Both the position numbers and the translations under genes were made by a program. The notes under the pieces are model-generated. The model saw only the letters and a program-made list of their open reading frames with translations. It searched no databases and was not told the origin of the DNA. A stretch of DNA of 64,000 nucleotides from an uncultured Alphaproteobacteria bacterium (GTDB lineage: Bacteria; Pseudomonadota; Alphaproteobacteria; Rs-D84). The stretch is from positions 3,104-67,103 of the forward strand of contig CALXXD010000005.1 in assembly GCA_944392595.1 (NCBI GenBank). Direction: 5' to 3'. Positions 1 through 64,000 of the stretch are shown piece by piece. How positions within the stretch are numbered: the first letter of the stretch is position 1; the number at the start of each line of letters is the position of its first letter.

Positions 1-1235
1 TCGTTTTCGCCACCGGGTTCCAAACGATACAGACCCGATGCGCCGGCATATCCACTGGGGTCCAGCAAATATGCCGCATCTGATTTATGGGAATATATCA
101 TGCCCATCGCCATATTGGCTGCATCATATCCAAACCCAGCCATGCGATCCGGCAAAGCGCCCGTTACACGTTCATACAGATTTACAAACGATGGTGTCAT
201 TTCCGGTAAAGTCGCGTATTTTGCACCAATCATTGTTATATCAGATGTTATGTCAGACCCATCCCATAATGCAGTGCCGTAAAAACGAGCGTCGCGTGTG
301 CTAACACCGTAATATCGCATGAATGATGCCAGTGTTTCTGTATCGTCGCCGTTGCCCAAGAATAAAACGGCGTCATACGGTAATTGTCCGATAACATCCA
401 TTTTTGACATACGTTCCAGTTGTATGTTTAATGCGGATTCTTCCAATATCGTTAATCTTTCGTTCGTTAAGATGTCAGATAAAATTTCGCGGGCGCGTGT
501 GTTTGCCGCTGCGCGCGCAGTATTCATGGATGCCGCCAAAGTTGTGCTTTTGATGGATTCTGTATTATTTTCTGAATAATAAAATATACCCGTGATTGGT
601 ATGTTATAAATTCCGGCCGCGCTTTGTGCCGCCCCAGCCATCAGATGACCGGATTCTGTATCAGGTGCCAAAATAATAAAACCAGTTACGTTATCAGATG
701 ACATTTCGCGGACAATAGCCTCGGTACTGTTGATGGGCAGCAATGCCATTGTCATAACGCCGTCGCCCAATGCAGTCGCGTCCGATGTAAATGACAATAC
801 AGGGATGTTTTCGGGCTTTGCGTCGCGCAGGGCGCGTACGTTGTCTGCAAACACGGGGCCGATTATGATTTCTGGGTTTGTGGCCAATGCGTCCGATATT
901 GCGACGGATGTGTCGCGCGCCGTATCATAAAATGCAACAGATAAATTTTGCGGTGCCGATTGCAGTGTGGCGATTTCAATTGCGTTACGAATTGCGCGGC
1001 CTGTATTTGCGGCGTCACCCGATAATGGCAACATAACCGCCATGCGATGTACCGGCGCGCCAACAAGATTGTCGGTTGGGGTGCCGGGCTGCATATCAGG
1101 TGATCCATACTGTAACGCCACGGGGGTGCCCGTTTCCAGCGCGTTATATTCACCATACCAGTCTGTGCGTGGGGTTGTGTCGCCTGCGCATGCAGACAAT
1201 ATTAAAATTGCCAAAAATCCAAAAACTTTGTTCAT
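1..1235 (-). CDS. LpoA-like penicillin-binding-protein activator / type-1 periplasmic-binding-fold lipoprotein (C-terminal part runs off the window)
   Basis: Not in the ORF track because the frame stays open to the window edge. Hand translation from the ATG at 1235 gives MNKVFGFLAILILSACAGDTTPRTDW (lipobox LSAC), then GAPVHRMAVMLPLSGDAANTGRAIRNAIEIATLQ, with no stop down to position 1. It is divergent from rsmI, as lpoA(yraM)/rsmI(yraL) are in E. coli. Confidence 0.6.
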   Translation of the reverse strand, partial: MNKVFGFLAILILSACAGDTTPRTDWYGEYNALETGTPVALQYGSPDMQPGTPTDNLVGAPVHRMAVMLPLSGDAANTGRAIRNAIEIATLQSAPQNLSVAFYDTARDTSVAISDALATNPEIIIGPVFADNVRALRDAKPENIPVLSFTSDATALGDGVMTMALLPINSTEAIVREMSSDNVTGFIILAPDTESGHLMAGAAQSAAGIYNIPITGIFYYSENNTESIKSTTLAASMNTARAAANTRAREILSDILTNERLTILEESALNIQLERMSKMDVIGQLPYDAVLFLGNGDDTETLASFMRYYGVSTRDARFYGTALWDGSDITSDITMIGAKYATLPEMTPSFVNLYERVTGALPDRMAGFGYDAANMAMGMIYSHKSDAAYLLDPSGYAGASGLYRLEPGGEN

Positions 1236-1289
1236 ATACATTGAAAAATCCATTTATTTCTGTATTATTTTACTATAAAAGGATTTGTA

Positions 1290-2090
1290 ATGCAATCAGG
1301 GCTTTATATCGTTGGAACGCCGATTGGAAATTTATCTGATATGTCGCCACGTGCGATTGACGTTTTGCGTAATGTGGATTTAATCGCGGCCGAAGATACG
1401 CGTGTGTTTGCTAAACTGGCAACGCATTTTGATATTAAAACACCACGTGTGTCGTGTCACGAGCATAATGAGCGTGATGTGATTCCCGATTTAATTGAAA
1501 AACTGCGTTCCGGCGCATCGATTGCGGCGGTGTCTGATGCGGGAATGCCGGGGATAAGTGACCCGGGTTTTCGAATTGTGCGTGCAGCGCGCGATGCAAA
1601 TATTCCCGTGTATGTTGTGCCGGGGCCGGTTGCGGCGATTTCTGCGCTGGTGTTATCTGGATTCCCAACGGACAGATTTACTTTCTGTGGTTTTTTTGAT
1701 GAAAAGAAATTACGTGATGACAACAAAATTCGTCATACGATTATTTATTACGAAAGTCCAAATCGCGTCATGACAACAATTGCGGCGTTGGCGCGGGTTA
1801 TGCCTGAACGGCAAATTGCGATTGTGCGCGAAATTACCAAAATTCACGAGCAGGCAATTATCGGATATCCCGCGGATTTAATGCACATAGAACCGCCACG
1901 TGGTGAAATTGTCATCGTTGTTGCGCCGGCACCTGAACATAAGATGTCTGATGCAGAAATATCAGAAATAATAAATGATGTTGTTGGGGATTCGACCAAA
2001 GTTGCGGCGGCTGATTTGGCGCGTCGGGCGGGTATTTCCAAGAAAGAGGCTTATCGGCGTATGTTAAACAAAGGGGGCGCGGATGATTAA
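1290..2090 (+). CDS. rsmI: 16S rRNA (cytidine1402-2'-O)-methyltransferase RsmI
   Basis: 266 aa. The N-terminus LYIVGTPIGNLSDMSPRAIDVL..IAAEDTR is typical of the RsmI tetrapyrrole-methylase fold. Confidence 0.9.
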   Translation: MQSGLYIVGTPIGNLSDMSPRAIDVLRNVDLIAAEDTRVFAKLATHFDIKTPRVSCHEHNERDVIPDLIEKLRSGASIAAVSDAGMPGISDPGFRIVRAARDANIPVYVVPGPVAAISALVLSGFPTDRFTFCGFFDEKKLRDDNKIRHTIIYYESPNRVMTTIAALARVMPERQIAIVREITKIHEQAIIGYPADLMHIEPPRGEIVIVVAPAPEHKMSDAEISEIINDVVGDSTKVAAADLARRAGISKKEAYRRMLNKGGADD

Positions 2091-2637
2091 GTTTGTTGGC
2101 GCGTTTGATAAAGTATCTGATTTACCAAACACCACGTTCCCAGAATACGCATTCATCGGGCGCAGTAATGTTGGTAAATCATCGCTGATTAATGCGATTG
2201 TGCGTCAAAATGTTGCGCGTGTGTCAAATACGCCCGGACGTACCCAGACGCTGAATTTGTTTAATGCAGACGACAGAATTATGATCGTTGATTTGCCTGG
2301 ATACGGGTATGCGCGTGTGTCGCGTGCCGATGCCGCGCGTTGGTTGGCGCGATTGGAAGAATATTTATTAACGCGTTCGCAATTGCGGCGTTTGTTCTTG
2401 TTAATAGATTCGCGTATTGGGGCGCGGCCATCTGATTTGGATTTAATGGATTTTTGTGATGCCAATGGCATCGCGTACCAGGTTGTTTATACAAAATCTG
2501 ACAAGCGGGTGCGCGAAAAAAATCAGATGGTGATTTCGCATGAAAATCATCCGGCTATGGCGGCCGATGTGCTGGAAACGTCCGCTGAAAAGAAAATTGG
2601 AATTGATGCAATAAGGGCAATAATTGGTATCAAATAA
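2083..2637 (+). CDS. engB: ribosome biogenesis GTP-binding protein YihA/EngB
   Basis: G1 GRSNVGKSSLINAI, G3 DLPGYG, G4 TKSDK. Overlaps rsmI by 8 nt. Confidence 0.9.
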   Translation: MIKFVGAFDKVSDLPNTTFPEYAFIGRSNVGKSSLINAIVRQNVARVSNTPGRTQTLNLFNADDRIMIVDLPGYGYARVSRADAARWLARLEEYLLTRSQLRRLFLLIDSRIGARPSDLDLMDFCDANGIAYQVVYTKSDKRVREKNQMVISHENHPAMAADVLETSAEKKIGIDAIRAIIGIK

Positions 2638-5140
2638 AAATATTTTTTATGCGACAAATCCCGCACGCATGATGGATGCGTTGGGGATGGTGCTGGATGC
2701 GTCGGGGGTGGATTTGGCCGATATGCTGATTTTTTTGCCCAGCCGTCGTGCAGTGCGCGGGGTGGAAAAATATCTGGTTGAACGTGCGGGGCACAGTATT
2801 ATTTTACCGCGCCTGGTAGCCCTGGGCGAGGCCGCCGATGAAGACGATAACAGTGATGATGCGGGCGATAATCCCGATGCAATTCCCGATATTTTACGGG
2901 TGGCAATTGCGGCGCGATTGTTAATCCAAGATGCAGATGTTGGTAATTTGGCGACTGCGTTGCCGTTGGCGCATGATTTAATTCGTATGCAAAATTATAT
3001 GGAAAATGAAGGTGTGGATGCCACCGCCATTGAATGGGGAAAATTGGTGGATGAAAAATATGCCATGCATTTTCGGCGCAAGGCGCAAATATTTGAAATT
3101 TTATCCTGCGTTCAAAATGAAATATCAGATGCACGTCCGACATGTACCGCAAAACGTAATGCAGATATACGTGCGTGGGCGGGACATTTGAATGAATATA
3201 AATTGGTTGTGGTGTGTTCTTCGACGGCGTCTGTGCCGGCGACGGCTGATTTGATGGTGGCGGTGGCAAAATTGCCGCATGGGCGAATTATAATGCCGGG
3301 GCATATTGCGGGGGATGCGGCGGATTTTGAATTGGATACAAATCCATATTATTCCGAATATAAATTTTTATTGCGCGCAGGTGTTGCGCCATCTGATTTA
3401 ATTCCAATAGACGTTGGTGCGTCTGCGATGGATTTTTTCAACCATGCGTTTGGCAATAATCCCGCACGGCCAAATAATGGCGATATGGTGCAACGTTGCC
3501 ATTTGGTGACGTGCGCCCGCGAAAGTGAAGAGGCCGCCGCCGTTGCAGAAATCGCCGCACGTGCGGTTGAAAATGATAAATCTGTTTTAATCATAACGCC
3601 CGATGCCGCCGGGAATCAGCGAATTGCGTCCGAGTTTGTCACGCGTGGATTGGATGCCGATTTTTCAGGTGGTGTTCCGGGTACAATGACGGCGACTGGG
3701 CGTGCAATATTGAATATGTTTGATGCCTGGATTGATGCGGGCGATAATACGTTTGATAAAATATATGCCGGGGCGGGGGAAAATTTGATGCGCGCAATTG
3801 TCACAATGGTTGATGATTGTGGGCTGAATTTCGCGCCGGCCTTTGATGTGGCGGATGGCGCATCTGTTCAGATTTGGCGCGCAATATCACAATTGTCGGA
3901 TGCGCTGGATGTGGCGGGAATAAAACTTACAACGGCGGATGCGCGCGTGTTTTTGGCGGATGCAATTGGCGCAGTGACCGTGCGTGGGGCAATGAATGAT
4001 GGGGCGCGCATTGTTGTTCTGGGGACAATCGAATCACGCATGCAGACGGCGGACGTTGTTATATTAACTGGATTAAACGATGGTATGTTTCCGGCGCGTG
4101 GGTATGAAAATGCTTGGTTGCCACAGTCGGTTGCAAAACAAATTGGTTTGCCGTCCCCAGACAGAAAGGTGTCTTTGCAGTCGCTGGATTTTATGAATTT
4201 ATCATGTGGTGCGGATGTATATTGGACGCGCAGTGCGACGGCGGGTGGTGTCAAGACAACTGAATCCAGATTTTTATCGCGCGTGGCTGTGCGGGGCGGG
4301 GTGTTTGATACCGCATGTGGTGACGATATTTTACGTGCTGTGCGGGCACGTGATGCGGTGCCATCGTGTCCATTGGATTATGCGCCGCCGTCTGTATCCG
4401 ATGATTGGGGTGACGTATATGTTACGCATTTGGAAAGTTTAATTCATAATCCGTATGTGTTCTATGTGCAGCATTTGTTGCGGTTGCGCGTTTTGAATGA
4501 TTATTGGGCTGCGCCCGATGCGCGCGATTTTGGAAATCTGGTGCATGGTGTTATCGAAGATGCGCGTGATTTTAATGCGGATGCGTTGGTGCGTGAAATG
4601 GATGCGCGTGCGATTGCCAAACTGGGCGCGGACAGTGTGGTGTTTTATTTTTGGCATAAACGATTTTTACGAATTGCACCAATAGTCACAGATTTAATGA
4701 ATTCTTTGCAGGGCAGTATGGCAGAAGTCCCCGGCAAAATGGAAATAGATGGGCATACAATTCGTGCGCGTGCAGACCGTGTTTGGGACGGTGGCGTTAT
4801 GGATATTAAAACGGGTTCTGCGCCAAGCAAGTCTCAATTAGATGCGGGCAATATGCCCCAGTTACCGTTGGAGGCATATATGTTACAAAATGGCGGATTT
4901 CATGTACATACGACGGAAAAATCCAAGACACCAGTTATGAAATTTTTGCAATTGAAAAATAATGCTGAACGCGTGATTACGTATGAAGTTCAAGATACCC
5001 AAAAAATGATGAATGCGGCCGTCGCGCGCGCCAAAGAAATGATTGATATATTCTTGGTTGGTGGCGCGCCATACGAATATCGTCAGACGGCCGAACCGAA
5101 ATATCACGCATTTGACGATTTCGCCCGCGTAGATGATTAA
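2624..5140 (+). CDS. addB: AddB-like double-strand-break repair protein (PD-(D/E)XK nuclease C-terminal domain)
   Basis: 838-aa ORF. The N-terminus (LIFLPSRRAVRGVEKYL...ILPRLVALGE) resembles alphaproteobacterial AddB. The C-terminus (ADRVWDGGVMDIKTGSAPS...QLPLEAYML) resembles a RecB-like nuclease motif. The ORF-track start is TTG, so the true start is uncertain; ATG ATG at 2669 is possible. Confidence 0.6.
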   Translation: MVSNKNIFYATNPARMMDALGMVLDASGVDLADMLIFLPSRRAVRGVEKYLVERAGHSIILPRLVALGEAADEDDNSDDAGDNPDAIPDILRVAIAARLLIQDADVGNLATALPLAHDLIRMQNYMENEGVDATAIEWGKLVDEKYAMHFRRKAQIFEILSCVQNEISDARPTCTAKRNADIRAWAGHLNEYKLVVVCSSTASVPATADLMVAVAKLPHGRIIMPGHIAGDAADFELDTNPYYSEYKFLLRAGVAPSDLIPIDVGASAMDFFNHAFGNNPARPNNGDMVQRCHLVTCARESEEAAAVAEIAARAVENDKSVLIITPDAAGNQRIASEFVTRGLDADFSGGVPGTMTATGRAILNMFDAWIDAGDNTFDKIYAGAGENLMRAIVTMVDDCGLNFAPAFDVADGASVQIWRAISQLSDALDVAGIKLTTADARVFLADAIGAVTVRGAMNDGARIVVLGTIESRMQTADVVILTGLNDGMFPARGYENAWLPQSVAKQIGLPSPDRKVSLQSLDFMNLSCGADVYWTRSATAGGVKTTESRFLSRVAVRGGVFDTACGDDILRAVRARDAVPSCPLDYAPPSVSDDWGDVYVTHLESLIHNPYVFYVQHLLRLRVLNDYWAAPDARDFGNLVHGVIEDARDFNADALVREMDARAIAKLGADSVVFYFWHKRFLRIAPIVTDLMNSLQGSMAEVPGKMEIDGHTIRARADRVWDGGVMDIKTGSAPSKSQLDAGNMPQLPLEAYMLQNGGFHVHTTEKSKTPVMKFLQLKNNAERVITYEVQDTQKMMNAAVARAKEMIDIFLVGGAPYEYRQTAEPKYHAFDDFARVDD

Positions 5141-5190
5141 AAATGCGTTGTTGGTATTATGGATTTGCGCCGTTTATTGCAAATGGATTT

Positions 5191-5961
5191 TTAATCCATT
5201 TTAAGCATTAAACCACAATGGTCTGTGGGTTTTTGTGCCATGCGCGGATTTTTGTCGATTTCACAGAATTTTATCGCACCCATTGCCGATGCGTTCGCCA
5301 AAAAATAATCCAATCGCAGGCCTTGATTATTGCCAACTGTATCACGACCGCGGTACCCGTACCATGTGTATCCGACATCGTTCGGGTGCATCGCACGCCA
5401 TACGTCCGTCCATCCCGCATTTAACCATTGCTGCATAATTTCACGCGCGGCCGGGGCAGCAATCGCAATACCAACATAGTTCGCAGGTTTCCATACGTCC
5501 ATATCGGTCAATGCCACGTTAAAATCGCCGCCTATGATTGCTTGTTCAGGGGACGCGGCATATTGCTTTATATATTCTGTAAATGCGCGCATCCAATCCA
5601 ATTTATATGGGAATTTAGGTGAATCGACTGTGTCGCCGTTTGGCATATATACGTTTATTATACGCACGTGCCCATCCACGACGCATTCGATAAATCGGGC
5701 GTTGGGGTCTGGGAAATTTGGCATGCCGCGGGTTACGTCTTCGATGGAAAATTTGGAAAATACCGCGACGCCATTCCATGATTTTTGGCCGAAAACGCGG
5801 ATGTTATAACCGTATTCTTCAAATAAGTTATGTGGGAAATTGGCGTCATCGACCTTTAATTCTTGGACTAAAATAGTATCGTATTCGCCACCGCGCAGAA
5901 TGTCGATAAAACTTTCGGCGTGGGCGCGTATCGAGTTGATGTTTAATGTAAGTATTTTCAT
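5191..5961 (-). CDS. xthA: exodeoxyribonuclease III
   Basis: MKILTLNINSIRAH...QELK...HCGLMLKMD is the EEP/ExoIII family pattern. I chose the internal ATG at 5961, which has an AAGGAAAAG SD; the ORF track extends to 6018. Confidence 0.9.
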   Translation of the reverse strand: MKILTLNINSIRAHAESFIDILRGGEYDTILVQELKVDDANFPHNLFEEYGYNIRVFGQKSWNGVAVFSKFSIEDVTRGMPNFPDPNARFIECVVDGHVRIINVYMPNGDTVDSPKFPYKLDWMRAFTEYIKQYAASPEQAIIGGDFNVALTDMDVWKPANYVGIAIAAPAAREIMQQWLNAGWTDVWRAMHPNDVGYTWYGYRGRDTVGNNQGLRLDYFLANASAMGAIKFCEIDKNPRMAQKPTDHCGLMLKMD

Positions 5962-5981
5962 ATTTGCAATCTTTTCCTTGG

Positions 5982-5991
5982 TGGATATAAT
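5982..5991 (+). promoter_or_regulatory. candidate extended -10 promoter (TGGATATAAT) for the acyl-CoA ligase gene
   Basis: GTGGATATAAT lies 40 nt upstream of the ATG at 6032, in the xthA/ligase divergent spacer. Confidence 0.35.
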
Positions 5992-6031
5992 ATAGTATGT
6001 CCAATATAAAAAATACAAGGGAATTTTTGTT

Positions 6032-7612
6032 ATGAATATGTATCAGTTACTGGAACGGACAACCGAAAAGTGGCCGGATAACTTATTTCTGGTGCGCGAA
6101 AAGGTTACGTTCAAGGAATTCATAGATTTGGTTCGTGCGCGTGCAACATCACTGCATGCGGCGGGCGTAAAGCAGGGCGATGTGGTTGGTATTTTGGCGC
6201 ATAATATACCGCAATTCCCAATCACATTGTTTGCAATTTGGTTTTTGGGTGGAACTGTGTTATTGCTGGATACGAATTTGACCCCGTTCGAGTATGATAA
6301 TATGACTCAGATTGCGGGATGCAAATTTGTATGTGCAGAACCGTCGTTTTTCTTTAAAACCAAAAAATTCGAATTTTATGACATTACAAAAAAAGACGAA
6401 AAAATAGATGCACGATTGAAACCGGCTGCGCTGGAATCAACCGATGTTGCAACGTTGTCATTTACGTCTGGATCAACCGGTACGCCAAAGGTTGTGCCGC
6501 TGACGCACTTTAATTTGGTGGAATGTTCGAATTCGTTGGAAGATATGCATCAGTGGATTAAGCCTGGATTTATTATGTATGGATTTTTGCCAATGTATCA
6601 TATTTTCGGGTTCGCAGTCGAAATATTGGCAACATTGCACTATGGTGCGGGAGTTTTATTACAGCCCAGCATAAATCCAAAGGAAATTATGGCCGATTTC
6701 AAAGAATTCCGGCCGCATGTTATCCCGGCTGTCCCCCGATTGTGGGAGGTTTTACGCAACCGCATTATCGATAATATCAAAGCACAACATAAATGGTGGT
6801 TGGCGTCGTTTGTTCTGAAATATGGCAAATTGTTACAGAAAATCGGACTGGGGAAATTGGTAAGAAAGGTTCAAGAACCAGTGTTGGCCGTATTTGGCGG
6901 ACGCGCAAAATTGCTGATTGCGGGTGGTGCTGCCACCAAGCCCGAGGTGGAAACTTTCTATGAACGTTTGGGATTAACGTTTATCCAGGGCTATGGTTTG
7001 ACTGAAACTGTGGGGCCAATCTGTATTTCCAAACCGACCAAAAAACGATTCCCGTTTGCATTTGGTGGGCCAACAACAAACAACGAATGCGAAATTCGTG
7101 ATAAAAACGAAGATGGCGTCGGTGTTCTGTGGGTGCGCGGACACCAGGTGTTCGGTGGATATATGAATAACCCCGCCGTGAATTCCGAAGTGTTCGACGA
7201 ACGCGGATTCTTTAATACCGGTGATATGGTGACCATGGATAAAAACGGCGAATTGCACTTTGCCGGTCGTAAAAAGCAGGTTATCGTGCTGGATTCCGGT
7301 AAAAACGTGTATCCCGATGAGTTAGAGGGTATGTTTATCGAAATCCCGGGCGTTAAAAATGTCGCTGTGTTCGAGCACAAGGTAAAAGGCAAAACCGTTA
7401 CATACGGTGTGTTCAGTGTCGAACCTGATATGACCATGGAAAAATTGTCTGCGGCCATTGCCCAGGCGAATAAAAAGGTTGCGTCATATAAATGGGTGAC
7501 GCACTTTGCCATGACGACCGAAGATTTACCCACAACCAGCACGCAAAAGGTTAAACACCACGTCGTGCGTCAGAATTTGATAGAGGGTAAATATCCCATA
7601 CGGCATGAATAA
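6032..7612 (+). CDS. AMP-dependent synthetase/ligase (long-chain fatty-acid-CoA ligase-like)
   Basis: 526 aa. AMP-binding signature SFTSGSTGTPKVV, plus later GYGLTE and TGD motifs. Confidence 0.85.
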   Translation: MNMYQLLERTTEKWPDNLFLVREKVTFKEFIDLVRARATSLHAAGVKQGDVVGILAHNIPQFPITLFAIWFLGGTVLLLDTNLTPFEYDNMTQIAGCKFVCAEPSFFFKTKKFEFYDITKKDEKIDARLKPAALESTDVATLSFTSGSTGTPKVVPLTHFNLVECSNSLEDMHQWIKPGFIMYGFLPMYHIFGFAVEILATLHYGAGVLLQPSINPKEIMADFKEFRPHVIPAVPRLWEVLRNRIIDNIKAQHKWWLASFVLKYGKLLQKIGLGKLVRKVQEPVLAVFGGRAKLLIAGGAATKPEVETFYERLGLTFIQGYGLTETVGPICISKPTKKRFPFAFGGPTTNNECEIRDKNEDGVGVLWVRGHQVFGGYMNNPAVNSEVFDERGFFNTGDMVTMDKNGELHFAGRKKQVIVLDSGKNVYPDELEGMFIEIPGVKNVAVFEHKVKGKTVTYGVFSVEPDMTMEKLSAAIAQANKKVASYKWVTHFAMTTEDLPTTSTQKVKHHVVRQNLIEGKYPIRHE

Positions 7613-7638
7613 AAAACGGGGCAAATGCCCCGTTTTTT
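7612..7638. terminator. rho-independent terminator (A-tract/hairpin/T-tract)
   Basis: AAAAAACGGGGC-AAAT-GCCCCGTTTTTT immediately after the ligase stop codon. Confidence 0.8.
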
Positions 7639-7794
7639 ATTTATAATATAAAGTTAAAGCAAATTTATAACCTTAAAAATTATTTTGTAATTTCAAGTTG
7701 TTGTGCTTGTTGTTTAATAAAATGCTTTTATATTGTTTAAGTGGCTTGTTTATGGTAAAATTTACATATGTAAAATCTGAAAAAGGGGGATGTG

Positions 7795-8406
7795 ATGAAA
7801 AGGGTATTGTGGATTTTTGTTTGTTTGATCGTTGTTGTTGGAATTATTTTTGCGATTTTAAAATTAAAGAATTCTGATAATAATGTGATAAGTTTATCAT
7901 GCGTAGAGTATAATATTGTGGCGAAGAACTTGTCATCTGAAAATCCAGAATTTGTTATCAATGAAGAAAATGTTGTTTTGTCGCATGCCAGTGAAAATTA
8001 TTGGGAAAATGATAGTTGGGCGTTTCAATATGATGCCAACGATAAAAAGTATATGTTATTAGATAAATCGGGTGAGGTGTGGCGTTCGTGTGGTGTTAAT
8101 AATTTGGAACCAGAATGCGATGCGGTTATAGAAAACGTGAACTTAGAATGTCTGTTGGATTTTGACTTTTATAGTGTTGCGGTCCAGGTTTGTGAGGATA
8201 GGGCGATTTTAGATATTGGCGGAAAACAATATGTGTTGCCTGTTGATAGAGGTTTCTTTGAGAATGCAGATATGTCATTTTTGTCGGGTGATGCATTAAT
8301 TGGGTTTGTTGTAAATCCAAATGATCCAGAAAATTGGGCAGATTATGGTAAATATATATTAAAAATAAACGGAAATGAATATCCATTATGTACAGTTGTT
8401 GAATAA
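7795..8406 (+). CDS. hypothetical membrane-anchored protein (N-terminal TM, Cys-containing ectodomain)
   Basis: MKRVLWIFVCLIVVVGIIFAIL hydrophobic anchor. SD AAAGGGGGA before the ATG at 7795 and TGGTAAAAT at 7753-7761. The region is markedly AT-rich. I recognise no family. Confidence 0.5.
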   Translation: MKRVLWIFVCLIVVVGIIFAILKLKNSDNNVISLSCVEYNIVAKNLSSENPEFVINEENVVLSHASENYWENDSWAFQYDANDKKYMLLDKSGEVWRSCGVNNLEPECDAVIENVNLECLLDFDFYSVAVQVCEDRAILDIGGKQYVLPVDRGFFENADMSFLSGDALIGFVVNPNDPENWADYGKYILKINGNEYPLCTVVE

Positions 8407-8412
8407 ATAAAC

Positions 8413-8439
8413 AGGTCCCAGATATGGGACCTTTTTTTA
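8413..8439. terminator. bidirectional rho-independent terminator
   Basis: AGGTCCC-AGATAT-GGGACCT followed by T7. It sits between convergent genes and overlaps the mnmE stop codon. Confidence 0.75.
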
Positions 8440-9747
8440 TTTTCCTAAACATAATTGTGAAAATGTGGCGTCCAGTACTTCGTTTGCAGTTATCGTGCCC
8501 AATATCTTGCCAATTGCGTCGGCTGCGCGGCGGGTGTGTTCGGAAAATATGTCATAATTTTCTGTGCCTGCATCCAGTGCATTTTTTAATTCTGCCGCCG
8601 CATCATTTAACATTGCGCGTGTGCGTGCATTAACCGCCACACTGGATTCGGCCGTCGTTGCAATCTGGGCGATTTTTTTGTTTATTGCCCCAATCAGTTT
8701 TTTAATTCCGTCACCCGTTTTGGTGGATGTATATATCGCGCCGCGTATGTGTTCGGCATTACAGATGTCCGACTTATTCACGACATAAATTTCATTTTTT
8801 GCGGGGCGGGGCGGGATTGTAATTTTATTTTTTGCGCTTTGTACATGAATTACGATGTCTGCGTTTGCGATTTCAGATTTCGTGCGTTCGATTCCTTGTT
8901 TTTCAACCGCATCGGTGGCGCGACGAATTCCGGCCGTGTCCGATAAATTCACCATATATCCGCCCATGTCGATTGTTGCGGAAACTACGTCGCGGGTTGT
9001 GCCAGGGATGTCTGATACGATTGCACGATTTGCGCCCAAAATAGCGTTAAACAGCGATGATTTACCAACATTCGTGCGTCCGATCAATGCAACATTAAAA
9101 CCGCTGCGGATGGCGCGAACCGCCGCATAGCGCGAAATGGCGTTGGTAATTTCGTCGTATAATTTTTTTGTTTTGATGCGGATTGTTTTCCCAATATTTG
9201 CGGGCAATTCATCGTCTGCATAATCCAGCATTGCCGCCGCATACGCGGAAATTTCAATCATCTGCCCCCGCCATGCGTTATAAATTTCACTGTCCCCGCC
9301 CAGCATAGATGCCAGTGCCGATTTTCGTTGTGCGTCTGTCTGTGCGTCCAAAAGTGCCGCCAGGCCGTCTATATCCGCCAAATCCATTTTGTTATTATAA
9401 AATGCGCGGCGTGAAAATTCGCCAGGCGTGGCCATACGGCCGCCCATATCGCGCAGGTATTCAAATATCTTTTCCACCACCGCTGGTGCACCGTGGGAAT
9501 ATATTTCAATAACGTCGGTTCCAGTAAAGGATTGGGGCGCCACAAAGTATGTTGCGACAATCTGGTCAATAACATCGCCCGCGGTGTCGCGCATAGTTGC
9601 AAAATATGCGTGGCGCGCATCGGCGGATTTGCGGTTGGTTATTTGCAAAAATAATTTATATAAATCGTCGCCCGATACACGTATGACGGCCACACCCGAT
9701 TTTCCATGTCCCGATGACAGCGCAAAAATTGTTTCGTTATTGTTCAT
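8437..9747 (-). CDS. mnmE: tRNA modification GTPase MnmE
   Basis: 436 aa. N-terminus ETIFALSSGHGKSGVAVIRVSG, G1 GRTNVGKSSLFN, C-terminal CLGK tail. Confidence 0.95.
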   Translation of the reverse strand: MNNNETIFALSSGHGKSGVAVIRVSGDDLYKLFLQITNRKSADARHAYFATMRDTAGDVIDQIVATYFVAPQSFTGTDVIEIYSHGAPAVVEKIFEYLRDMGGRMATPGEFSRRAFYNNKMDLADIDGLAALLDAQTDAQRKSALASMLGGDSEIYNAWRGQMIEISAYAAAMLDYADDELPANIGKTIRIKTKKLYDEITNAISRYAAVRAIRSGFNVALIGRTNVGKSSLFNAILGANRAIVSDIPGTTRDVVSATIDMGGYMVNLSDTAGIRRATDAVEKQGIERTKSEIANADIVIHVQSAKNKITIPPRPAKNEIYVVNKSDICNAEHIRGAIYTSTKTGDGIKKLIGAINKKIAQIATTAESSVAVNARTRAMLNDAAAELKNALDAGTENYDIFSEHTRRAADAIGKILGTITANEVLDATFSQLCLGK

Positions 9748-9750
9748 ATT

Positions 9751-10329
9751 TTATTTGTTCCCGCTGATTTGTTTTAATGCCATTGGCACAAGTTTGGATA
9801 CATCGGCGTCTGGGTTTTCCGATACCAATTTTTGTGCCATATCCACAATGTCCAAACGTTTGTATCCCAGTGATTCCAGTGCGGCCAATAAATCAGGCAA
9901 TGTGCCGGATGCAGCGGCGTCGCCCGCCATGTTAAATGATGCGCCGCCAATTTTGGATTTTAATTCAACTATGATTTTTTCGGCAACTTTTTTACCAACC
10001 CCGGGTGCGGCGGTGATTGTTTTTGCGTCGCCAGTTGCGATGGCCGACATCAAAGTATCCGTCTTGATCGCGCCCATAATTGCCAGTGCCAATTTTGGCC
10101 CAACGCCCGACACGGCCGTTAATTGGTTAAACAGGTTTTGCGCCGCAATCGATGAAAATCCGAACAGGCGGATGGAATCTTCACGTACGACGGTTTCAAT
10201 CCATAATGCTACCGTTGATTTTGGTGTCAGGTATTCCGGGGTAAAAACTTTATACCCCACGCCGCCCGTCATCAAGATGACAAAACCATCACCGACGTAA
10301 TCAACATTTCCTTGCAATTTGCCAATCAT
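9751..10329 (-). CDS. ruvA: Holliday junction DNA helicase subunit RuvA
   Basis: MIGKLQGNVDYVGDGFVILMTGGVGYKVFTP, with helix-hairpin-helix GVGPKLALAI and APGVGKKVAEKI. Confidence 0.9.
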   Translation of the reverse strand: MIGKLQGNVDYVGDGFVILMTGGVGYKVFTPEYLTPKSTVALWIETVVREDSIRLFGFSSIAAQNLFNQLTAVSGVGPKLALAIMGAIKTDTLMSAIATGDAKTITAAPGVGKKVAEKIIVELKSKIGGASFNMAGDAAASGTLPDLLAALESLGYKRLDIVDMAQKLVSENPDADVSKLVPMALKQISGNK

Positions 10330-10381
10330 TTGGTATCCTTTTGTCGGTAATTTTAATCCAATATATATAAAAGGTCAAATT

Positions 10382-11098
10382 ATGAGTGGGCACAGCAAAT
10401 GGCATAATATTCAGCACAAAAAGGGTGCTGTTGATGCGGCGCGCAGTGGTTTATTTACTAAATTGGCGCGTGAAATAACAATGGCGGCAAAATTGGGCGA
10501 TAAAAATCCGGATAATAATCCGCGGTTGCGCTTGGCAATTTTGAATGCACGTAAAAATTCCATGCCGAATGATAATATCAAGCGCGCAATTGACAAAGCA
10601 TCGGGCGCAAATACTGAAAACTATGTGGCCGTGCGGTACGAGGGATATGGCCCGGGTGCGGTTCCCGTTATTGTCGAGGCTTTGACCGACAACCCGCGTC
10701 GCACAGTTCCTGAAATTCGCAATATTTTTGCAAAAAATGGCGGCAATATGGGCGAAGAGGGCAGTGTTGTATTTATGTTCACACGCGCCGGACAAATCTT
10801 TTATCCTGCATCCATCGGCAAAAGCGAAGATGAAATGATGGAAATCATTATGGATGCGAATGCTGATAACCTGGAATCAGATGAAGAAGGTTTTATCATC
10901 ACGACCAAGCCCGATGATTTTATGAATGTGCAAAAGGTTTTGGCCGATAAATTGGGCGAACCGGAAAAGGCTGAATTGACTTGGATTGCAAATATGCCAA
11001 TGGATTTAGATGACGAGGCGTATGCCAAGTTGGAAAAGTTGGTTGATGCTTTGGATGACAATGATGATGTTCAGAAGGTATTTACCGCCGCTGCATAA
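10382..11098 (+). CDS. yebC: YebC/PmpR family DNA-binding transcriptional regulator
   Basis: MSGHSKWHNIQHKKG signature. Start moved to the internal ATG at 10382. Confidence 0.9.
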   Translation: MSGHSKWHNIQHKKGAVDAARSGLFTKLAREITMAAKLGDKNPDNNPRLRLAILNARKNSMPNDNIKRAIDKASGANTENYVAVRYEGYGPGAVPVIVEALTDNPRRTVPEIRNIFAKNGGNMGEEGSVVFMFTRAGQIFYPASIGKSEDEMMEIIMDANADNLESDEEGFIITTKPDDFMNVQKVLADKLGEPEKAELTWIANMPMDLDDEAYAKLEKLVDALDDNDDVQKVFTAAA

Positions 11099-11125
11099 AT
11101 CATGATTCCTGGTCACAGATAATAT

Positions 11126-11153
11126 CCGCGGGAAATACCCCGCGGTTTTTTTT
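11126..11153 (+). terminator. rho-independent terminator of yebC
   Basis: CCGCGGG-AAATAC-CCCGCGG followed by T8. Confidence 0.8.
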
Positions 11154-11174
11154 ATTTTTTATGCTGCATTTTTA

Positions 11175-11183
11175 TGATATAAT
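11175..11183 (+). promoter_or_regulatory. extended -10 promoter box TGATATAAT
   Basis: TTTATGATATAAT lies 25 nt upstream of the ATG at 11209. The same box recurs at least 9 times in the window. Confidence 0.55.
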
Positions 11184-11208
11184 TCGTTCAAATAAGTATG
11201 GGGGAAAA

Positions 11209-12186
11209 ATGAAATCTGTTTTTATAGGTTTGGTTGCCGCGATGGTTGTGTGTGGCGCGAATGCTGCGGATTTTTCTGCGCTGGATGTGTCAATTCAAAA
11301 TGTACGCGCGGCGTGTAACGGTTTGTCTGGGCAAATGGATGAATTAAAACGTATGGCCGGAATTAACACCGCTGTGACCGGTGTCGGAACGTTGGCCAGT
11401 GGTGGCGCAACCGTTGCAGGTGTTGTGAAATCAAACGTCGATGCCCAGGCAGATGAAATCCAAGATTGGTTGGATCGCTTTAAGAATCAGCCAACCGATA
11501 CATCGGGGAATCCGAAAATCGACATGGCGGTAATAGATAAAGAAGAACTGATGGTTATGGTTGCAAGTTACGGGCCAATTGGGGCCGTGGTTGGCGGTGC
11601 GGATGAATCTGAAATTGCCGCCAAAAAAGACGAGTTGGATCAGAAAACACAACAATCAAAGACTTTGGGTAATGTGCGTACTGGATTGTTGGCGACCGGT
11701 ACGGTTACAAATATCGCAGGCGCGGTAATCGCCGGTAAAAATCGCACCCAGGGCGGATTAAGCGAAATGATTAACGATTGTATCGATGCTGTGCGGGCGT
11801 TGGAAAATGCCAAGATGCAGGCCCATGTTGCGGGCACAGTCACGGCCGATGATGTCGCGCGGGCGGACAAGATTATTGACGCGTGCGGTGGATATAAAAC
11901 TGTGGATTTGTCGGTTGTGGATAATCGCGCCAAAGGCGCAACGATTTCCAGCGGAATTGGTGCGGCAACTGGATTGATTGGTACAATTACGTCCGGCGTT
12001 GCGAATTCAACGCAAACGCGCGGGGGCGACGAAGTGCGTGAAAAGAATCTGAATACTGCATCAAATGTTTTGGGTGGTGCGACAACCGCTGCGTCATTGA
12101 CGGCGACTATATTTAACGCAACCCAGATAAACGCAGTTAAAAACTTGGTACAAGTGGCAGACCAGTGCGAGGGAGCATTAAGATGA
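11209..12186 (+). CDS. secreted Gly/Ala/Thr-rich protein with glycine-zipper-like segments (hypothetical)
   Basis: Signal peptide MKSVFIGLVAAMVVCGANA/AD. Small-residue tracts include GINTAVTGVGTLASGGATVAGVV and SSGIGAATGLIGTITSGV. The stop overlaps the next start (ATGA). Confidence 0.6.
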   Translation: MKSVFIGLVAAMVVCGANAADFSALDVSIQNVRAACNGLSGQMDELKRMAGINTAVTGVGTLASGGATVAGVVKSNVDAQADEIQDWLDRFKNQPTDTSGNPKIDMAVIDKEELMVMVASYGPIGAVVGGADESEIAAKKDELDQKTQQSKTLGNVRTGLLATGTVTNIAGAVIAGKNRTQGGLSEMINDCIDAVRALENAKMQAHVAGTVTADDVARADKIIDACGGYKTVDLSVVDNRAKGATISSGIGAATGLIGTITSGVANSTQTRGGDEVREKNLNTASNVLGGATTAASLTATIFNATQINAVKNLVQVADQCEGALR

Positions 12187-12947
12187 AAAAATTATTTGTG
12201 ATGTTTTTGGCGGCTTTTATGTTCGTTGCACCCGCGACGGCGGATGATGGGCTTTTTTCCGCTGAAACAAAGTATATTATGGATTTCCAAACAATATTTG
12301 ATACAAATTTTTGGGATGACGTATATGCGTATCAGGATTTTTTGACCGGTTATTGTGGCAGATATTTTGACGAAAAAACAAATGGATTAAATATATCGTT
12401 GTTGGATTTGGCAACTACTTGTGTCAGTTATATGGCAAACGAATGGATAGACGAACACCCAGGAACCAATATAGAAACCATGGATAAAAGTGTTTCAGAT
12501 GATTTGATAAAACGCTGTGTTGATATGGCGTATTCGGCGTTTTCCATCGCACAAAATAAGTCTGTGAAACAATTAAGTAACGAAAATCAGGCTTTGGCGA
12601 TAAAACAAAAAAAAGATGATATTTATAAAATATCAAAAACATATAATCAAAAAAATCTGATATTTTCCATGTTTCGGGGCACGTTGGGGGGATACATAGT
12701 ATCCACGTATTGCAGTGGTAATGCGGGCGCACCGTATTGTGGTGAAACACCGGGGATTTCGTGTAATTTGCGCACGGATGACCAGTCTGTCAGAGATTTG
12801 TTAAAACGCGATTTGGAATATTATTGCGACGATACAACGTGGAAGATTACTGATATTGGTAATGGTCGGTATCAGGTCAGTGTTGGTGCGGATGCCAAGA
12901 CCATAGAAAAACGTCGTGCCGACCCATTCTGGAAAATGAGTATATAA
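12183..12947 (+). CDS. secreted Cys-rich protein, paralog A (hypothetical)
   Basis: Signal peptide MKKLFVMFLAAFMFVAPATA/DD. Eight Cys in the mature part. The C-terminal block YCSGNAGAPYCGETPGISCNL...YYCDDTTW aligns with paralog B. Confidence 0.6.
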   Translation: MKKLFVMFLAAFMFVAPATADDGLFSAETKYIMDFQTIFDTNFWDDVYAYQDFLTGYCGRYFDEKTNGLNISLLDLATTCVSYMANEWIDEHPGTNIETMDKSVSDDLIKRCVDMAYSAFSIAQNKSVKQLSNENQALAIKQKKDDIYKISKTYNQKNLIFSMFRGTLGGYIVSTYCSGNAGAPYCGETPGISCNLRTDDQSVRDLLKRDLEYYCDDTTWKITDIGNGRYQVSVGADAKTIEKRRADPFWKMSI

Positions 12948-12958
12948 AGTGGTTTAAG

Positions 12959-13777
12959 ATGAAAAAATTATTTATGATGTTTTTGGCGGCTTTTATGTTC
13001 GTTGCACCCGCGACGGCGGATGATACTGGGGGTGGATTTACATTGGATACCCGGGTGGTGTTAAGTTACGATAATTTTGCCAATACTGGATTTTTTTCGG
13101 CGGATAAGCAAGGTCTGTTGTGCTTTATGTATTATCTTAAATATTTGGATTATTTGTATTATGATTATTATGACGAAAGCAAAAACGGTTTTCGTATGTC
13201 TATGTCGCAGTTGTACGGTATGGCCAGTTATATTTTCGAAAGGGTATTGGCCGATAATATCCCAGATGCAATAATGAAAGTTGAATATACGGATGTTTCG
13301 TGCCCTGTGTTGCATGATATGTTAAAAAATAATCCAGATTCTGTTGAACAAATAAGTGATGACTTTGTGTGGGATACTTTTTCTGATGCTGCGAATATGC
13401 AAAGAAGCCAATTGTTTACAGAAATGGCTGATAACCACCAAAAAGCCGAAGAGGCCGCAAAACAGTCAAGACGTATGGATGCCAATATGAATGGTAACCC
13501 AGATGATATTTATAGTATTACCGTTCAATATACAGATATGGACGCATCTTATGCAAGACATAACATGTTTTTCTATATTCAATCATATATACTCAATAGA
13601 TATTGTGCCACAGAAACTGCGTACATAAGTTGTGCACCAACGCCATCTTTGAATTGTGATTTGTTGCCGAACACAACATATTTGCAGCGTGATTTGGATT
13701 TACTTTGTAATAATCGTAATTGGGAAGATTATGTAATAGGCGACGGCGTTTATGAATTAAGATTAAAACGCCAATAA
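12959..13777 (+). CDS. secreted Cys-rich protein, paralog B (hypothetical)
   Basis: Signal peptide MKKLFMMFLAAFMFVAPATA/DD, nearly identical to paralog A at the DNA level. C-terminal block YCATETAYISCAPTPSLNCDL...LLCNNRNW. Confidence 0.6.
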   Translation: MKKLFMMFLAAFMFVAPATADDTGGGFTLDTRVVLSYDNFANTGFFSADKQGLLCFMYYLKYLDYLYYDYYDESKNGFRMSMSQLYGMASYIFERVLADNIPDAIMKVEYTDVSCPVLHDMLKNNPDSVEQISDDFVWDTFSDAANMQRSQLFTEMADNHQKAEEAAKQSRRMDANMNGNPDDIYSITVQYTDMDASYARHNMFFYIQSYILNRYCATETAYISCAPTPSLNCDLLPNTTYLQRDLDLLCNNRNWEDYVIGDGVYELRLKRQ

Positions 13778-13794
13778 AGCGGCAAAGGTATAAA

Positions 13795-14271
13795 ATGCGG
13801 ATTTTGGGAATCGATCCGGGATTATTGCATACTGGTTGGGCCGTCGTTGATGTTGATGGGCCGGCGTATCACTATGTCGCCAGTGGCGTGATTTTGCCAA
13901 AGTCAAATTTGCCGTTGCCTGAACGATTGGTGATTATTTTTCGCGGCGTTGATGATTTGTGTCAAAAATTTTCGCCGGACGCGTGCAGTATCGAAATTAC
14001 TTTTGTAAATCAAAATCCAAAAACCACACTGATTCTGGGGCATGCACGGGCGGCCGCCATCGTCGCAGTTGCAAATCGCGATGTCCCAATTTTTGAATAT
14101 GAACCAAACAAAATTAAAAAGGCTTTGACATCCGCCGGGCATGCGGGCAAGGAACAAATTTATAAAATGGTGCGCATGTTGTTGCCGGCTGCAAATCCAA
14201 AATCGCCTGACGAAAGTGACGCAATCGCAATCGCATTAACCCATGCCAATATGAGCAGATTCAAATTATAA
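13795..14271 (+). CDS. ruvC: crossover junction endodeoxyribonuclease RuvC
   Basis: MRILGIDPGLLHTGWAVVD...DESDAIAIALTH contains the RuvC catalytic acidic motifs. Confidence 0.9.
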   Translation: MRILGIDPGLLHTGWAVVDVDGPAYHYVASGVILPKSNLPLPERLVIIFRGVDDLCQKFSPDACSIEITFVNQNPKTTLILGHARAAAIVAVANRDVPIFEYEPNKIKKALTSAGHAGKEQIYKMVRMLLPAANPKSPDESDAIAIALTHANMSRFKL

Positions 14272-14285
14272 ATTTTTTATTTTTA

Positions 14286-14294
14286 TGATATAAT
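14286..14294 (+). promoter_or_regulatory. extended -10 promoter box TGATATAAT
   Basis: TTTTATGATATAAT lies 23 nt upstream of the ATG at 14318. Confidence 0.5.
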
Positions 14295-14317
14295 TGTGAA
14301 GAGCAAGGGGGGACGTT

Positions 14318-14596
14318 ATGAAAAAAGATTATGTTGAAAAATTAAATCTGAAATTATTATCGCGCCAACGGATTTTATTTCGCGCGTTTGTGGTGAATAC
14401 TGTTTTGGTGTTGTTGGTGTGGGGATTGACGTTTGTGCCCGCTTTGATGTATTTCGGTGTTTTAATCACAGGCGTTACCGCAACGATGTTTTATATTTAT
14501 GCAGTTGGAACTTTGGTGTTGTGGGGATTGGCCGGGGTGATATTTTTCCTGGTGCCGGCAATTGCAACCTGGTGGGAAAGACGGGTTATTCAGTAA
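14318..14596 (+). CDS. small integral membrane protein (hypothetical)
   Basis: 92 aa with three hydrophobic spans. SD AAGGGGGGA and its own promoter box and terminator. Confidence 0.5.
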   Translation: MKKDYVEKLNLKLLSRQRILFRAFVVNTVLVLLVWGLTFVPALMYFGVLITGVTATMFYIYAVGTLVLWGLAGVIFFLVPAIATWWERRVIQ

Positions 14597-14618
14597 AACG
14601 GGGCGGGTGCCCCGTTTT
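14595..14618 (+). terminator. rho-independent terminator
   Basis: AAAACGGGGC-GGGT-GCCCCGTTTT. The stem sequence is nearly identical to the terminator at 7612. Confidence 0.7.
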
Positions 14619-14646
14619 AGTTACTCGTAACTCGTTACTCGTGTTT

Positions 14647-14706
14647 CACCCTTCGCCAAGGCTTCGGGTGATAAACCACCCTTCGCCAAGGCTTCGGGTG
14701 ATAAAC
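14647..14706. repeat. perfect 2 x 30-bp tandem repeat CACCCTTCGCCAAGGCTTCGGGTGATAAAC
   Basis: Units at 14647-14676 and 14677-14706 are identical. A third, single copy lies at 15051-15080 with 1 mismatch. Confidence 0.95.
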
Positions 14707-14880
14707 CACCCCTCCGCTACGCGGCACCTCTCCGCAGAGGGGAACTTGTTCCGCGACGGTACGGTCTAAGTTCCCCTCCATTGGAGGGGTGCCCCAATAC
14801 CCGGGCCCCGCGCGACGTGTCGCGTGGGTGGTTGGGGCGGGGTGGTTAGAGAGTATGGGATTAGGTACTTAGTCCCCTTT

Positions 14881-15023
14881 GTCATCGCGAGGGAGTGAAA
14901 CGACCGTGGCGATCCAGTGAATAAAAAAAGCACTGCGGGCGAATGCCCGCAGACATATTATAACTGGATTGCCACAGTCGTCCGCCAACGTTTTCAACGT
15001 TGATCGTACTCCTTCGCAATGAC
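14881..15023. repeat. imperfect inverted-repeat (palindromic) element
   Basis: Left arm GTCATCGCGAGGGAGTGAAACGACCGTGGCGATCCAG (14881-14917). Right arm CTGGATTGCCACAGTCGT..ACTCCTTCGCAATGAC (14964-15023). The core carries the hairpin CTGCGGGC-GAAT-GCCCGCAG (14933-14952), which has a T-tract on the minus strand. Confidence 0.8.
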
Positions 15024-15152
15024 AGCGGTGGAGTTACTGGTTACTCGTGCCACCCTTCGCCAAGGCTTCGGGTGATAGACCACCCCGCCGCTAGATGAGG
15101 AACTTTTTTCCGCGACGGTATGGTTTGATTTCCCATCCATTGGATGATGTGT

Positions 15153-15482
15153 TTATTTTCGAAAACTGATTTTTGCGACGGCGTCGCGACCGAAATATTT
15201 ATTTATTTTATTTTTTATTTCGTCTGACATATATGATAACTGTAATGTGAATGCCGGATTCGTTGGGCGCAGTGTTATATTAAATTTGCCATCACGCATT
15301 TTTTTTATCGCCGCAATTTTTGCAATGTTTGCGATGTCCGAGCCCATGATTTTATCCCATCGTGCAACCAGGTCTGCGTCCGATGCGCGTATGCCAAAAA
15401 TTTGCAATAACTCGCCCATCGCGCTGGCAATCGTGCCGGGGCGCGCCGAACGTTTCGTAAATTTATTATTCGGGTTTGACAT
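15153..15482 (-). CDS. DUF721 / DciA-like protein
   Basis: 109 aa. W..IMGSDIA...L.L......A..LQ....EI...IN.YFG...V.KI.F is the DUF721 pattern. Overlaps the mltA stop by 17 nt. Confidence 0.6.
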   Translation of the reverse strand: MSNPNNKFTKRSARPGTIASAMGELLQIFGIRASDADLVARWDKIMGSDIANIAKIAAIKKMRDGKFNITLRPTNPAFTLQLSYMSDEIKNKINKYFGRDAVAKISFRK

Positions 15483-16566
15483 AGGTGTATTCTTTGGGCA
15501 TCAAGATATACATTTTTCCCATCGCGTGTTGTCCGTGGGCGAATTGGTATGCTTCGTCGCCTTTGCCAAAGAATATGTCTGCACGAATCCAACCGCGGAT
15601 TGCGCTGCCTGTATCTTGGGCAATCATCAGGCGGCGGAATGCGCGCCCGTCCGACAGATTTGTTGCGATATATACCGGCATTCCCAATGTATATATGTCG
15701 TCGTCCATCGCAATCGAACGTATCTTTGACAGCGGTGTGCCCAATTTGCCAATTACATCCGGCGGGACCGATTCATAAAAATATACATATCGCGGATTGT
15801 TATATATAACGTCGCGCGCCAATGTTGGATTTTGTTTCAGATATTGCCATACTGCGTCGGCCGAATATCCGTTTGGTGGGCGAATGCCACGGCTGCGCAA
15901 CTGTTCGCCAATTGATTTGAATGGCATATCATTTACCGCGGCAAAATTTAATTTTACCATTGTGCCGTCTTCCAATTGTAACATGCCGCTGCCCTGGATT
16001 TGGATGTTTTGTACATCTACTATATTTGCCCAATACAGTACGCGGCCGATTTGTTGTTCGACAATTTGTTTCTTTGCGACGCCTTTGTAGTTGCGGCCAT
16101 CGGTTGGTACGCCCATCAGCGGTTCGTTACATGTGGCGGTTTTTGTTCTGCATGCCGGGATAATAGGGGAATAATATCCAGTATATACGCCGCGATCGCC
16201 GCCGTTGTCGTCAAAAACCTGATACGGTTGGAAATTTGATTCAAACCATGCGCGGATTGTTGCAACGTCCGCCGATGCAGATGGTAACATTCTGCATTTT
16301 TCTTCGAATAAAGCGCGATCTGGGATTACGCGGCCCGTATATTGAATCTTTGCACGGCATGAATTACGAAATGCCTGTAAAGCATAGCGGACGTCGTCGT
16401 CCCGCCATCCGGGCAATTCATCGTATGACACCATACGCAGATTTGACGGAATAACCGAATTGTCGCCGCGGTGTGTTGGGGTGGATACGTCGCACGATGT
16501 TAATGCCGCAACACCAATTACAATGCCAATCGTGCGAAATACAGCCCGTTTTAACCATTCTGCCAT
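15466..16566 (-). CDS. mltA: murein transglycosylase A (MltA)
   Basis: 366 aa. Signal/anchor sequence, YYSPIIP, IQGSGMLQLEDGTMVKLNFA, and C-terminal 3D-domain motif DTGSAIRG..RADIFFG. Confidence 0.85.
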   Translation of the reverse strand: MAEWLKRAVFRTIGIVIGVAALTSCDVSTPTHRGDNSVIPSNLRMVSYDELPGWRDDDVRYALQAFRNSCRAKIQYTGRVIPDRALFEEKCRMLPSASADVATIRAWFESNFQPYQVFDDNGGDRGVYTGYYSPIIPACRTKTATCNEPLMGVPTDGRNYKGVAKKQIVEQQIGRVLYWANIVDVQNIQIQGSGMLQLEDGTMVKLNFAAVNDMPFKSIGEQLRSRGIRPPNGYSADAVWQYLKQNPTLARDVIYNNPRYVYFYESVPPDVIGKLGTPLSKIRSIAMDDDIYTLGMPVYIATNLSDGRAFRRLMIAQDTGSAIRGWIRADIFFGKGDEAYQFAHGQHAMGKMYILMPKEYTYVKPE

Positions 16567-16649
16567 TTTTATTACATCCCCCCACTTGTAAAATTTATTT
16601 ATAATGTTATATTACCATAAAATGATGCGGAAAAAAAGGAGTAATCGCA

Positions 16650-17111
16650 ATGGCAAAATTTAACATCATTACACAATTTTTGAAAGATTTTTCATTTGAA
16701 AGCCCAAATGTGCCTGAATTGTTCTTTAAGCGCGATAATGGCCAGGCTAAATTGGAAATAAACATCGATATCCAAATCAAGGGCGCAGAAAATAATATGT
16801 TCATGGTGGATTTAATCACCAAAGTTCATTCGAAATTGGAAAAAGATGAAAAATCTATTTTCTTGATTGAATCAACTTATTCCGGTCTGGTCCAGATGGA
16901 GGAAGAAAAAGACGAAGAAGTTAAAAAACGTACGTTGTTAATAGATGTGCCGACTTTGTTGTTCCCGTCTGTGCGTGCGATGATTACACGTATGACGGCG
17001 GAATCTGGATTCCCGGCGTTCGTTATGCAGCCGATTGATTTTGCAAAATTGTATGAAGAAAGACAAAAACAATCTCAATCCCAGGCGGCTGCGCCTGCGA
17101 ACAATAAATAA
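16650..17111 (+). CDS. secB: protein-export chaperone SecB
   Basis: MAKFNIITQFLKDFSFESPNVPELF...LLFPSVRAMITRMTAESGFPAFVMQPIDFAKLY. Confidence 0.9.
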   Translation: MAKFNIITQFLKDFSFESPNVPELFFKRDNGQAKLEINIDIQIKGAENNMFMVDLITKVHSKLEKDEKSIFLIESTYSGLVQMEEEKDEEVKKRTLLIDVPTLLFPSVRAMITRMTAESGFPAFVMQPIDFAKLYEERQKQSQSQAAAPANNK

Positions 17112-17177
17112 TATTTGTTTGTTGGTTTGTTTTATGTCCGCGCCGTCGCGCGGGCATTTTTATTTTTGCGATTATTA

Positions 17178-17186
17178 TGATATAAT
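17178..17186 (+). promoter_or_regulatory. extended -10 promoter box TGATATAAT (near-leaderless MFS transcript)
   Basis: TTATGATATAAT, then 9 nt, then the ATG at 17196. The ORF-track ATG at 17187 abuts the -10 box and cannot be within the transcript. Confidence 0.5.
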
Positions 17187-17195
17187 ATGTCCGCT

Positions 17196-18380
17196 ATGGC
17201 ACGGGATAAATATATTTCTGTTAAAAGCGGGGTGAATGGGTTTTCGTTTGCAAACCTGGGGTTATTTACCGGGTTCGCAGACGGTATTTATAATGCGGTT
17301 TATTCCCTGGTTTTGATGGAAATTTTTGCAAATTCCGCAGTTGTTGGTGTCTATGTCGCGATTTATGCTGCGTTTTGCATGATTGTTGGTTTGTTCGCGA
17401 ACGAGATTTTTCGCAGATTTTCCAAAGTGCGCGTTTTCTTTGCGGCAACGCTGTTTTTGGCGGCCGGATACGCGATGATGAGTTTTTCTGTGCGTACAAG
17501 TACTTTTGTTATGTTGGATTATGCAACGGGTGTGGCGGTAACGCTGGTCGGGATTTTAATACCGTTGTTTATGTCTGATTTTTCAGGGCGCGTTGGTATG
17601 GCGCGATTAAATTCGAGATATCATTTGTGGATGAATGTGGGCGCGCTGTTCGCGCCAACAATCGCGGTCGCAATCGCAAACCAATTCGACAACAGGGCGG
17701 CGTTCTTTGCGGCGGCGTTGATTTATTTTGCGTGTTGGATGGCGTTTAATTTATTCCGTGTCGCGCAAAGTGATAAAAAAATTACGCCCGTCAATCCGCG
17801 GCGAACGTTGCGGGCGTTGATAAAAAATGCAATTGCGTTTTTTAAAACACGTGGAATGGCGCGCGCGTATGCGGTTAATTTTGGGTACTATGCTTTGCGC
17901 GCAATGCGGTATTTATATGTGCCAATTGTCGTTATTGAAAATGGTTTTTCAAAAGATACGCTGGGTTGGGTTTTGACGTTGGGAATTGTTCCTTATTTAA
18001 TATTGTCGGATGCAATGGCGCACTTTGTACGTAAAGATGGCAAGAAAAAATGGCTGATGTTGGGATTTGTGTCGTTTGCGGTAATGTCTGTGTTGGCAAC
18101 GTTCGCAACTGGTTTCCCATTGCTGATTATATTTGTCGCGTGGCAGGTATCGGGTGCGTTGATGGAATCTGTGCATGATTTGTTATTCTTTGATGGTACA
18201 ACGCGCGCGGCACAGACCAAGTTTTATGGCGTGTTCCGCACCAGTGTTAATTTACCCAATATTATTGCACCACTGTTGGCGGCGATGTGTATCACGGCCT
18301 TTGGCGGAACGTCCGCCGTTTGGGTTGTGACCGCGGTTATTGGGGCGATATCAGCCGCACTGGTTGTTGCCAAAAAATAA
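17196..18380 (+). CDS. MFS transporter
   Basis: About 394 aa with about 12 hydrophobic spans. Start set to the second ATG because of the promoter position. Confidence 0.7.
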   Translation: MARDKYISVKSGVNGFSFANLGLFTGFADGIYNAVYSLVLMEIFANSAVVGVYVAIYAAFCMIVGLFANEIFRRFSKVRVFFAATLFLAAGYAMMSFSVRTSTFVMLDYATGVAVTLVGILIPLFMSDFSGRVGMARLNSRYHLWMNVGALFAPTIAVAIANQFDNRAAFFAAALIYFACWMAFNLFRVAQSDKKITPVNPRRTLRALIKNAIAFFKTRGMARAYAVNFGYYALRAMRYLYVPIVVIENGFSKDTLGWVLTLGIVPYLILSDAMAHFVRKDGKKKWLMLGFVSFAVMSVLATFATGFPLLIIFVAWQVSGALMESVHDLLFFDGTTRAAQTKFYGVFRTSVNLPNIIAPLLAAMCITAFGGTSAVWVVTAVIGAISAALVVAKK

Positions 18381-18467
18381 TTTTGTCGCGATGATAAGGG
18401 TCTTATTTTCGTTGCGTGTGGCGTAAATAAATTGTATGATTTTGCTGATAAGAAAAGGGGACAAGTT

Positions 18468-19562
18468 ATGGCAAAAAAAGAAGCAGCAAGTACAACATCC
18501 GCACCGGCAAAAAATCCGGCGTTGGAATCTGCGTTGGCACAAATTCAAAAACAATTCGGCAAAGAAGCAATCATGAAAATGGGCGATGGTTCGCAACAGA
18601 ATATCGAGGCCATTTCGTCCGGTTCTTTGGGGTTGGATATTGCGCTGGGGATTGGCGGATATCCGCGTGGGCGCATTGTTGAAATTTATGGGCCTGAAAG
18701 CAGTGGTAAAACAACGTTGGCGTTGCATGCCGTGGCCGAGGCACAGAAAAAAGGCGGTACATGCGCGTACATAGATGCTGAAAATGCGTTGGATCCGTCG
18801 TATGCGAAAAAATTGGGTGTTGATGTTGCGAATTTAATTATATCACAACCCGATTCGGGCGAACAGGCGTTGGAAATCGCAGACACGCTGATTAAATCGG
18901 GGGCGGTTGATGTTGTTGTTATCGATTCGGTCGCGGCATTGGTGCCCAAGGCTGAATTAGAAGGCAATATCGGCGATTCGTTCGTTGGTACAACCGCGCG
19001 CCTGATGTCGCAAAGTTTGAAAAAGTTGGCCGGTTCTGTGTCGCGCAGTAATACGTTGTTAATCTTTATTAACCAAATTCGTATGAAGATTGGCGTGATG
19101 TTCGGTAATCCTGAAACAACATCTGGGGGAAATGCGTTGAAATTCTATGCATCGGTGCGTTTGGATATTCGTCGCACTGGGCAGATTAAAGACAAAGAAA
19201 ATGTTATCGGTAACGAGACGCGTGTCAAGGTTGTGAAAAATAAAGTCGCGCCACCGTTCCGTACCGTCGATTTCAAAATTATGTATGGCGAAGGCATTTC
19301 GCGTATCAGTGAAATTCTGGACATGGGGGTAAAGTACGACTTTATCGAAAAGGCCGGCAGTTTTTATTCTTATAATAATGAACGCATGGGCCAGGGCGAA
19401 AACAATGCGCGTCAATGGTTAAAAGAACATGAAGATGTTCAAAAAGAATTGCTGGATAAAATTATGGCGCGCGCCAGTGGTATTGCCGAAGAAATGACAA
19501 CCGGACCCGCCGATGATGATGATGTGGCAACCGATGTTGATGGTGGCGGCGTTGAAGAATAA
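18468..19562 (+). CDS. recA: recombinase RecA
   Basis: [23 protein letters not shown], Walker [14 protein letters not shown], acidic C-terminal tail. SD AAAAGGGGA before the ATG at 18468. Confidence 0.95.
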
Positions 19563-19572
19563 AGGTGTATAA

Positions 19573-20481
19573 ATGAATTGGACAAGACTTTGGGCGCAAA
19601 CCAATATGATAATGCGTGGGCACGTGTTTAATTGGTTGTGGCGTAATCGCAGAAAGCGTCGCGCTGTACTCGCCCAGGTATTGTCCGAAGTTATCCCGAA
19701 TTATTTACGGCGATATTTGCCGGCCGCCGCCGCGGTTGTTGAATCGCCCGTTGTGCGTGACGATAAAAACGAAAAAATCTGGACATTGTGGTTACAGGGC
19801 GAAGATAAAGCACCGCCGTTGGTTCAGGCTTGTTTTCGGTCTGTGCGAAAAAATTGCAAGCAAGAATTGGTTGTGTTGGATGAAAAATCCGTGCGCGATT
19901 ATATTACTTTGCCCGATATTATTTGGCAAAAGCGTGCGGCCGGTAAAATTGGTCATGCGCATTTTGCGGATATTTGTCGTGTCGAATTGCTGTACGAGCA
20001 TGGTGGAATTTGGCTGGATTCAACAGGGTTTGCGACGGGTGCAATTCCAAAATGGATAACGGACGAAGATTTCTTTGTATATTTGGTTGGGCCGGATGGT
20101 GCGTTTTCATACAGTTTTATGCAAAATTGTTTTATCCGGGCACGGCGGGGCGCATATTTGTTGGCTGCGTGGCGGGCGATGATTTTGGATTATTGGGTGC
20201 ATGAAGACAGTGCTATGGAATATTTTGTGCATCAGTTGATATTCAAAACATTGGTTATGAATGATGCGCGCGCAAAAAATTATTTTGCCAAAATGCCACA
20301 TGTGGTTCAGGCGCCAACGCATGCGTTATGGTGGTCTTATCGTGATGCGCCATTTAATCAGGATACATTTAATCGTGTGACGTCTGGGGCTTTTTTTCAA
20401 AAAACTACTTACCAGGGAACAGAAAACCCAATAAGTGGCAGTTTTGCCGACGTTATGATTAACCAAATGTATAAAACTTGA
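19573..20481 (+). CDS. capsular-polysaccharide-synthesis family glycosyltransferase (Caps_synth/GT32-like)
   Basis: IWTLWLQGEDKAPPLVQACFRSVRKN...HFADICRVELLYEHGGIWLDSTGF pattern. Confidence 0.6.
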   Translation: MNWTRLWAQTNMIMRGHVFNWLWRNRRKRRAVLAQVLSEVIPNYLRRYLPAAAAVVESPVVRDDKNEKIWTLWLQGEDKAPPLVQACFRSVRKNCKQELVVLDEKSVRDYITLPDIIWQKRAAGKIGHAHFADICRVELLYEHGGIWLDSTGFATGAIPKWITDEDFFVYLVGPDGAFSYSFMQNCFIRARRGAYLLAAWRAMILDYWVHEDSAMEYFVHQLIFKTLVMNDARAKNYFAKMPHVVQAPTHALWWSYRDAPFNQDTFNRVTSGAFFQKTTYQGTENPISGSFADVMINQMYKT

Positions 20482-20494
20482 TATGGGGGGATTT

Positions 20495-21535
20495 ATGCCA
20501 AAAATATCCGTTATAATACCTGTGTATAATGTCGAAAAATACCTGCGGCGTTGTTTGGACAGTTTGTTATCTCAGACTTTTACCGATTGGAATGCGATTT
20601 GTGTAAATGACGGCAGCACGGATAAAAGTGGCGAAATTTTATCTGAATATGCCGCGCGTGATGGGCGGTTTGTGGTAATTACAAATACTGAACGTGCAGG
20701 TCCGTCGGTGGCGCGTAATATGGGAATGGCGGCTGCGACGGGTGATTATATTTTGTTTGTTGATGGTGATGATTTTATTCATCCGCAAACTATGGAAATC
20801 ACATATTTTTTGGCAATGCGCGATGGAACAGATATCGTATCCTTTACATATAATCGGAATTACAGACCAAAGTTGATGTTGCGCCATAAATTGGGGTTAA
20901 AGACTGACGGCATTGAACCGCGTGGTATTTTGCGCAGATATAATCCCGCACGAGTGGCAACATTGGTAACGGATGATATTTTCAAATATGCGACCGAGCA
21001 AACACACAATGCTTTTAACCCGCGCCGCAAATGGTTAATCAAGCATTGTCAGGTTTGGAAAAATTTATATCGGCGTGATTTGATTTCTGATATTAAATTT
21101 ATAGATGGAATTTTATACGAAGATTTTCCGTGGTGGTCCGCGGTGATGTTAAAAAATCCGCGTGTGACAATTGCGCCTTTGCCGTTGTATTATTATCGGC
21201 CGAATTTTGGCGGGATATTTTTATCGGCCGGGCAAATGAATGCGTTTTGTGGGATTTGTGTCGGGATAAAGGATACTTTTTTATTGTATCAAAAAAATGC
21301 TTCACAATATCAAAACCAACAATGGGCAAAAAATTTCAAATGGTATTTTATTAAATGGGCGTTTGGAAAAATTAAACATTTTACAAGTGCGGCTGATTTG
21401 AATGTTGCGCGCGATTGGTTTTGTGATTTGAACAAGTGCGGGGCGTTGGATACACCACCGAATAAAAAACGAAAAAAATTGCGCCGCAAAATTAACAAGT
21501 TCATAGGCAAGGATTGCAAACATGTCAAACGTTAA
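20495..21535 (+). CDS. family 2 glycosyltransferase (tandem copy 1)
   Basis: PKISVIIPVYNVEKYLRRCLDSLLSQTFTDWNAICVNDGSTD...DGDD. Start at the ATG at 20495 after a GGGGGGA SD. Confidence 0.85.
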   Translation: MPKISVIIPVYNVEKYLRRCLDSLLSQTFTDWNAICVNDGSTDKSGEILSEYAARDGRFVVITNTERAGPSVARNMGMAAATGDYILFVDGDDFIHPQTMEITYFLAMRDGTDIVSFTYNRNYRPKLMLRHKLGLKTDGIEPRGILRRYNPARVATLVTDDIFKYATEQTHNAFNPRRKWLIKHCQVWKNLYRRDLISDIKFIDGILYEDFPWWSAVMLKNPRVTIAPLPLYYYRPNFGGIFLSAGQMNAFCGICVGIKDTFLLYQKNASQYQNQQWAKNFKWYFIKWAFGKIKHFTSAADLNVARDWFCDLNKCGALDTPPNKKRKKLRRKINKFIGKDCKHVKR

Positions 21536-22559
21536 GCCGAAAATATCTGTTATTGTACCTATTTATAATGTCGAAAAATATCTGCGGCGTTGTTTGGACA
21601 GTTTGCTGGCCCAGACTTTTACCGATTGGAATGCAATTTGCGTCAATGACGGCAGTCCTGATAAGTGCGGTGACATTTTGGCTGAATATGCCGCGCGCGA
21701 TTCGCGTTTTGTTGTTGTGAATAAAGAAAATGGGGGATTGTCGGATGCGCGCAATGTTGGTATGCAGCACGCAAATGGCGAATACATTATGTATCTGGAC
21801 AGTGATGATTTTATTCATCCGCAAACTATGGAAATAGTTTATTTTTTGGCGGCGCGCGATGGGTCTGATATAGTATCTTTTACATACGACCGGCGTTACA
21901 GGCCAAAGTTAATGGTGCGGCATAAATTGGGGTTGAATACGGATAATGTCGAACCACGTGGTGTTCTGGGTCGGTACAATCCCACCGCCATCAAAACTTT
22001 GGTGACGGATGATGTATATGCGTATGCGACCGAGCAAACACACAACGCTTTTAATCCACGTCGTAAATGGTTGATAAAGCATTGCCAGGTTTGGAAAAAT
22101 TTATATCGGCGCGATTTAATTTCTGATATTCCATTTATCCGCGGAATTTTATTCGAAGATTTCCCGTGGTGGTCCGCGGTGATGTTGAAAAATCCGCGGG
22201 TGACAATTGCGCCTTTGCCGCTGTATTATTATCGGCCGAATTTTGGCGGGATTGTTTTGTCCGCCAAACAATTAAAAATATTACACAGTTTGTGTGATGG
22301 AATTGAAAACGCGTTTGGTTTATATAAACAAAATGCCAATGATTATCAGATGCGCCAATGGAATAAAAATTTTAAGTGGTATTTTGTGCGGCGTGCGTTT
22401 GGCAAAATTAAGTATTTGGATAATCAGGTGGATGTCGATGCGGCGCGTGCGCGGTTTGTTGAATTGGAAAAAATTGGGGCATTGGATAATCCGCCGATGC
22501 GCATGGCGCGGCGATTGCGTCGCGAAATATGCGAATTTATAAAAACGTGTAAAAAATAA
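21522..22559 (+). CDS. family 2 glycosyltransferase (tandem copy 2)
   Basis: PKISVIVPIYNVEKYLRRCLDSLLAQTFTDWNAICVNDGSPD...DSDD. About three quarters identical to copy 1 over the full length. 14-nt overlap with copy 1. Confidence 0.85.
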   Translation: MSNVKPKISVIVPIYNVEKYLRRCLDSLLAQTFTDWNAICVNDGSPDKCGDILAEYAARDSRFVVVNKENGGLSDARNVGMQHANGEYIMYLDSDDFIHPQTMEIVYFLAARDGSDIVSFTYDRRYRPKLMVRHKLGLNTDNVEPRGVLGRYNPTAIKTLVTDDVYAYATEQTHNAFNPRRKWLIKHCQVWKNLYRRDLISDIPFIRGILFEDFPWWSAVMLKNPRVTIAPLPLYYYRPNFGGIVLSAKQLKILHSLCDGIENAFGLYKQNANDYQMRQWNKNFKWYFVRRAFGKIKYLDNQVDVDAARARFVELEKIGALDNPPMRMARRLRREICEFIKTCKK

Positions 22560-22583
22560 ATCGCCACATTTGTGGCGATTTTT
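22560..22583. terminator. bidirectional rho-independent terminator
   Basis: AATCGCCACATTTGTGGCGATTTTT between convergent glycosyltransferase genes. A near-identical copy lies at 49933-49961. Confidence 0.75.
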
Positions 22584-23424
22584 ATATTCCCAATTTTTTG
22601 AATCGCGATGGGATTTTTACCACGCGTTTTAATCCAAACATACCCGGTTTATCCAATGCGTATATTGGGCGCGCAAAGGTTTGTAATATGCGCGCGCGGC
22701 GCAGCCATTTTTCATCCCGCGCGGGCAGGTTGGTTACCGCGTTAATCGTGCCATTGCCACGTCGGCGCAGGTGATTTAACCAATCTGCGCCACGGGCCGC
22801 AGCCTTTTGTTCCAACATTTGCATATCCACCGCACCAAAATGCAGCAGATATAAATTTTTATCGATATGAAAATTATGACCGGATATGCTGTGAAATCCA
22901 GAACCCCAATCGACAGGTGCGTTTTTTACAACCGGTTTTGTGTATCGTGTGGAAAGTAATGCGTATTCGCGCTGGGGTAATATGGGGGCAGACGTGTCCA
23001 GTGTCGATTCGCAATTCATATTTTGCCCAACGTCCAATCCCAATCCAGATACTGTATTTTTGATTTTTATGCCGGATAAATATTCGGCCAATGTTTTGTT
23101 TGTGTTTGTATCAACAATTAAAAACTCATCGCAATCGCAACCGATAACAATATCATAACTTTTTAATAATTCGCGCGCCAAATCATTCATTAAACCGATT
23201 CGATATTTATCGCCCACCGCGCGGGGCATATCTGTGTGCGGCAATTTTTTTATGTGCGCCGCGCCCGCGTTTTTTGGGGTAACTTGGTCTGTGCCATCCA
23301 GATATATGTACAGATTTTCAGTACCGATTTCGTCGCCGTAATATTTTATCCAGCGGCTCAGAAAAAATTCATCGTTGCGTGCCATTGTGATGGCTGCGAT
23401 TTTTTTCAATTTTTGTGGTTTCAT
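22582..23424 (-). CDS. GT2-like glycosyltransferase (Glyco_tranf_2_4-like)
   Basis: AAITMARNDEFFLSRWIKYYG...YIYLDGTD...GCDCDEFLIV (DxDEF). Confidence 0.55.
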   Translation of the reverse strand: MKPQKLKKIAAITMARNDEFFLSRWIKYYGDEIGTENLYIYLDGTDQVTPKNAGAAHIKKLPHTDMPRAVGDKYRIGLMNDLARELLKSYDIVIGCDCDEFLIVDTNTNKTLAEYLSGIKIKNTVSGLGLDVGQNMNCESTLDTSAPILPQREYALLSTRYTKPVVKNAPVDWGSGFHSISGHNFHIDKNLYLLHFGAVDMQMLEQKAAARGADWLNHLRRRGNGTINAVTNLPARDEKWLRRARILQTFARPIYALDKPGMFGLKRVVKIPSRFKKLGI

Positions 23425-24272
23425 AATTTATCCGTACAGATTTTTTTTATGAAATATTTCATATGTCTGTACCATATTATAAACGGATTTTTTGTTAAAA
23501 GCCAGTTTATATATTCGTCGCCCAATGTCTGGCGTGCGCCGGTTAAAATTGCGTCGCGTGTGTCGGGGGCGATATGATTTAATACGTATAATATCTGATT
23601 TCCCAATGCGCCATCGTGTCTTAGCAGTGCGTTTTTTTTCATAAATGGCATACCGATGCGATAAAAATGTTTTATGCGGTTATAAACGCTGCGCCCCGGT
23701 GCGCTGTACATACAGCGATATGTGTGATTGTGTTTATCCAAGTTGCGAGTAAATCCGTCTTCGTACAAAGATGTTATTTGATATTTGTATTTTTGTTTTG
23801 TAACCGATGATATAAATTCATCAAACCAATTTGATAAAAATACATTTGGGCGCATTCCGATAAACCAAGATTCCAGATGCGGATTGCGTTTGTTCGGATT
23901 ATATACCAGACCAAAAGCGTCGGTATTAAACGATTCGATTTTTTCAAAATATGGTGCGATTTCATACAGTGGCCCATATACTGAATCATTTATCAAATAT
24001 ACAAATTCATATTTTGATAAAATGCCTGTGTCCCGCGCGTACGTGTATGCACGCCGATATGAACCGAAATCATATTCGCCATGTTTTTGCGCCGTGGCAT
24101 AAACAGTGTATTTGGAAATTTTACCCAATTCTGAATCAGGCGCATCGCAATCCATAACCAAAATCACATCGCCACATTTGGACAGTTTTTGCACCATATA
24201 TACCAACGACGCATCAACAATATTTTTTGCGCTGTAACCTGCGATTAAAAACAATCGTTTATTCTTCGACAT
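23421..24272 (-). CDS. RgpF (rhamnan synthesis protein F)-like polysaccharide biosynthesis protein
   Basis: HGEYDFGSYRRAY...YLINDSVYGPL...PHLESWFIG follows the RgpF N-terminal-domain pattern. 4-nt overlap with the downstream GT gene. Confidence 0.5.
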   Translation of the reverse strand: MSKNKRLFLIAGYSAKNIVDASLVYMVQKLSKCGDVILVMDCDAPDSELGKISKYTVYATAQKHGEYDFGSYRRAYTYARDTGILSKYEFVYLINDSVYGPLYEIAPYFEKIESFNTDAFGLVYNPNKRNPHLESWFIGMRPNVFLSNWFDEFISSVTKQKYKYQITSLYEDGFTRNLDKHNHTYRCMYSAPGRSVYNRIKHFYRIGMPFMKKNALLRHDGALGNQILYVLNHIAPDTRDAILTGARQTLGDEYINWLLTKNPFIIWYRHMKYFIKKICTDKL

Positions 24273-26097
24273 TTTTCCGTGTTTTTTTGCGGATGTTGCT
24301 GTCCAGTTCTTTTTTGCGCAAACGAATCGTTGCGGGTGTTACTTCGACCAATTCGTCGTCTTGGATATACGATAATGCTTCTTCCAGTGACATTTTGCGC
24401 GGCGGTGCCAAGAATAATTTTTCATCCGCCGTAACCGAACGCACGTTGGTTAATTCTTTGCCTTTGACCGGATTAACCTCAAGATCATTTTCTTTGCTGT
24501 GTTCGCCGATAATCATGCCGGAATAAACCTCGGTCTGGGGGCCGACGAACAATACGCCGCGTGGTTCCAAGTTATGCAGCGCGTATGTGGTGGTCAGGCC
24601 GCTTTCCATAGATACCAACACGCCCGGACGATATTGTGAAATTGCGCCGCGGTACGGTTCGTATCCAGAAAACACACGGTTCATGATGCCTGTGCCACGT
24701 GTGTCTGTGCGGAATTCAGATAAATATCCAATCAAACCGCGGGATGGTGCGGAAAATACTATACGCGTTTTGCCACCGCCGGATGATTTCATTTCTGTGA
24801 TGGTTGCTTTGCGCTTGGTCATTTTTTCAATGACTACGCCCGAAAATTCGTCATCAACGTCGATAACAACTTCTTCAATAGGTTCCAATTTTTCGCCGTT
24901 TTCGCCATCGTGCATAACAACGCGTGGGCGGGATACGCTTAATTCAAATCCTTCGCGGCGCATGGTTTCAATTAAAATTCCCAATTGCAATTCGCCACGT
25001 CCGGATACTTCAAACGATTCGTTGTTCGCGCTTTGCGTGACGCGCAGGGCGATGTTGGTTTCTGCCTCTTTAAAAAGGCGTTCGCCGATCATACGTGATG
25101 TTAATTTTTTGCCGGACCGACCCGCCAAGGGTGATGTATTTACAAAAAACGTCATGGTCAGGGTCGGTGGATCAATCGGCATTGCCGGAATAGGTTCGGT
25201 AACATCTGGCGCGCACAGGGTGTCCGCCACGGTCGCACGTGAAAATCCAGCCACAACAACAATGTCGCCCGCAGATGCAGATTCCAATGATACTTTTTCA
25301 ATTCCGCGATGTTCGATAATTTTTGTGATTTTTGCATTTTCGATAAATTCACCATTCATGTTGATGGCTTTGACAGTCTGGCCAACGCGTACAGTGCCCG
25401 ATTCGATTTTGCCGGTTAAAATGCGACCGACGTATGGGTCAGCCTCCAGCGTTGTTGCTAACATAGAAAAAGGCGCGTCAATTTGACAACGCGTGCCATT
25501 GCAGTCTGGGGCGGGGACGTGGTCTATTATCAATTGGAATAATGGTGTCAGGTCTTTGTGTTCGTCGTCCAGGTTACGCACGGCCCAACCATCGCGGCCG
25601 CATGCGTACAGGTACGGGAAATCCAATTGCGAATCGGTTGCACCCAATTTATCAAATAAATCAAATGTTTCGGTTAAAACTTCGTCTGGGCGGGCGTCAG
25701 ACCGGTCGATTTTGTTAATGCATACAATCGGACGCAGCCCCAGTTTTAATGCCTTGCTTAATACAAATTTGGTCTGGGGCAGGGGCCCTTCGGCCGCATC
25801 GACCAACAATACCACGCCATCAACCATGGATAAAATACGTTCAACCTCGCCACCAAAGTCCGCGTGGCCGGGGGTATCAACAATGTTGATTTTATAATCG
25901 TTCCATTGGATAGATGTTGGTTTTGCGGAAATAGTAATCCCGCGTTCGCGTTCTATGTCGCCACTGTCCATTACGCGTTCGGCCACACGTTCGTTTTCAC
26001 GGAATGTGCCCGATTGCTTTAACATATTATCAACCAGTGTAGTTTTACCATGATCAACGTGTGCAATTATTGCTATGTTGCGTATCTTCATAACCAT
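24259..26097 (-). CDS. typA: translational GTPase TypA/BipA
   Basis: 612 aa. IRNIAIIAHVDHGKTTLVD, DTPGHADFGGE, NKID. Confidence 0.95.
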   Translation of the reverse strand: MVMKIRNIAIIAHVDHGKTTLVDNMLKQSGTFRENERVAERVMDSGDIERERGITISAKPTSIQWNDYKINIVDTPGHADFGGEVERILSMVDGVVLLVDAAEGPLPQTKFVLSKALKLGLRPIVCINKIDRSDARPDEVLTETFDLFDKLGATDSQLDFPYLYACGRDGWAVRNLDDEHKDLTPLFQLIIDHVPAPDCNGTRCQIDAPFSMLATTLEADPYVGRILTGKIESGTVRVGQTVKAINMNGEFIENAKITKIIEHRGIEKVSLESASAGDIVVVAGFSRATVADTLCAPDVTEPIPAMPIDPPTLTMTFFVNTSPLAGRSGKKLTSRMIGERLFKEAETNIALRVTQSANNESFEVSGRGELQLGILIETMRREGFELSVSRPRVVMHDGENGEKLEPIEEVVIDVDDEFSGVVIEKMTKRKATITEMKSSGGGKTRIVFSAPSRGLIGYLSEFRTDTRGTGIMNRVFSGYEPYRGAISQYRPGVLVSMESGLTTTYALHNLEPRGVLFVGPQTEVYSGMIIGEHSKENDLEVNPVKGKELTNVRSVTADEKLFLAPPRKMSLEEALSYIQDDELVEVTPATIRLRKKELDSNIRKKTRKNVEE

Positions 26098-26181
26098 TTA
26101 ATTAACCCCGTATGCTTAAATTTTTCGTAATCATAAGATTATACTATAAATCAGCGTTTTCAACAAATATCTGTAAAAATC

Positions 26182-26211
26182 TTGACATTTTTGTGTTTTG
26201 TGCGATATAAT
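26182..26211 (+). promoter_or_regulatory. sigma70-type promoter TTGACA-N18-TATAAT
   Basis: CTTGACATTTTTGTGTTTTGTGCGATATAAT. It shares about 28 nt with the ftsK promoter at 39858-39888. Confidence 0.6.
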
Positions 26212-26243
26212 TAATGTTTGACTGTAAAAGGAGTAGTAAAAGT

Positions 26244-26657
26244 ATGAAATCGAAGATAGATTATGAAGCAAGTGTAAAAACTTTTTTTGAATCTGTGCGT
26301 TGGTTGTTGGTAACAAATGCAAGAAGGGTTAAACCAGATGCACGTGCAGAAATTATGAAAAATTTGGTTTGTGTAAAAGAAATTTCACGTTTGCCACACA
26401 GATATTCTGATTATCGTGTGCGGGAACGTTCAGGAAACAATCCGTCCAATGTCGGTTTCGTGCGTGGTCAGACAAATGTTTATGACGAATTTTTGACCGC
26501 GTTAAACGGTATTAACGTATATTGTAATTCTGATTTGCCGAACAAGGGCGAAGTGTTTAATAAAAGCATGGCAAAGTGGCATAATGCATTGTCTGGCAAT
26601 CGTATAAAAACTGTTTTGGCGCGCGTTGCGGGTCAAAAGTTGGTTCGCGTAAGATAA
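26244..26657 (+). CDS. hypothetical small basic protein (paralog 1)
   Basis: 137 aa from the ATG at 26244, with an AAGGAG SD. KIDYEASVKTFFESVRWL...YSDYRVR aligns weakly with the 26781 product. Confidence 0.5.
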   Translation: MKSKIDYEASVKTFFESVRWLLVTNARRVKPDARAEIMKNLVCVKEISRLPHRYSDYRVRERSGNNPSNVGFVRGQTNVYDEFLTALNGINVYCNSDLPNKGEVFNKSMAKWHNALSGNRIKTVLARVAGQKLVRVR

Positions 26658-26680
26658 TTGTTTAACGAAAAATAAAAAAA

Positions 26681-26709
26681 GTCTGCACGGTTTTGTGCAG
26701 ATTTTTTTT
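26681..26709 (+). terminator. rho-independent terminator
   Basis: TCTGCAC-GGTTTT-GTGCAGA followed by T8. Confidence 0.8.
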
Positions 26710-26719
26710 ATCATAAATA

Positions 26720-26747
26720 TTGACAATTTATAATTTTTGTCTATAAT
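26720..26747 (+). promoter_or_regulatory. sigma70-type promoter TTGACA-N16-TATAAT
   Basis: TTGACAATTTATAATTTTTGTCTATAAT lies 33 nt upstream of the ATG at 26781. Confidence 0.55.
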
Positions 26748-26780
26748 TTAATGTGTAATTAAAGTAACAGGAGATGAATT

Positions 26781-27218
26781 ATGATGATTGATTATAATGC
26801 TACGTTACAGGTGTATTTTGCCGAGTGTATCAAGTTTTTGGAAAAACGCGCCAAGCGTGCCAAGGATGATGTCGAGTTGAATCAAATAAATGATGCAATC
26901 GCAATAGTTAAAAATACGGCCCAAAAGCCCACAAAGTATGCCGATTATGGTGTGCGTCTGAAATATGGATTAATCTTTGGTGAATTGCCATCTGATTTGT
27001 GGCAAAGTGGGGTATTGCACAAATATGAACGCGTGTTGAAGGTTGTGGAAAATCTGAACAGTCCGTACGAGTATGACCGTGCGGCCGCGCGTGATGTTTT
27101 GTTGGAATCGCTGAAAGATATTACGTGTAAAAACAACAAAAACGTATTCAAAGATTTGTATTATTCGCTTTCTTTGCCGACAAAATTTGCGGTAAAGGTA
27201 AATCAAAAACAAAGATAA
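26781..27218 (+). CDS. hypothetical small protein (paralog 2)
   Basis: 145 aa. MMIDYNATLQVYFAECIKFL...YADYGVR. AGGAG SD. Confidence 0.5.
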   Translation: MMIDYNATLQVYFAECIKFLEKRAKRAKDDVELNQINDAIAIVKNTAQKPTKYADYGVRLKYGLIFGELPSDLWQSGVLHKYERVLKVVENLNSPYEYDRAAARDVLLESLKDITCKNNKNVFKDLYYSLSLPTKFAVKVNQKQR

Positions 27219-27220
27219 TA

Positions 27221-27245
27221 AAAAACCGGCATTAGCCGGTTTTTT
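27221..27245. terminator. bidirectional rho-independent terminator
   Basis: AAAAACCGGC-ATTA-GCCGGTTTTT overlapping the serS stop codon. Confidence 0.8.
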
Positions 27246-28524
27246 AGTGTTTCCCACCAATTTTTGTGCGACCACCCATCAAAGGCTGCAATTTTTTGGG
27301 AATATTCACACTGCCGTCGGCGTTTTGATGTGTTTCCAATAATGGAACCAACGCGCGTGGGACGGCGATGCCTGTGTTATTCAATGTCGCACAGAATTTT
27401 ACCGCGTTCGTTCCGTTTTCACGATAACGGGTGTTTGTGCGCCGCGCCTGGAAAGTGCCGATGGACGAACAACTGCCCAGTTCTTTATACGCGTTTTCCG
27501 ATGGAACCCATGCCTCGACATCGTTCATTTTAACTTTGTTAAATCCCATATCGCCCGTCGAATTTGCAATCACACGATATGGCAATTCCAAATCAGCCAC
27601 AACATCACACAAATTGTTCAATAACAATTCGTGCATTTCGTCCGATTGTTCAGGCGTGCAAAATACATATTGTTCAACTTTGTTAAATTGATGGAATCGC
27701 GCCAGACCACGCGTGTCGCGGCCTGCGGCGCCGGCTTCTTTGCGGAAACACGGCGAAAATCCGGCGTATTTAATGGGCAGTGCGCTTTCGGGTAAAATTT
27801 CACCGCTGTGCAGCGAATTCAATACGATTTCAGCCGTGCCCGCCAGGCATCTGTCTGTGCCCGCCAACATAAACACGTCGTTGTTCATAACCGATAAATC
27901 TGCGCCCATAAAGTGACCTGCATCAAATATTGTTTGAGGTTTGGTAATCGATGGGCATTCTATGAAAGTAAATCCGCGCGAAATTAATTTCTGGATAACG
28001 TATGTTTCAATCGCCAATTGCAATTCAGCGGCTTCGCCAATTAAACAGTATGTGCGTGTGCCGCAAATTTGTGCGATTTTTTCAGGCATCCACCATCCGT
28101 TCATATCCAATAAATCCCACTGCGCGCGCGGGGTGAAATCAAAATTCCGCGGGGTGCCGACACGTTTTACTTCGGTATTATACGAATCGTCGGGACCAAC
28201 GGGTGCCGATGCGTCTGGTATTTGTGGTACGCGGTGCAGCAAGTCATTTAACTTTTCTTCTTTTTCCGCCAACTCAGCCAAATCAGCCGCAATCTCGGCA
28301 CCAATTTGTTTGGATTTTTCAATCAATGGCGCTTTGTCTGTGGCGGTCGGGATTTCGCGTGTGATTTTATTTTTTTCGGCCGTCATGTTTTGCGTTACTG
28401 TTTTCAGTTCGCGTACGCGCGCATCCAGTGCCAAAATTTCATCAACATGGTCATCAAAGCCTTTGACCCGGCATGCGTTTTTTACAATATCTGGGTTTTC
28501 ACGAATAAATTTTATATCCAACAT
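27244..28524 (-). CDS. serS: serine--tRNA ligase
   Basis: 426 aa. MLDIKFIRENPD with an N-terminal coiled coil and class II core motifs (FRKEAGAAGRDTRGL, GTAEIVL). Confidence 0.95.
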   Translation of the reverse strand: MLDIKFIRENPDIVKNACRVKGFDDHVDEILALDARVRELKTVTQNMTAEKNKITREIPTATDKAPLIEKSKQIGAEIAADLAELAEKEEKLNDLLHRVPQIPDASAPVGPDDSYNTEVKRVGTPRNFDFTPRAQWDLLDMNGWWMPEKIAQICGTRTYCLIGEAAELQLAIETYVIQKLISRGFTFIECPSITKPQTIFDAGHFMGADLSVMNNDVFMLAGTDRCLAGTAEIVLNSLHSGEILPESALPIKYAGFSPCFRKEAGAAGRDTRGLARFHQFNKVEQYVFCTPEQSDEMHELLLNNLCDVVADLELPYRVIANSTGDMGFNKVKMNDVEAWVPSENAYKELGSCSSIGTFQARRTNTRYRENGTNAVKFCATLNNTGIAVPRALVPLLETHQNADGSVNIPKKLQPLMGGRTKIGGKH

Positions 28525-28595
28525 AGTTGTATTCCTTTGATAAAAGATATTATTAATAAAATGATTATATTATATATGTATTATATTATGAACAG

Positions 28596-28655
28596 TTAAA
28601 AGCGCACCCCAAACGGGGATGATGACAAATAAAAAGATACAAATACATATTTCAT
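28596..28655 (-). CDS. candidate serS leader peptide (19 aa, MKYVFVSFYLSSSPFGVRF)
   Basis: Hand-translated mini-ORF 71 nt upstream of serS. It has 4 Ser codons, with the run TCA TCA TCC entering the hairpin CCCC-GTTT-GGGG. Same length and layout as the thrS mini-ORF. Confidence 0.55.
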   Translation of the reverse strand: MKYVFVSFYLSSSPFGVRF

Positions 28656-28665
28656 AACATCCGCT

Positions 28666-28694
28666 ATTATATTGCTATCCGATGAAAAAATCAA
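28666..28694 (-). promoter_or_regulatory. promoter TTGATT-N17-TATAAT, with 10 nt to the leader ATG
   Basis: Read on the minus strand: -35 at 28694-28689, -10 at 28671-28666, leader ATG at 28655. Confidence 0.5.
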
Positions 28695-28778
28695 CGTTTT
28701 TATCCAGGTGTGAATTTATTTGCGCACACATTCGCATTATGTTATCCTGAGACCGATAAAAAAACAGGAGTTCAAATA

Positions 28779-29684
28779 ATGAATGAAGTCATTATGCATG
28801 ATGTTATTATCTTGGGTTCTGGTCCGGCGGGATTAACCGCTGCATTATATTGCGGGCGCGCGGGCAAAGATACATTGGTATTGGGGGGCGATACTTTGGG
28901 CGGTCAGATGGCCGGTATCGCAACGTTGGAAAATTATCCCGGTTGGGCGGGCAGTGGCCTGGCATTGGCGGAATTTATGAAACAGCAGGCAGAAACATTC
29001 GGTGCCAAAATAAAATTTGTTTCTGCAAAGACAATCGCCGGTGATGCCGAAAGTGGCTTTAACATTTTGGGCGATGATGGCAATCGTTATGTCGGAAAAT
29101 CTGTCATCATTGCAACCGGCGCATCACCGCGTAAATTACAAATCGAAGGCGCGCGCGAATTATTCGGTAAAGGCGTATCTTACTGCGCAACATGCGATGG
29201 ATTCTTTTATTCAGAAAAAGATGTAATCGTGATGGGTGGCGGTAATTCCGCACTGAATGACGCGTTGTATTTGGCCGACATTGCCAAAAATGTAAAAATC
29301 GTATATCGCAAAAGCGCATTCACCCGGGCCGAGGCCGTCCTGCGTAACCGTGTTGCCGAACGTGAAAATATAGAATGCTTGTTCAATACCGATTTGAAAA
29401 AAATTGCCAAACGTGACGATGATAAACTGGTTGTCACCACCACCGATAACAAAGAAATTATCTGTGACGGTTTATTTGTTGCCATCGGTCACGAGGCCAA
29501 CACCGATTATCTGACCGAAGATATCGCACGTGACAACATGGGGCGTCTGGCCCCCGATGCCTTGCCCCGTGGTATTTTTGTTGCCGGTGATGTTCAATCC
29601 GAATTAAAAATGCAAATTGCAACGGCGGTCGGGACGGGGTGTAGTGCGGCCATGGACGCCATCAACTACCTAAATCAATTATAA
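28779..29684 (+). CDS. trxB: thioredoxin-disulfide reductase
   Basis: VIILGSGPAGLTAALY FAD site, redox-active CATC (YCATCDGFFY), GGGNSA NADPH site. Start at the ATG at 28779 after an AGGAG SD. Confidence 0.9.
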   Translation: MNEVIMHDVIILGSGPAGLTAALYCGRAGKDTLVLGGDTLGGQMAGIATLENYPGWAGSGLALAEFMKQQAETFGAKIKFVSAKTIAGDAESGFNILGDDGNRYVGKSVIIATGASPRKLQIEGARELFGKGVSYCATCDGFFYSEKDVIVMGGGNSALNDALYLADIAKNVKIVYRKSAFTRAEAVLRNRVAERENIECLFNTDLKKIAKRDDDKLVVTTTDNKEIICDGLFVAIGHEANTDYLTEDIARDNMGRLAPDALPRGIFVAGDVQSELKMQIATAVGTGCSAAMDAINYLNQL

Positions 29685-29787
29685 CCACGCATCTGCTTGT
29701 GGTTGGCTTTGGTCACGTAACTTCTGTACGCTCCCGACGCCAACCACATCGCATCTGCATGGTTCTAATTGATTTATGATTCGGATT

Positions 29788-30294
29788 TTATTTTTTCCCG
29801 AAATGTTTTTTCAGCACATTATATGCGTCTGTAATTTTTGTAAATTGTTTGGCGGCCGCGTCTTTATCGCCCGTTGTTGTATCTGGGTGGTGACGTTTTG
29901 CCAATGCGCGATATTTTGCGGATATTTCACGCCACGATGCAGTTATCGGTAACCCAAATACGGCCAATGCAGTTGTTACGCGGCTGGATGCACGCGGGCG
30001 GGGTGGGGCTTTGTCAAACGTATCGCGGCCCGATATAAAATCGTTCAAAAATTTTATGTAATCGCGCTGATCCGATTCGACCTGATTCTTGTCACGCAAT
30101 GGCGCGCCGAATGTTTGGCGTTCCCAATCTTCTTCGACTTCTTCGGGTGTCATGCCTGCGTAATAATTCCAATTTTTATTATACTCGGCCGCATGTTCGC
30201 GACAAAACCACCAATATTCACGTAAATCACGCGATTTCGGCGCGCGGCAAGTGCCGGCTTTGGTACAGCCTGGATGATCACATTTTTTTATCAT
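29788..30294 (-). CDS. J-domain protein (DnaJ-like co-chaperone with CxxC-type N-terminal region)
   Basis: C-terminal J domain with HPD (AKRHHPDTT). N-terminus CDHPGCTKAGTCRAP...WFCREHAAEYN. 4-nt overlap with xerD. Confidence 0.75.
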   Translation of the reverse strand: MIKKCDHPGCTKAGTCRAPKSRDLREYWWFCREHAAEYNKNWNYYAGMTPEEVEEDWERQTFGAPLRDKNQVESDQRDYIKFLNDFISGRDTFDKAPPRPRASSRVTTALAVFGLPITASWREISAKYRALAKRHHPDTTTGDKDAAAKQFTKITDAYNVLKKHFGKK

Positions 30295-31157
30295 TGATTA
30301 TTTTCCCCCGTATGTCCCAATGGGTGATGCGACACAACTGTTTCGCGCAATTTGTCCGGTAAAACATGTGTGTAAATCTGGGTTGTTGATATGTCTTCGT
30401 GTCCCAACATTGTTTGTATCGCGCGCAGGTTTGCACCACCAGCCAGCAAGTGTGACGCAAACGAATGGCGCAAAACATGCGGACTGACACGATGTGGGTC
30501 AATACCCGCCAGTACAGCGCATTTTTTTAATAATTTGAAAAATCCATCGCGTGTTATGTGGCCTGATTTACCAGTGCCTGGAAAAACATATTTTGATTTA
30601 TCGTCGCCACGCAATTCCATCCATTTTGCCAATGCGTTCTGGGCGCGTTCGTGCATAGGTACCATGCGTTCTTTGGCACCTTTGCCATGAATTAATAATT
30701 TATCGCCCAAAATCGCGGTTGTTGGTAATTCGCACAATTCAGATACACGCAGGCCGGATGCATACACCAATTCCAGCATTGCGCGCAATCGCGCCGAATT
30801 TCGAACATCCCCCGCGGATGATATTAATAATTCTATTTCCTTTATCGATAAAAATTTCGGCAGTGCGCGTCTGCGTTTTGGTAATTCCAAATTCGCGGTT
30901 GGATTTTCTGATATTATTTTTTCCAGCATTAAAAATTTATAATATCCGCGCAGTGCGCTGGCGTGGCGGGCAATTGATGTCGCACGTTCAGGCAATTTGG
31001 ATAAATAATTTTGTACATCCGATGCCGTTGCACCCAATAATCCATTTGGCATATTTTCATCCGCGTGACGCAAATCAGATGCGTAACTTTCAATTGTGCG
31101 CTGGCTGCGGCCACGTTCTGCGGCCAAAGATTCCAAAAAGACATCGATGTAATTCAT
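30291..31157 (-). CDS. xerD: site-specific tyrosine recombinase XerD/XerC
   Basis: FLESLAAERGRSQRTIESYASDL...LRHSFASHLLAGGANLRAIQTMLGHEDISTTQIYTHV. Start set to the internal ATG at 31157; the ORF-track ATG at 31244 directly abuts a TATAAT box. Confidence 0.8.
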   Translation of the reverse strand: MNYIDVFLESLAAERGRSQRTIESYASDLRHADENMPNGLLGATASDVQNYLSKLPERATSIARHASALRGYYKFLMLEKIISENPTANLELPKRRRALPKFLSIKEIELLISSAGDVRNSARLRAMLELVYASGLRVSELCELPTTAILGDKLLIHGKGAKERMVPMHERAQNALAKWMELRGDDKSKYVFPGTGKSGHITRDGFFKLLKKCAVLAGIDPHRVSPHVLRHSFASHLLAGGANLRAIQTMLGHEDISTTQIYTHVLPDKLRETVVSHHPLGHTGENNQ

Positions 31158-31316
31158 TATTGATACAAAACGACTTCGGTTATGTTTTGTGTGGCTGGGA
31201 ATGATACAATCATTAATATCACCAGTATCGCAATTAATATCCATATTATAATGGTGTTTCGTTTAGTGTTTTTCTTTCGTAAAGGCATATTTTCCCCGTT
31301 TGGTTGGTTTGTATTA

Positions 31317-32378
31317 TTATATAGTATCAAAACTTGTTATGAAAACGCCCGATGCCGCAATTATTATCAATGGCGGGGCGATTGTGGCAAGTAAAGCGGG
31401 CACGACCCCCGTAGATCCCAGCGCATTAAACATATTAATTAAAAAATACACCGCAAAGCATGTTAATATGCCCAATCCGAATTTAATTCCAAAACTGTAA
31501 TTACGGCGTTGGCGTGTTTGTGAAAAAGCAACGCCCAATGTCGCCATGGCAACCATGGTCAGTGGTAAAAACAACAGCGTCCAAAACTGGACCAAATGCG
31601 CACGCACAGGAACACCAATCGCACGCATTTTTGTTATGAATTCAGGTAATTGCCAAAATGAAATTTGATCGGGCTGTAAATATCTGTCCAGAACAGTTTG
31701 TGGATTCAGCAATGTTTTTATTTGCCAATTTGTGTGTGTTGGTATTCCGCGTGAATCCCATGATGTAGCGTTGGATGCAGACATACCAGTGTCAGACAGT
31801 GCGACTGTATCAGCCTGGACACGTTGGGTTAATTTGAATTGTGGATTTTGAATGTATATTGTTGCGTTATCAAATAACAAAATGTTTCCTGATTTATGCA
31901 TATTTTTTGCGTTCATAGTAACAAATCCATTGTCGGATGATTCACGCAGCCAAATTTCGTTATCGATTAATACCAAATGATCGGGTGTTATGTTTTCTGA
32001 ATTCAGATTTACAGAATAAGGATTAATCAATGTAGTTGCCACAACACCAATCAATGCCGCGCCAACCAAAAATGGGCGCGCCATTTGGTACGGTGACAAA
32101 CCCGCGCTGGAAATAATAATGCTTTCACTGGATTTTGTTAAATTATATGATGCAAATAATGTGCCCATAAATATTGCCATGGGCAAAAACAGCGGCACAT
32201 ATTCCAACAATCTGCGCCAAGTATCAGCCATTGCAGCAATCGCAGTCGGATTTGACGGCAATCTTTCCACAAATGTTACCGCCATGATAATTCCGCACAC
32301 AATCAGCATAACCAGACCAACGCCATAGAAAAAACGGCGTATCAGGAATCTGGTCAAAATTTTTGGTCTGAACATCAT
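31317..32378 (-). CDS. lptG: LPS export ABC permease, LptF/LptG family
   Basis: 353 aa. ILTRFLIRRFF start, six hydrophobic spans with a large periplasmic loop (YjgP/YjgQ layout). Confidence 0.7.
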   Translation of the reverse strand: MMFRPKILTRFLIRRFFYGVGLVMLIVCGIIMAVTFVERLPSNPTAIAAMADTWRRLLEYVPLFLPMAIFMGTLFASYNLTKSSESIIISSAGLSPYQMARPFLVGAALIGVVATTLINPYSVNLNSENITPDHLVLIDNEIWLRESSDNGFVTMNAKNMHKSGNILLFDNATIYIQNPQFKLTQRVQADTVALSDTGMSASNATSWDSRGIPTHTNWQIKTLLNPQTVLDRYLQPDQISFWQLPEFITKMRAIGVPVRAHLVQFWTLLFLPLTMVAMATLGVAFSQTRQRRNYSFGIKFGLGILTCFAVYFLINMFNALGSTGVVPALLATIAPPLIIIAASGVFITSFDTI

Positions 32379-32467
32379 ATCTGAAAAAGTATAAACCGTT
32401 CATTTGACAATTGCAAAATTAAAATGAATGCTTATAATTTCAACAAAAACAACCAGGACAGGATAAA

Positions 32468-32938
32468 ATGGATAAAAAACCGATTTCGCGGGCTGGGTTT
32501 GACGGCCTGATAAAAGAATTAAAAGACTTAAAAGAAGTACAAAGACCCGAAATATTAAAGGTTGTGCAATGGGCGCGATCGCTGGGGGATTTGTCTGAAA
32601 ATGCCGATTACAGTGCGGCCAAGGAAAAGCAACGTCAAATTGACAAACGCATTCAATATATCGAAGATTTTATTAATAACGCCGATATCATAGATGTAGA
32701 TAGTTTGTCTGGCGACCGTGTGGTGTTTGGTGCGCGCGTTGTTGCCGAAGACGAAGATGGTAATCGTATGCAGTGCCGTATATTGTCTGATGTTGAATCG
32801 GACGGCAAGCATGTTATTTCATGTACGTCGCCGATGGGGCGTGCGTTAATTGGGCGATGTGTTGGCGATACTTGTGTCGTAAAATTGCCGGCCGGTGAAA
32901 AAGAATATGAAATATTGGAAGTAAAATTCAAGGAATAG
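32468..32938 (+). CDS. greA: transcription elongation factor GreA
   Basis: GDLSENADYSAAKEKQ and a C-terminal FKBP-like domain. Confidence 0.9.
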   Translation: MDKKPISRAGFDGLIKELKDLKEVQRPEILKVVQWARSLGDLSENADYSAAKEKQRQIDKRIQYIEDFINNADIIDVDSLSGDRVVFGARVVAEDEDGNRMQCRILSDVESDGKHVISCTSPMGRALIGRCVGDTCVVKLPAGEKEYEILEVKFKE

Positions 32939-32947
32939 TGTTCTTAG

Positions 32948-34699
32948 ATGCCGATTCGTGTTTTGCCCGATTTTTTAATTAATCAAATTGCCGCAGGCGA
33001 GGTTGTTGAACGTCCCGCCAGTGTGGTTAAAGAATTGGTGGAAAATGCGCTGGATGCGGGTGCTGACCAGATTGTTGTTGATGTGGTTGATGGTGGTCGC
33101 ACTATGATTTCTGTTATTGATAATGGATGCGGGATGTCGCGCGATGATTTGACGCACAGTATTCAAAGGCATGCTACATCTAAATTACCAACAGACGATT
33201 TATTGAATATAAATTTTATGGGCTTCCGGGGCGAGGCTTTGCCATCAATTGCATCTGTGTCGGATATGACGATTGATACAAATAATGGCGCAGATGGTAA
33301 CGGTTGGGTGTTGGATTGCAATACTGGTGAAATTCGGCCGTCTGCGTGGGATGCGGGTACGCGTATTCGCGTGAAGAATTTGTTTGCGCGCACGCCTGCG
33401 CGGTTAAAGTTTTTGCGCGGGGATCGGGCTGAAATGATGTCCGTTTTGGATGTTATCAAGCGTTTGGCAATGGCGCGCGCCGATGTTGGATTTACATTAA
33501 ATAACAAATGGCGTTTCCCAAAAAATCAGGATATGTCTGAACGGTTGGCCGCGGTTATGGGCGATGATATTCGCGGGCGAATGTTGGCGGTTGATGCGTC
33601 GTCCGCATCAAATTCAAATATGCGATTGCGCGGATATATATCTGAACCAACATTGCGTCGCGCAACATCTGTTGATCAATTTTTGTTTGTGAATAATCGC
33701 CCCGTTCGGGACAAGGTTTTAATTGGTGCGTTGCGGGCCGCTTATATGGATGTGATGCATGCACGTGAATTTCCGTTGTGTGCGTTGTATCTGGATTTGG
33801 ATCCGCGCAGTGTTGATGTGAATGTGTCGCCTGCCAAGACTGATGTGCATTTTTTGGAACCATCACATGTGCGTGCGTTTATTATTAAATCTTTACGTGA
33901 TGCTTTGGCGAAAACATTGAATGACAGGATTGTTGCCGTTGCATCGCCACAGGTTGCGCAACCCGCCGCGGCACATCCGCAATCAATGAATTTTAATATG
34001 TCGCGCACATTTGTTGCGTCGCCACGTCACAGTGGGCCTGATTCTGCATTTATGTTTGGGGCGGGGCGGGTGACGATGCCTGAAAAAAACGATGTGGCGC
34101 ACGATGTGGCATGTGATGCGGCAACCGATGAAACGCGGCCATTGGGGCGGGTTATTGGTCAGATTGCAAACAAATATATTTTGGCGCAAAGTGGGGAAAA
34201 TTTGGTAATAATTGACCAGCATGCCGCGCACGAACGTATAACATACGAACGACTGCGTCGCGGGGCTATGAAATCCCAGCCATTATTGACGCCGATTGTC
34301 GTTCATCTGCGGGATGAAGATGCGACCGCTGTGTTATCCATCGCGGACCAGATGCGTGCGTCGGGGTTACATATTGATTCTTTTGGGGATGATGCGGTTG
34401 CGATTTTTGAAAAGCCCGCAGACTGGGATTTGAATTGGGCTGAATTATTTCAATCCATCGCGGACGAGGTGCGGTCCAATGGCGCATCGTCCCAGTTGGA
34501 TGAAAGACTGCATTTGAAATTGGCAAACTATGCGTGTCACCACAGTGTGCGTGCAGGGCAGAAATTGGATATGGCGCAAATGGACGCGTTGCTGCGTGAT
34601 ATTGAAAATACCACGCGGGGCGGTGAATGCAATCATGGGCGACCTGTGTATAAAATCATTCCGATAACCGAAATCGATGGTTGGTTTGAACGTGTATAA
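32948..34699 (+). CDS. mutL: DNA mismatch repair protein MutL
   Basis: IRVLPDFLINQIAAGEVVERPASVVKELVENALDAGA (GHKL ATPase). C-terminus QHAAHERI...CNHGRP. Confidence 0.95.
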   Translation: MPIRVLPDFLINQIAAGEVVERPASVVKELVENALDAGADQIVVDVVDGGRTMISVIDNGCGMSRDDLTHSIQRHATSKLPTDDLLNINFMGFRGEALPSIASVSDMTIDTNNGADGNGWVLDCNTGEIRPSAWDAGTRIRVKNLFARTPARLKFLRGDRAEMMSVLDVIKRLAMARADVGFTLNNKWRFPKNQDMSERLAAVMGDDIRGRMLAVDASSASNSNMRLRGYISEPTLRRATSVDQFLFVNNRPVRDKVLIGALRAAYMDVMHAREFPLCALYLDLDPRSVDVNVSPAKTDVHFLEPSHVRAFIIKSLRDALAKTLNDRIVAVASPQVAQPAAAHPQSMNFNMSRTFVASPRHSGPDSAFMFGAGRVTMPEKNDVAHDVACDAATDETRPLGRVIGQIANKYILAQSGENLVIIDQHAAHERITYERLRRGAMKSQPLLTPIVVHLRDEDATAVLSIADQMRASGLHIDSFGDDAVAIFEKPADWDLNWAELFQSIADEVRSNGASSQLDERLHLKLANYACHHSVRAGQKLDMAQMDALLRDIENTTRGGECNHGRPVYKIIPITEIDGWFERV

Positions 34700-34778
34700 A
34701 TGTAACTATTTTCCTTTACATATCGGGCTTTTTTTACTAATCTGAATCCATAATAATTATCAGTTGAAGGAGAAAATC

Positions 34779-35114
34779 ATGAATGATACAACCGCAATTA
34801 ACGATGTCGCCCAGGTTGCAGATGCCACCGCAGATGCAGTAACGGGTGCCGCCACTCAGACGACTGATTGGTGGGGTCTGTTGTTATATTGTGTAATTAT
34901 TTTTGCAATTATTTATTTGTTTATGGTGCGGCCAAATAAAAAACGTATGGATGAATATCAAAAAATGCTGGATTCGTTACAGGTTGGTAATCGGGTTTTG
35001 GCCGCTGGTATTTATGGCACGATTAAAAAAATAAATGAAAAAACAGTCGAGTTGGAAATTGCAGATGGCGTGGTTATAGAAGTGGCCAAGGGCGCAATCG
35101 CAAATGTAGAGTAA
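34779..35114 (+). CDS. yajC: preprotein translocase subunit YajC
   Basis: One TM followed by RPNKKRMDEYQKMLDSLQVGNRVLAAGIYGTI. The ATG at 34779 follows an AAGGAG SD. Confidence 0.85.
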   Translation: MNDTTAINDVAQVADATADAVTGAATQTTDWWGLLLYCVIIFAIIYLFMVRPNKKRMDEYQKMLDSLQVGNRVLAAGIYGTIKKINEKTVELEIADGVVIEVAKGAIANVE

Positions 35115-35129
35115 AGAAAGGGTTATGTT

Positions 35130-36689
35130 ATGTTTAAAAAATTGGCAATAATTTTTGTCGCTGTGTTCGGCGTGTTGTTGGCTGTGCCGACGATGTTTCC
35201 AAATCTGGCGCCTTATTTCCCGTCGTGGATTCAACCAATTCAATTGGGATTGGATTTAAAGGGCGGGGCGCAACTGCTGTTAGAGGTGGATACAAACACC
35301 ATGATGCAGGACAAGGCAATCCAATTATATGAAGAAGCACGCAGTGCGTTAATTGATCGTGACAAAGGCGTTATTCGTTTTTCAAATTTACGCAATATCG
35401 ATGGCGTTGTGTCTTTTGTGGTGCGTGAAGAAGACGATGTGTCACGTGCGCGTGGCCGTTTGCGCAGCGAATTTGGCGATACAGTTGATATCGAGGTTGA
35501 TGGTCGTAATGTTTCTTTGTCTTATTCGGTGCGTGCGCGTGATGAAATGTTGCAAGACGCTTTGTCGCGCAGTATCGAGATTGTACGCCGTCGTATCGAT
35601 GCACTGGGGACAAAAGAACCATCCATTCAATCCCAGGGCGGTAAATATATTTTGGTGCAATTGCCGGGGGTTGATAATCCTGAACGCATCAAAGAATTAA
35701 TCGGTCAGACCGCCAAAATGACTTTCCATTTGGTGAATGAAGATATTACAGCCGAACAATTGGCATCTGGGCATGCGCCAAAGGGTACGGAATTTTTGCC
35801 GTTGATGGATGCGCCAGATCAATTGATTCCTGTGTATAGTCATGTAGAGGTATCGGGCGAATCGTTGAAAGATTCCCAGGCTGATTTTGACCAAAATCGT
35901 ATGCCTGTGGTGACGACTGTGTTTGATGCGGCGGGTGCGCGCAAGTTCGCAAGATTGACGACCGAACATGTTAATGAACGTTTCGCAATCGTCTTGGATG
36001 GCGAGGTTTTATCCGCTCCGACAATTCGCGAACCAATACCCGGGGGGCGCGGTCAGATTTCAGGTGGATTTACATTACAGGGCGCAAAAGATTTGGCCGT
36101 TTTGTTACGCAGTGGTGCGTTGCCTGCGCCGTTACAGGTTATCGAAGAACGTACCGTTGGTGCGGGTTTGGGTGCCGATACAATTGCGGCCGGAAAAATT
36201 GCGTCTGTGGTTGGCGTTATATTCATTATGATATTCATGATTGTATGCTATCGCGGGTTCGGTGTTATCGCCAGTTTCGTGTTGCTGATTAATTTGGCCA
36301 TGATTATTGGTATTACTGCGGTTTTGGGCGGTGTATTAACGCTGCCTGGGATTGCGGGTATCGTATTAACGCTGGGGATGGCGGTGGATGCGAATATTTT
36401 GCCGTTCGAACGAATACGTGATGAAATACGGGCGGGATCGACACCGCTGCGCGCGGTCGAGGCCGGGTTCCATCGTTCTATGAAGGCTGTGTTGGACGGT
36501 AATTTGACGAACTTGATTTGCTCGTTGGTGTTGTTCCAATTTGGTGCAGGTCCGATTCGTGGATTTGCGGTAACGTTGTCGGTCGGTGTGCTGACCACAT
36601 TATTTACGTGCGTGTCGCTGTCCAAGGTTATCATCGATTGGTACATGAACGGCAAAAATAAAAAAATTAGTTATGTGAAATCTAAATAA
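35130..36689 (+). CDS. secD: protein translocase subunit SecD
   Basis: 519 aa. LGLDLKGGAQLLLEVD, with a C-terminal 6-TM block. Confidence 0.9.
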   Translation: MFKKLAIIFVAVFGVLLAVPTMFPNLAPYFPSWIQPIQLGLDLKGGAQLLLEVDTNTMMQDKAIQLYEEARSALIDRDKGVIRFSNLRNIDGVVSFVVREEDDVSRARGRLRSEFGDTVDIEVDGRNVSLSYSVRARDEMLQDALSRSIEIVRRRIDALGTKEPSIQSQGGKYILVQLPGVDNPERIKELIGQTAKMTFHLVNEDITAEQLASGHAPKGTEFLPLMDAPDQLIPVYSHVEVSGESLKDSQADFDQNRMPVVTTVFDAAGARKFARLTTEHVNERFAIVLDGEVLSAPTIREPIPGGRGQISGGFTLQGAKDLAVLLRSGALPAPLQVIEERTVGAGLGADTIAAGKIASVVGVIFIMIFMIVCYRGFGVIASFVLLINLAMIIGITAVLGGVLTLPGIAGIVLTLGMAVDANILPFERIRDEIRAGSTPLRAVEAGFHRSMKAVLDGNLTNLICSLVLFQFGAGPIRGFAVTLSVGVLTTLFTCVSLSKVIIDWYMNGKNKKISYVKSK

Positions 36690-36701
36690 AAGGTTTGGGT
36701 T

Positions 36702-37580
36702 ATGAAATTAAAATTTATGAAATATCGCAAATTATCGTACTGGATTGCGGGTGCGTTTATTTTGCTGTCTGTGGTGTCTTTGTTGTTCCGTGGGCTGAAT
36801 TACGGAATTGATTTCGCAGGTGGTATTTCGATGGAGGTTACCCCCGTTTCGGCCGATTATACAATTGATAAAATGCGTACTGCGTTGGATGAATTTAATC
36901 CCGAGTTGCAATCTGTTGGTGACAGTGGTGCTGTTTTGGTGCGTGTCGGTTTGCCGCGTGGCGCAACTGATGCACAGCAAAATGAACGTGTGACCGAAAT
37001 TAAAAATATTTTGGGTGATAATGTCGAATATTCCCAGGTGCAAATCGTCGGACCAAAAATTGGTGGCGAATTGGTGCGTGGCGGTATTTTGGCAATATTG
37101 TTTTCGTTCATATTAATGTCTGTGTATGTTTGGGTGCGATATCGTGGTGGTTATGCAATTGGATCGTTTATATCACTGTGTTTGGACTTTGTGATTATGT
37201 TTGGATTCTTTTCCATCACAGGATTGGAATTTAATCAAACCGCAATCGCAGTTATTTTGATGGGTGTTGGATATTCTATTAATGATAAAGTCGTAAATTA
37301 CGATCGTATCGAAGAAAATATTAAAAAATATCACAAAATGCCCATGGATGATTTGATTGATTTGTCCGTTAATGAAATGATGCGGCGTACCATTATGACG
37401 GGGCTTTCTACGATTTTGGCAATGGTTGCGTTGTTTATATTCGGCGGGCCGGCGTTGCGTGATTTTTCAATCGCAATGACGTTCGCAGTTGTTATGGGAA
37501 CTTTTACCAGTATTTATATTTCAAACGTTATTCTGTATCACTTTAATTTGCGTGATGACACAATATCGAATGGGAAATAA
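36702..37580 (+). CDS. secF: protein translocase subunit SecF
   Basis: 292 aa. GLNYGIDFAGG, with a 6-TM block. Confidence 0.9.
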   Translation: MKLKFMKYRKLSYWIAGAFILLSVVSLLFRGLNYGIDFAGGISMEVTPVSADYTIDKMRTALDEFNPELQSVGDSGAVLVRVGLPRGATDAQQNERVTEIKNILGDNVEYSQVQIVGPKIGGELVRGGILAILFSFILMSVYVWVRYRGGYAIGSFISLCLDFVIMFGFFSITGLEFNQTAIAVILMGVGYSINDKVVNYDRIEENIKKYHKMPMDDLIDLSVNEMMRRTIMTGLSTILAMVALFIFGGPALRDFSIAMTFAVVMGTFTSIYISNVILYHFNLRDDTISNGK

Positions 37581-37610
37581 TATACTTTATAAAATACCAG
37601 GGGGGATAAT

Positions 37611-39122
37611 ATGAAAATATTAAAAATTATAACATGCGTGTTATTCGCCCTGGGGACTGTGCCGTGCGCTTGTGCCGCCGAGAGTTTGTTTTTCGAAGAC
37701 GAACCCGTCCAAGATGGATTAAATGTTTTCGAAATGTCTGATACTTTTGCAGATATTTATGAAAAATTAGACGGTGTTAAATGGGGCGGTAAAAATATTA
37801 ACATCGCGATTGAAAGTTTGGAAAATCTGAATTCAAATGCACATATCGCTGCGACTGATGAACGGGTTGTGTTGGTGTGGGGTGATGCAATTATTGCGAA
37901 TTATCCACGGCCAAAGCCCGGTGATTGGAATGGTTTTGGTGAAATCACAACTGCATTGGTGTTGAAGTTGCGCGCGAATGATGCGGTGTTGCATGCTGCG
38001 TCGGAAAGCGAAACGTATCAATTGGTTGTGGATAGTTTGATGTGCGGCATAGACGAAAATGGGCGTTATATATATTCGCGTGCGGCCGAGGTTAATGAAG
38101 ATGGTCGAATATTAACCAGTGTAGGATTAGAAGGCGCACGTGATGCGCGTGGAAATTGGCGCGTGATGGGAATTTACAAAGATTCACCGGCCGATACCGC
38201 CGGCATACGAGAAGGGGATTTGATTACCGCCATCAATGGGCAAGATGTATCAAATATGTCCGATGCTGATTTGGCGGCGGCGATGTCTGGGTTTAATTCA
38301 GGTACATCGAAAATCAAGTTATTAACGCCGTCGGGCAATAAAGATGTTGTTTTACGTCGCGCCACAATTATCTTGGCAGATACCGACGTTATTCATCGCA
38401 GCGATGAACAGACGGGCGGTATTTTAGAGATTGTTGTTCATAAAATATCTGATAATTCTGCGATGATTATAAACGAGGCTTTGGCAAAATATCCGGACGT
38501 TTCAGGCATTATATTGGATTTACGTGCGGCAACCGGCGATGATGAACGGGCGGCGGCAAAGTTGGCGGGGCTGTTTATTGGTGCGCAGCCTGTTATGAGA
38601 ATAGTCGAGACCGCCCGTGACGAGGTTGAAGTTGTGCCTGGGGGGGGTGCTGTCACAGATGTGCCGGTTGTGGTTGTTATTTCAAATATGACACGGGGAA
38701 CGGCGGAATCCGTCGCCGGCGCGTTTTATGAATATGGGCGCGGGGTTTTGATTGGAACGCCAACCGCGGGCAGTGCGCGTATAGCGTCGCGTATAAATCT
38801 GGATAATGGCGGCGCGTTGGAATTATTGAATAAGACAATAAAAACAGGCACAGGGCGTGTAATTGACGGACGTGGTATTTTCCCGATTGTGTGTTTATCC
38901 AACATCAGGTCTATTAATCAGCAAAATGCGTTTTTCTTGAATGTGATAAACAATGATTTTAATGCCAAGGATTTTAATAAAGACACATCCACCGATGTTG
39001 CGGCGTTGCGGCGCGGTTGTCCGGTTATTACAAGTGGTGCAGATGAAGATGCGGTTGCCGCGGCGGTTGCTGCAAAGATATTGACCGATTCAAAGGTTTA
39101 TAATAAACTGGTATCAGAATAA
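37611..39122 (+). CDS. S41 (C-terminal processing peptidase)-like periplasmic protein with PDZ domain, catalytic dyad apparently substituted
   Basis: Signal peptide. PDZ segment GIYKDSPADTAGIREGDLITAINGQDV. S41 core VVVVISNMTRGTAESVAGAF..RGVLIGTPTAGSA aligns to ..GSASASEI.AGA..-..LVG..TFGKG, with Ser to Gly and Lys to Ser substitutions. Confidence 0.6.
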   Translation: MKILKIITCVLFALGTVPCACAAESLFFEDEPVQDGLNVFEMSDTFADIYEKLDGVKWGGKNINIAIESLENLNSNAHIAATDERVVLVWGDAIIANYPRPKPGDWNGFGEITTALVLKLRANDAVLHAASESETYQLVVDSLMCGIDENGRYIYSRAAEVNEDGRILTSVGLEGARDARGNWRVMGIYKDSPADTAGIREGDLITAINGQDVSNMSDADLAAAMSGFNSGTSKIKLLTPSGNKDVVLRRATIILADTDVIHRSDEQTGGILEIVVHKISDNSAMIINEALAKYPDVSGIILDLRAATGDDERAAAKLAGLFIGAQPVMRIVETARDEVEVVPGGGAVTDVPVVVVISNMTRGTAESVAGAFYEYGRGVLIGTPTAGSARIASRINLDNGGALELLNKTIKTGTGRVIDGRGIFPIVCLSNIRSINQQNAFFLNVINNDFNAKDFNKDTSTDVAALRRGCPVITSGADEDAVAAAVAAKILTDSKVYNKLVSE

Positions 39123-39141
39123 AATTACAGCGGGGTTACAA

Positions 39142-39840
39142 ATGTTTTTGACAACCGACAATAAAATCAAGTGGAATTGGATGGCGTGGGGCACGGTAAT
39201 TACGAGCGTGCTGGTTTTGATGGGGATTGCGTGGTTTGACAAGCCGATTTATTTATTCCTGCGTAATTTTGATTGTATGTTGTTCCGTTTGTTCGACAGA
39301 TTGTTTGATGCAAAAATGTGGATTGTCGTATCTGCGGTTGTGTTGCTGGTGTTTTATTTAAGAAAAGCATGGCAGGTGGGCGTACGATACAGAAATTCCC
39401 AAAACAAGCCTTGCTTTAATACATTTTGTCGTGATTTTTATTCCAAGGTTCATAACAGTTATGCGTTCTTTGTTTTGTGTTCTGTATTGGCGGCCAGTGT
39501 TGTTGGAAAGGCATTGAAAATTTTAATCGGACGTATGCGTCCCGTGTTTTTCGAGGCGTTGGATAAAACTGGATTTGTGCCTTTTTCAACCGATTGGGCG
39601 TTTAATTCCATGCCGTCGGGGCATTCGTTTGCGTCTTTTGCGGGACTGGTTATGTTGGGTTTGTTGGCGCCAAAAATTAAATGGGCCACGTGGAGTTTGG
39701 CAATCTTAATCGGATTTTCACGGGTGTGCGTTGGCGCACATTGGCCGTCTGATGTGATATTTGGCGCGTTTATTGGTATGGTTGCCGCCGATTTGGTTAA
39801 AGCATGGTTAAAGCGTTATGGGGCGGAAATCGCGCGATAG
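39142..39840 (+). CDS. PAP2-family lipid phosphatase
   Basis: KILIGRMRP, PSGHS, SRVCVGAHWPSD (PAP2 motifs C1-C3) in a polytopic membrane protein. Confidence 0.8.
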   Translation: MFLTTDNKIKWNWMAWGTVITSVLVLMGIAWFDKPIYLFLRNFDCMLFRLFDRLFDAKMWIVVSAVVLLVFYLRKAWQVGVRYRNSQNKPCFNTFCRDFYSKVHNSYAFFVLCSVLAASVVGKALKILIGRMRPVFFEALDKTGFVPFSTDWAFNSMPSGHSFASFAGLVMLGLLAPKIKWATWSLAILIGFSRVCVGAHWPSDVIFGAFIGMVAADLVKAWLKRYGAEIAR

Positions 39841-39879
39841 GCTTTTTTATCCAAAATCCTAACATTTTTGTGTTTTTTG

Positions 39880-39888
39880 TGATATAAT
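39880..39888 (+). promoter_or_regulatory. extended -10 promoter box TGATATAAT (leaderless ftsK transcript predicted)
   Basis: TGTGATATAAT, then 7 nt, then the ATG at 39896. The ORF-track ATG at 39887 lies inside the -10 box. Confidence 0.5.
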
Positions 39889-39895
39889 GCCACGT

Positions 39896-42136
39896 ATGGC
39901 AAAGTCTTCGAAATCTAATTTTTTTCCAGAAAGTGTTTCCAGTGCGTTAAAGGTGCTGGGCAAACGTGTGTGTGGCGGGCTGATGCTGGGGCTGGCACTG
40001 TGGGCGTGTGGCGCGATGGTACTTTTTGACCCGTTTTTGGATGGGTTCGCGGTTGTAAGTACGTTTGGTAATCAATCCGTAATGGGGGCTGTGATTGGAT
40101 TTTTATATTATTTTATCGGGGTTGTACCGACGTTGTTTGTGGTGCTGTGTGTGGCGCGTTGGGGATTGGCTTGGTTGGCGAATTGGTCGGATGATTCTTC
40201 GCCTGAATATAATTTTTTGCGTTTTTTTGTGGCGTTGTGCGTTGGGGCGGCGGGTCTTGGTTTAATCATGCCGGCGCATACGTGGGGCGGAATGTTCGGC
40301 GCGATTGCAGCGCATGATTTGTATTCGATAATGGGAAATTGGTGCATTGCCGTTGGTGTGGCGGCGGTGTTGGTGTTTGCGGCATTGGCGTCTGTATTGC
40401 TGCATATAAAATGGGTTCATATCAAGAATGCGTGTCATATTGTGTGGCGGGCGGTGCGTTGGTTGCTGTCTGTGTTCCATTTGATGCCTGTGCAGTATTC
40501 GGAAGATGAAGAATATGCCGCGGATGAATATGAAGAAGATTTCGCAGAAGAAGAAACAACCGCACCAAAGGTAACAAAACGTCGGGCGGCGCGTAAAACG
40601 GCGCGTGGTGGCGCGGCGCGGGCGACGCGTGTGGTTGGCGCACATGAATATGAATTGCCGGATCCTGCATTTTTGGAAGATTCTCATTTTTCAAAAAATG
40701 TTGTGACGCCCGAATTAAAGCGTAACGCCAGTGCGATGGAAATTCATTTTTCAGAATATGGTGTTGATGGCAAAGTTGTTGGCATTCGACCCGGGCCAAT
40801 TGTTACGCTGTACGAGTTTTTGCCAAACATGGGCGTGCGTATGGCGGACATTAAAAAAACAGTAACTGATATGACACGCGCGATGGCGGCCGAGAATATT
40901 CGTATTGCGCATATCCCCAGTACCCAATTAATCGGGGTTGAAATGGCAAACCTGAAACCCCAGGTTGTGCGTTTCAGGTCGTTGGTTGAAAATGACACTT
41001 TTGCAAATTCAAAGTACAAGATTCCTTTGGCTTTGGGGGTCAGTATTGGTGGCGACCCGATGTATTATGATTTGGCAAAAATGCCGCACATGTTAATTGC
41101 AGGGCGTACGGGGTCTGGGAAATCTGTGTTTGTGCAATCTATTATTACATCGATTGTTTATCATTTTACGCCTGATAAATGCAAATTGATGATTATTGAC
41201 CCAAAGGGTGTTGATTTTGGATGCTGGGATGATATTCCGCATTTAATTACACCGATTGTGAAACTGGATCCGAATGCGGCCATTAATGCACTGAAATGGG
41301 CCGTGAATGAGATGGAAAATCGGTACAAGCAATTGCAAAAATTACAGGCGCGAAATATTGAATCTTATAATGAAATCGCCGCGCAAAAGCGCGAAAGTGG
41401 CGAAAAGGTTACCGAACAAATTGCCGTTGGTACGGATGAAGAAACCGGCGAATTATTATTCGAAACGCAAGAAGTTGATTTATCCGATATGCCTTATATC
41501 GTTATAATTGTTGATGAGGTTGCTGACCTGATGAATGTTGCCCGTAAAGAGGTCGAGGCCTGTATCCAACGTATTGCGCAAAAGGCGCGCGCGGCCGGTA
41601 TTCATCTGGTTATGGCGACCCAGCGTCCCGATGCAACGATTATCACGGGTGTTATCAAGGCGAATTTCCCGACGCGTGTGTCTTTCCAGGCGCGCAGTGG
41701 AATTGATTCTATGACCACGTTGGGTGAAAAGGGCGCGGAACAATTATTGTCGCGTGGTGATATGTTGTTCAGCGAAGCAGGGCGTGTGCCTGTGCGTATT
41801 CATGGTGCATTAATAGATGACAGTGAATTAAAGCGGATTGGCGATTTCCTGCGTTCCCAGGGCGAACCTGAATATGCAGATGGTGTGACCGATGGCGATG
41901 GTGGTGGCGACGCAATGGCCGGAATACCAGGGGCTGTGCCGACCAAGGCTGACAAGGATGCCGATTTATACACCCAGGCCAAAGAGATTGTTGTTCGTGA
42001 TAAAAAGCCGACTATATCTTATATCCAACGTCGTTTGGGTGTCGGATACAACAAGGCAGCCGGTTTTATGGAACGGATGGAGGCCGAGGGTATTGTCAGT
42101 GCGCCCGATGCAAATAACAAGCGACATATTTTATAG
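39896..42136 (+). CDS. ftsK: DNA translocase FtsK
   Basis: N-terminal 4-5 TM, acidic/basic linker, Walker A GRTGSGKSVF, Walker B IVIIVDEVADL, C-terminal gamma winged helix (ISYIQRRLGVGYNKAAGFMERME). Confidence 0.95.
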   Translation: MAKSSKSNFFPESVSSALKVLGKRVCGGLMLGLALWACGAMVLFDPFLDGFAVVSTFGNQSVMGAVIGFLYYFIGVVPTLFVVLCVARWGLAWLANWSDDSSPEYNFLRFFVALCVGAAGLGLIMPAHTWGGMFGAIAAHDLYSIMGNWCIAVGVAAVLVFAALASVLLHIKWVHIKNACHIVWRAVRWLLSVFHLMPVQYSEDEEYAADEYEEDFAEEETTAPKVTKRRAARKTARGGAARATRVVGAHEYELPDPAFLEDSHFSKNVVTPELKRNASAMEIHFSEYGVDGKVVGIRPGPIVTLYEFLPNMGVRMADIKKTVTDMTRAMAAENIRIAHIPSTQLIGVEMANLKPQVVRFRSLVENDTFANSKYKIPLALGVSIGGDPMYYDLAKMPHMLIAGRTGSGKSVFVQSIITSIVYHFTPDKCKLMIIDPKGVDFGCWDDIPHLITPIVKLDPNAAINALKWAVNEMENRYKQLQKLQARNIESYNEIAAQKRESGEKVTEQIAVGTDEETGELLFETQEVDLSDMPYIVIIVDEVADLMNVARKEVEACIQRIAQKARAAGIHLVMATQRPDATIITGVIKANFPTRVSFQARSGIDSMTTLGEKGAEQLLSRGDMLFSEAGRVPVRIHGALIDDSELKRIGDFLRSQGEPEYADGVTDGDGGGDAMAGIPGAVPTKADKDADLYTQAKEIVVRDKKPTISYIQRRLGVGYNKAAGFMERMEAEGIVSAPDANNKRHIL

Positions 42137-42139
42137 GAA

Positions 42140-42159
42140 AATCCGCCATGGGGCGGATT
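42140..42159 (+). terminator. hairpin after ftsK (weak terminator)
   Basis: AATCCGCC-ATGG-GGCGGATT followed by TCTGCTTTT. Confidence 0.45.
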
Positions 42160-42192
42160 TCTGCTTTTATGCTTTGTTATGTCGTTTTTTTA

Positions 42193-42201
42193 TGATATAA
42201 T
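42193..42201 (+). promoter_or_regulatory. extended -10 promoter box TGATATAAT
   Basis: TTTTTATGATATAAT lies 23 nt upstream of the ATG at 42225, which has an AAGGAG SD. Confidence 0.55.
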
Positions 42202-42224
42202 TTTTACCAAAAGGAGATTTTGTA

Positions 42225-43436
42225 ATGAAAGTAAAAGGTTCTTTGATTGGGATGATGGCTGCGTTGTTCGTAATGCCGGCGATGGCTGCGACAAATTTTG
42301 GCGCGTCTGCGGCATCCAGTGCCGATTTAAGTGGTATGCCGGCTGTGCGCGAACGTACCCAGGTGAATTATGAAAAATATGAAACGCGTACTTCGCAAAA
42401 AACATACGATGCAAACGATGGACGCAATATGTATTATACCCAGCCCGCGAATCGCAGTGCGCTGTACAAGCAATATGCAGGGGCAGATTCAAATACAAAT
42501 GTTCGCACGTCGCGTGCGGAAACTTATCGGTCCGAATTAAAGCGCAAATATTATCTGGCGCATCCGTTTTTCCAACCCACCAAGGGCAAGTTTGGTTCGG
42601 TGACTGATTTGGCATATAATATGAATTCATACGATGTGTCTTTGGTACCTTTGCCGACCACAGATTGGATGAGTGATAATGCCTTTGCATGGGATATGGG
42701 GCAATTTTCCATTAAAGAAGATTTAAGTTTTGGTATCACCGATACAGTGGCCATTTTGGCGACGGCACGTTTTGATGTGTCTGATTATAAAGCCGATTGG
42801 AAAAATCCAGAAACCCCAGATGACAAAATGGATGACAGTGATTTCAGTTTGTTGGGATTGGGTGCCCAGTGGCGTTTTGTTGATACGGCCGATTGGATTG
42901 CGACTGCATCCGCGTATTATCAGTATCAACCCGATTCATCCAACAATTTCGTTTTGGATTTAAAGGCTGGGTATAAAGTCAGCACTTCGACCATATATGG
43001 ATTGGTTCGTGGTTGGTATCTGAATTTCGATGGAAATTCATACGGTAATGCCATTGTCGGTAAAAATACCGATGGTGTTGAAGATATGGCGTATTTGGTA
43101 TATAACGACGATGCCAAAAATGTATTCTTTGTCGAAGGCGGATTGGGTGTGTTCAGTGTGTTGGACGAAGATTGGACACTGAATGTAGAGGCCGTATTCG
43201 GTAACTATGATTGGCATAATCAATTCAGTGCCAAGGCCGCAATCGGTTGGCAGCCGAATGAATGGTTCGCATTGAATCTGTACGGCAAGATGGCGTTGTG
43301 GGATTCTGCGGATGGTGATGAATTTATGTTCTGGCAAACGAATTCACGTAACAACACGTTCGTACCGTCGGCAACCGCAACAATCGACAATTATTCCGAA
43401 GCATCGGTTGGTGTCCAGGCGATATTTATGTTCTGA
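42225..43436 (+). CDS. outer-membrane beta-barrel protein (porin-like, hypothetical)
   Basis: Signal peptide ...VMPAMA/AT, alternating aromatic/hydrophilic strands, C-terminal ...VQAIFMF. Confidence 0.65.
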   Translation: MKVKGSLIGMMAALFVMPAMAATNFGASAASSADLSGMPAVRERTQVNYEKYETRTSQKTYDANDGRNMYYTQPANRSALYKQYAGADSNTNVRTSRAETYRSELKRKYYLAHPFFQPTKGKFGSVTDLAYNMNSYDVSLVPLPTTDWMSDNAFAWDMGQFSIKEDLSFGITDTVAILATARFDVSDYKADWKNPETPDDKMDDSDFSLLGLGAQWRFVDTADWIATASAYYQYQPDSSNNFVLDLKAGYKVSTSTIYGLVRGWYLNFDGNSYGNAIVGKNTDGVEDMAYLVYNDDAKNVFFVEGGLGVFSVLDEDWTLNVEAVFGNYDWHNQFSAKAAIGWQPNEWFALNLYGKMALWDSADGDEFMFWQTNSRNNTFVPSATATIDNYSEASVGVQAIFMF

Positions 43437-43454
43437 TGCGGGGAATGTGATTCT

Positions 43455-43480
43455 TCGGGTTCTGGGGTAACAGAACCCGA
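43455..43480 (+). terminator. hairpin terminator between the two OMP genes
   Basis: TCGGGTTCTG-GGGTAA-CAGAACCCGA followed by GTTTGTGTTTG. Confidence 0.5.
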
Positions 43481-43510
43481 GTTTGTGTTTGTATAAAAAA
43501 AGAGAGAGAG

Positions 43511-44236
43511 ATGCGTAAATTTTTATTTGCCTTGGTTGCGGCGGTTATTGGCGTTATGCCCGTTGTTGGTGCGCACGCAAATGGATTGGAATTTGATACG
43601 TCTGATCCGCTGTTTATGTTAAAGACAAATGATGTGTTGTCTGAAACGCAATTAACATATTGGGATAACATATTACGTTTGCAAGAAACATTGTCGTACG
43701 GTATTAACGACAGATTGTCTGTTGGTATAAATGCAAATTTTCAACAAGATTTTGATGGCCCCCAGGATGGATTCGGTGCCGTTGATTTGGGTGGCGCGTA
43801 TCGTGTTGGGACTGCAAATGGAAACAGTGCGCATATTATTTCTGATGTTTTGTTCGGGTTAAAGTTTGGTGGATCGTCCCGCGTGCGTACGCCTGATTAT
43901 GCGGATTCCACTTATTATGTTGGATATCGTTTTGGACGTCAATGGACGGGTGTGACTTTGGCTGCGACAATTAAGTCCAGTTGGATTTTTGATGATGTGC
44001 CATTGGGGATGGCTTATATCGATTTCACGCCCGAGGCTTATTTTCGTATATCCGAAGATTGGCGTATGGGTGCGCAATTTACATTGCGCAAGGCAACCAA
44101 TCCGCATTATAACCAAGAATGGTTGGGTGGAAAAATTCTGCGTCAATATGGACGCACCCAGTATGCAGGACATTTGGATTATGAATTCGAAAGTGATAAT
44201 TTGCAGGTTGGATTGGCTGTAAATATTTTGTTCTGA
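43511..44236 (+). CDS. outer-membrane beta-barrel protein (hypothetical)
   Basis: Signal peptide ...VVGAHA/NG, C-terminal ...LAVNILF. Confidence 0.6.
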   Translation: MRKFLFALVAAVIGVMPVVGAHANGLEFDTSDPLFMLKTNDVLSETQLTYWDNILRLQETLSYGINDRLSVGINANFQQDFDGPQDGFGAVDLGGAYRVGTANGNSAHIISDVLFGLKFGGSSRVRTPDYADSTYYVGYRFGRQWTGVTLAATIKSSWIFDDVPLGMAYIDFTPEAYFRISEDWRMGAQFTLRKATNPHYNQEWLGGKILRQYGRTQYAGHLDYEFESDNLQVGLAVNILF

Positions 44237-44244
44237 GATTTATA

Positions 44245-44268
44245 AAATCCCGCAGATGCGGGATTTTT
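44245..44268. terminator. bidirectional rho-independent terminator
   Basis: AAAATCCCGC-AGAT-GCGGGATTTTT between convergent genes. Confidence 0.75.
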
Positions 44269-45550
44269 ATTTTTTGTCGCCATTTAATTTTTTACGCAAC
44301 GCGTCCCAGTAATCCAACCGTTTTTTTATTTCGCGTTCAAATCCGCGCTCTATCGGATAATAAAATTTTTGTCGCGACATTGATTCAGGAAAACAATTTT
44401 GTCCTGAAAATCCAGATTCTGTGTTGGGTTCATAAATGTATCCTGCGCCGTATCCCATGTCGCGCATCATGCGCGTTGGGGCATTCAGAATGTTTTTCGG
44501 GGGCATTAAACTGCCCGTTTCGCGGGCGGTACGATATGCCGCAGTTTGTGCGCGATAATTTGCCGTGCTTTTTGGTGCAGTGCCCAAGTATATTACAAGT
44601 TCGGTTAATGCCAGGTCGCCTTCGGGGCTGCCCATGCGTTCATAAACCTGCCAGGCGGCCAGGGCAATTTGCATCGCGTTCGGATCTGCCAGACCAATAT
44701 CCTCCATCGCGAAACGTGTCAGACGTCGGAACAAATACATCGGATCTTGGCCCGATGTCATCATACGCGCGGTCCAATACAGCGCGGCGTCTGTATCGCT
44801 GGCGCGCAGGGATTTATGTACCGCAGATATTAAATTATAATGTTCATCGCCCGTTTTATCCGACAAAGGCGCGCGTTTCTGTATCGCGCGGTCCAATGCG
44901 TCCGGCGTTAATGTTTTTTTGAAATTCGCATTCGACAGGTATTCAATCGTGTTTAATAAAAATCTTGCGTCGCCGTCCGCCATCTGGGCCAGATGCAATC
45001 GTGCGTCTGAATCCAATGGTAATTTTTTATCCAAAAATTTTTCAGCGCGTGTTATCAGCGTCATTAAATCTTCGGTGGATAATGGTTGCAGCACGCCAAC
45101 GTGGCAACGCGACAGCAAAGCGTTGTTCAAATTAAAACTGGGGTTTTCAGTTGTTGCGCCCATAAATACGACGGTGCCATCCTCTAAATAAGGCAATAAT
45201 GTATCTTGCTGGGTTTTATTAAATCTGTGAATTTCGTCGATGAACAGCAAAGTTCCGCGGCCGATTTCACGGCTCATACGCGCGGCCTCCATCGCTTTTT
45301 TTATATCGGCGGTGCCCGAAAATACTGCGGACATAGGTACGAAATCCATATCGACTGATTTTGCCAGTGCGCGTGCGATGGTTGTTTTTCCGCATCCCGG
45401 CGGGCCCCATAAAATCAAATTTGATAATTTATGATTATCAACCATTCGACGAACCAAACCGTTTTCGCCCAATAATTGCGGCTGACCCACGATTTCATCG
45501 ATTGTCGTGGGACGCATTAAATCTGCAAGGGGTCTGTTTTCAGATTGCAT
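44267..45550 (-). CDS. rarA: replication-associated recombination protein A (AAA+ ATPase)
   Basis: LADLMRPTTIDEIVGQ...LILWGPPGCGKTTIA...LFIDEIHRFNK. Confidence 0.9.
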   Translation of the reverse strand: MQSENRPLADLMRPTTIDEIVGQPQLLGENGLVRRMVDNHKLSNLILWGPPGCGKTTIARALAKSVDMDFVPMSAVFSGTADIKKAMEAARMSREIGRGTLLFIDEIHRFNKTQQDTLLPYLEDGTVVFMGATTENPSFNLNNALLSRCHVGVLQPLSTEDLMTLITRAEKFLDKKLPLDSDARLHLAQMADGDARFLLNTIEYLSNANFKKTLTPDALDRAIQKRAPLSDKTGDEHYNLISAVHKSLRASDTDAALYWTARMMTSGQDPMYLFRRLTRFAMEDIGLADPNAMQIALAAWQVYERMGSPEGDLALTELVIYLGTAPKSTANYRAQTAAYRTARETGSLMPPKNILNAPTRMMRDMGYGAGYIYEPNTESGFSGQNCFPESMSRQKFYYPIERGFEREIKKRLDYWDALRKKLNGDKK

Positions 45551-45590
45551 ATTTGTTCGTTTTACTTTGGTTTTATTTGACCTTTATTTG

Positions 45591-45599
45591 TGATATAAT
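45591..45599 (+). promoter_or_regulatory. extended -10 promoter box TGATATAAT
   Basis: TTGTGATATAAT lies 31 nt upstream of the TTG start at 45631. Confidence 0.5.
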
Positions 45600-45630
45600 G
45601 GATTTTAGTAAATAAGATGGGGATTTTCAA

Positions 45631-46005
45631 TTGGTAAGTGTGAATAAAGAATCGTCTGAATTTGCGTTGGCGGTGTCAAATTTGGCGGCTGCGGCGATGG
45701 CTGCAAATCCCGCGCTGTCCATGCAGGATGCCGTGCGGGCAGCACGTGAAAGTCTGCGCGGGGCATCCGTTACGCCGGCACAAATTGCGGCATCTGTTAC
45801 GCCCGATAAAATTCAATGTTTGGAAGATGGTACGTGGCATGTTATGTTGCGTCGGTATGTGTGGCGGAAATTTAATCTGACGCCCGCCCAGTATCGTGCA
45901 AAGTGGGGGCTGCCAATGGATTATCCGTTTGTTGCGCCGAATTATTCGTTACGTCGTTCGAAAATCGCCAAGAAAACCGGACTGGGCAAGAAAAGGGGAA
46001 AATAA
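45631..46005 (+). CDS. mucR: Ros/MucR family transcriptional regulator (zinc ligands largely substituted)
   Basis: LTPAQYRAKWGLPMDYPFVAPNYSLRRSKIAKKTGLG is the MucR C-terminal signature. The finger region reads CLEDGTWHVMLRRYVWRKF, where Ros has CLECG...H....H. Non-ATG (TTG) start as in the ORF track, 9 nt after GGGGA. Confidence 0.8.
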   Translation: MVSVNKESSEFALAVSNLAAAAMAANPALSMQDAVRAARESLRGASVTPAQIAASVTPDKIQCLEDGTWHVMLRRYVWRKFNLTPAQYRAKWGLPMDYPFVAPNYSLRRSKIAKKTGLGKKRGK

Positions 46006-47942
46006 TGGCTGAAAAATTTCAAAAAATTGTCGCAACGCCGGAACAAGCGGCCGCGAAATTGCGAAAGGTGATTGAAAGAATACGCCCGGCAAATTATGTT
46101 CGTGCGCGACGCGCAGAGCGGGATTTAGAGGGACTTAGTGGGCGACACGCAAAAATAAATGATGCCGCCGCAACCTTTGGGTTAAATACAGCAAAATGGA
46201 CGGCTTGGTTGGCGGCGGGTGGCGCGCAATTTTTATTGACTTTGGCGCGATGGATGACGATGGACAATGTGTTCCTGAGAAAGATGGAAAATCATTTTGC
46301 CGTGCAAAACGTTGGAAAAAACAAGCGCGGACGTCCCAAGATGATGTCAAGTTTTGCAAAAAAATATCCGAATTTTTCGGCGCATATACTGTGGTTGTTG
46401 GGGTTGGCCGCGGTCGCAGGTGGCGGTTATGTCGGGGGTGAAATTGTGCCCGAAAAAATTGCCCAGGTTAAAGAAAGGCAGGATGCGCGTGATGCAGAAC
46501 GCCAGGCCGAACAAGAAGCCCAGGGTACATATCGTGCGTTTTTGAATAAAATGCGTCCGATTACACCGTTTATGATTGCTGATTTGATTGCCAAAGAAGG
46601 TGTGCATTTGGATGAACATGGGCTGCATAAACCATACCTGGATTCCGGGGGCGTGCCAACAATAGGATTTGGATCAACTGTGTTAAAAGACGGCAGTCGG
46701 GTTACAATGGATACTGCGCCAATCACCACCGAAGAAGCATACGAATTGGCACGGTGGCATTTGGAAGAGGGTGAAACTTATTTCGTTCTGTATTGTTATG
46801 ACATTGGATTACAGAATGTTGATGTTAATACCACCAGTGAAGCGTTTGGTATGAGTTCGATTATATACAATGCGTATGCTGATATGATTGAAAAGCCAAA
46901 CGATAAAAATTATCAAAACAGATTTGGCGAATTAAGGAAACTGTTGGATGAATATGGGTATGCTGTGTCTGATGAACAAGTGCGACATGTGTTTGATAAA
47001 TATCCTGTTACAAATTTAACCAGTTTTGGGGATGCGTGGATAAGTGATTCTGATGCAAATATGATGGCTGATAAATTGGGTGAATTTTTGGCCGGGGGGC
47101 GCGGTCTGCAATGGCGGCGGTGGTTAGAGGCTGGATTACTGACCGGAAAGATAACGCCCCAGATGATGTTGGAATGTCCTGCGAATGGAATGTATGAATT
47201 TTACAAATATATGGGCAAAAAGAAGTCTGCATTTTTTACCGGTGCGGTTAATTCGCGCCAGGTTAATTTGGATACGTACGAAATATTCCAACAGTGGTTA
47301 AAAAATCCTGTGGATGAAAAGGGGCATTCACTGACAAAGTGGAACAAAGTTGGCGATTACATGCCGGGCGATATATTGGCGTATTGTCAAAGTGGCGAAT
47401 GCAAATTTGACAATAAAGATTTTAATAAGCATATCGATAAACGTAAAAAAGTAGAAGTGGAAACTTATACTTTGGGATATGATGCGCAGTATAAAAACGC
47501 AATCGCACAGTATAATGCGGGCGAATATGCGGGTGCGGCGCAATCTTTCCAAGATATGATAAAAAAATACCCGAACAATGCGCTGCTGCATAATGATTTG
47601 GCCGCGACTTATAACAAACTGGGGCAATATAATGATGCGGTACAACAGGCACGTGAAATACTGCATCGCATTGGGGATAAAAGCCAATATGCCGCGGCGC
47701 AATATAACGCAGGCGTCGCGTACGAGCAACTTGGCGATTATGACAGGGCGTTAATGAATTATAAATTATCCGTAAAAAATGGTAATTCGCGTGTGGCAAA
47801 TGATGTGGTGCGTGTGCAAAAAATGATAAGGGGCAAAACCATCGCGTTCCATGATGCGGCGGATAAATTAAATATGAATGATAAAACGTCTGGGGTCGAT
47901 ATAAATCAAGTCGTTAAACAATCTGGGCAAAAACGGGTATAG
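46005..47942 (+). CDS. membrane-anchored GH24 lysozyme-like protein with C-terminal TPR repeats
   Basis: The ATG at 46005 overlaps the mucR stop (TAATG). Two hydrophobic spans. KEGVHLDEHGLHKPYLDSGGVPTIGFGST resembles the E-x(n)-D-x5-T phage-lysozyme motif. The C-terminus has TPR-like YNAGEYAGAAQSFQDMIKKYPNN / YNKLGQYNDAVQQA / YEQLGDYDRALMNY. Confidence 0.6.
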   Translation: MAEKFQKIVATPEQAAAKLRKVIERIRPANYVRARRAERDLEGLSGRHAKINDAAATFGLNTAKWTAWLAAGGAQFLLTLARWMTMDNVFLRKMENHFAVQNVGKNKRGRPKMMSSFAKKYPNFSAHILWLLGLAAVAGGGYVGGEIVPEKIAQVKERQDARDAERQAEQEAQGTYRAFLNKMRPITPFMIADLIAKEGVHLDEHGLHKPYLDSGGVPTIGFGSTVLKDGSRVTMDTAPITTEEAYELARWHLEEGETYFVLYCYDIGLQNVDVNTTSEAFGMSSIIYNAYADMIEKPNDKNYQNRFGELRKLLDEYGYAVSDEQVRHVFDKYPVTNLTSFGDAWISDSDANMMADKLGEFLAGGRGLQWRRWLEAGLLTGKITPQMMLECPANGMYEFYKYMGKKKSAFFTGAVNSRQVNLDTYEIFQQWLKNPVDEKGHSLTKWNKVGDYMPGDILAYCQSGECKFDNKDFNKHIDKRKKVEVETYTLGYDAQYKNAIAQYNAGEYAGAAQSFQDMIKKYPNNALLHNDLAATYNKLGQYNDAVQQAREILHRIGDKSQYAAAQYNAGVAYEQLGDYDRALMNYKLSVKNGNSRVANDVVRVQKMIRGKTIAFHDAADKLNMNDKTSGVDINQVVKQSGQKRV

Positions 47943-47946
47943 CAAA

Positions 47947-49932
47947 ATGAAAGTATATGTAAATTATGATGATGCGCGTTGGCGCAAATATAAAATAGAT
48001 TTTGAACGTATCGCAAATGCGGCCGCTTTACGGTGTGCGCCCGATGCCGAGGTATCGATTATTTTAACCAATGATAAAAATATTCATAAATTAAATCGCG
48101 AATATCGCGGAATTGATCGGCCAACCAATGTATTATCGTTTGAATTGGGCGATGATATTTTGCTGGGGGATATTTATATATCTTTTGATACCGTCCAGCG
48201 CGAGGCGGCTGATGAAAAGATTTCAATTGCGGAACATACGGCGCACATGGTTGTGCATGGCGTATTACATTTACAGGGGTATGACCATATAAAAAATCGT
48301 GATGCAAAAAAAATGGAAAAGGCCGAGGTTGAAATCTTAAAAACTTTGGGAATAAAAAATCCCTATGCGCCGGAATCATGCGCATACGCGTGTCCTGGGG
48401 GTGAAATTTTATCGTTTTTTTATCGCATAAAAATTCGTCCGAATGGTGTTGCGCAATACTTAATTATGGCTTTGTTGGGGGCGGTATCTGCGCTGGGGTT
48501 TGCACCGTTTAATTTATGGTGGGTAACCGTTATTGCGATTGGATTGGCGTATTGGTTAATTGTGCGCGCCGCACCACGTAATGTATGGCGGGCATTTTTG
48601 CAAATTTTACCATTCAGTGCGGTATATGCGGTGGCTATGTTTTGGTGGGTGACAAATTCGATATATGTTGTGCCTGAATTGGCGGCGCAATTTGCAATTT
48701 GGACGGTGCCTGCGTTAATCGGTATTGGAATTTTGGGTGGTATCATTTTTGCAATTCCGTTTGTCGTGGCATCGCGTATATGCACGTTTCCGGCGCACAG
48801 GGCGATTTTGTTCGCTGCATCTTGGACAATTGTTTTGTGGTTGCGCGAATGGTTGCTGACCGGTTTTCCGTGGAATCCGATTGCAAATATCACCATGACA
48901 ATGCCGATTGTTGCGAACGCTATGTCGCTGTGGGGGGCGTTGGGCGCAACGTTTGTAATTATCGGTTTGATTGCGTCCGTGGTTGAATTATTAACAAATC
49001 GTCGTGACAGACATGTTTTGGGCGTTTTTATTGTTTTTTGTATCTTGATGTGTGTTGGGCTGATATACGGATATAAAAATATTCACATGTCCCATCGCGC
49101 AAATAATGCAAGTCCGGTTATTCGTATTGTGCAACCCGCGCGCAGTGCAGTGCAAAAGGCAACGCATTCACGGGCGGATGCAGTGCGTAATGCAAATGAA
49201 AATGTGCGTATAATGGCCAAAATTGCGAATGCACCGGGGAATCCAGATATTATCGTTTTCCCCGAGACTTCATATCCATTTGTGATTGTTGATGGCGATA
49301 ATATGCCGTTGGGACAAATATTGGGACGCGATGTTATCGTTGGCGTTAATTCTTTTTCAGATGGTAAATTATATAACTCGATGGTGGTGGCGTCGCCCAA
49401 TGGCGCGATTGATACCATATACAGCAAATCGCACCTTGTGCCGTTTGGTGAATATCGACCGTTTGGTGACATTATTCCAACGCCCGGCCAGTTATCGCGT
49501 GGTGCGGGGCCAACAATTATAAGCGTTGGTGATTTTTCGTTTGCGCCCGCGATATGTTACGAAATTATATTTTCAGATTCTTTGGTGCCGCGCGATGCAA
49601 TGCCGGATGCAATTATAAATATCACAAATGATACTTGGTTTGGTGCGACGCCTGGTACGTATCAACATTTGGATATGGTGCGGCGGTATGCGATTGAATC
49701 AGGTTTGCCAATCGTGCGCGCCAATTATTCGGGCATAAGTGCATTTGTTGCGCCCGATGGGGCGGTGTCCGGCGAAATCGGAATTGGGGACGCGGGGTAT
49801 TCAGATGGCGTTGTGATGGGCGCACATATTACGCCATATCGCGCAATTGGGCGTGATGGGTGGATGATTATTATATTGCTGTTTTCGTGTATATGCACGT
49901 TTGTGCCGGGGGCGACGAAAAAACGTAAATAA
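47947..49932 (+). CDS. single ORF fusing rRNA maturation RNase YbeY (aa 1 to about 150) to apolipoprotein N-acyltransferase Lnt (aa about 165-661)
   Basis: YbeY: TNVLSFE...HMVVHGVLHLQGYDH. Lnt: a multi-TM N-terminal part, then the E-K-C triad contexts IIVFPETSYPF, YSKSHLVPFGEY and APAICYEIIF. There is no stop codon and no plausible in-frame restart between the two parts. Confidence 0.8.
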   Translation: MKVYVNYDDARWRKYKIDFERIANAAALRCAPDAEVSIILTNDKNIHKLNREYRGIDRPTNVLSFELGDDILLGDIYISFDTVQREAADEKISIAEHTAHMVVHGVLHLQGYDHIKNRDAKKMEKAEVEILKTLGIKNPYAPESCAYACPGGEILSFFYRIKIRPNGVAQYLIMALLGAVSALGFAPFNLWWVTVIAIGLAYWLIVRAAPRNVWRAFLQILPFSAVYAVAMFWWVTNSIYVVPELAAQFAIWTVPALIGIGILGGIIFAIPFVVASRICTFPAHRAILFAASWTIVLWLREWLLTGFPWNPIANITMTMPIVANAMSLWGALGATFVIIGLIASVVELLTNRRDRHVLGVFIVFCILMCVGLIYGYKNIHMSHRANNASPVIRIVQPARSAVQKATHSRADAVRNANENVRIMAKIANAPGNPDIIVFPETSYPFVIVDGDNMPLGQILGRDVIVGVNSFSDGKLYNSMVVASPNGAIDTIYSKSHLVPFGEYRPFGDIIPTPGQLSRGAGPTIISVGDFSFAPAICYEIIFSDSLVPRDAMPDAIINITNDTWFGATPGTYQHLDMVRRYAIESGLPIVRANYSGISAFVAPDGAVSGEIGIGDAGYSDGVVMGAHITPYRAIGRDGWMIIILLFSCICTFVPGATKKRK

Positions 49933-49961
49933 AAAATCGCCACATTATGTGGCGATTTTTT
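49933..49961. terminator. bidirectional rho-independent terminator
   Basis: AAAAAATCGCCACA-TTA-TGTGGCGATTTTTT. A near-identical copy lies at 22560. Confidence 0.8.
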
Positions 49962-49978
49962 ATTTGTTGCCGCGCATA

Positions 49979-50776
49979 TCAGAACATATAACGCGCGCCC
50001 AATTTTACTTCGTGTGCATAGACGAATTCGCCGCCAACTGTTGCTGAATTAAAGCGGTATCCCAAATCCAGCACCCAATCTTCGTCAAAGTTGTATGCAA
50101 CACCGGCGCTGACCTGCCATTCAAAGCGGTACAATGTATCATCGGCAACTGTCATTTCGCGTTCAAATTGTTGCACCATAGGCAGCATATGTTGTCCTAT
50201 AGGCTGATTTAAAGCCAAGAATTTTTCTTCTTCTATGTCTATATCAACAATTGCCTTTTGGTGATATACGCCCAATCCGATACCTGCACCGACGTATGGT
50301 GTCCAACGTGTGCCAAAGTCAAAATCATAGAACATATTGAACAGGTATGAATTATGACGCACTGTTGTTGCTGTTTCGATTTCAAGTGGAAGTACGATTT
50401 GATCAAACAGGTCACCTTGGATGTTGATATTTCCATCGAAAATATTATAGTCGTCTTCGGATGCGCTGCGGATAGCGACTTCTGCTTCCAGTCTGACGTT
50501 GTCAATTTTTACACCTGCGGTAATTTCACCCGCGAACGCCATATCAAAATCCATATTACTGCCTGCGTTCGGCAAAAATGCAGATCCCATAGCAGTTTGA
50601 ATGTTGTCCATGGTCAAGTTGTTCAGATTGCTTCTGTCAAAAGCAACGCGTTTTGCGGATGTGTTGGCCTTATCAACGACGATGCCCAATCCAACGTATG
50701 GTGTGATTTCATACGCAAATGCAGATGGCGCAAACATCAACGCCGCCATAAATAATGCGATTTTTGTTGTTTTCAT
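49979..50776 (-). CDS. outer-membrane beta-barrel protein (OmpA-like 8-strand / porin-family, hypothetical)
   Basis: Signal peptide ...APSAFA/YE, C-terminal ...KLGARYMF. Confidence 0.65.
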   Translation of the reverse strand: MKTTKIALFMAALMFAPSAFAYEITPYVGLGIVVDKANTSAKRVAFDRSNLNNLTMDNIQTAMGSAFLPNAGSNMDFDMAFAGEITAGVKIDNVRLEAEVAIRSASEDDYNIFDGNINIQGDLFDQIVLPLEIETATTVRHNSYLFNMFYDFDFGTRWTPYVGAGIGLGVYHQKAIVDIDIEEEKFLALNQPIGQHMLPMVQQFEREMTVADDTLYRFEWQVSAGVAYNFDEDWVLDLGYRFNSATVGGEFVYAHEVKLGARYMF

Positions 50777-50878
50777 TGTGTATTCCTTTTGTTATTTTGG
50801 ATGTTAATACCTATGAAAACTATCCCATCTGGGCGAATAAGTCAATAAAAAAACAAGAGTTTTTAACTGTTGTACGGG

Positions 50879-51085
50879 TTAATTACGTTTGTATTGCTGT
50901 AAAATCCAAACGCGAATTGCGGCGGATAAATTTGTGCCTGGGGTGCGGTTGTTGTCAATGTGTTCAATAATCGACGCAATCGATTTATTTTGCGCGCGTG
51001 CCAATTCATGCAATGCGTCGATAAATTCCGGTTCCAGCGAAATACTGGTTTGATGTCCCGATAAAGATACTGATATTTTTTTCAT
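50879..51085 (-). CDS. ribbon-helix-helix (RHH_4-like) protein
   Basis: MKKISVSLSGHQTSISLEPEFIDALHELA...SIASIIEHID follows the alphaproteobacterial RHH_4 pattern. Its start lies 2 nt after the upstream stop. Confidence 0.6.
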   Translation of the reverse strand: MKKISVSLSGHQTSISLEPEFIDALHELARAQNKSIASIIEHIDNNRTPGTNLSAAIRVWILQQYKRN

Positions 51086-51087
51086 GT

Positions 51088-51522
51088 TTATAATTTTCCC
51101 GCAACCAAGCAATCTGTCATTGCGCGATATGCATCATCATACTGGCGCAGGCAATTCAAATTTGTGTTGTCCAACATAAAGCAATTGCCAAACGCATCAA
51201 ATGCAAACCAAAATAAATCATTACGACCAAATACCGTTTTGCCGCGCAATTTTGGAAATCCAGTCAGGCCCGCGTTTATTTCAACCAATGAAGGCATTGG
51301 GTATTTTGTGCCGCGTTTAACCTGGGTCGGGCCGAATATGTATCCAGATCCCAAATTCATCGCGCTGCATTGTGTATAAAAATCAATCATAAATTTTGGC
51401 AATGTTGCAACACGCATATTTTGCAATGTTGAATTTGCAATTGCGATTGCACGCGGGTCTGCGCCCGGTGCAAGCATTGCGCCGTGTGATTTCATTTGTA
51501 ATATAAATTCGTCACAGTTCAT
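51088..51522 (-). CDS. hypothetical protein, SUKH/SMI1-KNR4-like by pattern
   Basis: 144 aa. ...LPKFMIDFYTQCSAMNLGSGYIFGP...FGRNDLFWFAFDAFGNCFMLD...YDDAYRAM resembles the SUKH immunity-protein layout. This is memory-based and weak. Confidence 0.35.
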   Translation of the reverse strand: MNCDEFILQMKSHGAMLAPGADPRAIAIANSTLQNMRVATLPKFMIDFYTQCSAMNLGSGYIFGPTQVKRGTKYPMPSLVEINAGLTGFPKLRGKTVFGRNDLFWFAFDAFGNCFMLDNTNLNCLRQYDDAYRAMTDCLVAGKL

Positions 51523-52032
51523 TTATTGCCCCATTGAACGCGCCGCAACAATTTGCGCGGCAATTTGACTTAATCGGTCGGATGTGGCGTTGCCGCCGTC
51601 TGCGCCCGCGATGTTGTGGCCGGGTACGTATATCTTGCGCGACGGGTTGGGTAACCATACGGTTTGTGCGTCGCTTTGTGCGATTATGAATTCATCCAGA
51701 CGTTGGGAATTTGGAAACGTATTGCACATAAATAAATTATCCAATTCCAGTTTCCCACCCCATGTTAATGGCACGCGGAATCGTATGGATAAATTTTGTG
51801 GTACTGAATTGCCCATAATCAGGCCCATAAATTCGTCGGTCGTTAAATTCATTAACGCCAATTCATCGACTGAATCAGTCAAAGATTGTGTAAATTCATG
51901 GCACAGTTTTTTATATTTTGTAAACCAGTCTGACGTGACCACCGTGGGGGTGGGGTGCAATTCCATCACCGGCATATCGCCCATATTAAAATCATGCAAA
52001 CGTTGTTCAGCAGATTCACGTGTTAATTGCAT
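51523..52032 (-). CDS. hypothetical protein (possible degenerate HNH-like core)
   Basis: 169 aa. FRVPLTWGGKLELDNLFMCNTFPNS is reminiscent of H-x-[IV]-P-x4-GG-x5-N-L-x3-C of HNH folds, but the His residues are missing. Start and stop are contiguous with the neighbouring genes. Confidence 0.3.
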   Translation of the reverse strand: MQLTRESAEQRLHDFNMGDMPVMELHPTPTVVTSDWFTKYKKLCHEFTQSLTDSVDELALMNLTTDEFMGLIMGNSVPQNLSIRFRVPLTWGGKLELDNLFMCNTFPNSQRLDEFIIAQSDAQTVWLPNPSRKIYVPGHNIAGADGGNATSDRLSQIAAQIVAARSMGQ

Positions 52033-52955
52033 TAAATTTTGCCTATGTGGTTAATTACTGCATCTATGTATTCTGAAAACGCGTCGAACATGCCATCGTC
52101 ATCGTCAGGCAATGGCGGGTTCGGGTTTTCATTTATATATTCGCGCAGCGCGGCCGGTGTGTCAAACATTAATATGTCTGTGAATTCAGATGTCGCCGCA
52201 TCGGGCGCAGCAATTGCAAATCCGTGTATGTCAATTTCCGTTTCGTCCAATGTGTCGGTAAAAATTTGATTAAATTTGTCGATTATTGCGCGAACCGCGG
52301 TTGTTGCAACGCCGACGCAGCCAATCCACATGACTTCGTTCGTGCCGATTGCCACCAGTGCAGTTTGAACACCATTTACACGTGGGGTGGGTTTGATTGT
52401 GTATCCCGCGCTTTTAAATATTTCACGTAATTCGGGCCAATCGGACGATGGTGCGCTTTGCGGTGTGGGCGAAGGTTGTGGTGCCGTTTGGGTCGGGGTG
52501 GGCGACGGCGGCATTACCGGATGTGATGGAATTGGTATATTCAATCGCGGTGGTCGCGCAGTGGCCGATGGCGCGGGATTCCCAGGCGCAGGTTTCATGG
52601 TTGCAGGCTGCATTTCGGCCGGTAAAATGTCAATCGTCGATGCCGCATTGTTTTGTTGAAAAGCGATATTTTGTGGCGTGGTTGCAGTCTGGGCGACAGG
52701 CAATTTGATACGGCGACGGCGTGGGCGGACAATTAAATACAAACCAAATATTGTTATAAATATTACCGCCGCAACAGATATATAGAATGCGGGTTTAATC
52801 GGGTTTTGGGATGCCTGCATTGACGCGACATATCCCCAATGTGTGGATGAAAATATGTCAAAACCAAATGCGATATTAAACCAAAAACAAGTCCCCAGTG
52901 TTACCACCAGTAACCATAAAAACGATAATAATATATTGTCAAAACGTATTCTCAT
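52032..52955 (-). CDS. hypothetical membrane protein (2 TM, Pro/Thr/Gln-rich linker, about 130-aa C-terminal globular domain)
   Basis: LLSFLWLLVVTLGTCFWFNIAF and FYISVAAVIFITIFGLYLIV, followed by RPRRRRIK. Low-complexity PAPSATARPP...PSPTPTQTAPQPSPTPQSAPSS. Its stop overlaps the next ATG (TAATG). Confidence 0.5.
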   Translation of the reverse strand: MRIRFDNILLSFLWLLVVTLGTCFWFNIAFGFDIFSSTHWGYVASMQASQNPIKPAFYISVAAVIFITIFGLYLIVRPRRRRIKLPVAQTATTPQNIAFQQNNAASTIDILPAEMQPATMKPAPGNPAPSATARPPRLNIPIPSHPVMPPSPTPTQTAPQPSPTPQSAPSSDWPELREIFKSAGYTIKPTPRVNGVQTALVAIGTNEVMWIGCVGVATTAVRAIIDKFNQIFTDTLDETEIDIHGFAIAAPDAATSEFTDILMFDTPAALREYINENPNPPLPDDDDGMFDAFSEYIDAVINHIGKI

Positions 52956-52964
52956 TTGGCTTTT

Positions 52965-52973
52965 ATTATATCA
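52965..52973 (-). promoter_or_regulatory. extended -10 promoter box TGATATAAT (near-leaderless operon transcript)
   Basis: The minus strand reads AAATATGATATAAT-AAAAGCCAA-ATG, which puts 9 nt before the start at 52955. Confidence 0.5.
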
Positions 52974-52998
52974 TATTTGTGATAAAGTATAAAGGGTA

Positions 52999-64000: not shown

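Follow-up and report, generated by a model that had tools for sequence, protein, structure and literature searches.

The question raised by this locus is whether a very short open reading frame (ORF) with a run of serine codons, placed between a promoter and the seryl-tRNA synthetase gene serS, is there by chance or reports to the gene on the charging of its own tRNA. The 64,000-nucleotide stretch of DNA that was analysed, called the window below, comes from a Candidatus Enterousia-like alphaproteobacterium of the order Rs-D84 with a genome of about 1 Mb. Its Rs-D84 relatives have genomes smaller than about 1 Mb and are without amino-acid biosynthesis (PMC12306168), so that tRNA charging would be a sensible signal for such a host to read. 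A thioredoxin reductase gene (trxB) lies divergent to serS in the window, and the elements of serS and its leader are as follows.

28694-28666, minus strand: promoter P1 of the serS leader, TTGATT-N17-TATAAT, with 10 of 12 consensus matches
28655-28596, minus strand: leader mini-ORF of 19 codons plus stop, MKYVFVSFYLSSSPFGVRF, with its ATG at 28655
28637-28635, minus strand: extra upstream Ser codon TCT (codon 7)
28625-28617, minus strand: Ser codons TCA TCA TCC (codons 11-13), the proposed regulatory run
28618-28607, minus strand: core of hairpin 1, CCCC-GTTT-GGGG, its arms made of Ser (UCC), Pro (CCG) and Gly (GGG) codons
28604-28596, minus strand: T-rich tail CGCTTTTAA, which includes the leader stop codon at 28598-28596
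28595-28539, minus strand: AT-rich, G-poor spacer, 57 nt from leader stop to Shine-Dalgarno (SD) sequence
28538-28531, minus strand: serS SD sequence AAAGGAAT, an AAGGA-type motif kept across relatives
28524-27244, minus strand: serS, a full-length match to TIGR00414 (E = 1.1e-118)

The short ORF between P1 and the serS SD sequence is the arrangement expected of an attenuator. It reads ATG AAA TAT GTA TTT GTA TCT TTT TAT TTG TCA TCA TCC CCG TTT GGG GTG CGC TTT TAA and is nearly leaderless, because its ATG, which has no conserved SD sequence, stands just 10 nt past the -10 box. The last codon of the serine run, TCC (codon 13), gives the first two C of the 5' arm of hairpin 1, which in its minimum free energy register pairs CAUCCC with GGGGUG (28621-28605, -7.4 kcal/mol) and is the sole stable local structure of the leader. 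The sequence 3' of the hairpin is TGCGCTTTTAA, with the stop codon inside the T-run. The original prediction had described this promoter, the 10-nt interval, the ATG without SD sequence, the 19-codon ORF with four Ser codons and the hairpin on the minus strand, and all of its coordinates hold; the 71 nt that it counted up to the SD sequence are the distance from the stop to the serS ATG (28595-28525), and the SD sequence is reached after 57 nt. A promoter-like TTCATA-N17-TATAAT is found inside the spacer (28592-28564), 3' of the mini-ORF, and boxes of this kind could transcribe serS independently of leader control.

For comparison, a SerRS-based scan of species-representative genomes provided 80 serS loci at 81-99% identity, all from uncultured gut or rumen alphaproteobacteria, many of them named Candidatus Enterousia; counts out of 81 refer to species-level genomes and include the window itself. 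A C4-loop-G4 hairpin occurs 60-140 nt 5' of serS in 42 of these 81 genomes, and in every one of the 41 complete leaders an ATG-started ORF spans the hairpin in the Ser-Ser-Pro-x-Gly frame. Counted from the ATG closest to the hairpin, these ORFs have 17-21 codons (26 from upstream in-frame ATGs); the other two frames hold an ORF of at least 15 codons in no more than 11 and 4 of the 41. Their N-terminal halves are U-rich and hydrophobic and show essentially no conservation; the tail reads SSPFGV(R/Q/L)(F/I) or SSPLGE, followed in either case by the stop. The end of the -10 box precedes the ATG by 9-10 nt in most species, so that the near absence of a 5' untranslated region extends across the relatives, and a TTGATT/TTGAAT-N17-TAnnnT box is visible in most of them, including most of those that have no leader. 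The combination of mini-ORF and hairpin is far beyond chance. The proposal that the two form a functional unit is thus borne out on comparative grounds, by the 42 occurrences, by a frame kept despite the divergence of the N terminus, and by a distribution that is coherent on the SerRS tree.

A second leader of the same kind precedes the threonyl-tRNA synthetase gene thrS elsewhere in the window, on the opposite strand.

57206-57304, plus strand: thrS leader, whole element
57206-57234, plus strand: thrS P1, TTGACA-N17-TATTAT, followed by 10 nt and then the ATG
57245-57304, plus strand: thrS leader ORF MKKYFIFFVTTTTTTPTGV plus stop
57288-57299, plus strand: thrS hairpin 1, CCCCC-AC-GGGGG
57314-57329, plus strand: thrS hairpin 2, TGCGGT-tttt-ACCGCG
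57388-59121, plus strand: thrS

The resemblance that had been claimed between the two leaders, in promoter with its N17 spacing, 10-nt interval, ATG and C/G hairpin, is therefore real. Among the 80 thrS loci obtained by a ThrRS-based scan of metagenome contigs, the leader is kept in all 19 relatives that have usable upstream sequence and a ThrRS identity of at least 69%, and it was found in none at 62% identity or below. Its consensus in the 19 relatives is M..F.IF-TTTTTT-P-(L/A)-G-V plus stop, with CCCC(C)-N3-GGGG(G), and the cognate frame is open in 20 of 20 leaders, as against 0/20 and 0/20 for the other two frames.

The original prediction had proposed to ask whether the amino acid encoded by the run tracks the downstream synthetase. 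Codon positions were counted back from the invariant Pro in 39 distinct serS and 19 distinct thrS leaders. At positions -1 and -2 the run encodes Ser in 39/39 serS leaders and Thr in 19/19 thrS leaders: in the former, position -1 is always TCC and position -2 is TCA (34) or TCG (5); in the latter, ACC stands at -1, ACA or ACG at -2, and position -3 is likewise Thr throughout (ACT, ACA, ACG or ACC). Further upstream, Thr occupies positions -4 to -6 in 14-17 of the 19, which gives 3-6 Thr codons per thrS leader at positions matching the Ser run of the serS leader. Of the 39 serS leaders, 16 have Ser at position -3, 14 have AGT at -5 and 14 have TCT at -7; enrichment of Ser upstream of the run is only partly conserved. 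Overall, the residues of serS leaders are 20% Ser and 2.7% Thr, and those of thrS leaders 33% Thr and 0.3% Ser. Whether the codons adjoining the hairpin begin with T or with A follows the downstream synthetase without exception in both sets. As regards the strength of the putative sensor, Ser enrichment is modest and only two codons are invariant.

In both sets of leaders the cognate run always abuts hairpin 1 and reaches into the stem with its last codon. Moreover, profiles built from either set detect the other: the top matches of a serS-leader profile HMM in thrS loci (nhmmer) are 13 thrS leaders, with a best E of 6.5e-5, and the thrS-leader profile picks up serS leaders in register at E of 0.03-2, so that the two can be treated as one architecture. 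These reciprocal matches and the shared design favour the earlier suggestion of one family adapted to two amino acids, and the serS and thrS leaders probably share one lineage. The Ser (UCN) and Thr (ACN) codons themselves differ by a single base. From the comparisons made, the region 5' of serS is very probably a functional leader that reads cognate codons.

The distribution of the serS leader was read on a neighbour-joining tree of SerRS with a midpoint root, where it occurs in three large clades on both sides of the root. It is missing from a whole clade of 27 species in which serS lies directly behind a co-directional trxB, from one subclade of 10 species in which the divergent trxB/serS synteny is retained, and from two loci (L036 and L037) nested within a leader-bearing clade. 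The pattern is phylogenetically coherent and fits a serS leader that is ancestral and was lost about three times. In L036 and L037 a clean deletion of about 125 nt has taken the ORF and both hairpins and left P1 and the SD sequence in place; judged by this deletion, the leader is a discrete module inserted in the P1 transcript. Because P1 alone remains in these two loci, it can be regarded as a genuine serS promoter with the leader inside its transcript. Absence of the leader despite conserved synteny had been named beforehand as an outcome that would tell against it, and 12 relatives with the same trxB/serS synteny do lack it; these count against the prediction as it was worded and are read here as secondary losses, for example by the deletion in L036 and L037. 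About half of the relatives do without the leader, which counts against the proposed sensor.

In RNAalifold predictions for both alignments, hairpin 1 is the sole pairing. The C4:G4 core hardly varies among 41 serS and 19 thrS leaders, with one C-U mismatched row per alignment, and no covariation was detected in it in either alignment; because the arms consist of Ser or Thr, Pro and Gly codons, coding and pairing constrain the same bases. Variation is seen in the loop residue, in the residue after Gly and in the length of the loop, which ranges from 3 to 5 nt and includes a 3-nt in-frame insertion. The stem is short (4-6 bp) with a stability of -7 to -12 kcal/mol, and the 12 nt past it are 52% T in both families, as compared with 28-35% T in the remaining spacer. 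In the window serS leader CGC stands between stem and TTTT, and a simple terminator scan called neither window leader. The canonical terminator of typA in relatives also has a CCCC-GTTT-GGGG core, with a longer stem and a directly abutting T7 (-15.3 kcal/mol), and hairpin 1 is the weaker of the two. By these features, hairpin 1 would be at most a weak terminator or a pause site, not a canonical terminator.

No 2:3 antiterminator was found: when the C arm is masked in constrained folds, the G arm is left without a conserved partner and hairpin 2 is unaffected. A classical four-segment attenuator is rejected, as there is no antiterminator and the consensus fold consists of hairpin 1 only. A T-box riboswitch was likewise rejected, with no covariance-model match at gathering score or at E <= 10; neither leader matched T-box, Thr_leader or any other Rfam family even at E <= 10. 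Hairpin 2 is present in 20/20 thrS leaders, where it begins 6-11 nt past the stop and keeps its pairing through eight arm variants, and in 24/41 serS leaders, and it is absent from the window's subclade. It was rejected as a universal part of the device and is not essential to it, because the window's own serS leader lacks it. The same sequence also reads as a promoter-like element of the TTGCGN-16/17-TATAAT type in 16/20 thrS and 15/41 serS leaders, so a function of the hairpin 2 region as an internal promoter, P2, is possible.

How such a leader could work must take into account that in every leader the cognate run continues into the 5' arm of hairpin 1, its last codon giving two of the four C, which argues that the dwell time of the ribosome controls the hairpin. 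On balance it seems likely that the serS leader is a cis-regulatory element that senses charged tRNA-Ser through translation of the mini-ORF, with hairpin 1 as the OFF signal. The P1 transcript would start a few nucleotides 5' of the mini-ORF ATG. When Ser-tRNA is scarce, the ribosome would dwell on UCA UCA UCC and cover the C arm, hairpin 1 would fail to form, and transcription, or the mRNA, would continue into serS. When Ser-tRNA is ample, the ribosome would finish the ORF and be released, hairpin 1 would form, and together with the T-rich tract it would act as a pause or weak terminator, so that fewer P1 transcripts reach serS. The thrS leader would be the identical device with ACN in place of UCN codons. 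Four elements of this scheme are inferred: translation of the mini-ORF, the opening of hairpin 1 by a stalled ribosome, the role of hairpin 1 as the OFF signal, and the direction of the response. The specific mode of action, occlusion of hairpin 1 with premature termination or pausing as the consequence, is put forward more tentatively, at slightly less than an even chance.

The reason for caution about this last step is geometric. In expressome structures, roughly 34 nt is the minimum between the ribosomal P site and the active site of RNA polymerase (RNAP). At that distance, with RNAP still on the T-tract of hairpin 1 itself, the C arm would be all but out of reach for the ribosome, and a purely co-transcriptional intrinsic termination would appear kinetically awkward and, if anything, of the opposite polarity. 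Given this geometry, a long-lived pause, Rho or some post-transcriptional effect may take part in the OFF step.

Several other mechanisms can be accommodated by parts of the same evidence. The leaders contain no canonical intrinsic terminator and no antiterminator, as would suit Rho-dependent attenuation of the tnaC type, in which release of the ribosome bares the pyrimidine-rich, G-poor RNA of the ORF for Rho, termination takes place in the spacer with hairpin 1 as the pause, and a stalled ribosome masks the RNA and melts the hairpin, leaving serS on. Such a scheme has a physiologically sensible polarity without any alternative structures, it would work for the window serS leader with hairpin 1 only, and it agrees with an ORF RNA of 8-11% G and a spacer of 7-11% G (7% in serS leaders) that lacks conserved structure. 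Yet the RNA is U/A-rich rather than C-rich (13-16% C), the free upstream RNA is short (about 60 nt), the window genes that were scanned, a small part of the genome, included no rho, and the fusion of the run to the hairpin arm is left unexplained; Rho as the main agent is considered unlikely. Coupling of the pyrBI type would give the opposite polarity: fast decoding of Ser codons would keep the ribosome collided with RNAP and push RNAP through the pause or terminator, turning serS on, while a starved ribosome would lag and let hairpin 1 stop transcription. Here the overlap typical of pyrL/tnaC-type control is indeed seen, the ORF spanning the whole hairpin with its stop codon in the T-rich tract, and a geometric estimate would place the A site of a collided ribosome on the cognate run when RNAP is at that tract. 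This scheme, however, amounts to positive feedback on an essential synthetase, and the characterised aminoacyl-tRNA synthetase leaders and T-boxes all induce at low charging (PMC1262725, PMC2965389), the leader of pheST among them. Nor does general control by coupling need a run specific for the cognate amino acid, and we judge it less probable still than a role of Rho.

Control after transcription could take two forms, in that a stalled ribosome might unmask the serS SD sequence, as in erm/cat regulation, or might shield a nearly leaderless mRNA from decay that depends on its 5' end. Stalling on the ermC leader is known to stabilise its mRNA, and the ORFs here begin within a few nucleotides of the 5' end. 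In the window thrS leader there is, moreover, an 11-bp anti-SD pairing with z = -5. Such pairing is strong in few cases only, and ORF-to-SD pairing is no better than in shuffled sequences (mean z of -0.25 in both families, from 41 serS and 20 thrS leaders; -0.6 for the window serS leader); SD sequestration is rejected as a general mechanism on the ground that it is not conserved. Against either form, the SD sequence lies 57-95 nt off in unstructured RNA and hairpin 1 is given no role, and we would assign this group of mechanisms a low probability, a little below that of coupling. The most sceptical view is that there is no sensor at all, the ORF being a chance overlay on a structural element or else a small-protein gene, with serS transcribed from internal TATAAT-like boxes. 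It can draw on the promoter-like boxes 3' of the ORF, on the absence of the leader from about half of the relatives, and on the fold of the whole serS leader, which is no more stable than that of shuffled sequence (z = +0.78). What makes it very improbable is that the frame is kept in 41/41 and 20/20 leaders despite sequence turnover, that Ser or Thr follows serS or thrS perfectly, and that P1 was kept in L036 and L037 when all else was deleted; in addition, the lack of conservation in the peptide beyond the run speaks against a functional small protein.

With a sensor of tRNA charging that uses hairpin 1 as its OFF signal retained as the preferred reading, comparison with known systems illustrates what is shared and what is different. 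Leader-peptide attenuators of aminoacyl-tRNA synthetase genes include that of pheST in E. coli and those predicted for leuS and trpS2 in Streptomyces and for hisS paralogues in Bacillus (PMC1262725, PMC2965389). The leaders of pheM-pheST, leuS, trpS2 and hisS resemble those described here in having a short ORF with codons cognate to the downstream synthetase, and the leaders described here would share with them the sensing of charging by the speed of the ribosome, but the known ones pair a classical terminator with a mutually exclusive antiterminator, whereas here there is no antiterminator and the sole universal structure is a hairpin of 4-6 bp made of codons (PMC1262725, PMC2965389). In comparison with leaders of the pheST type, the ORF is also nearly leaderless and the targets, serS and thrS, are new. 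Since a short ORF and a cognate run are present and an antiterminator is not, the leaders are classed as a variant of leader-peptide control rather than as classical attenuators.

Another parallel in design is offered by E. coli thrL, in which ACC Thr codons pair with the ORF's terminal Gly codons in the equivalent of a 1:2 hairpin and the peptide ends in T...G residues. In thrL (Rfam Thr_leader), as here, the C-rich RNA of a Thr-codon run thus pairs with Gly codons of the same ORF; that leader, however, serves a biosynthetic operon instead of a synthetase, and its 2:3 and 3:4 structures and strong U8 terminator are all absent here. Control of serS and thrS is itself known from other bacteria, by T-boxes in Firmicutes and, for thrS of E. 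coli, by an mRNA operator. The T-boxes 5' of serS and thrS in Firmicutes act on the same genes and presumably on the same signal, charging of the cognate tRNA, but a T-box is a protein-free RNA that binds tRNA directly, while the sensor predicted here is a translated ORF without a T-box match. In the leaders of E. coli pyrBI (pyrL) and of tnaC, the ORF likewise extends into the signal for termination or as far as its edge, and the ribosome, not an RNA antiterminator, decides, as is proposed here; pyrL differs in sensing UTP through RNAP pausing and tnaC in sensing free Trp through nascent-peptide arrest at the stop, and neither relies on a run of cognate codons. For serS and thrS, the literature searched contained no report of control by a leader peptide, in agreement with the original prediction, which knew of none for serS.

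If this reading holds, an uncultured, amino-acid-auxotrophic symbiont of about 1 Mb may tune two synthetases with about 70 nt of RNA, without a regulator dedicated to the task. The Ser and Thr leaders form a natural specificity swap by single-nucleotide codon changes, which makes the principle of sensing directly testable. Moreover, the absence of an antiterminator would challenge the textbook four-segment model and suggest a very small design for synthetic amino-acid sensors. A broader and rather doubtful generalization is that the leader is a minimal modular two-state switch in which no RNA antiterminator is needed, a ribosome parked on NCC/NCN codons being itself the anti-hairpin element, and in which a change of the first codon base (UCN <-> ACN) resets specificity and let one ancestral leader spread between synthetase genes. 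Were that so, the switch may serve other amino acids with NCC codons, such as Ala (GCC) and Pro (CCC), and could be a general form of synthetase control in Rs-D84.

The window contains no tRNA genes and no Rfam match at gathering score, and its gltX gene overlaps the gene upstream and is without a leader. No further members turned up when the window and 0.89 Mb of the relatives' serS and thrS loci were scanned for the motif; two candidates ending in N-A-P-x-G (L044 and L045) were rejected as leaders and are ordinary typA terminators. In the 0.89 Mb of relatives' DNA the C4-N-G4 motif is almost confined to the two leaders, and in the whole 64-kb window C>=4-N2-6-G>=4 (at least four C, 2-6 nt, at least four G) occurs at two sites, the serS leader and the thrS leader.

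A second, small GC hairpin (hairpin 2) lies 3' of the leader stop codon in the window thrS leader, in the relatives' thrS loci L081-L134 and in their serS loci L011-L045; its arms vary among these loci, with pairing kept. The same sequence doubles as a promoter-like TTGCGN-16/17-TATAAT, and in one thrS locus (L098) the hairpin loop is shorter and the promoter-like spacing unchanged. Either reading of the element, RNA hairpin or internal promoter (P2), could apply, and so could the two together. The leader features, and a terminator for comparison, are as follows.

57262-57272, plus strand: thrS leader ORF segment UUUCUUUGUCA, complementary to the thrS Shine-Dalgarno (SD) region
57314-57329, plus strand: hairpin 2 of the thrS leader
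57371-57381, plus strand: thrS SD region UGACAAAGGAA, complementary to the ORF segment
28652-28660, minus strand: ATG TTA TGA mini-frame overlapping the serS leader ATG
L044 6713-6745 and L045 about 6745-6775: canonical intrinsic terminator 3' of typA, with a CCCC-GTTT-GGGG core

Two species positioned within a leader-bearing clade, L036 and L037, have lost about 125 nt upstream of serS by a clean deletion at about 2960-2975, which takes the whole leader, its ORF as well as hairpins 1 and 2/P2, while sparing the leader promoter P1 and the serS SD. The typA terminator, whose core is common to the leaders, differs from the leader hairpins in its longer stem and directly adjoining T7 (-15.3 kcal/mol) and provides a handy benchmark for genuine terminators in this clade.

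The ORF segment and SD region of the window thrS leader can form an 11-bp duplex that includes one G-U pair (z = -5 versus shuffles). Relatives do not conserve this pairing, and it may therefore represent either a lineage-specific extra layer or chance. The ATG TTA TGA frame is confined to the window genome, relatives having GTGTTATG or similar there, and is therefore probably meaningless.

The leader device is not on every synthetase gene of this genome; no leader is present at gltX, which overlaps its upstream ORF (the pair spans 54337-56467, plus strand). Other window ORFs include several of 200-400 aa without NCBIfam matches, as is typical for little-characterised reduced genomes.

54890-56467, plus strand: gltX, overlapping ORF 54337-54897 by 8 nt
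11161-12186, 17187-18380, 42225-43436 and 60729-62334, plus strand, and 59339-59980, minus strand: ORFs without an NCBIfam match at E <= 1e-10
47947-49932, plus strand: 661-aa ORF, an apparent ybeY-lnt gene fusion

Residues 16-137 of this last ORF match the rRNA maturation RNase YbeY, and residues 223-606 match apolipoprotein N-acyltransferase Lnt.
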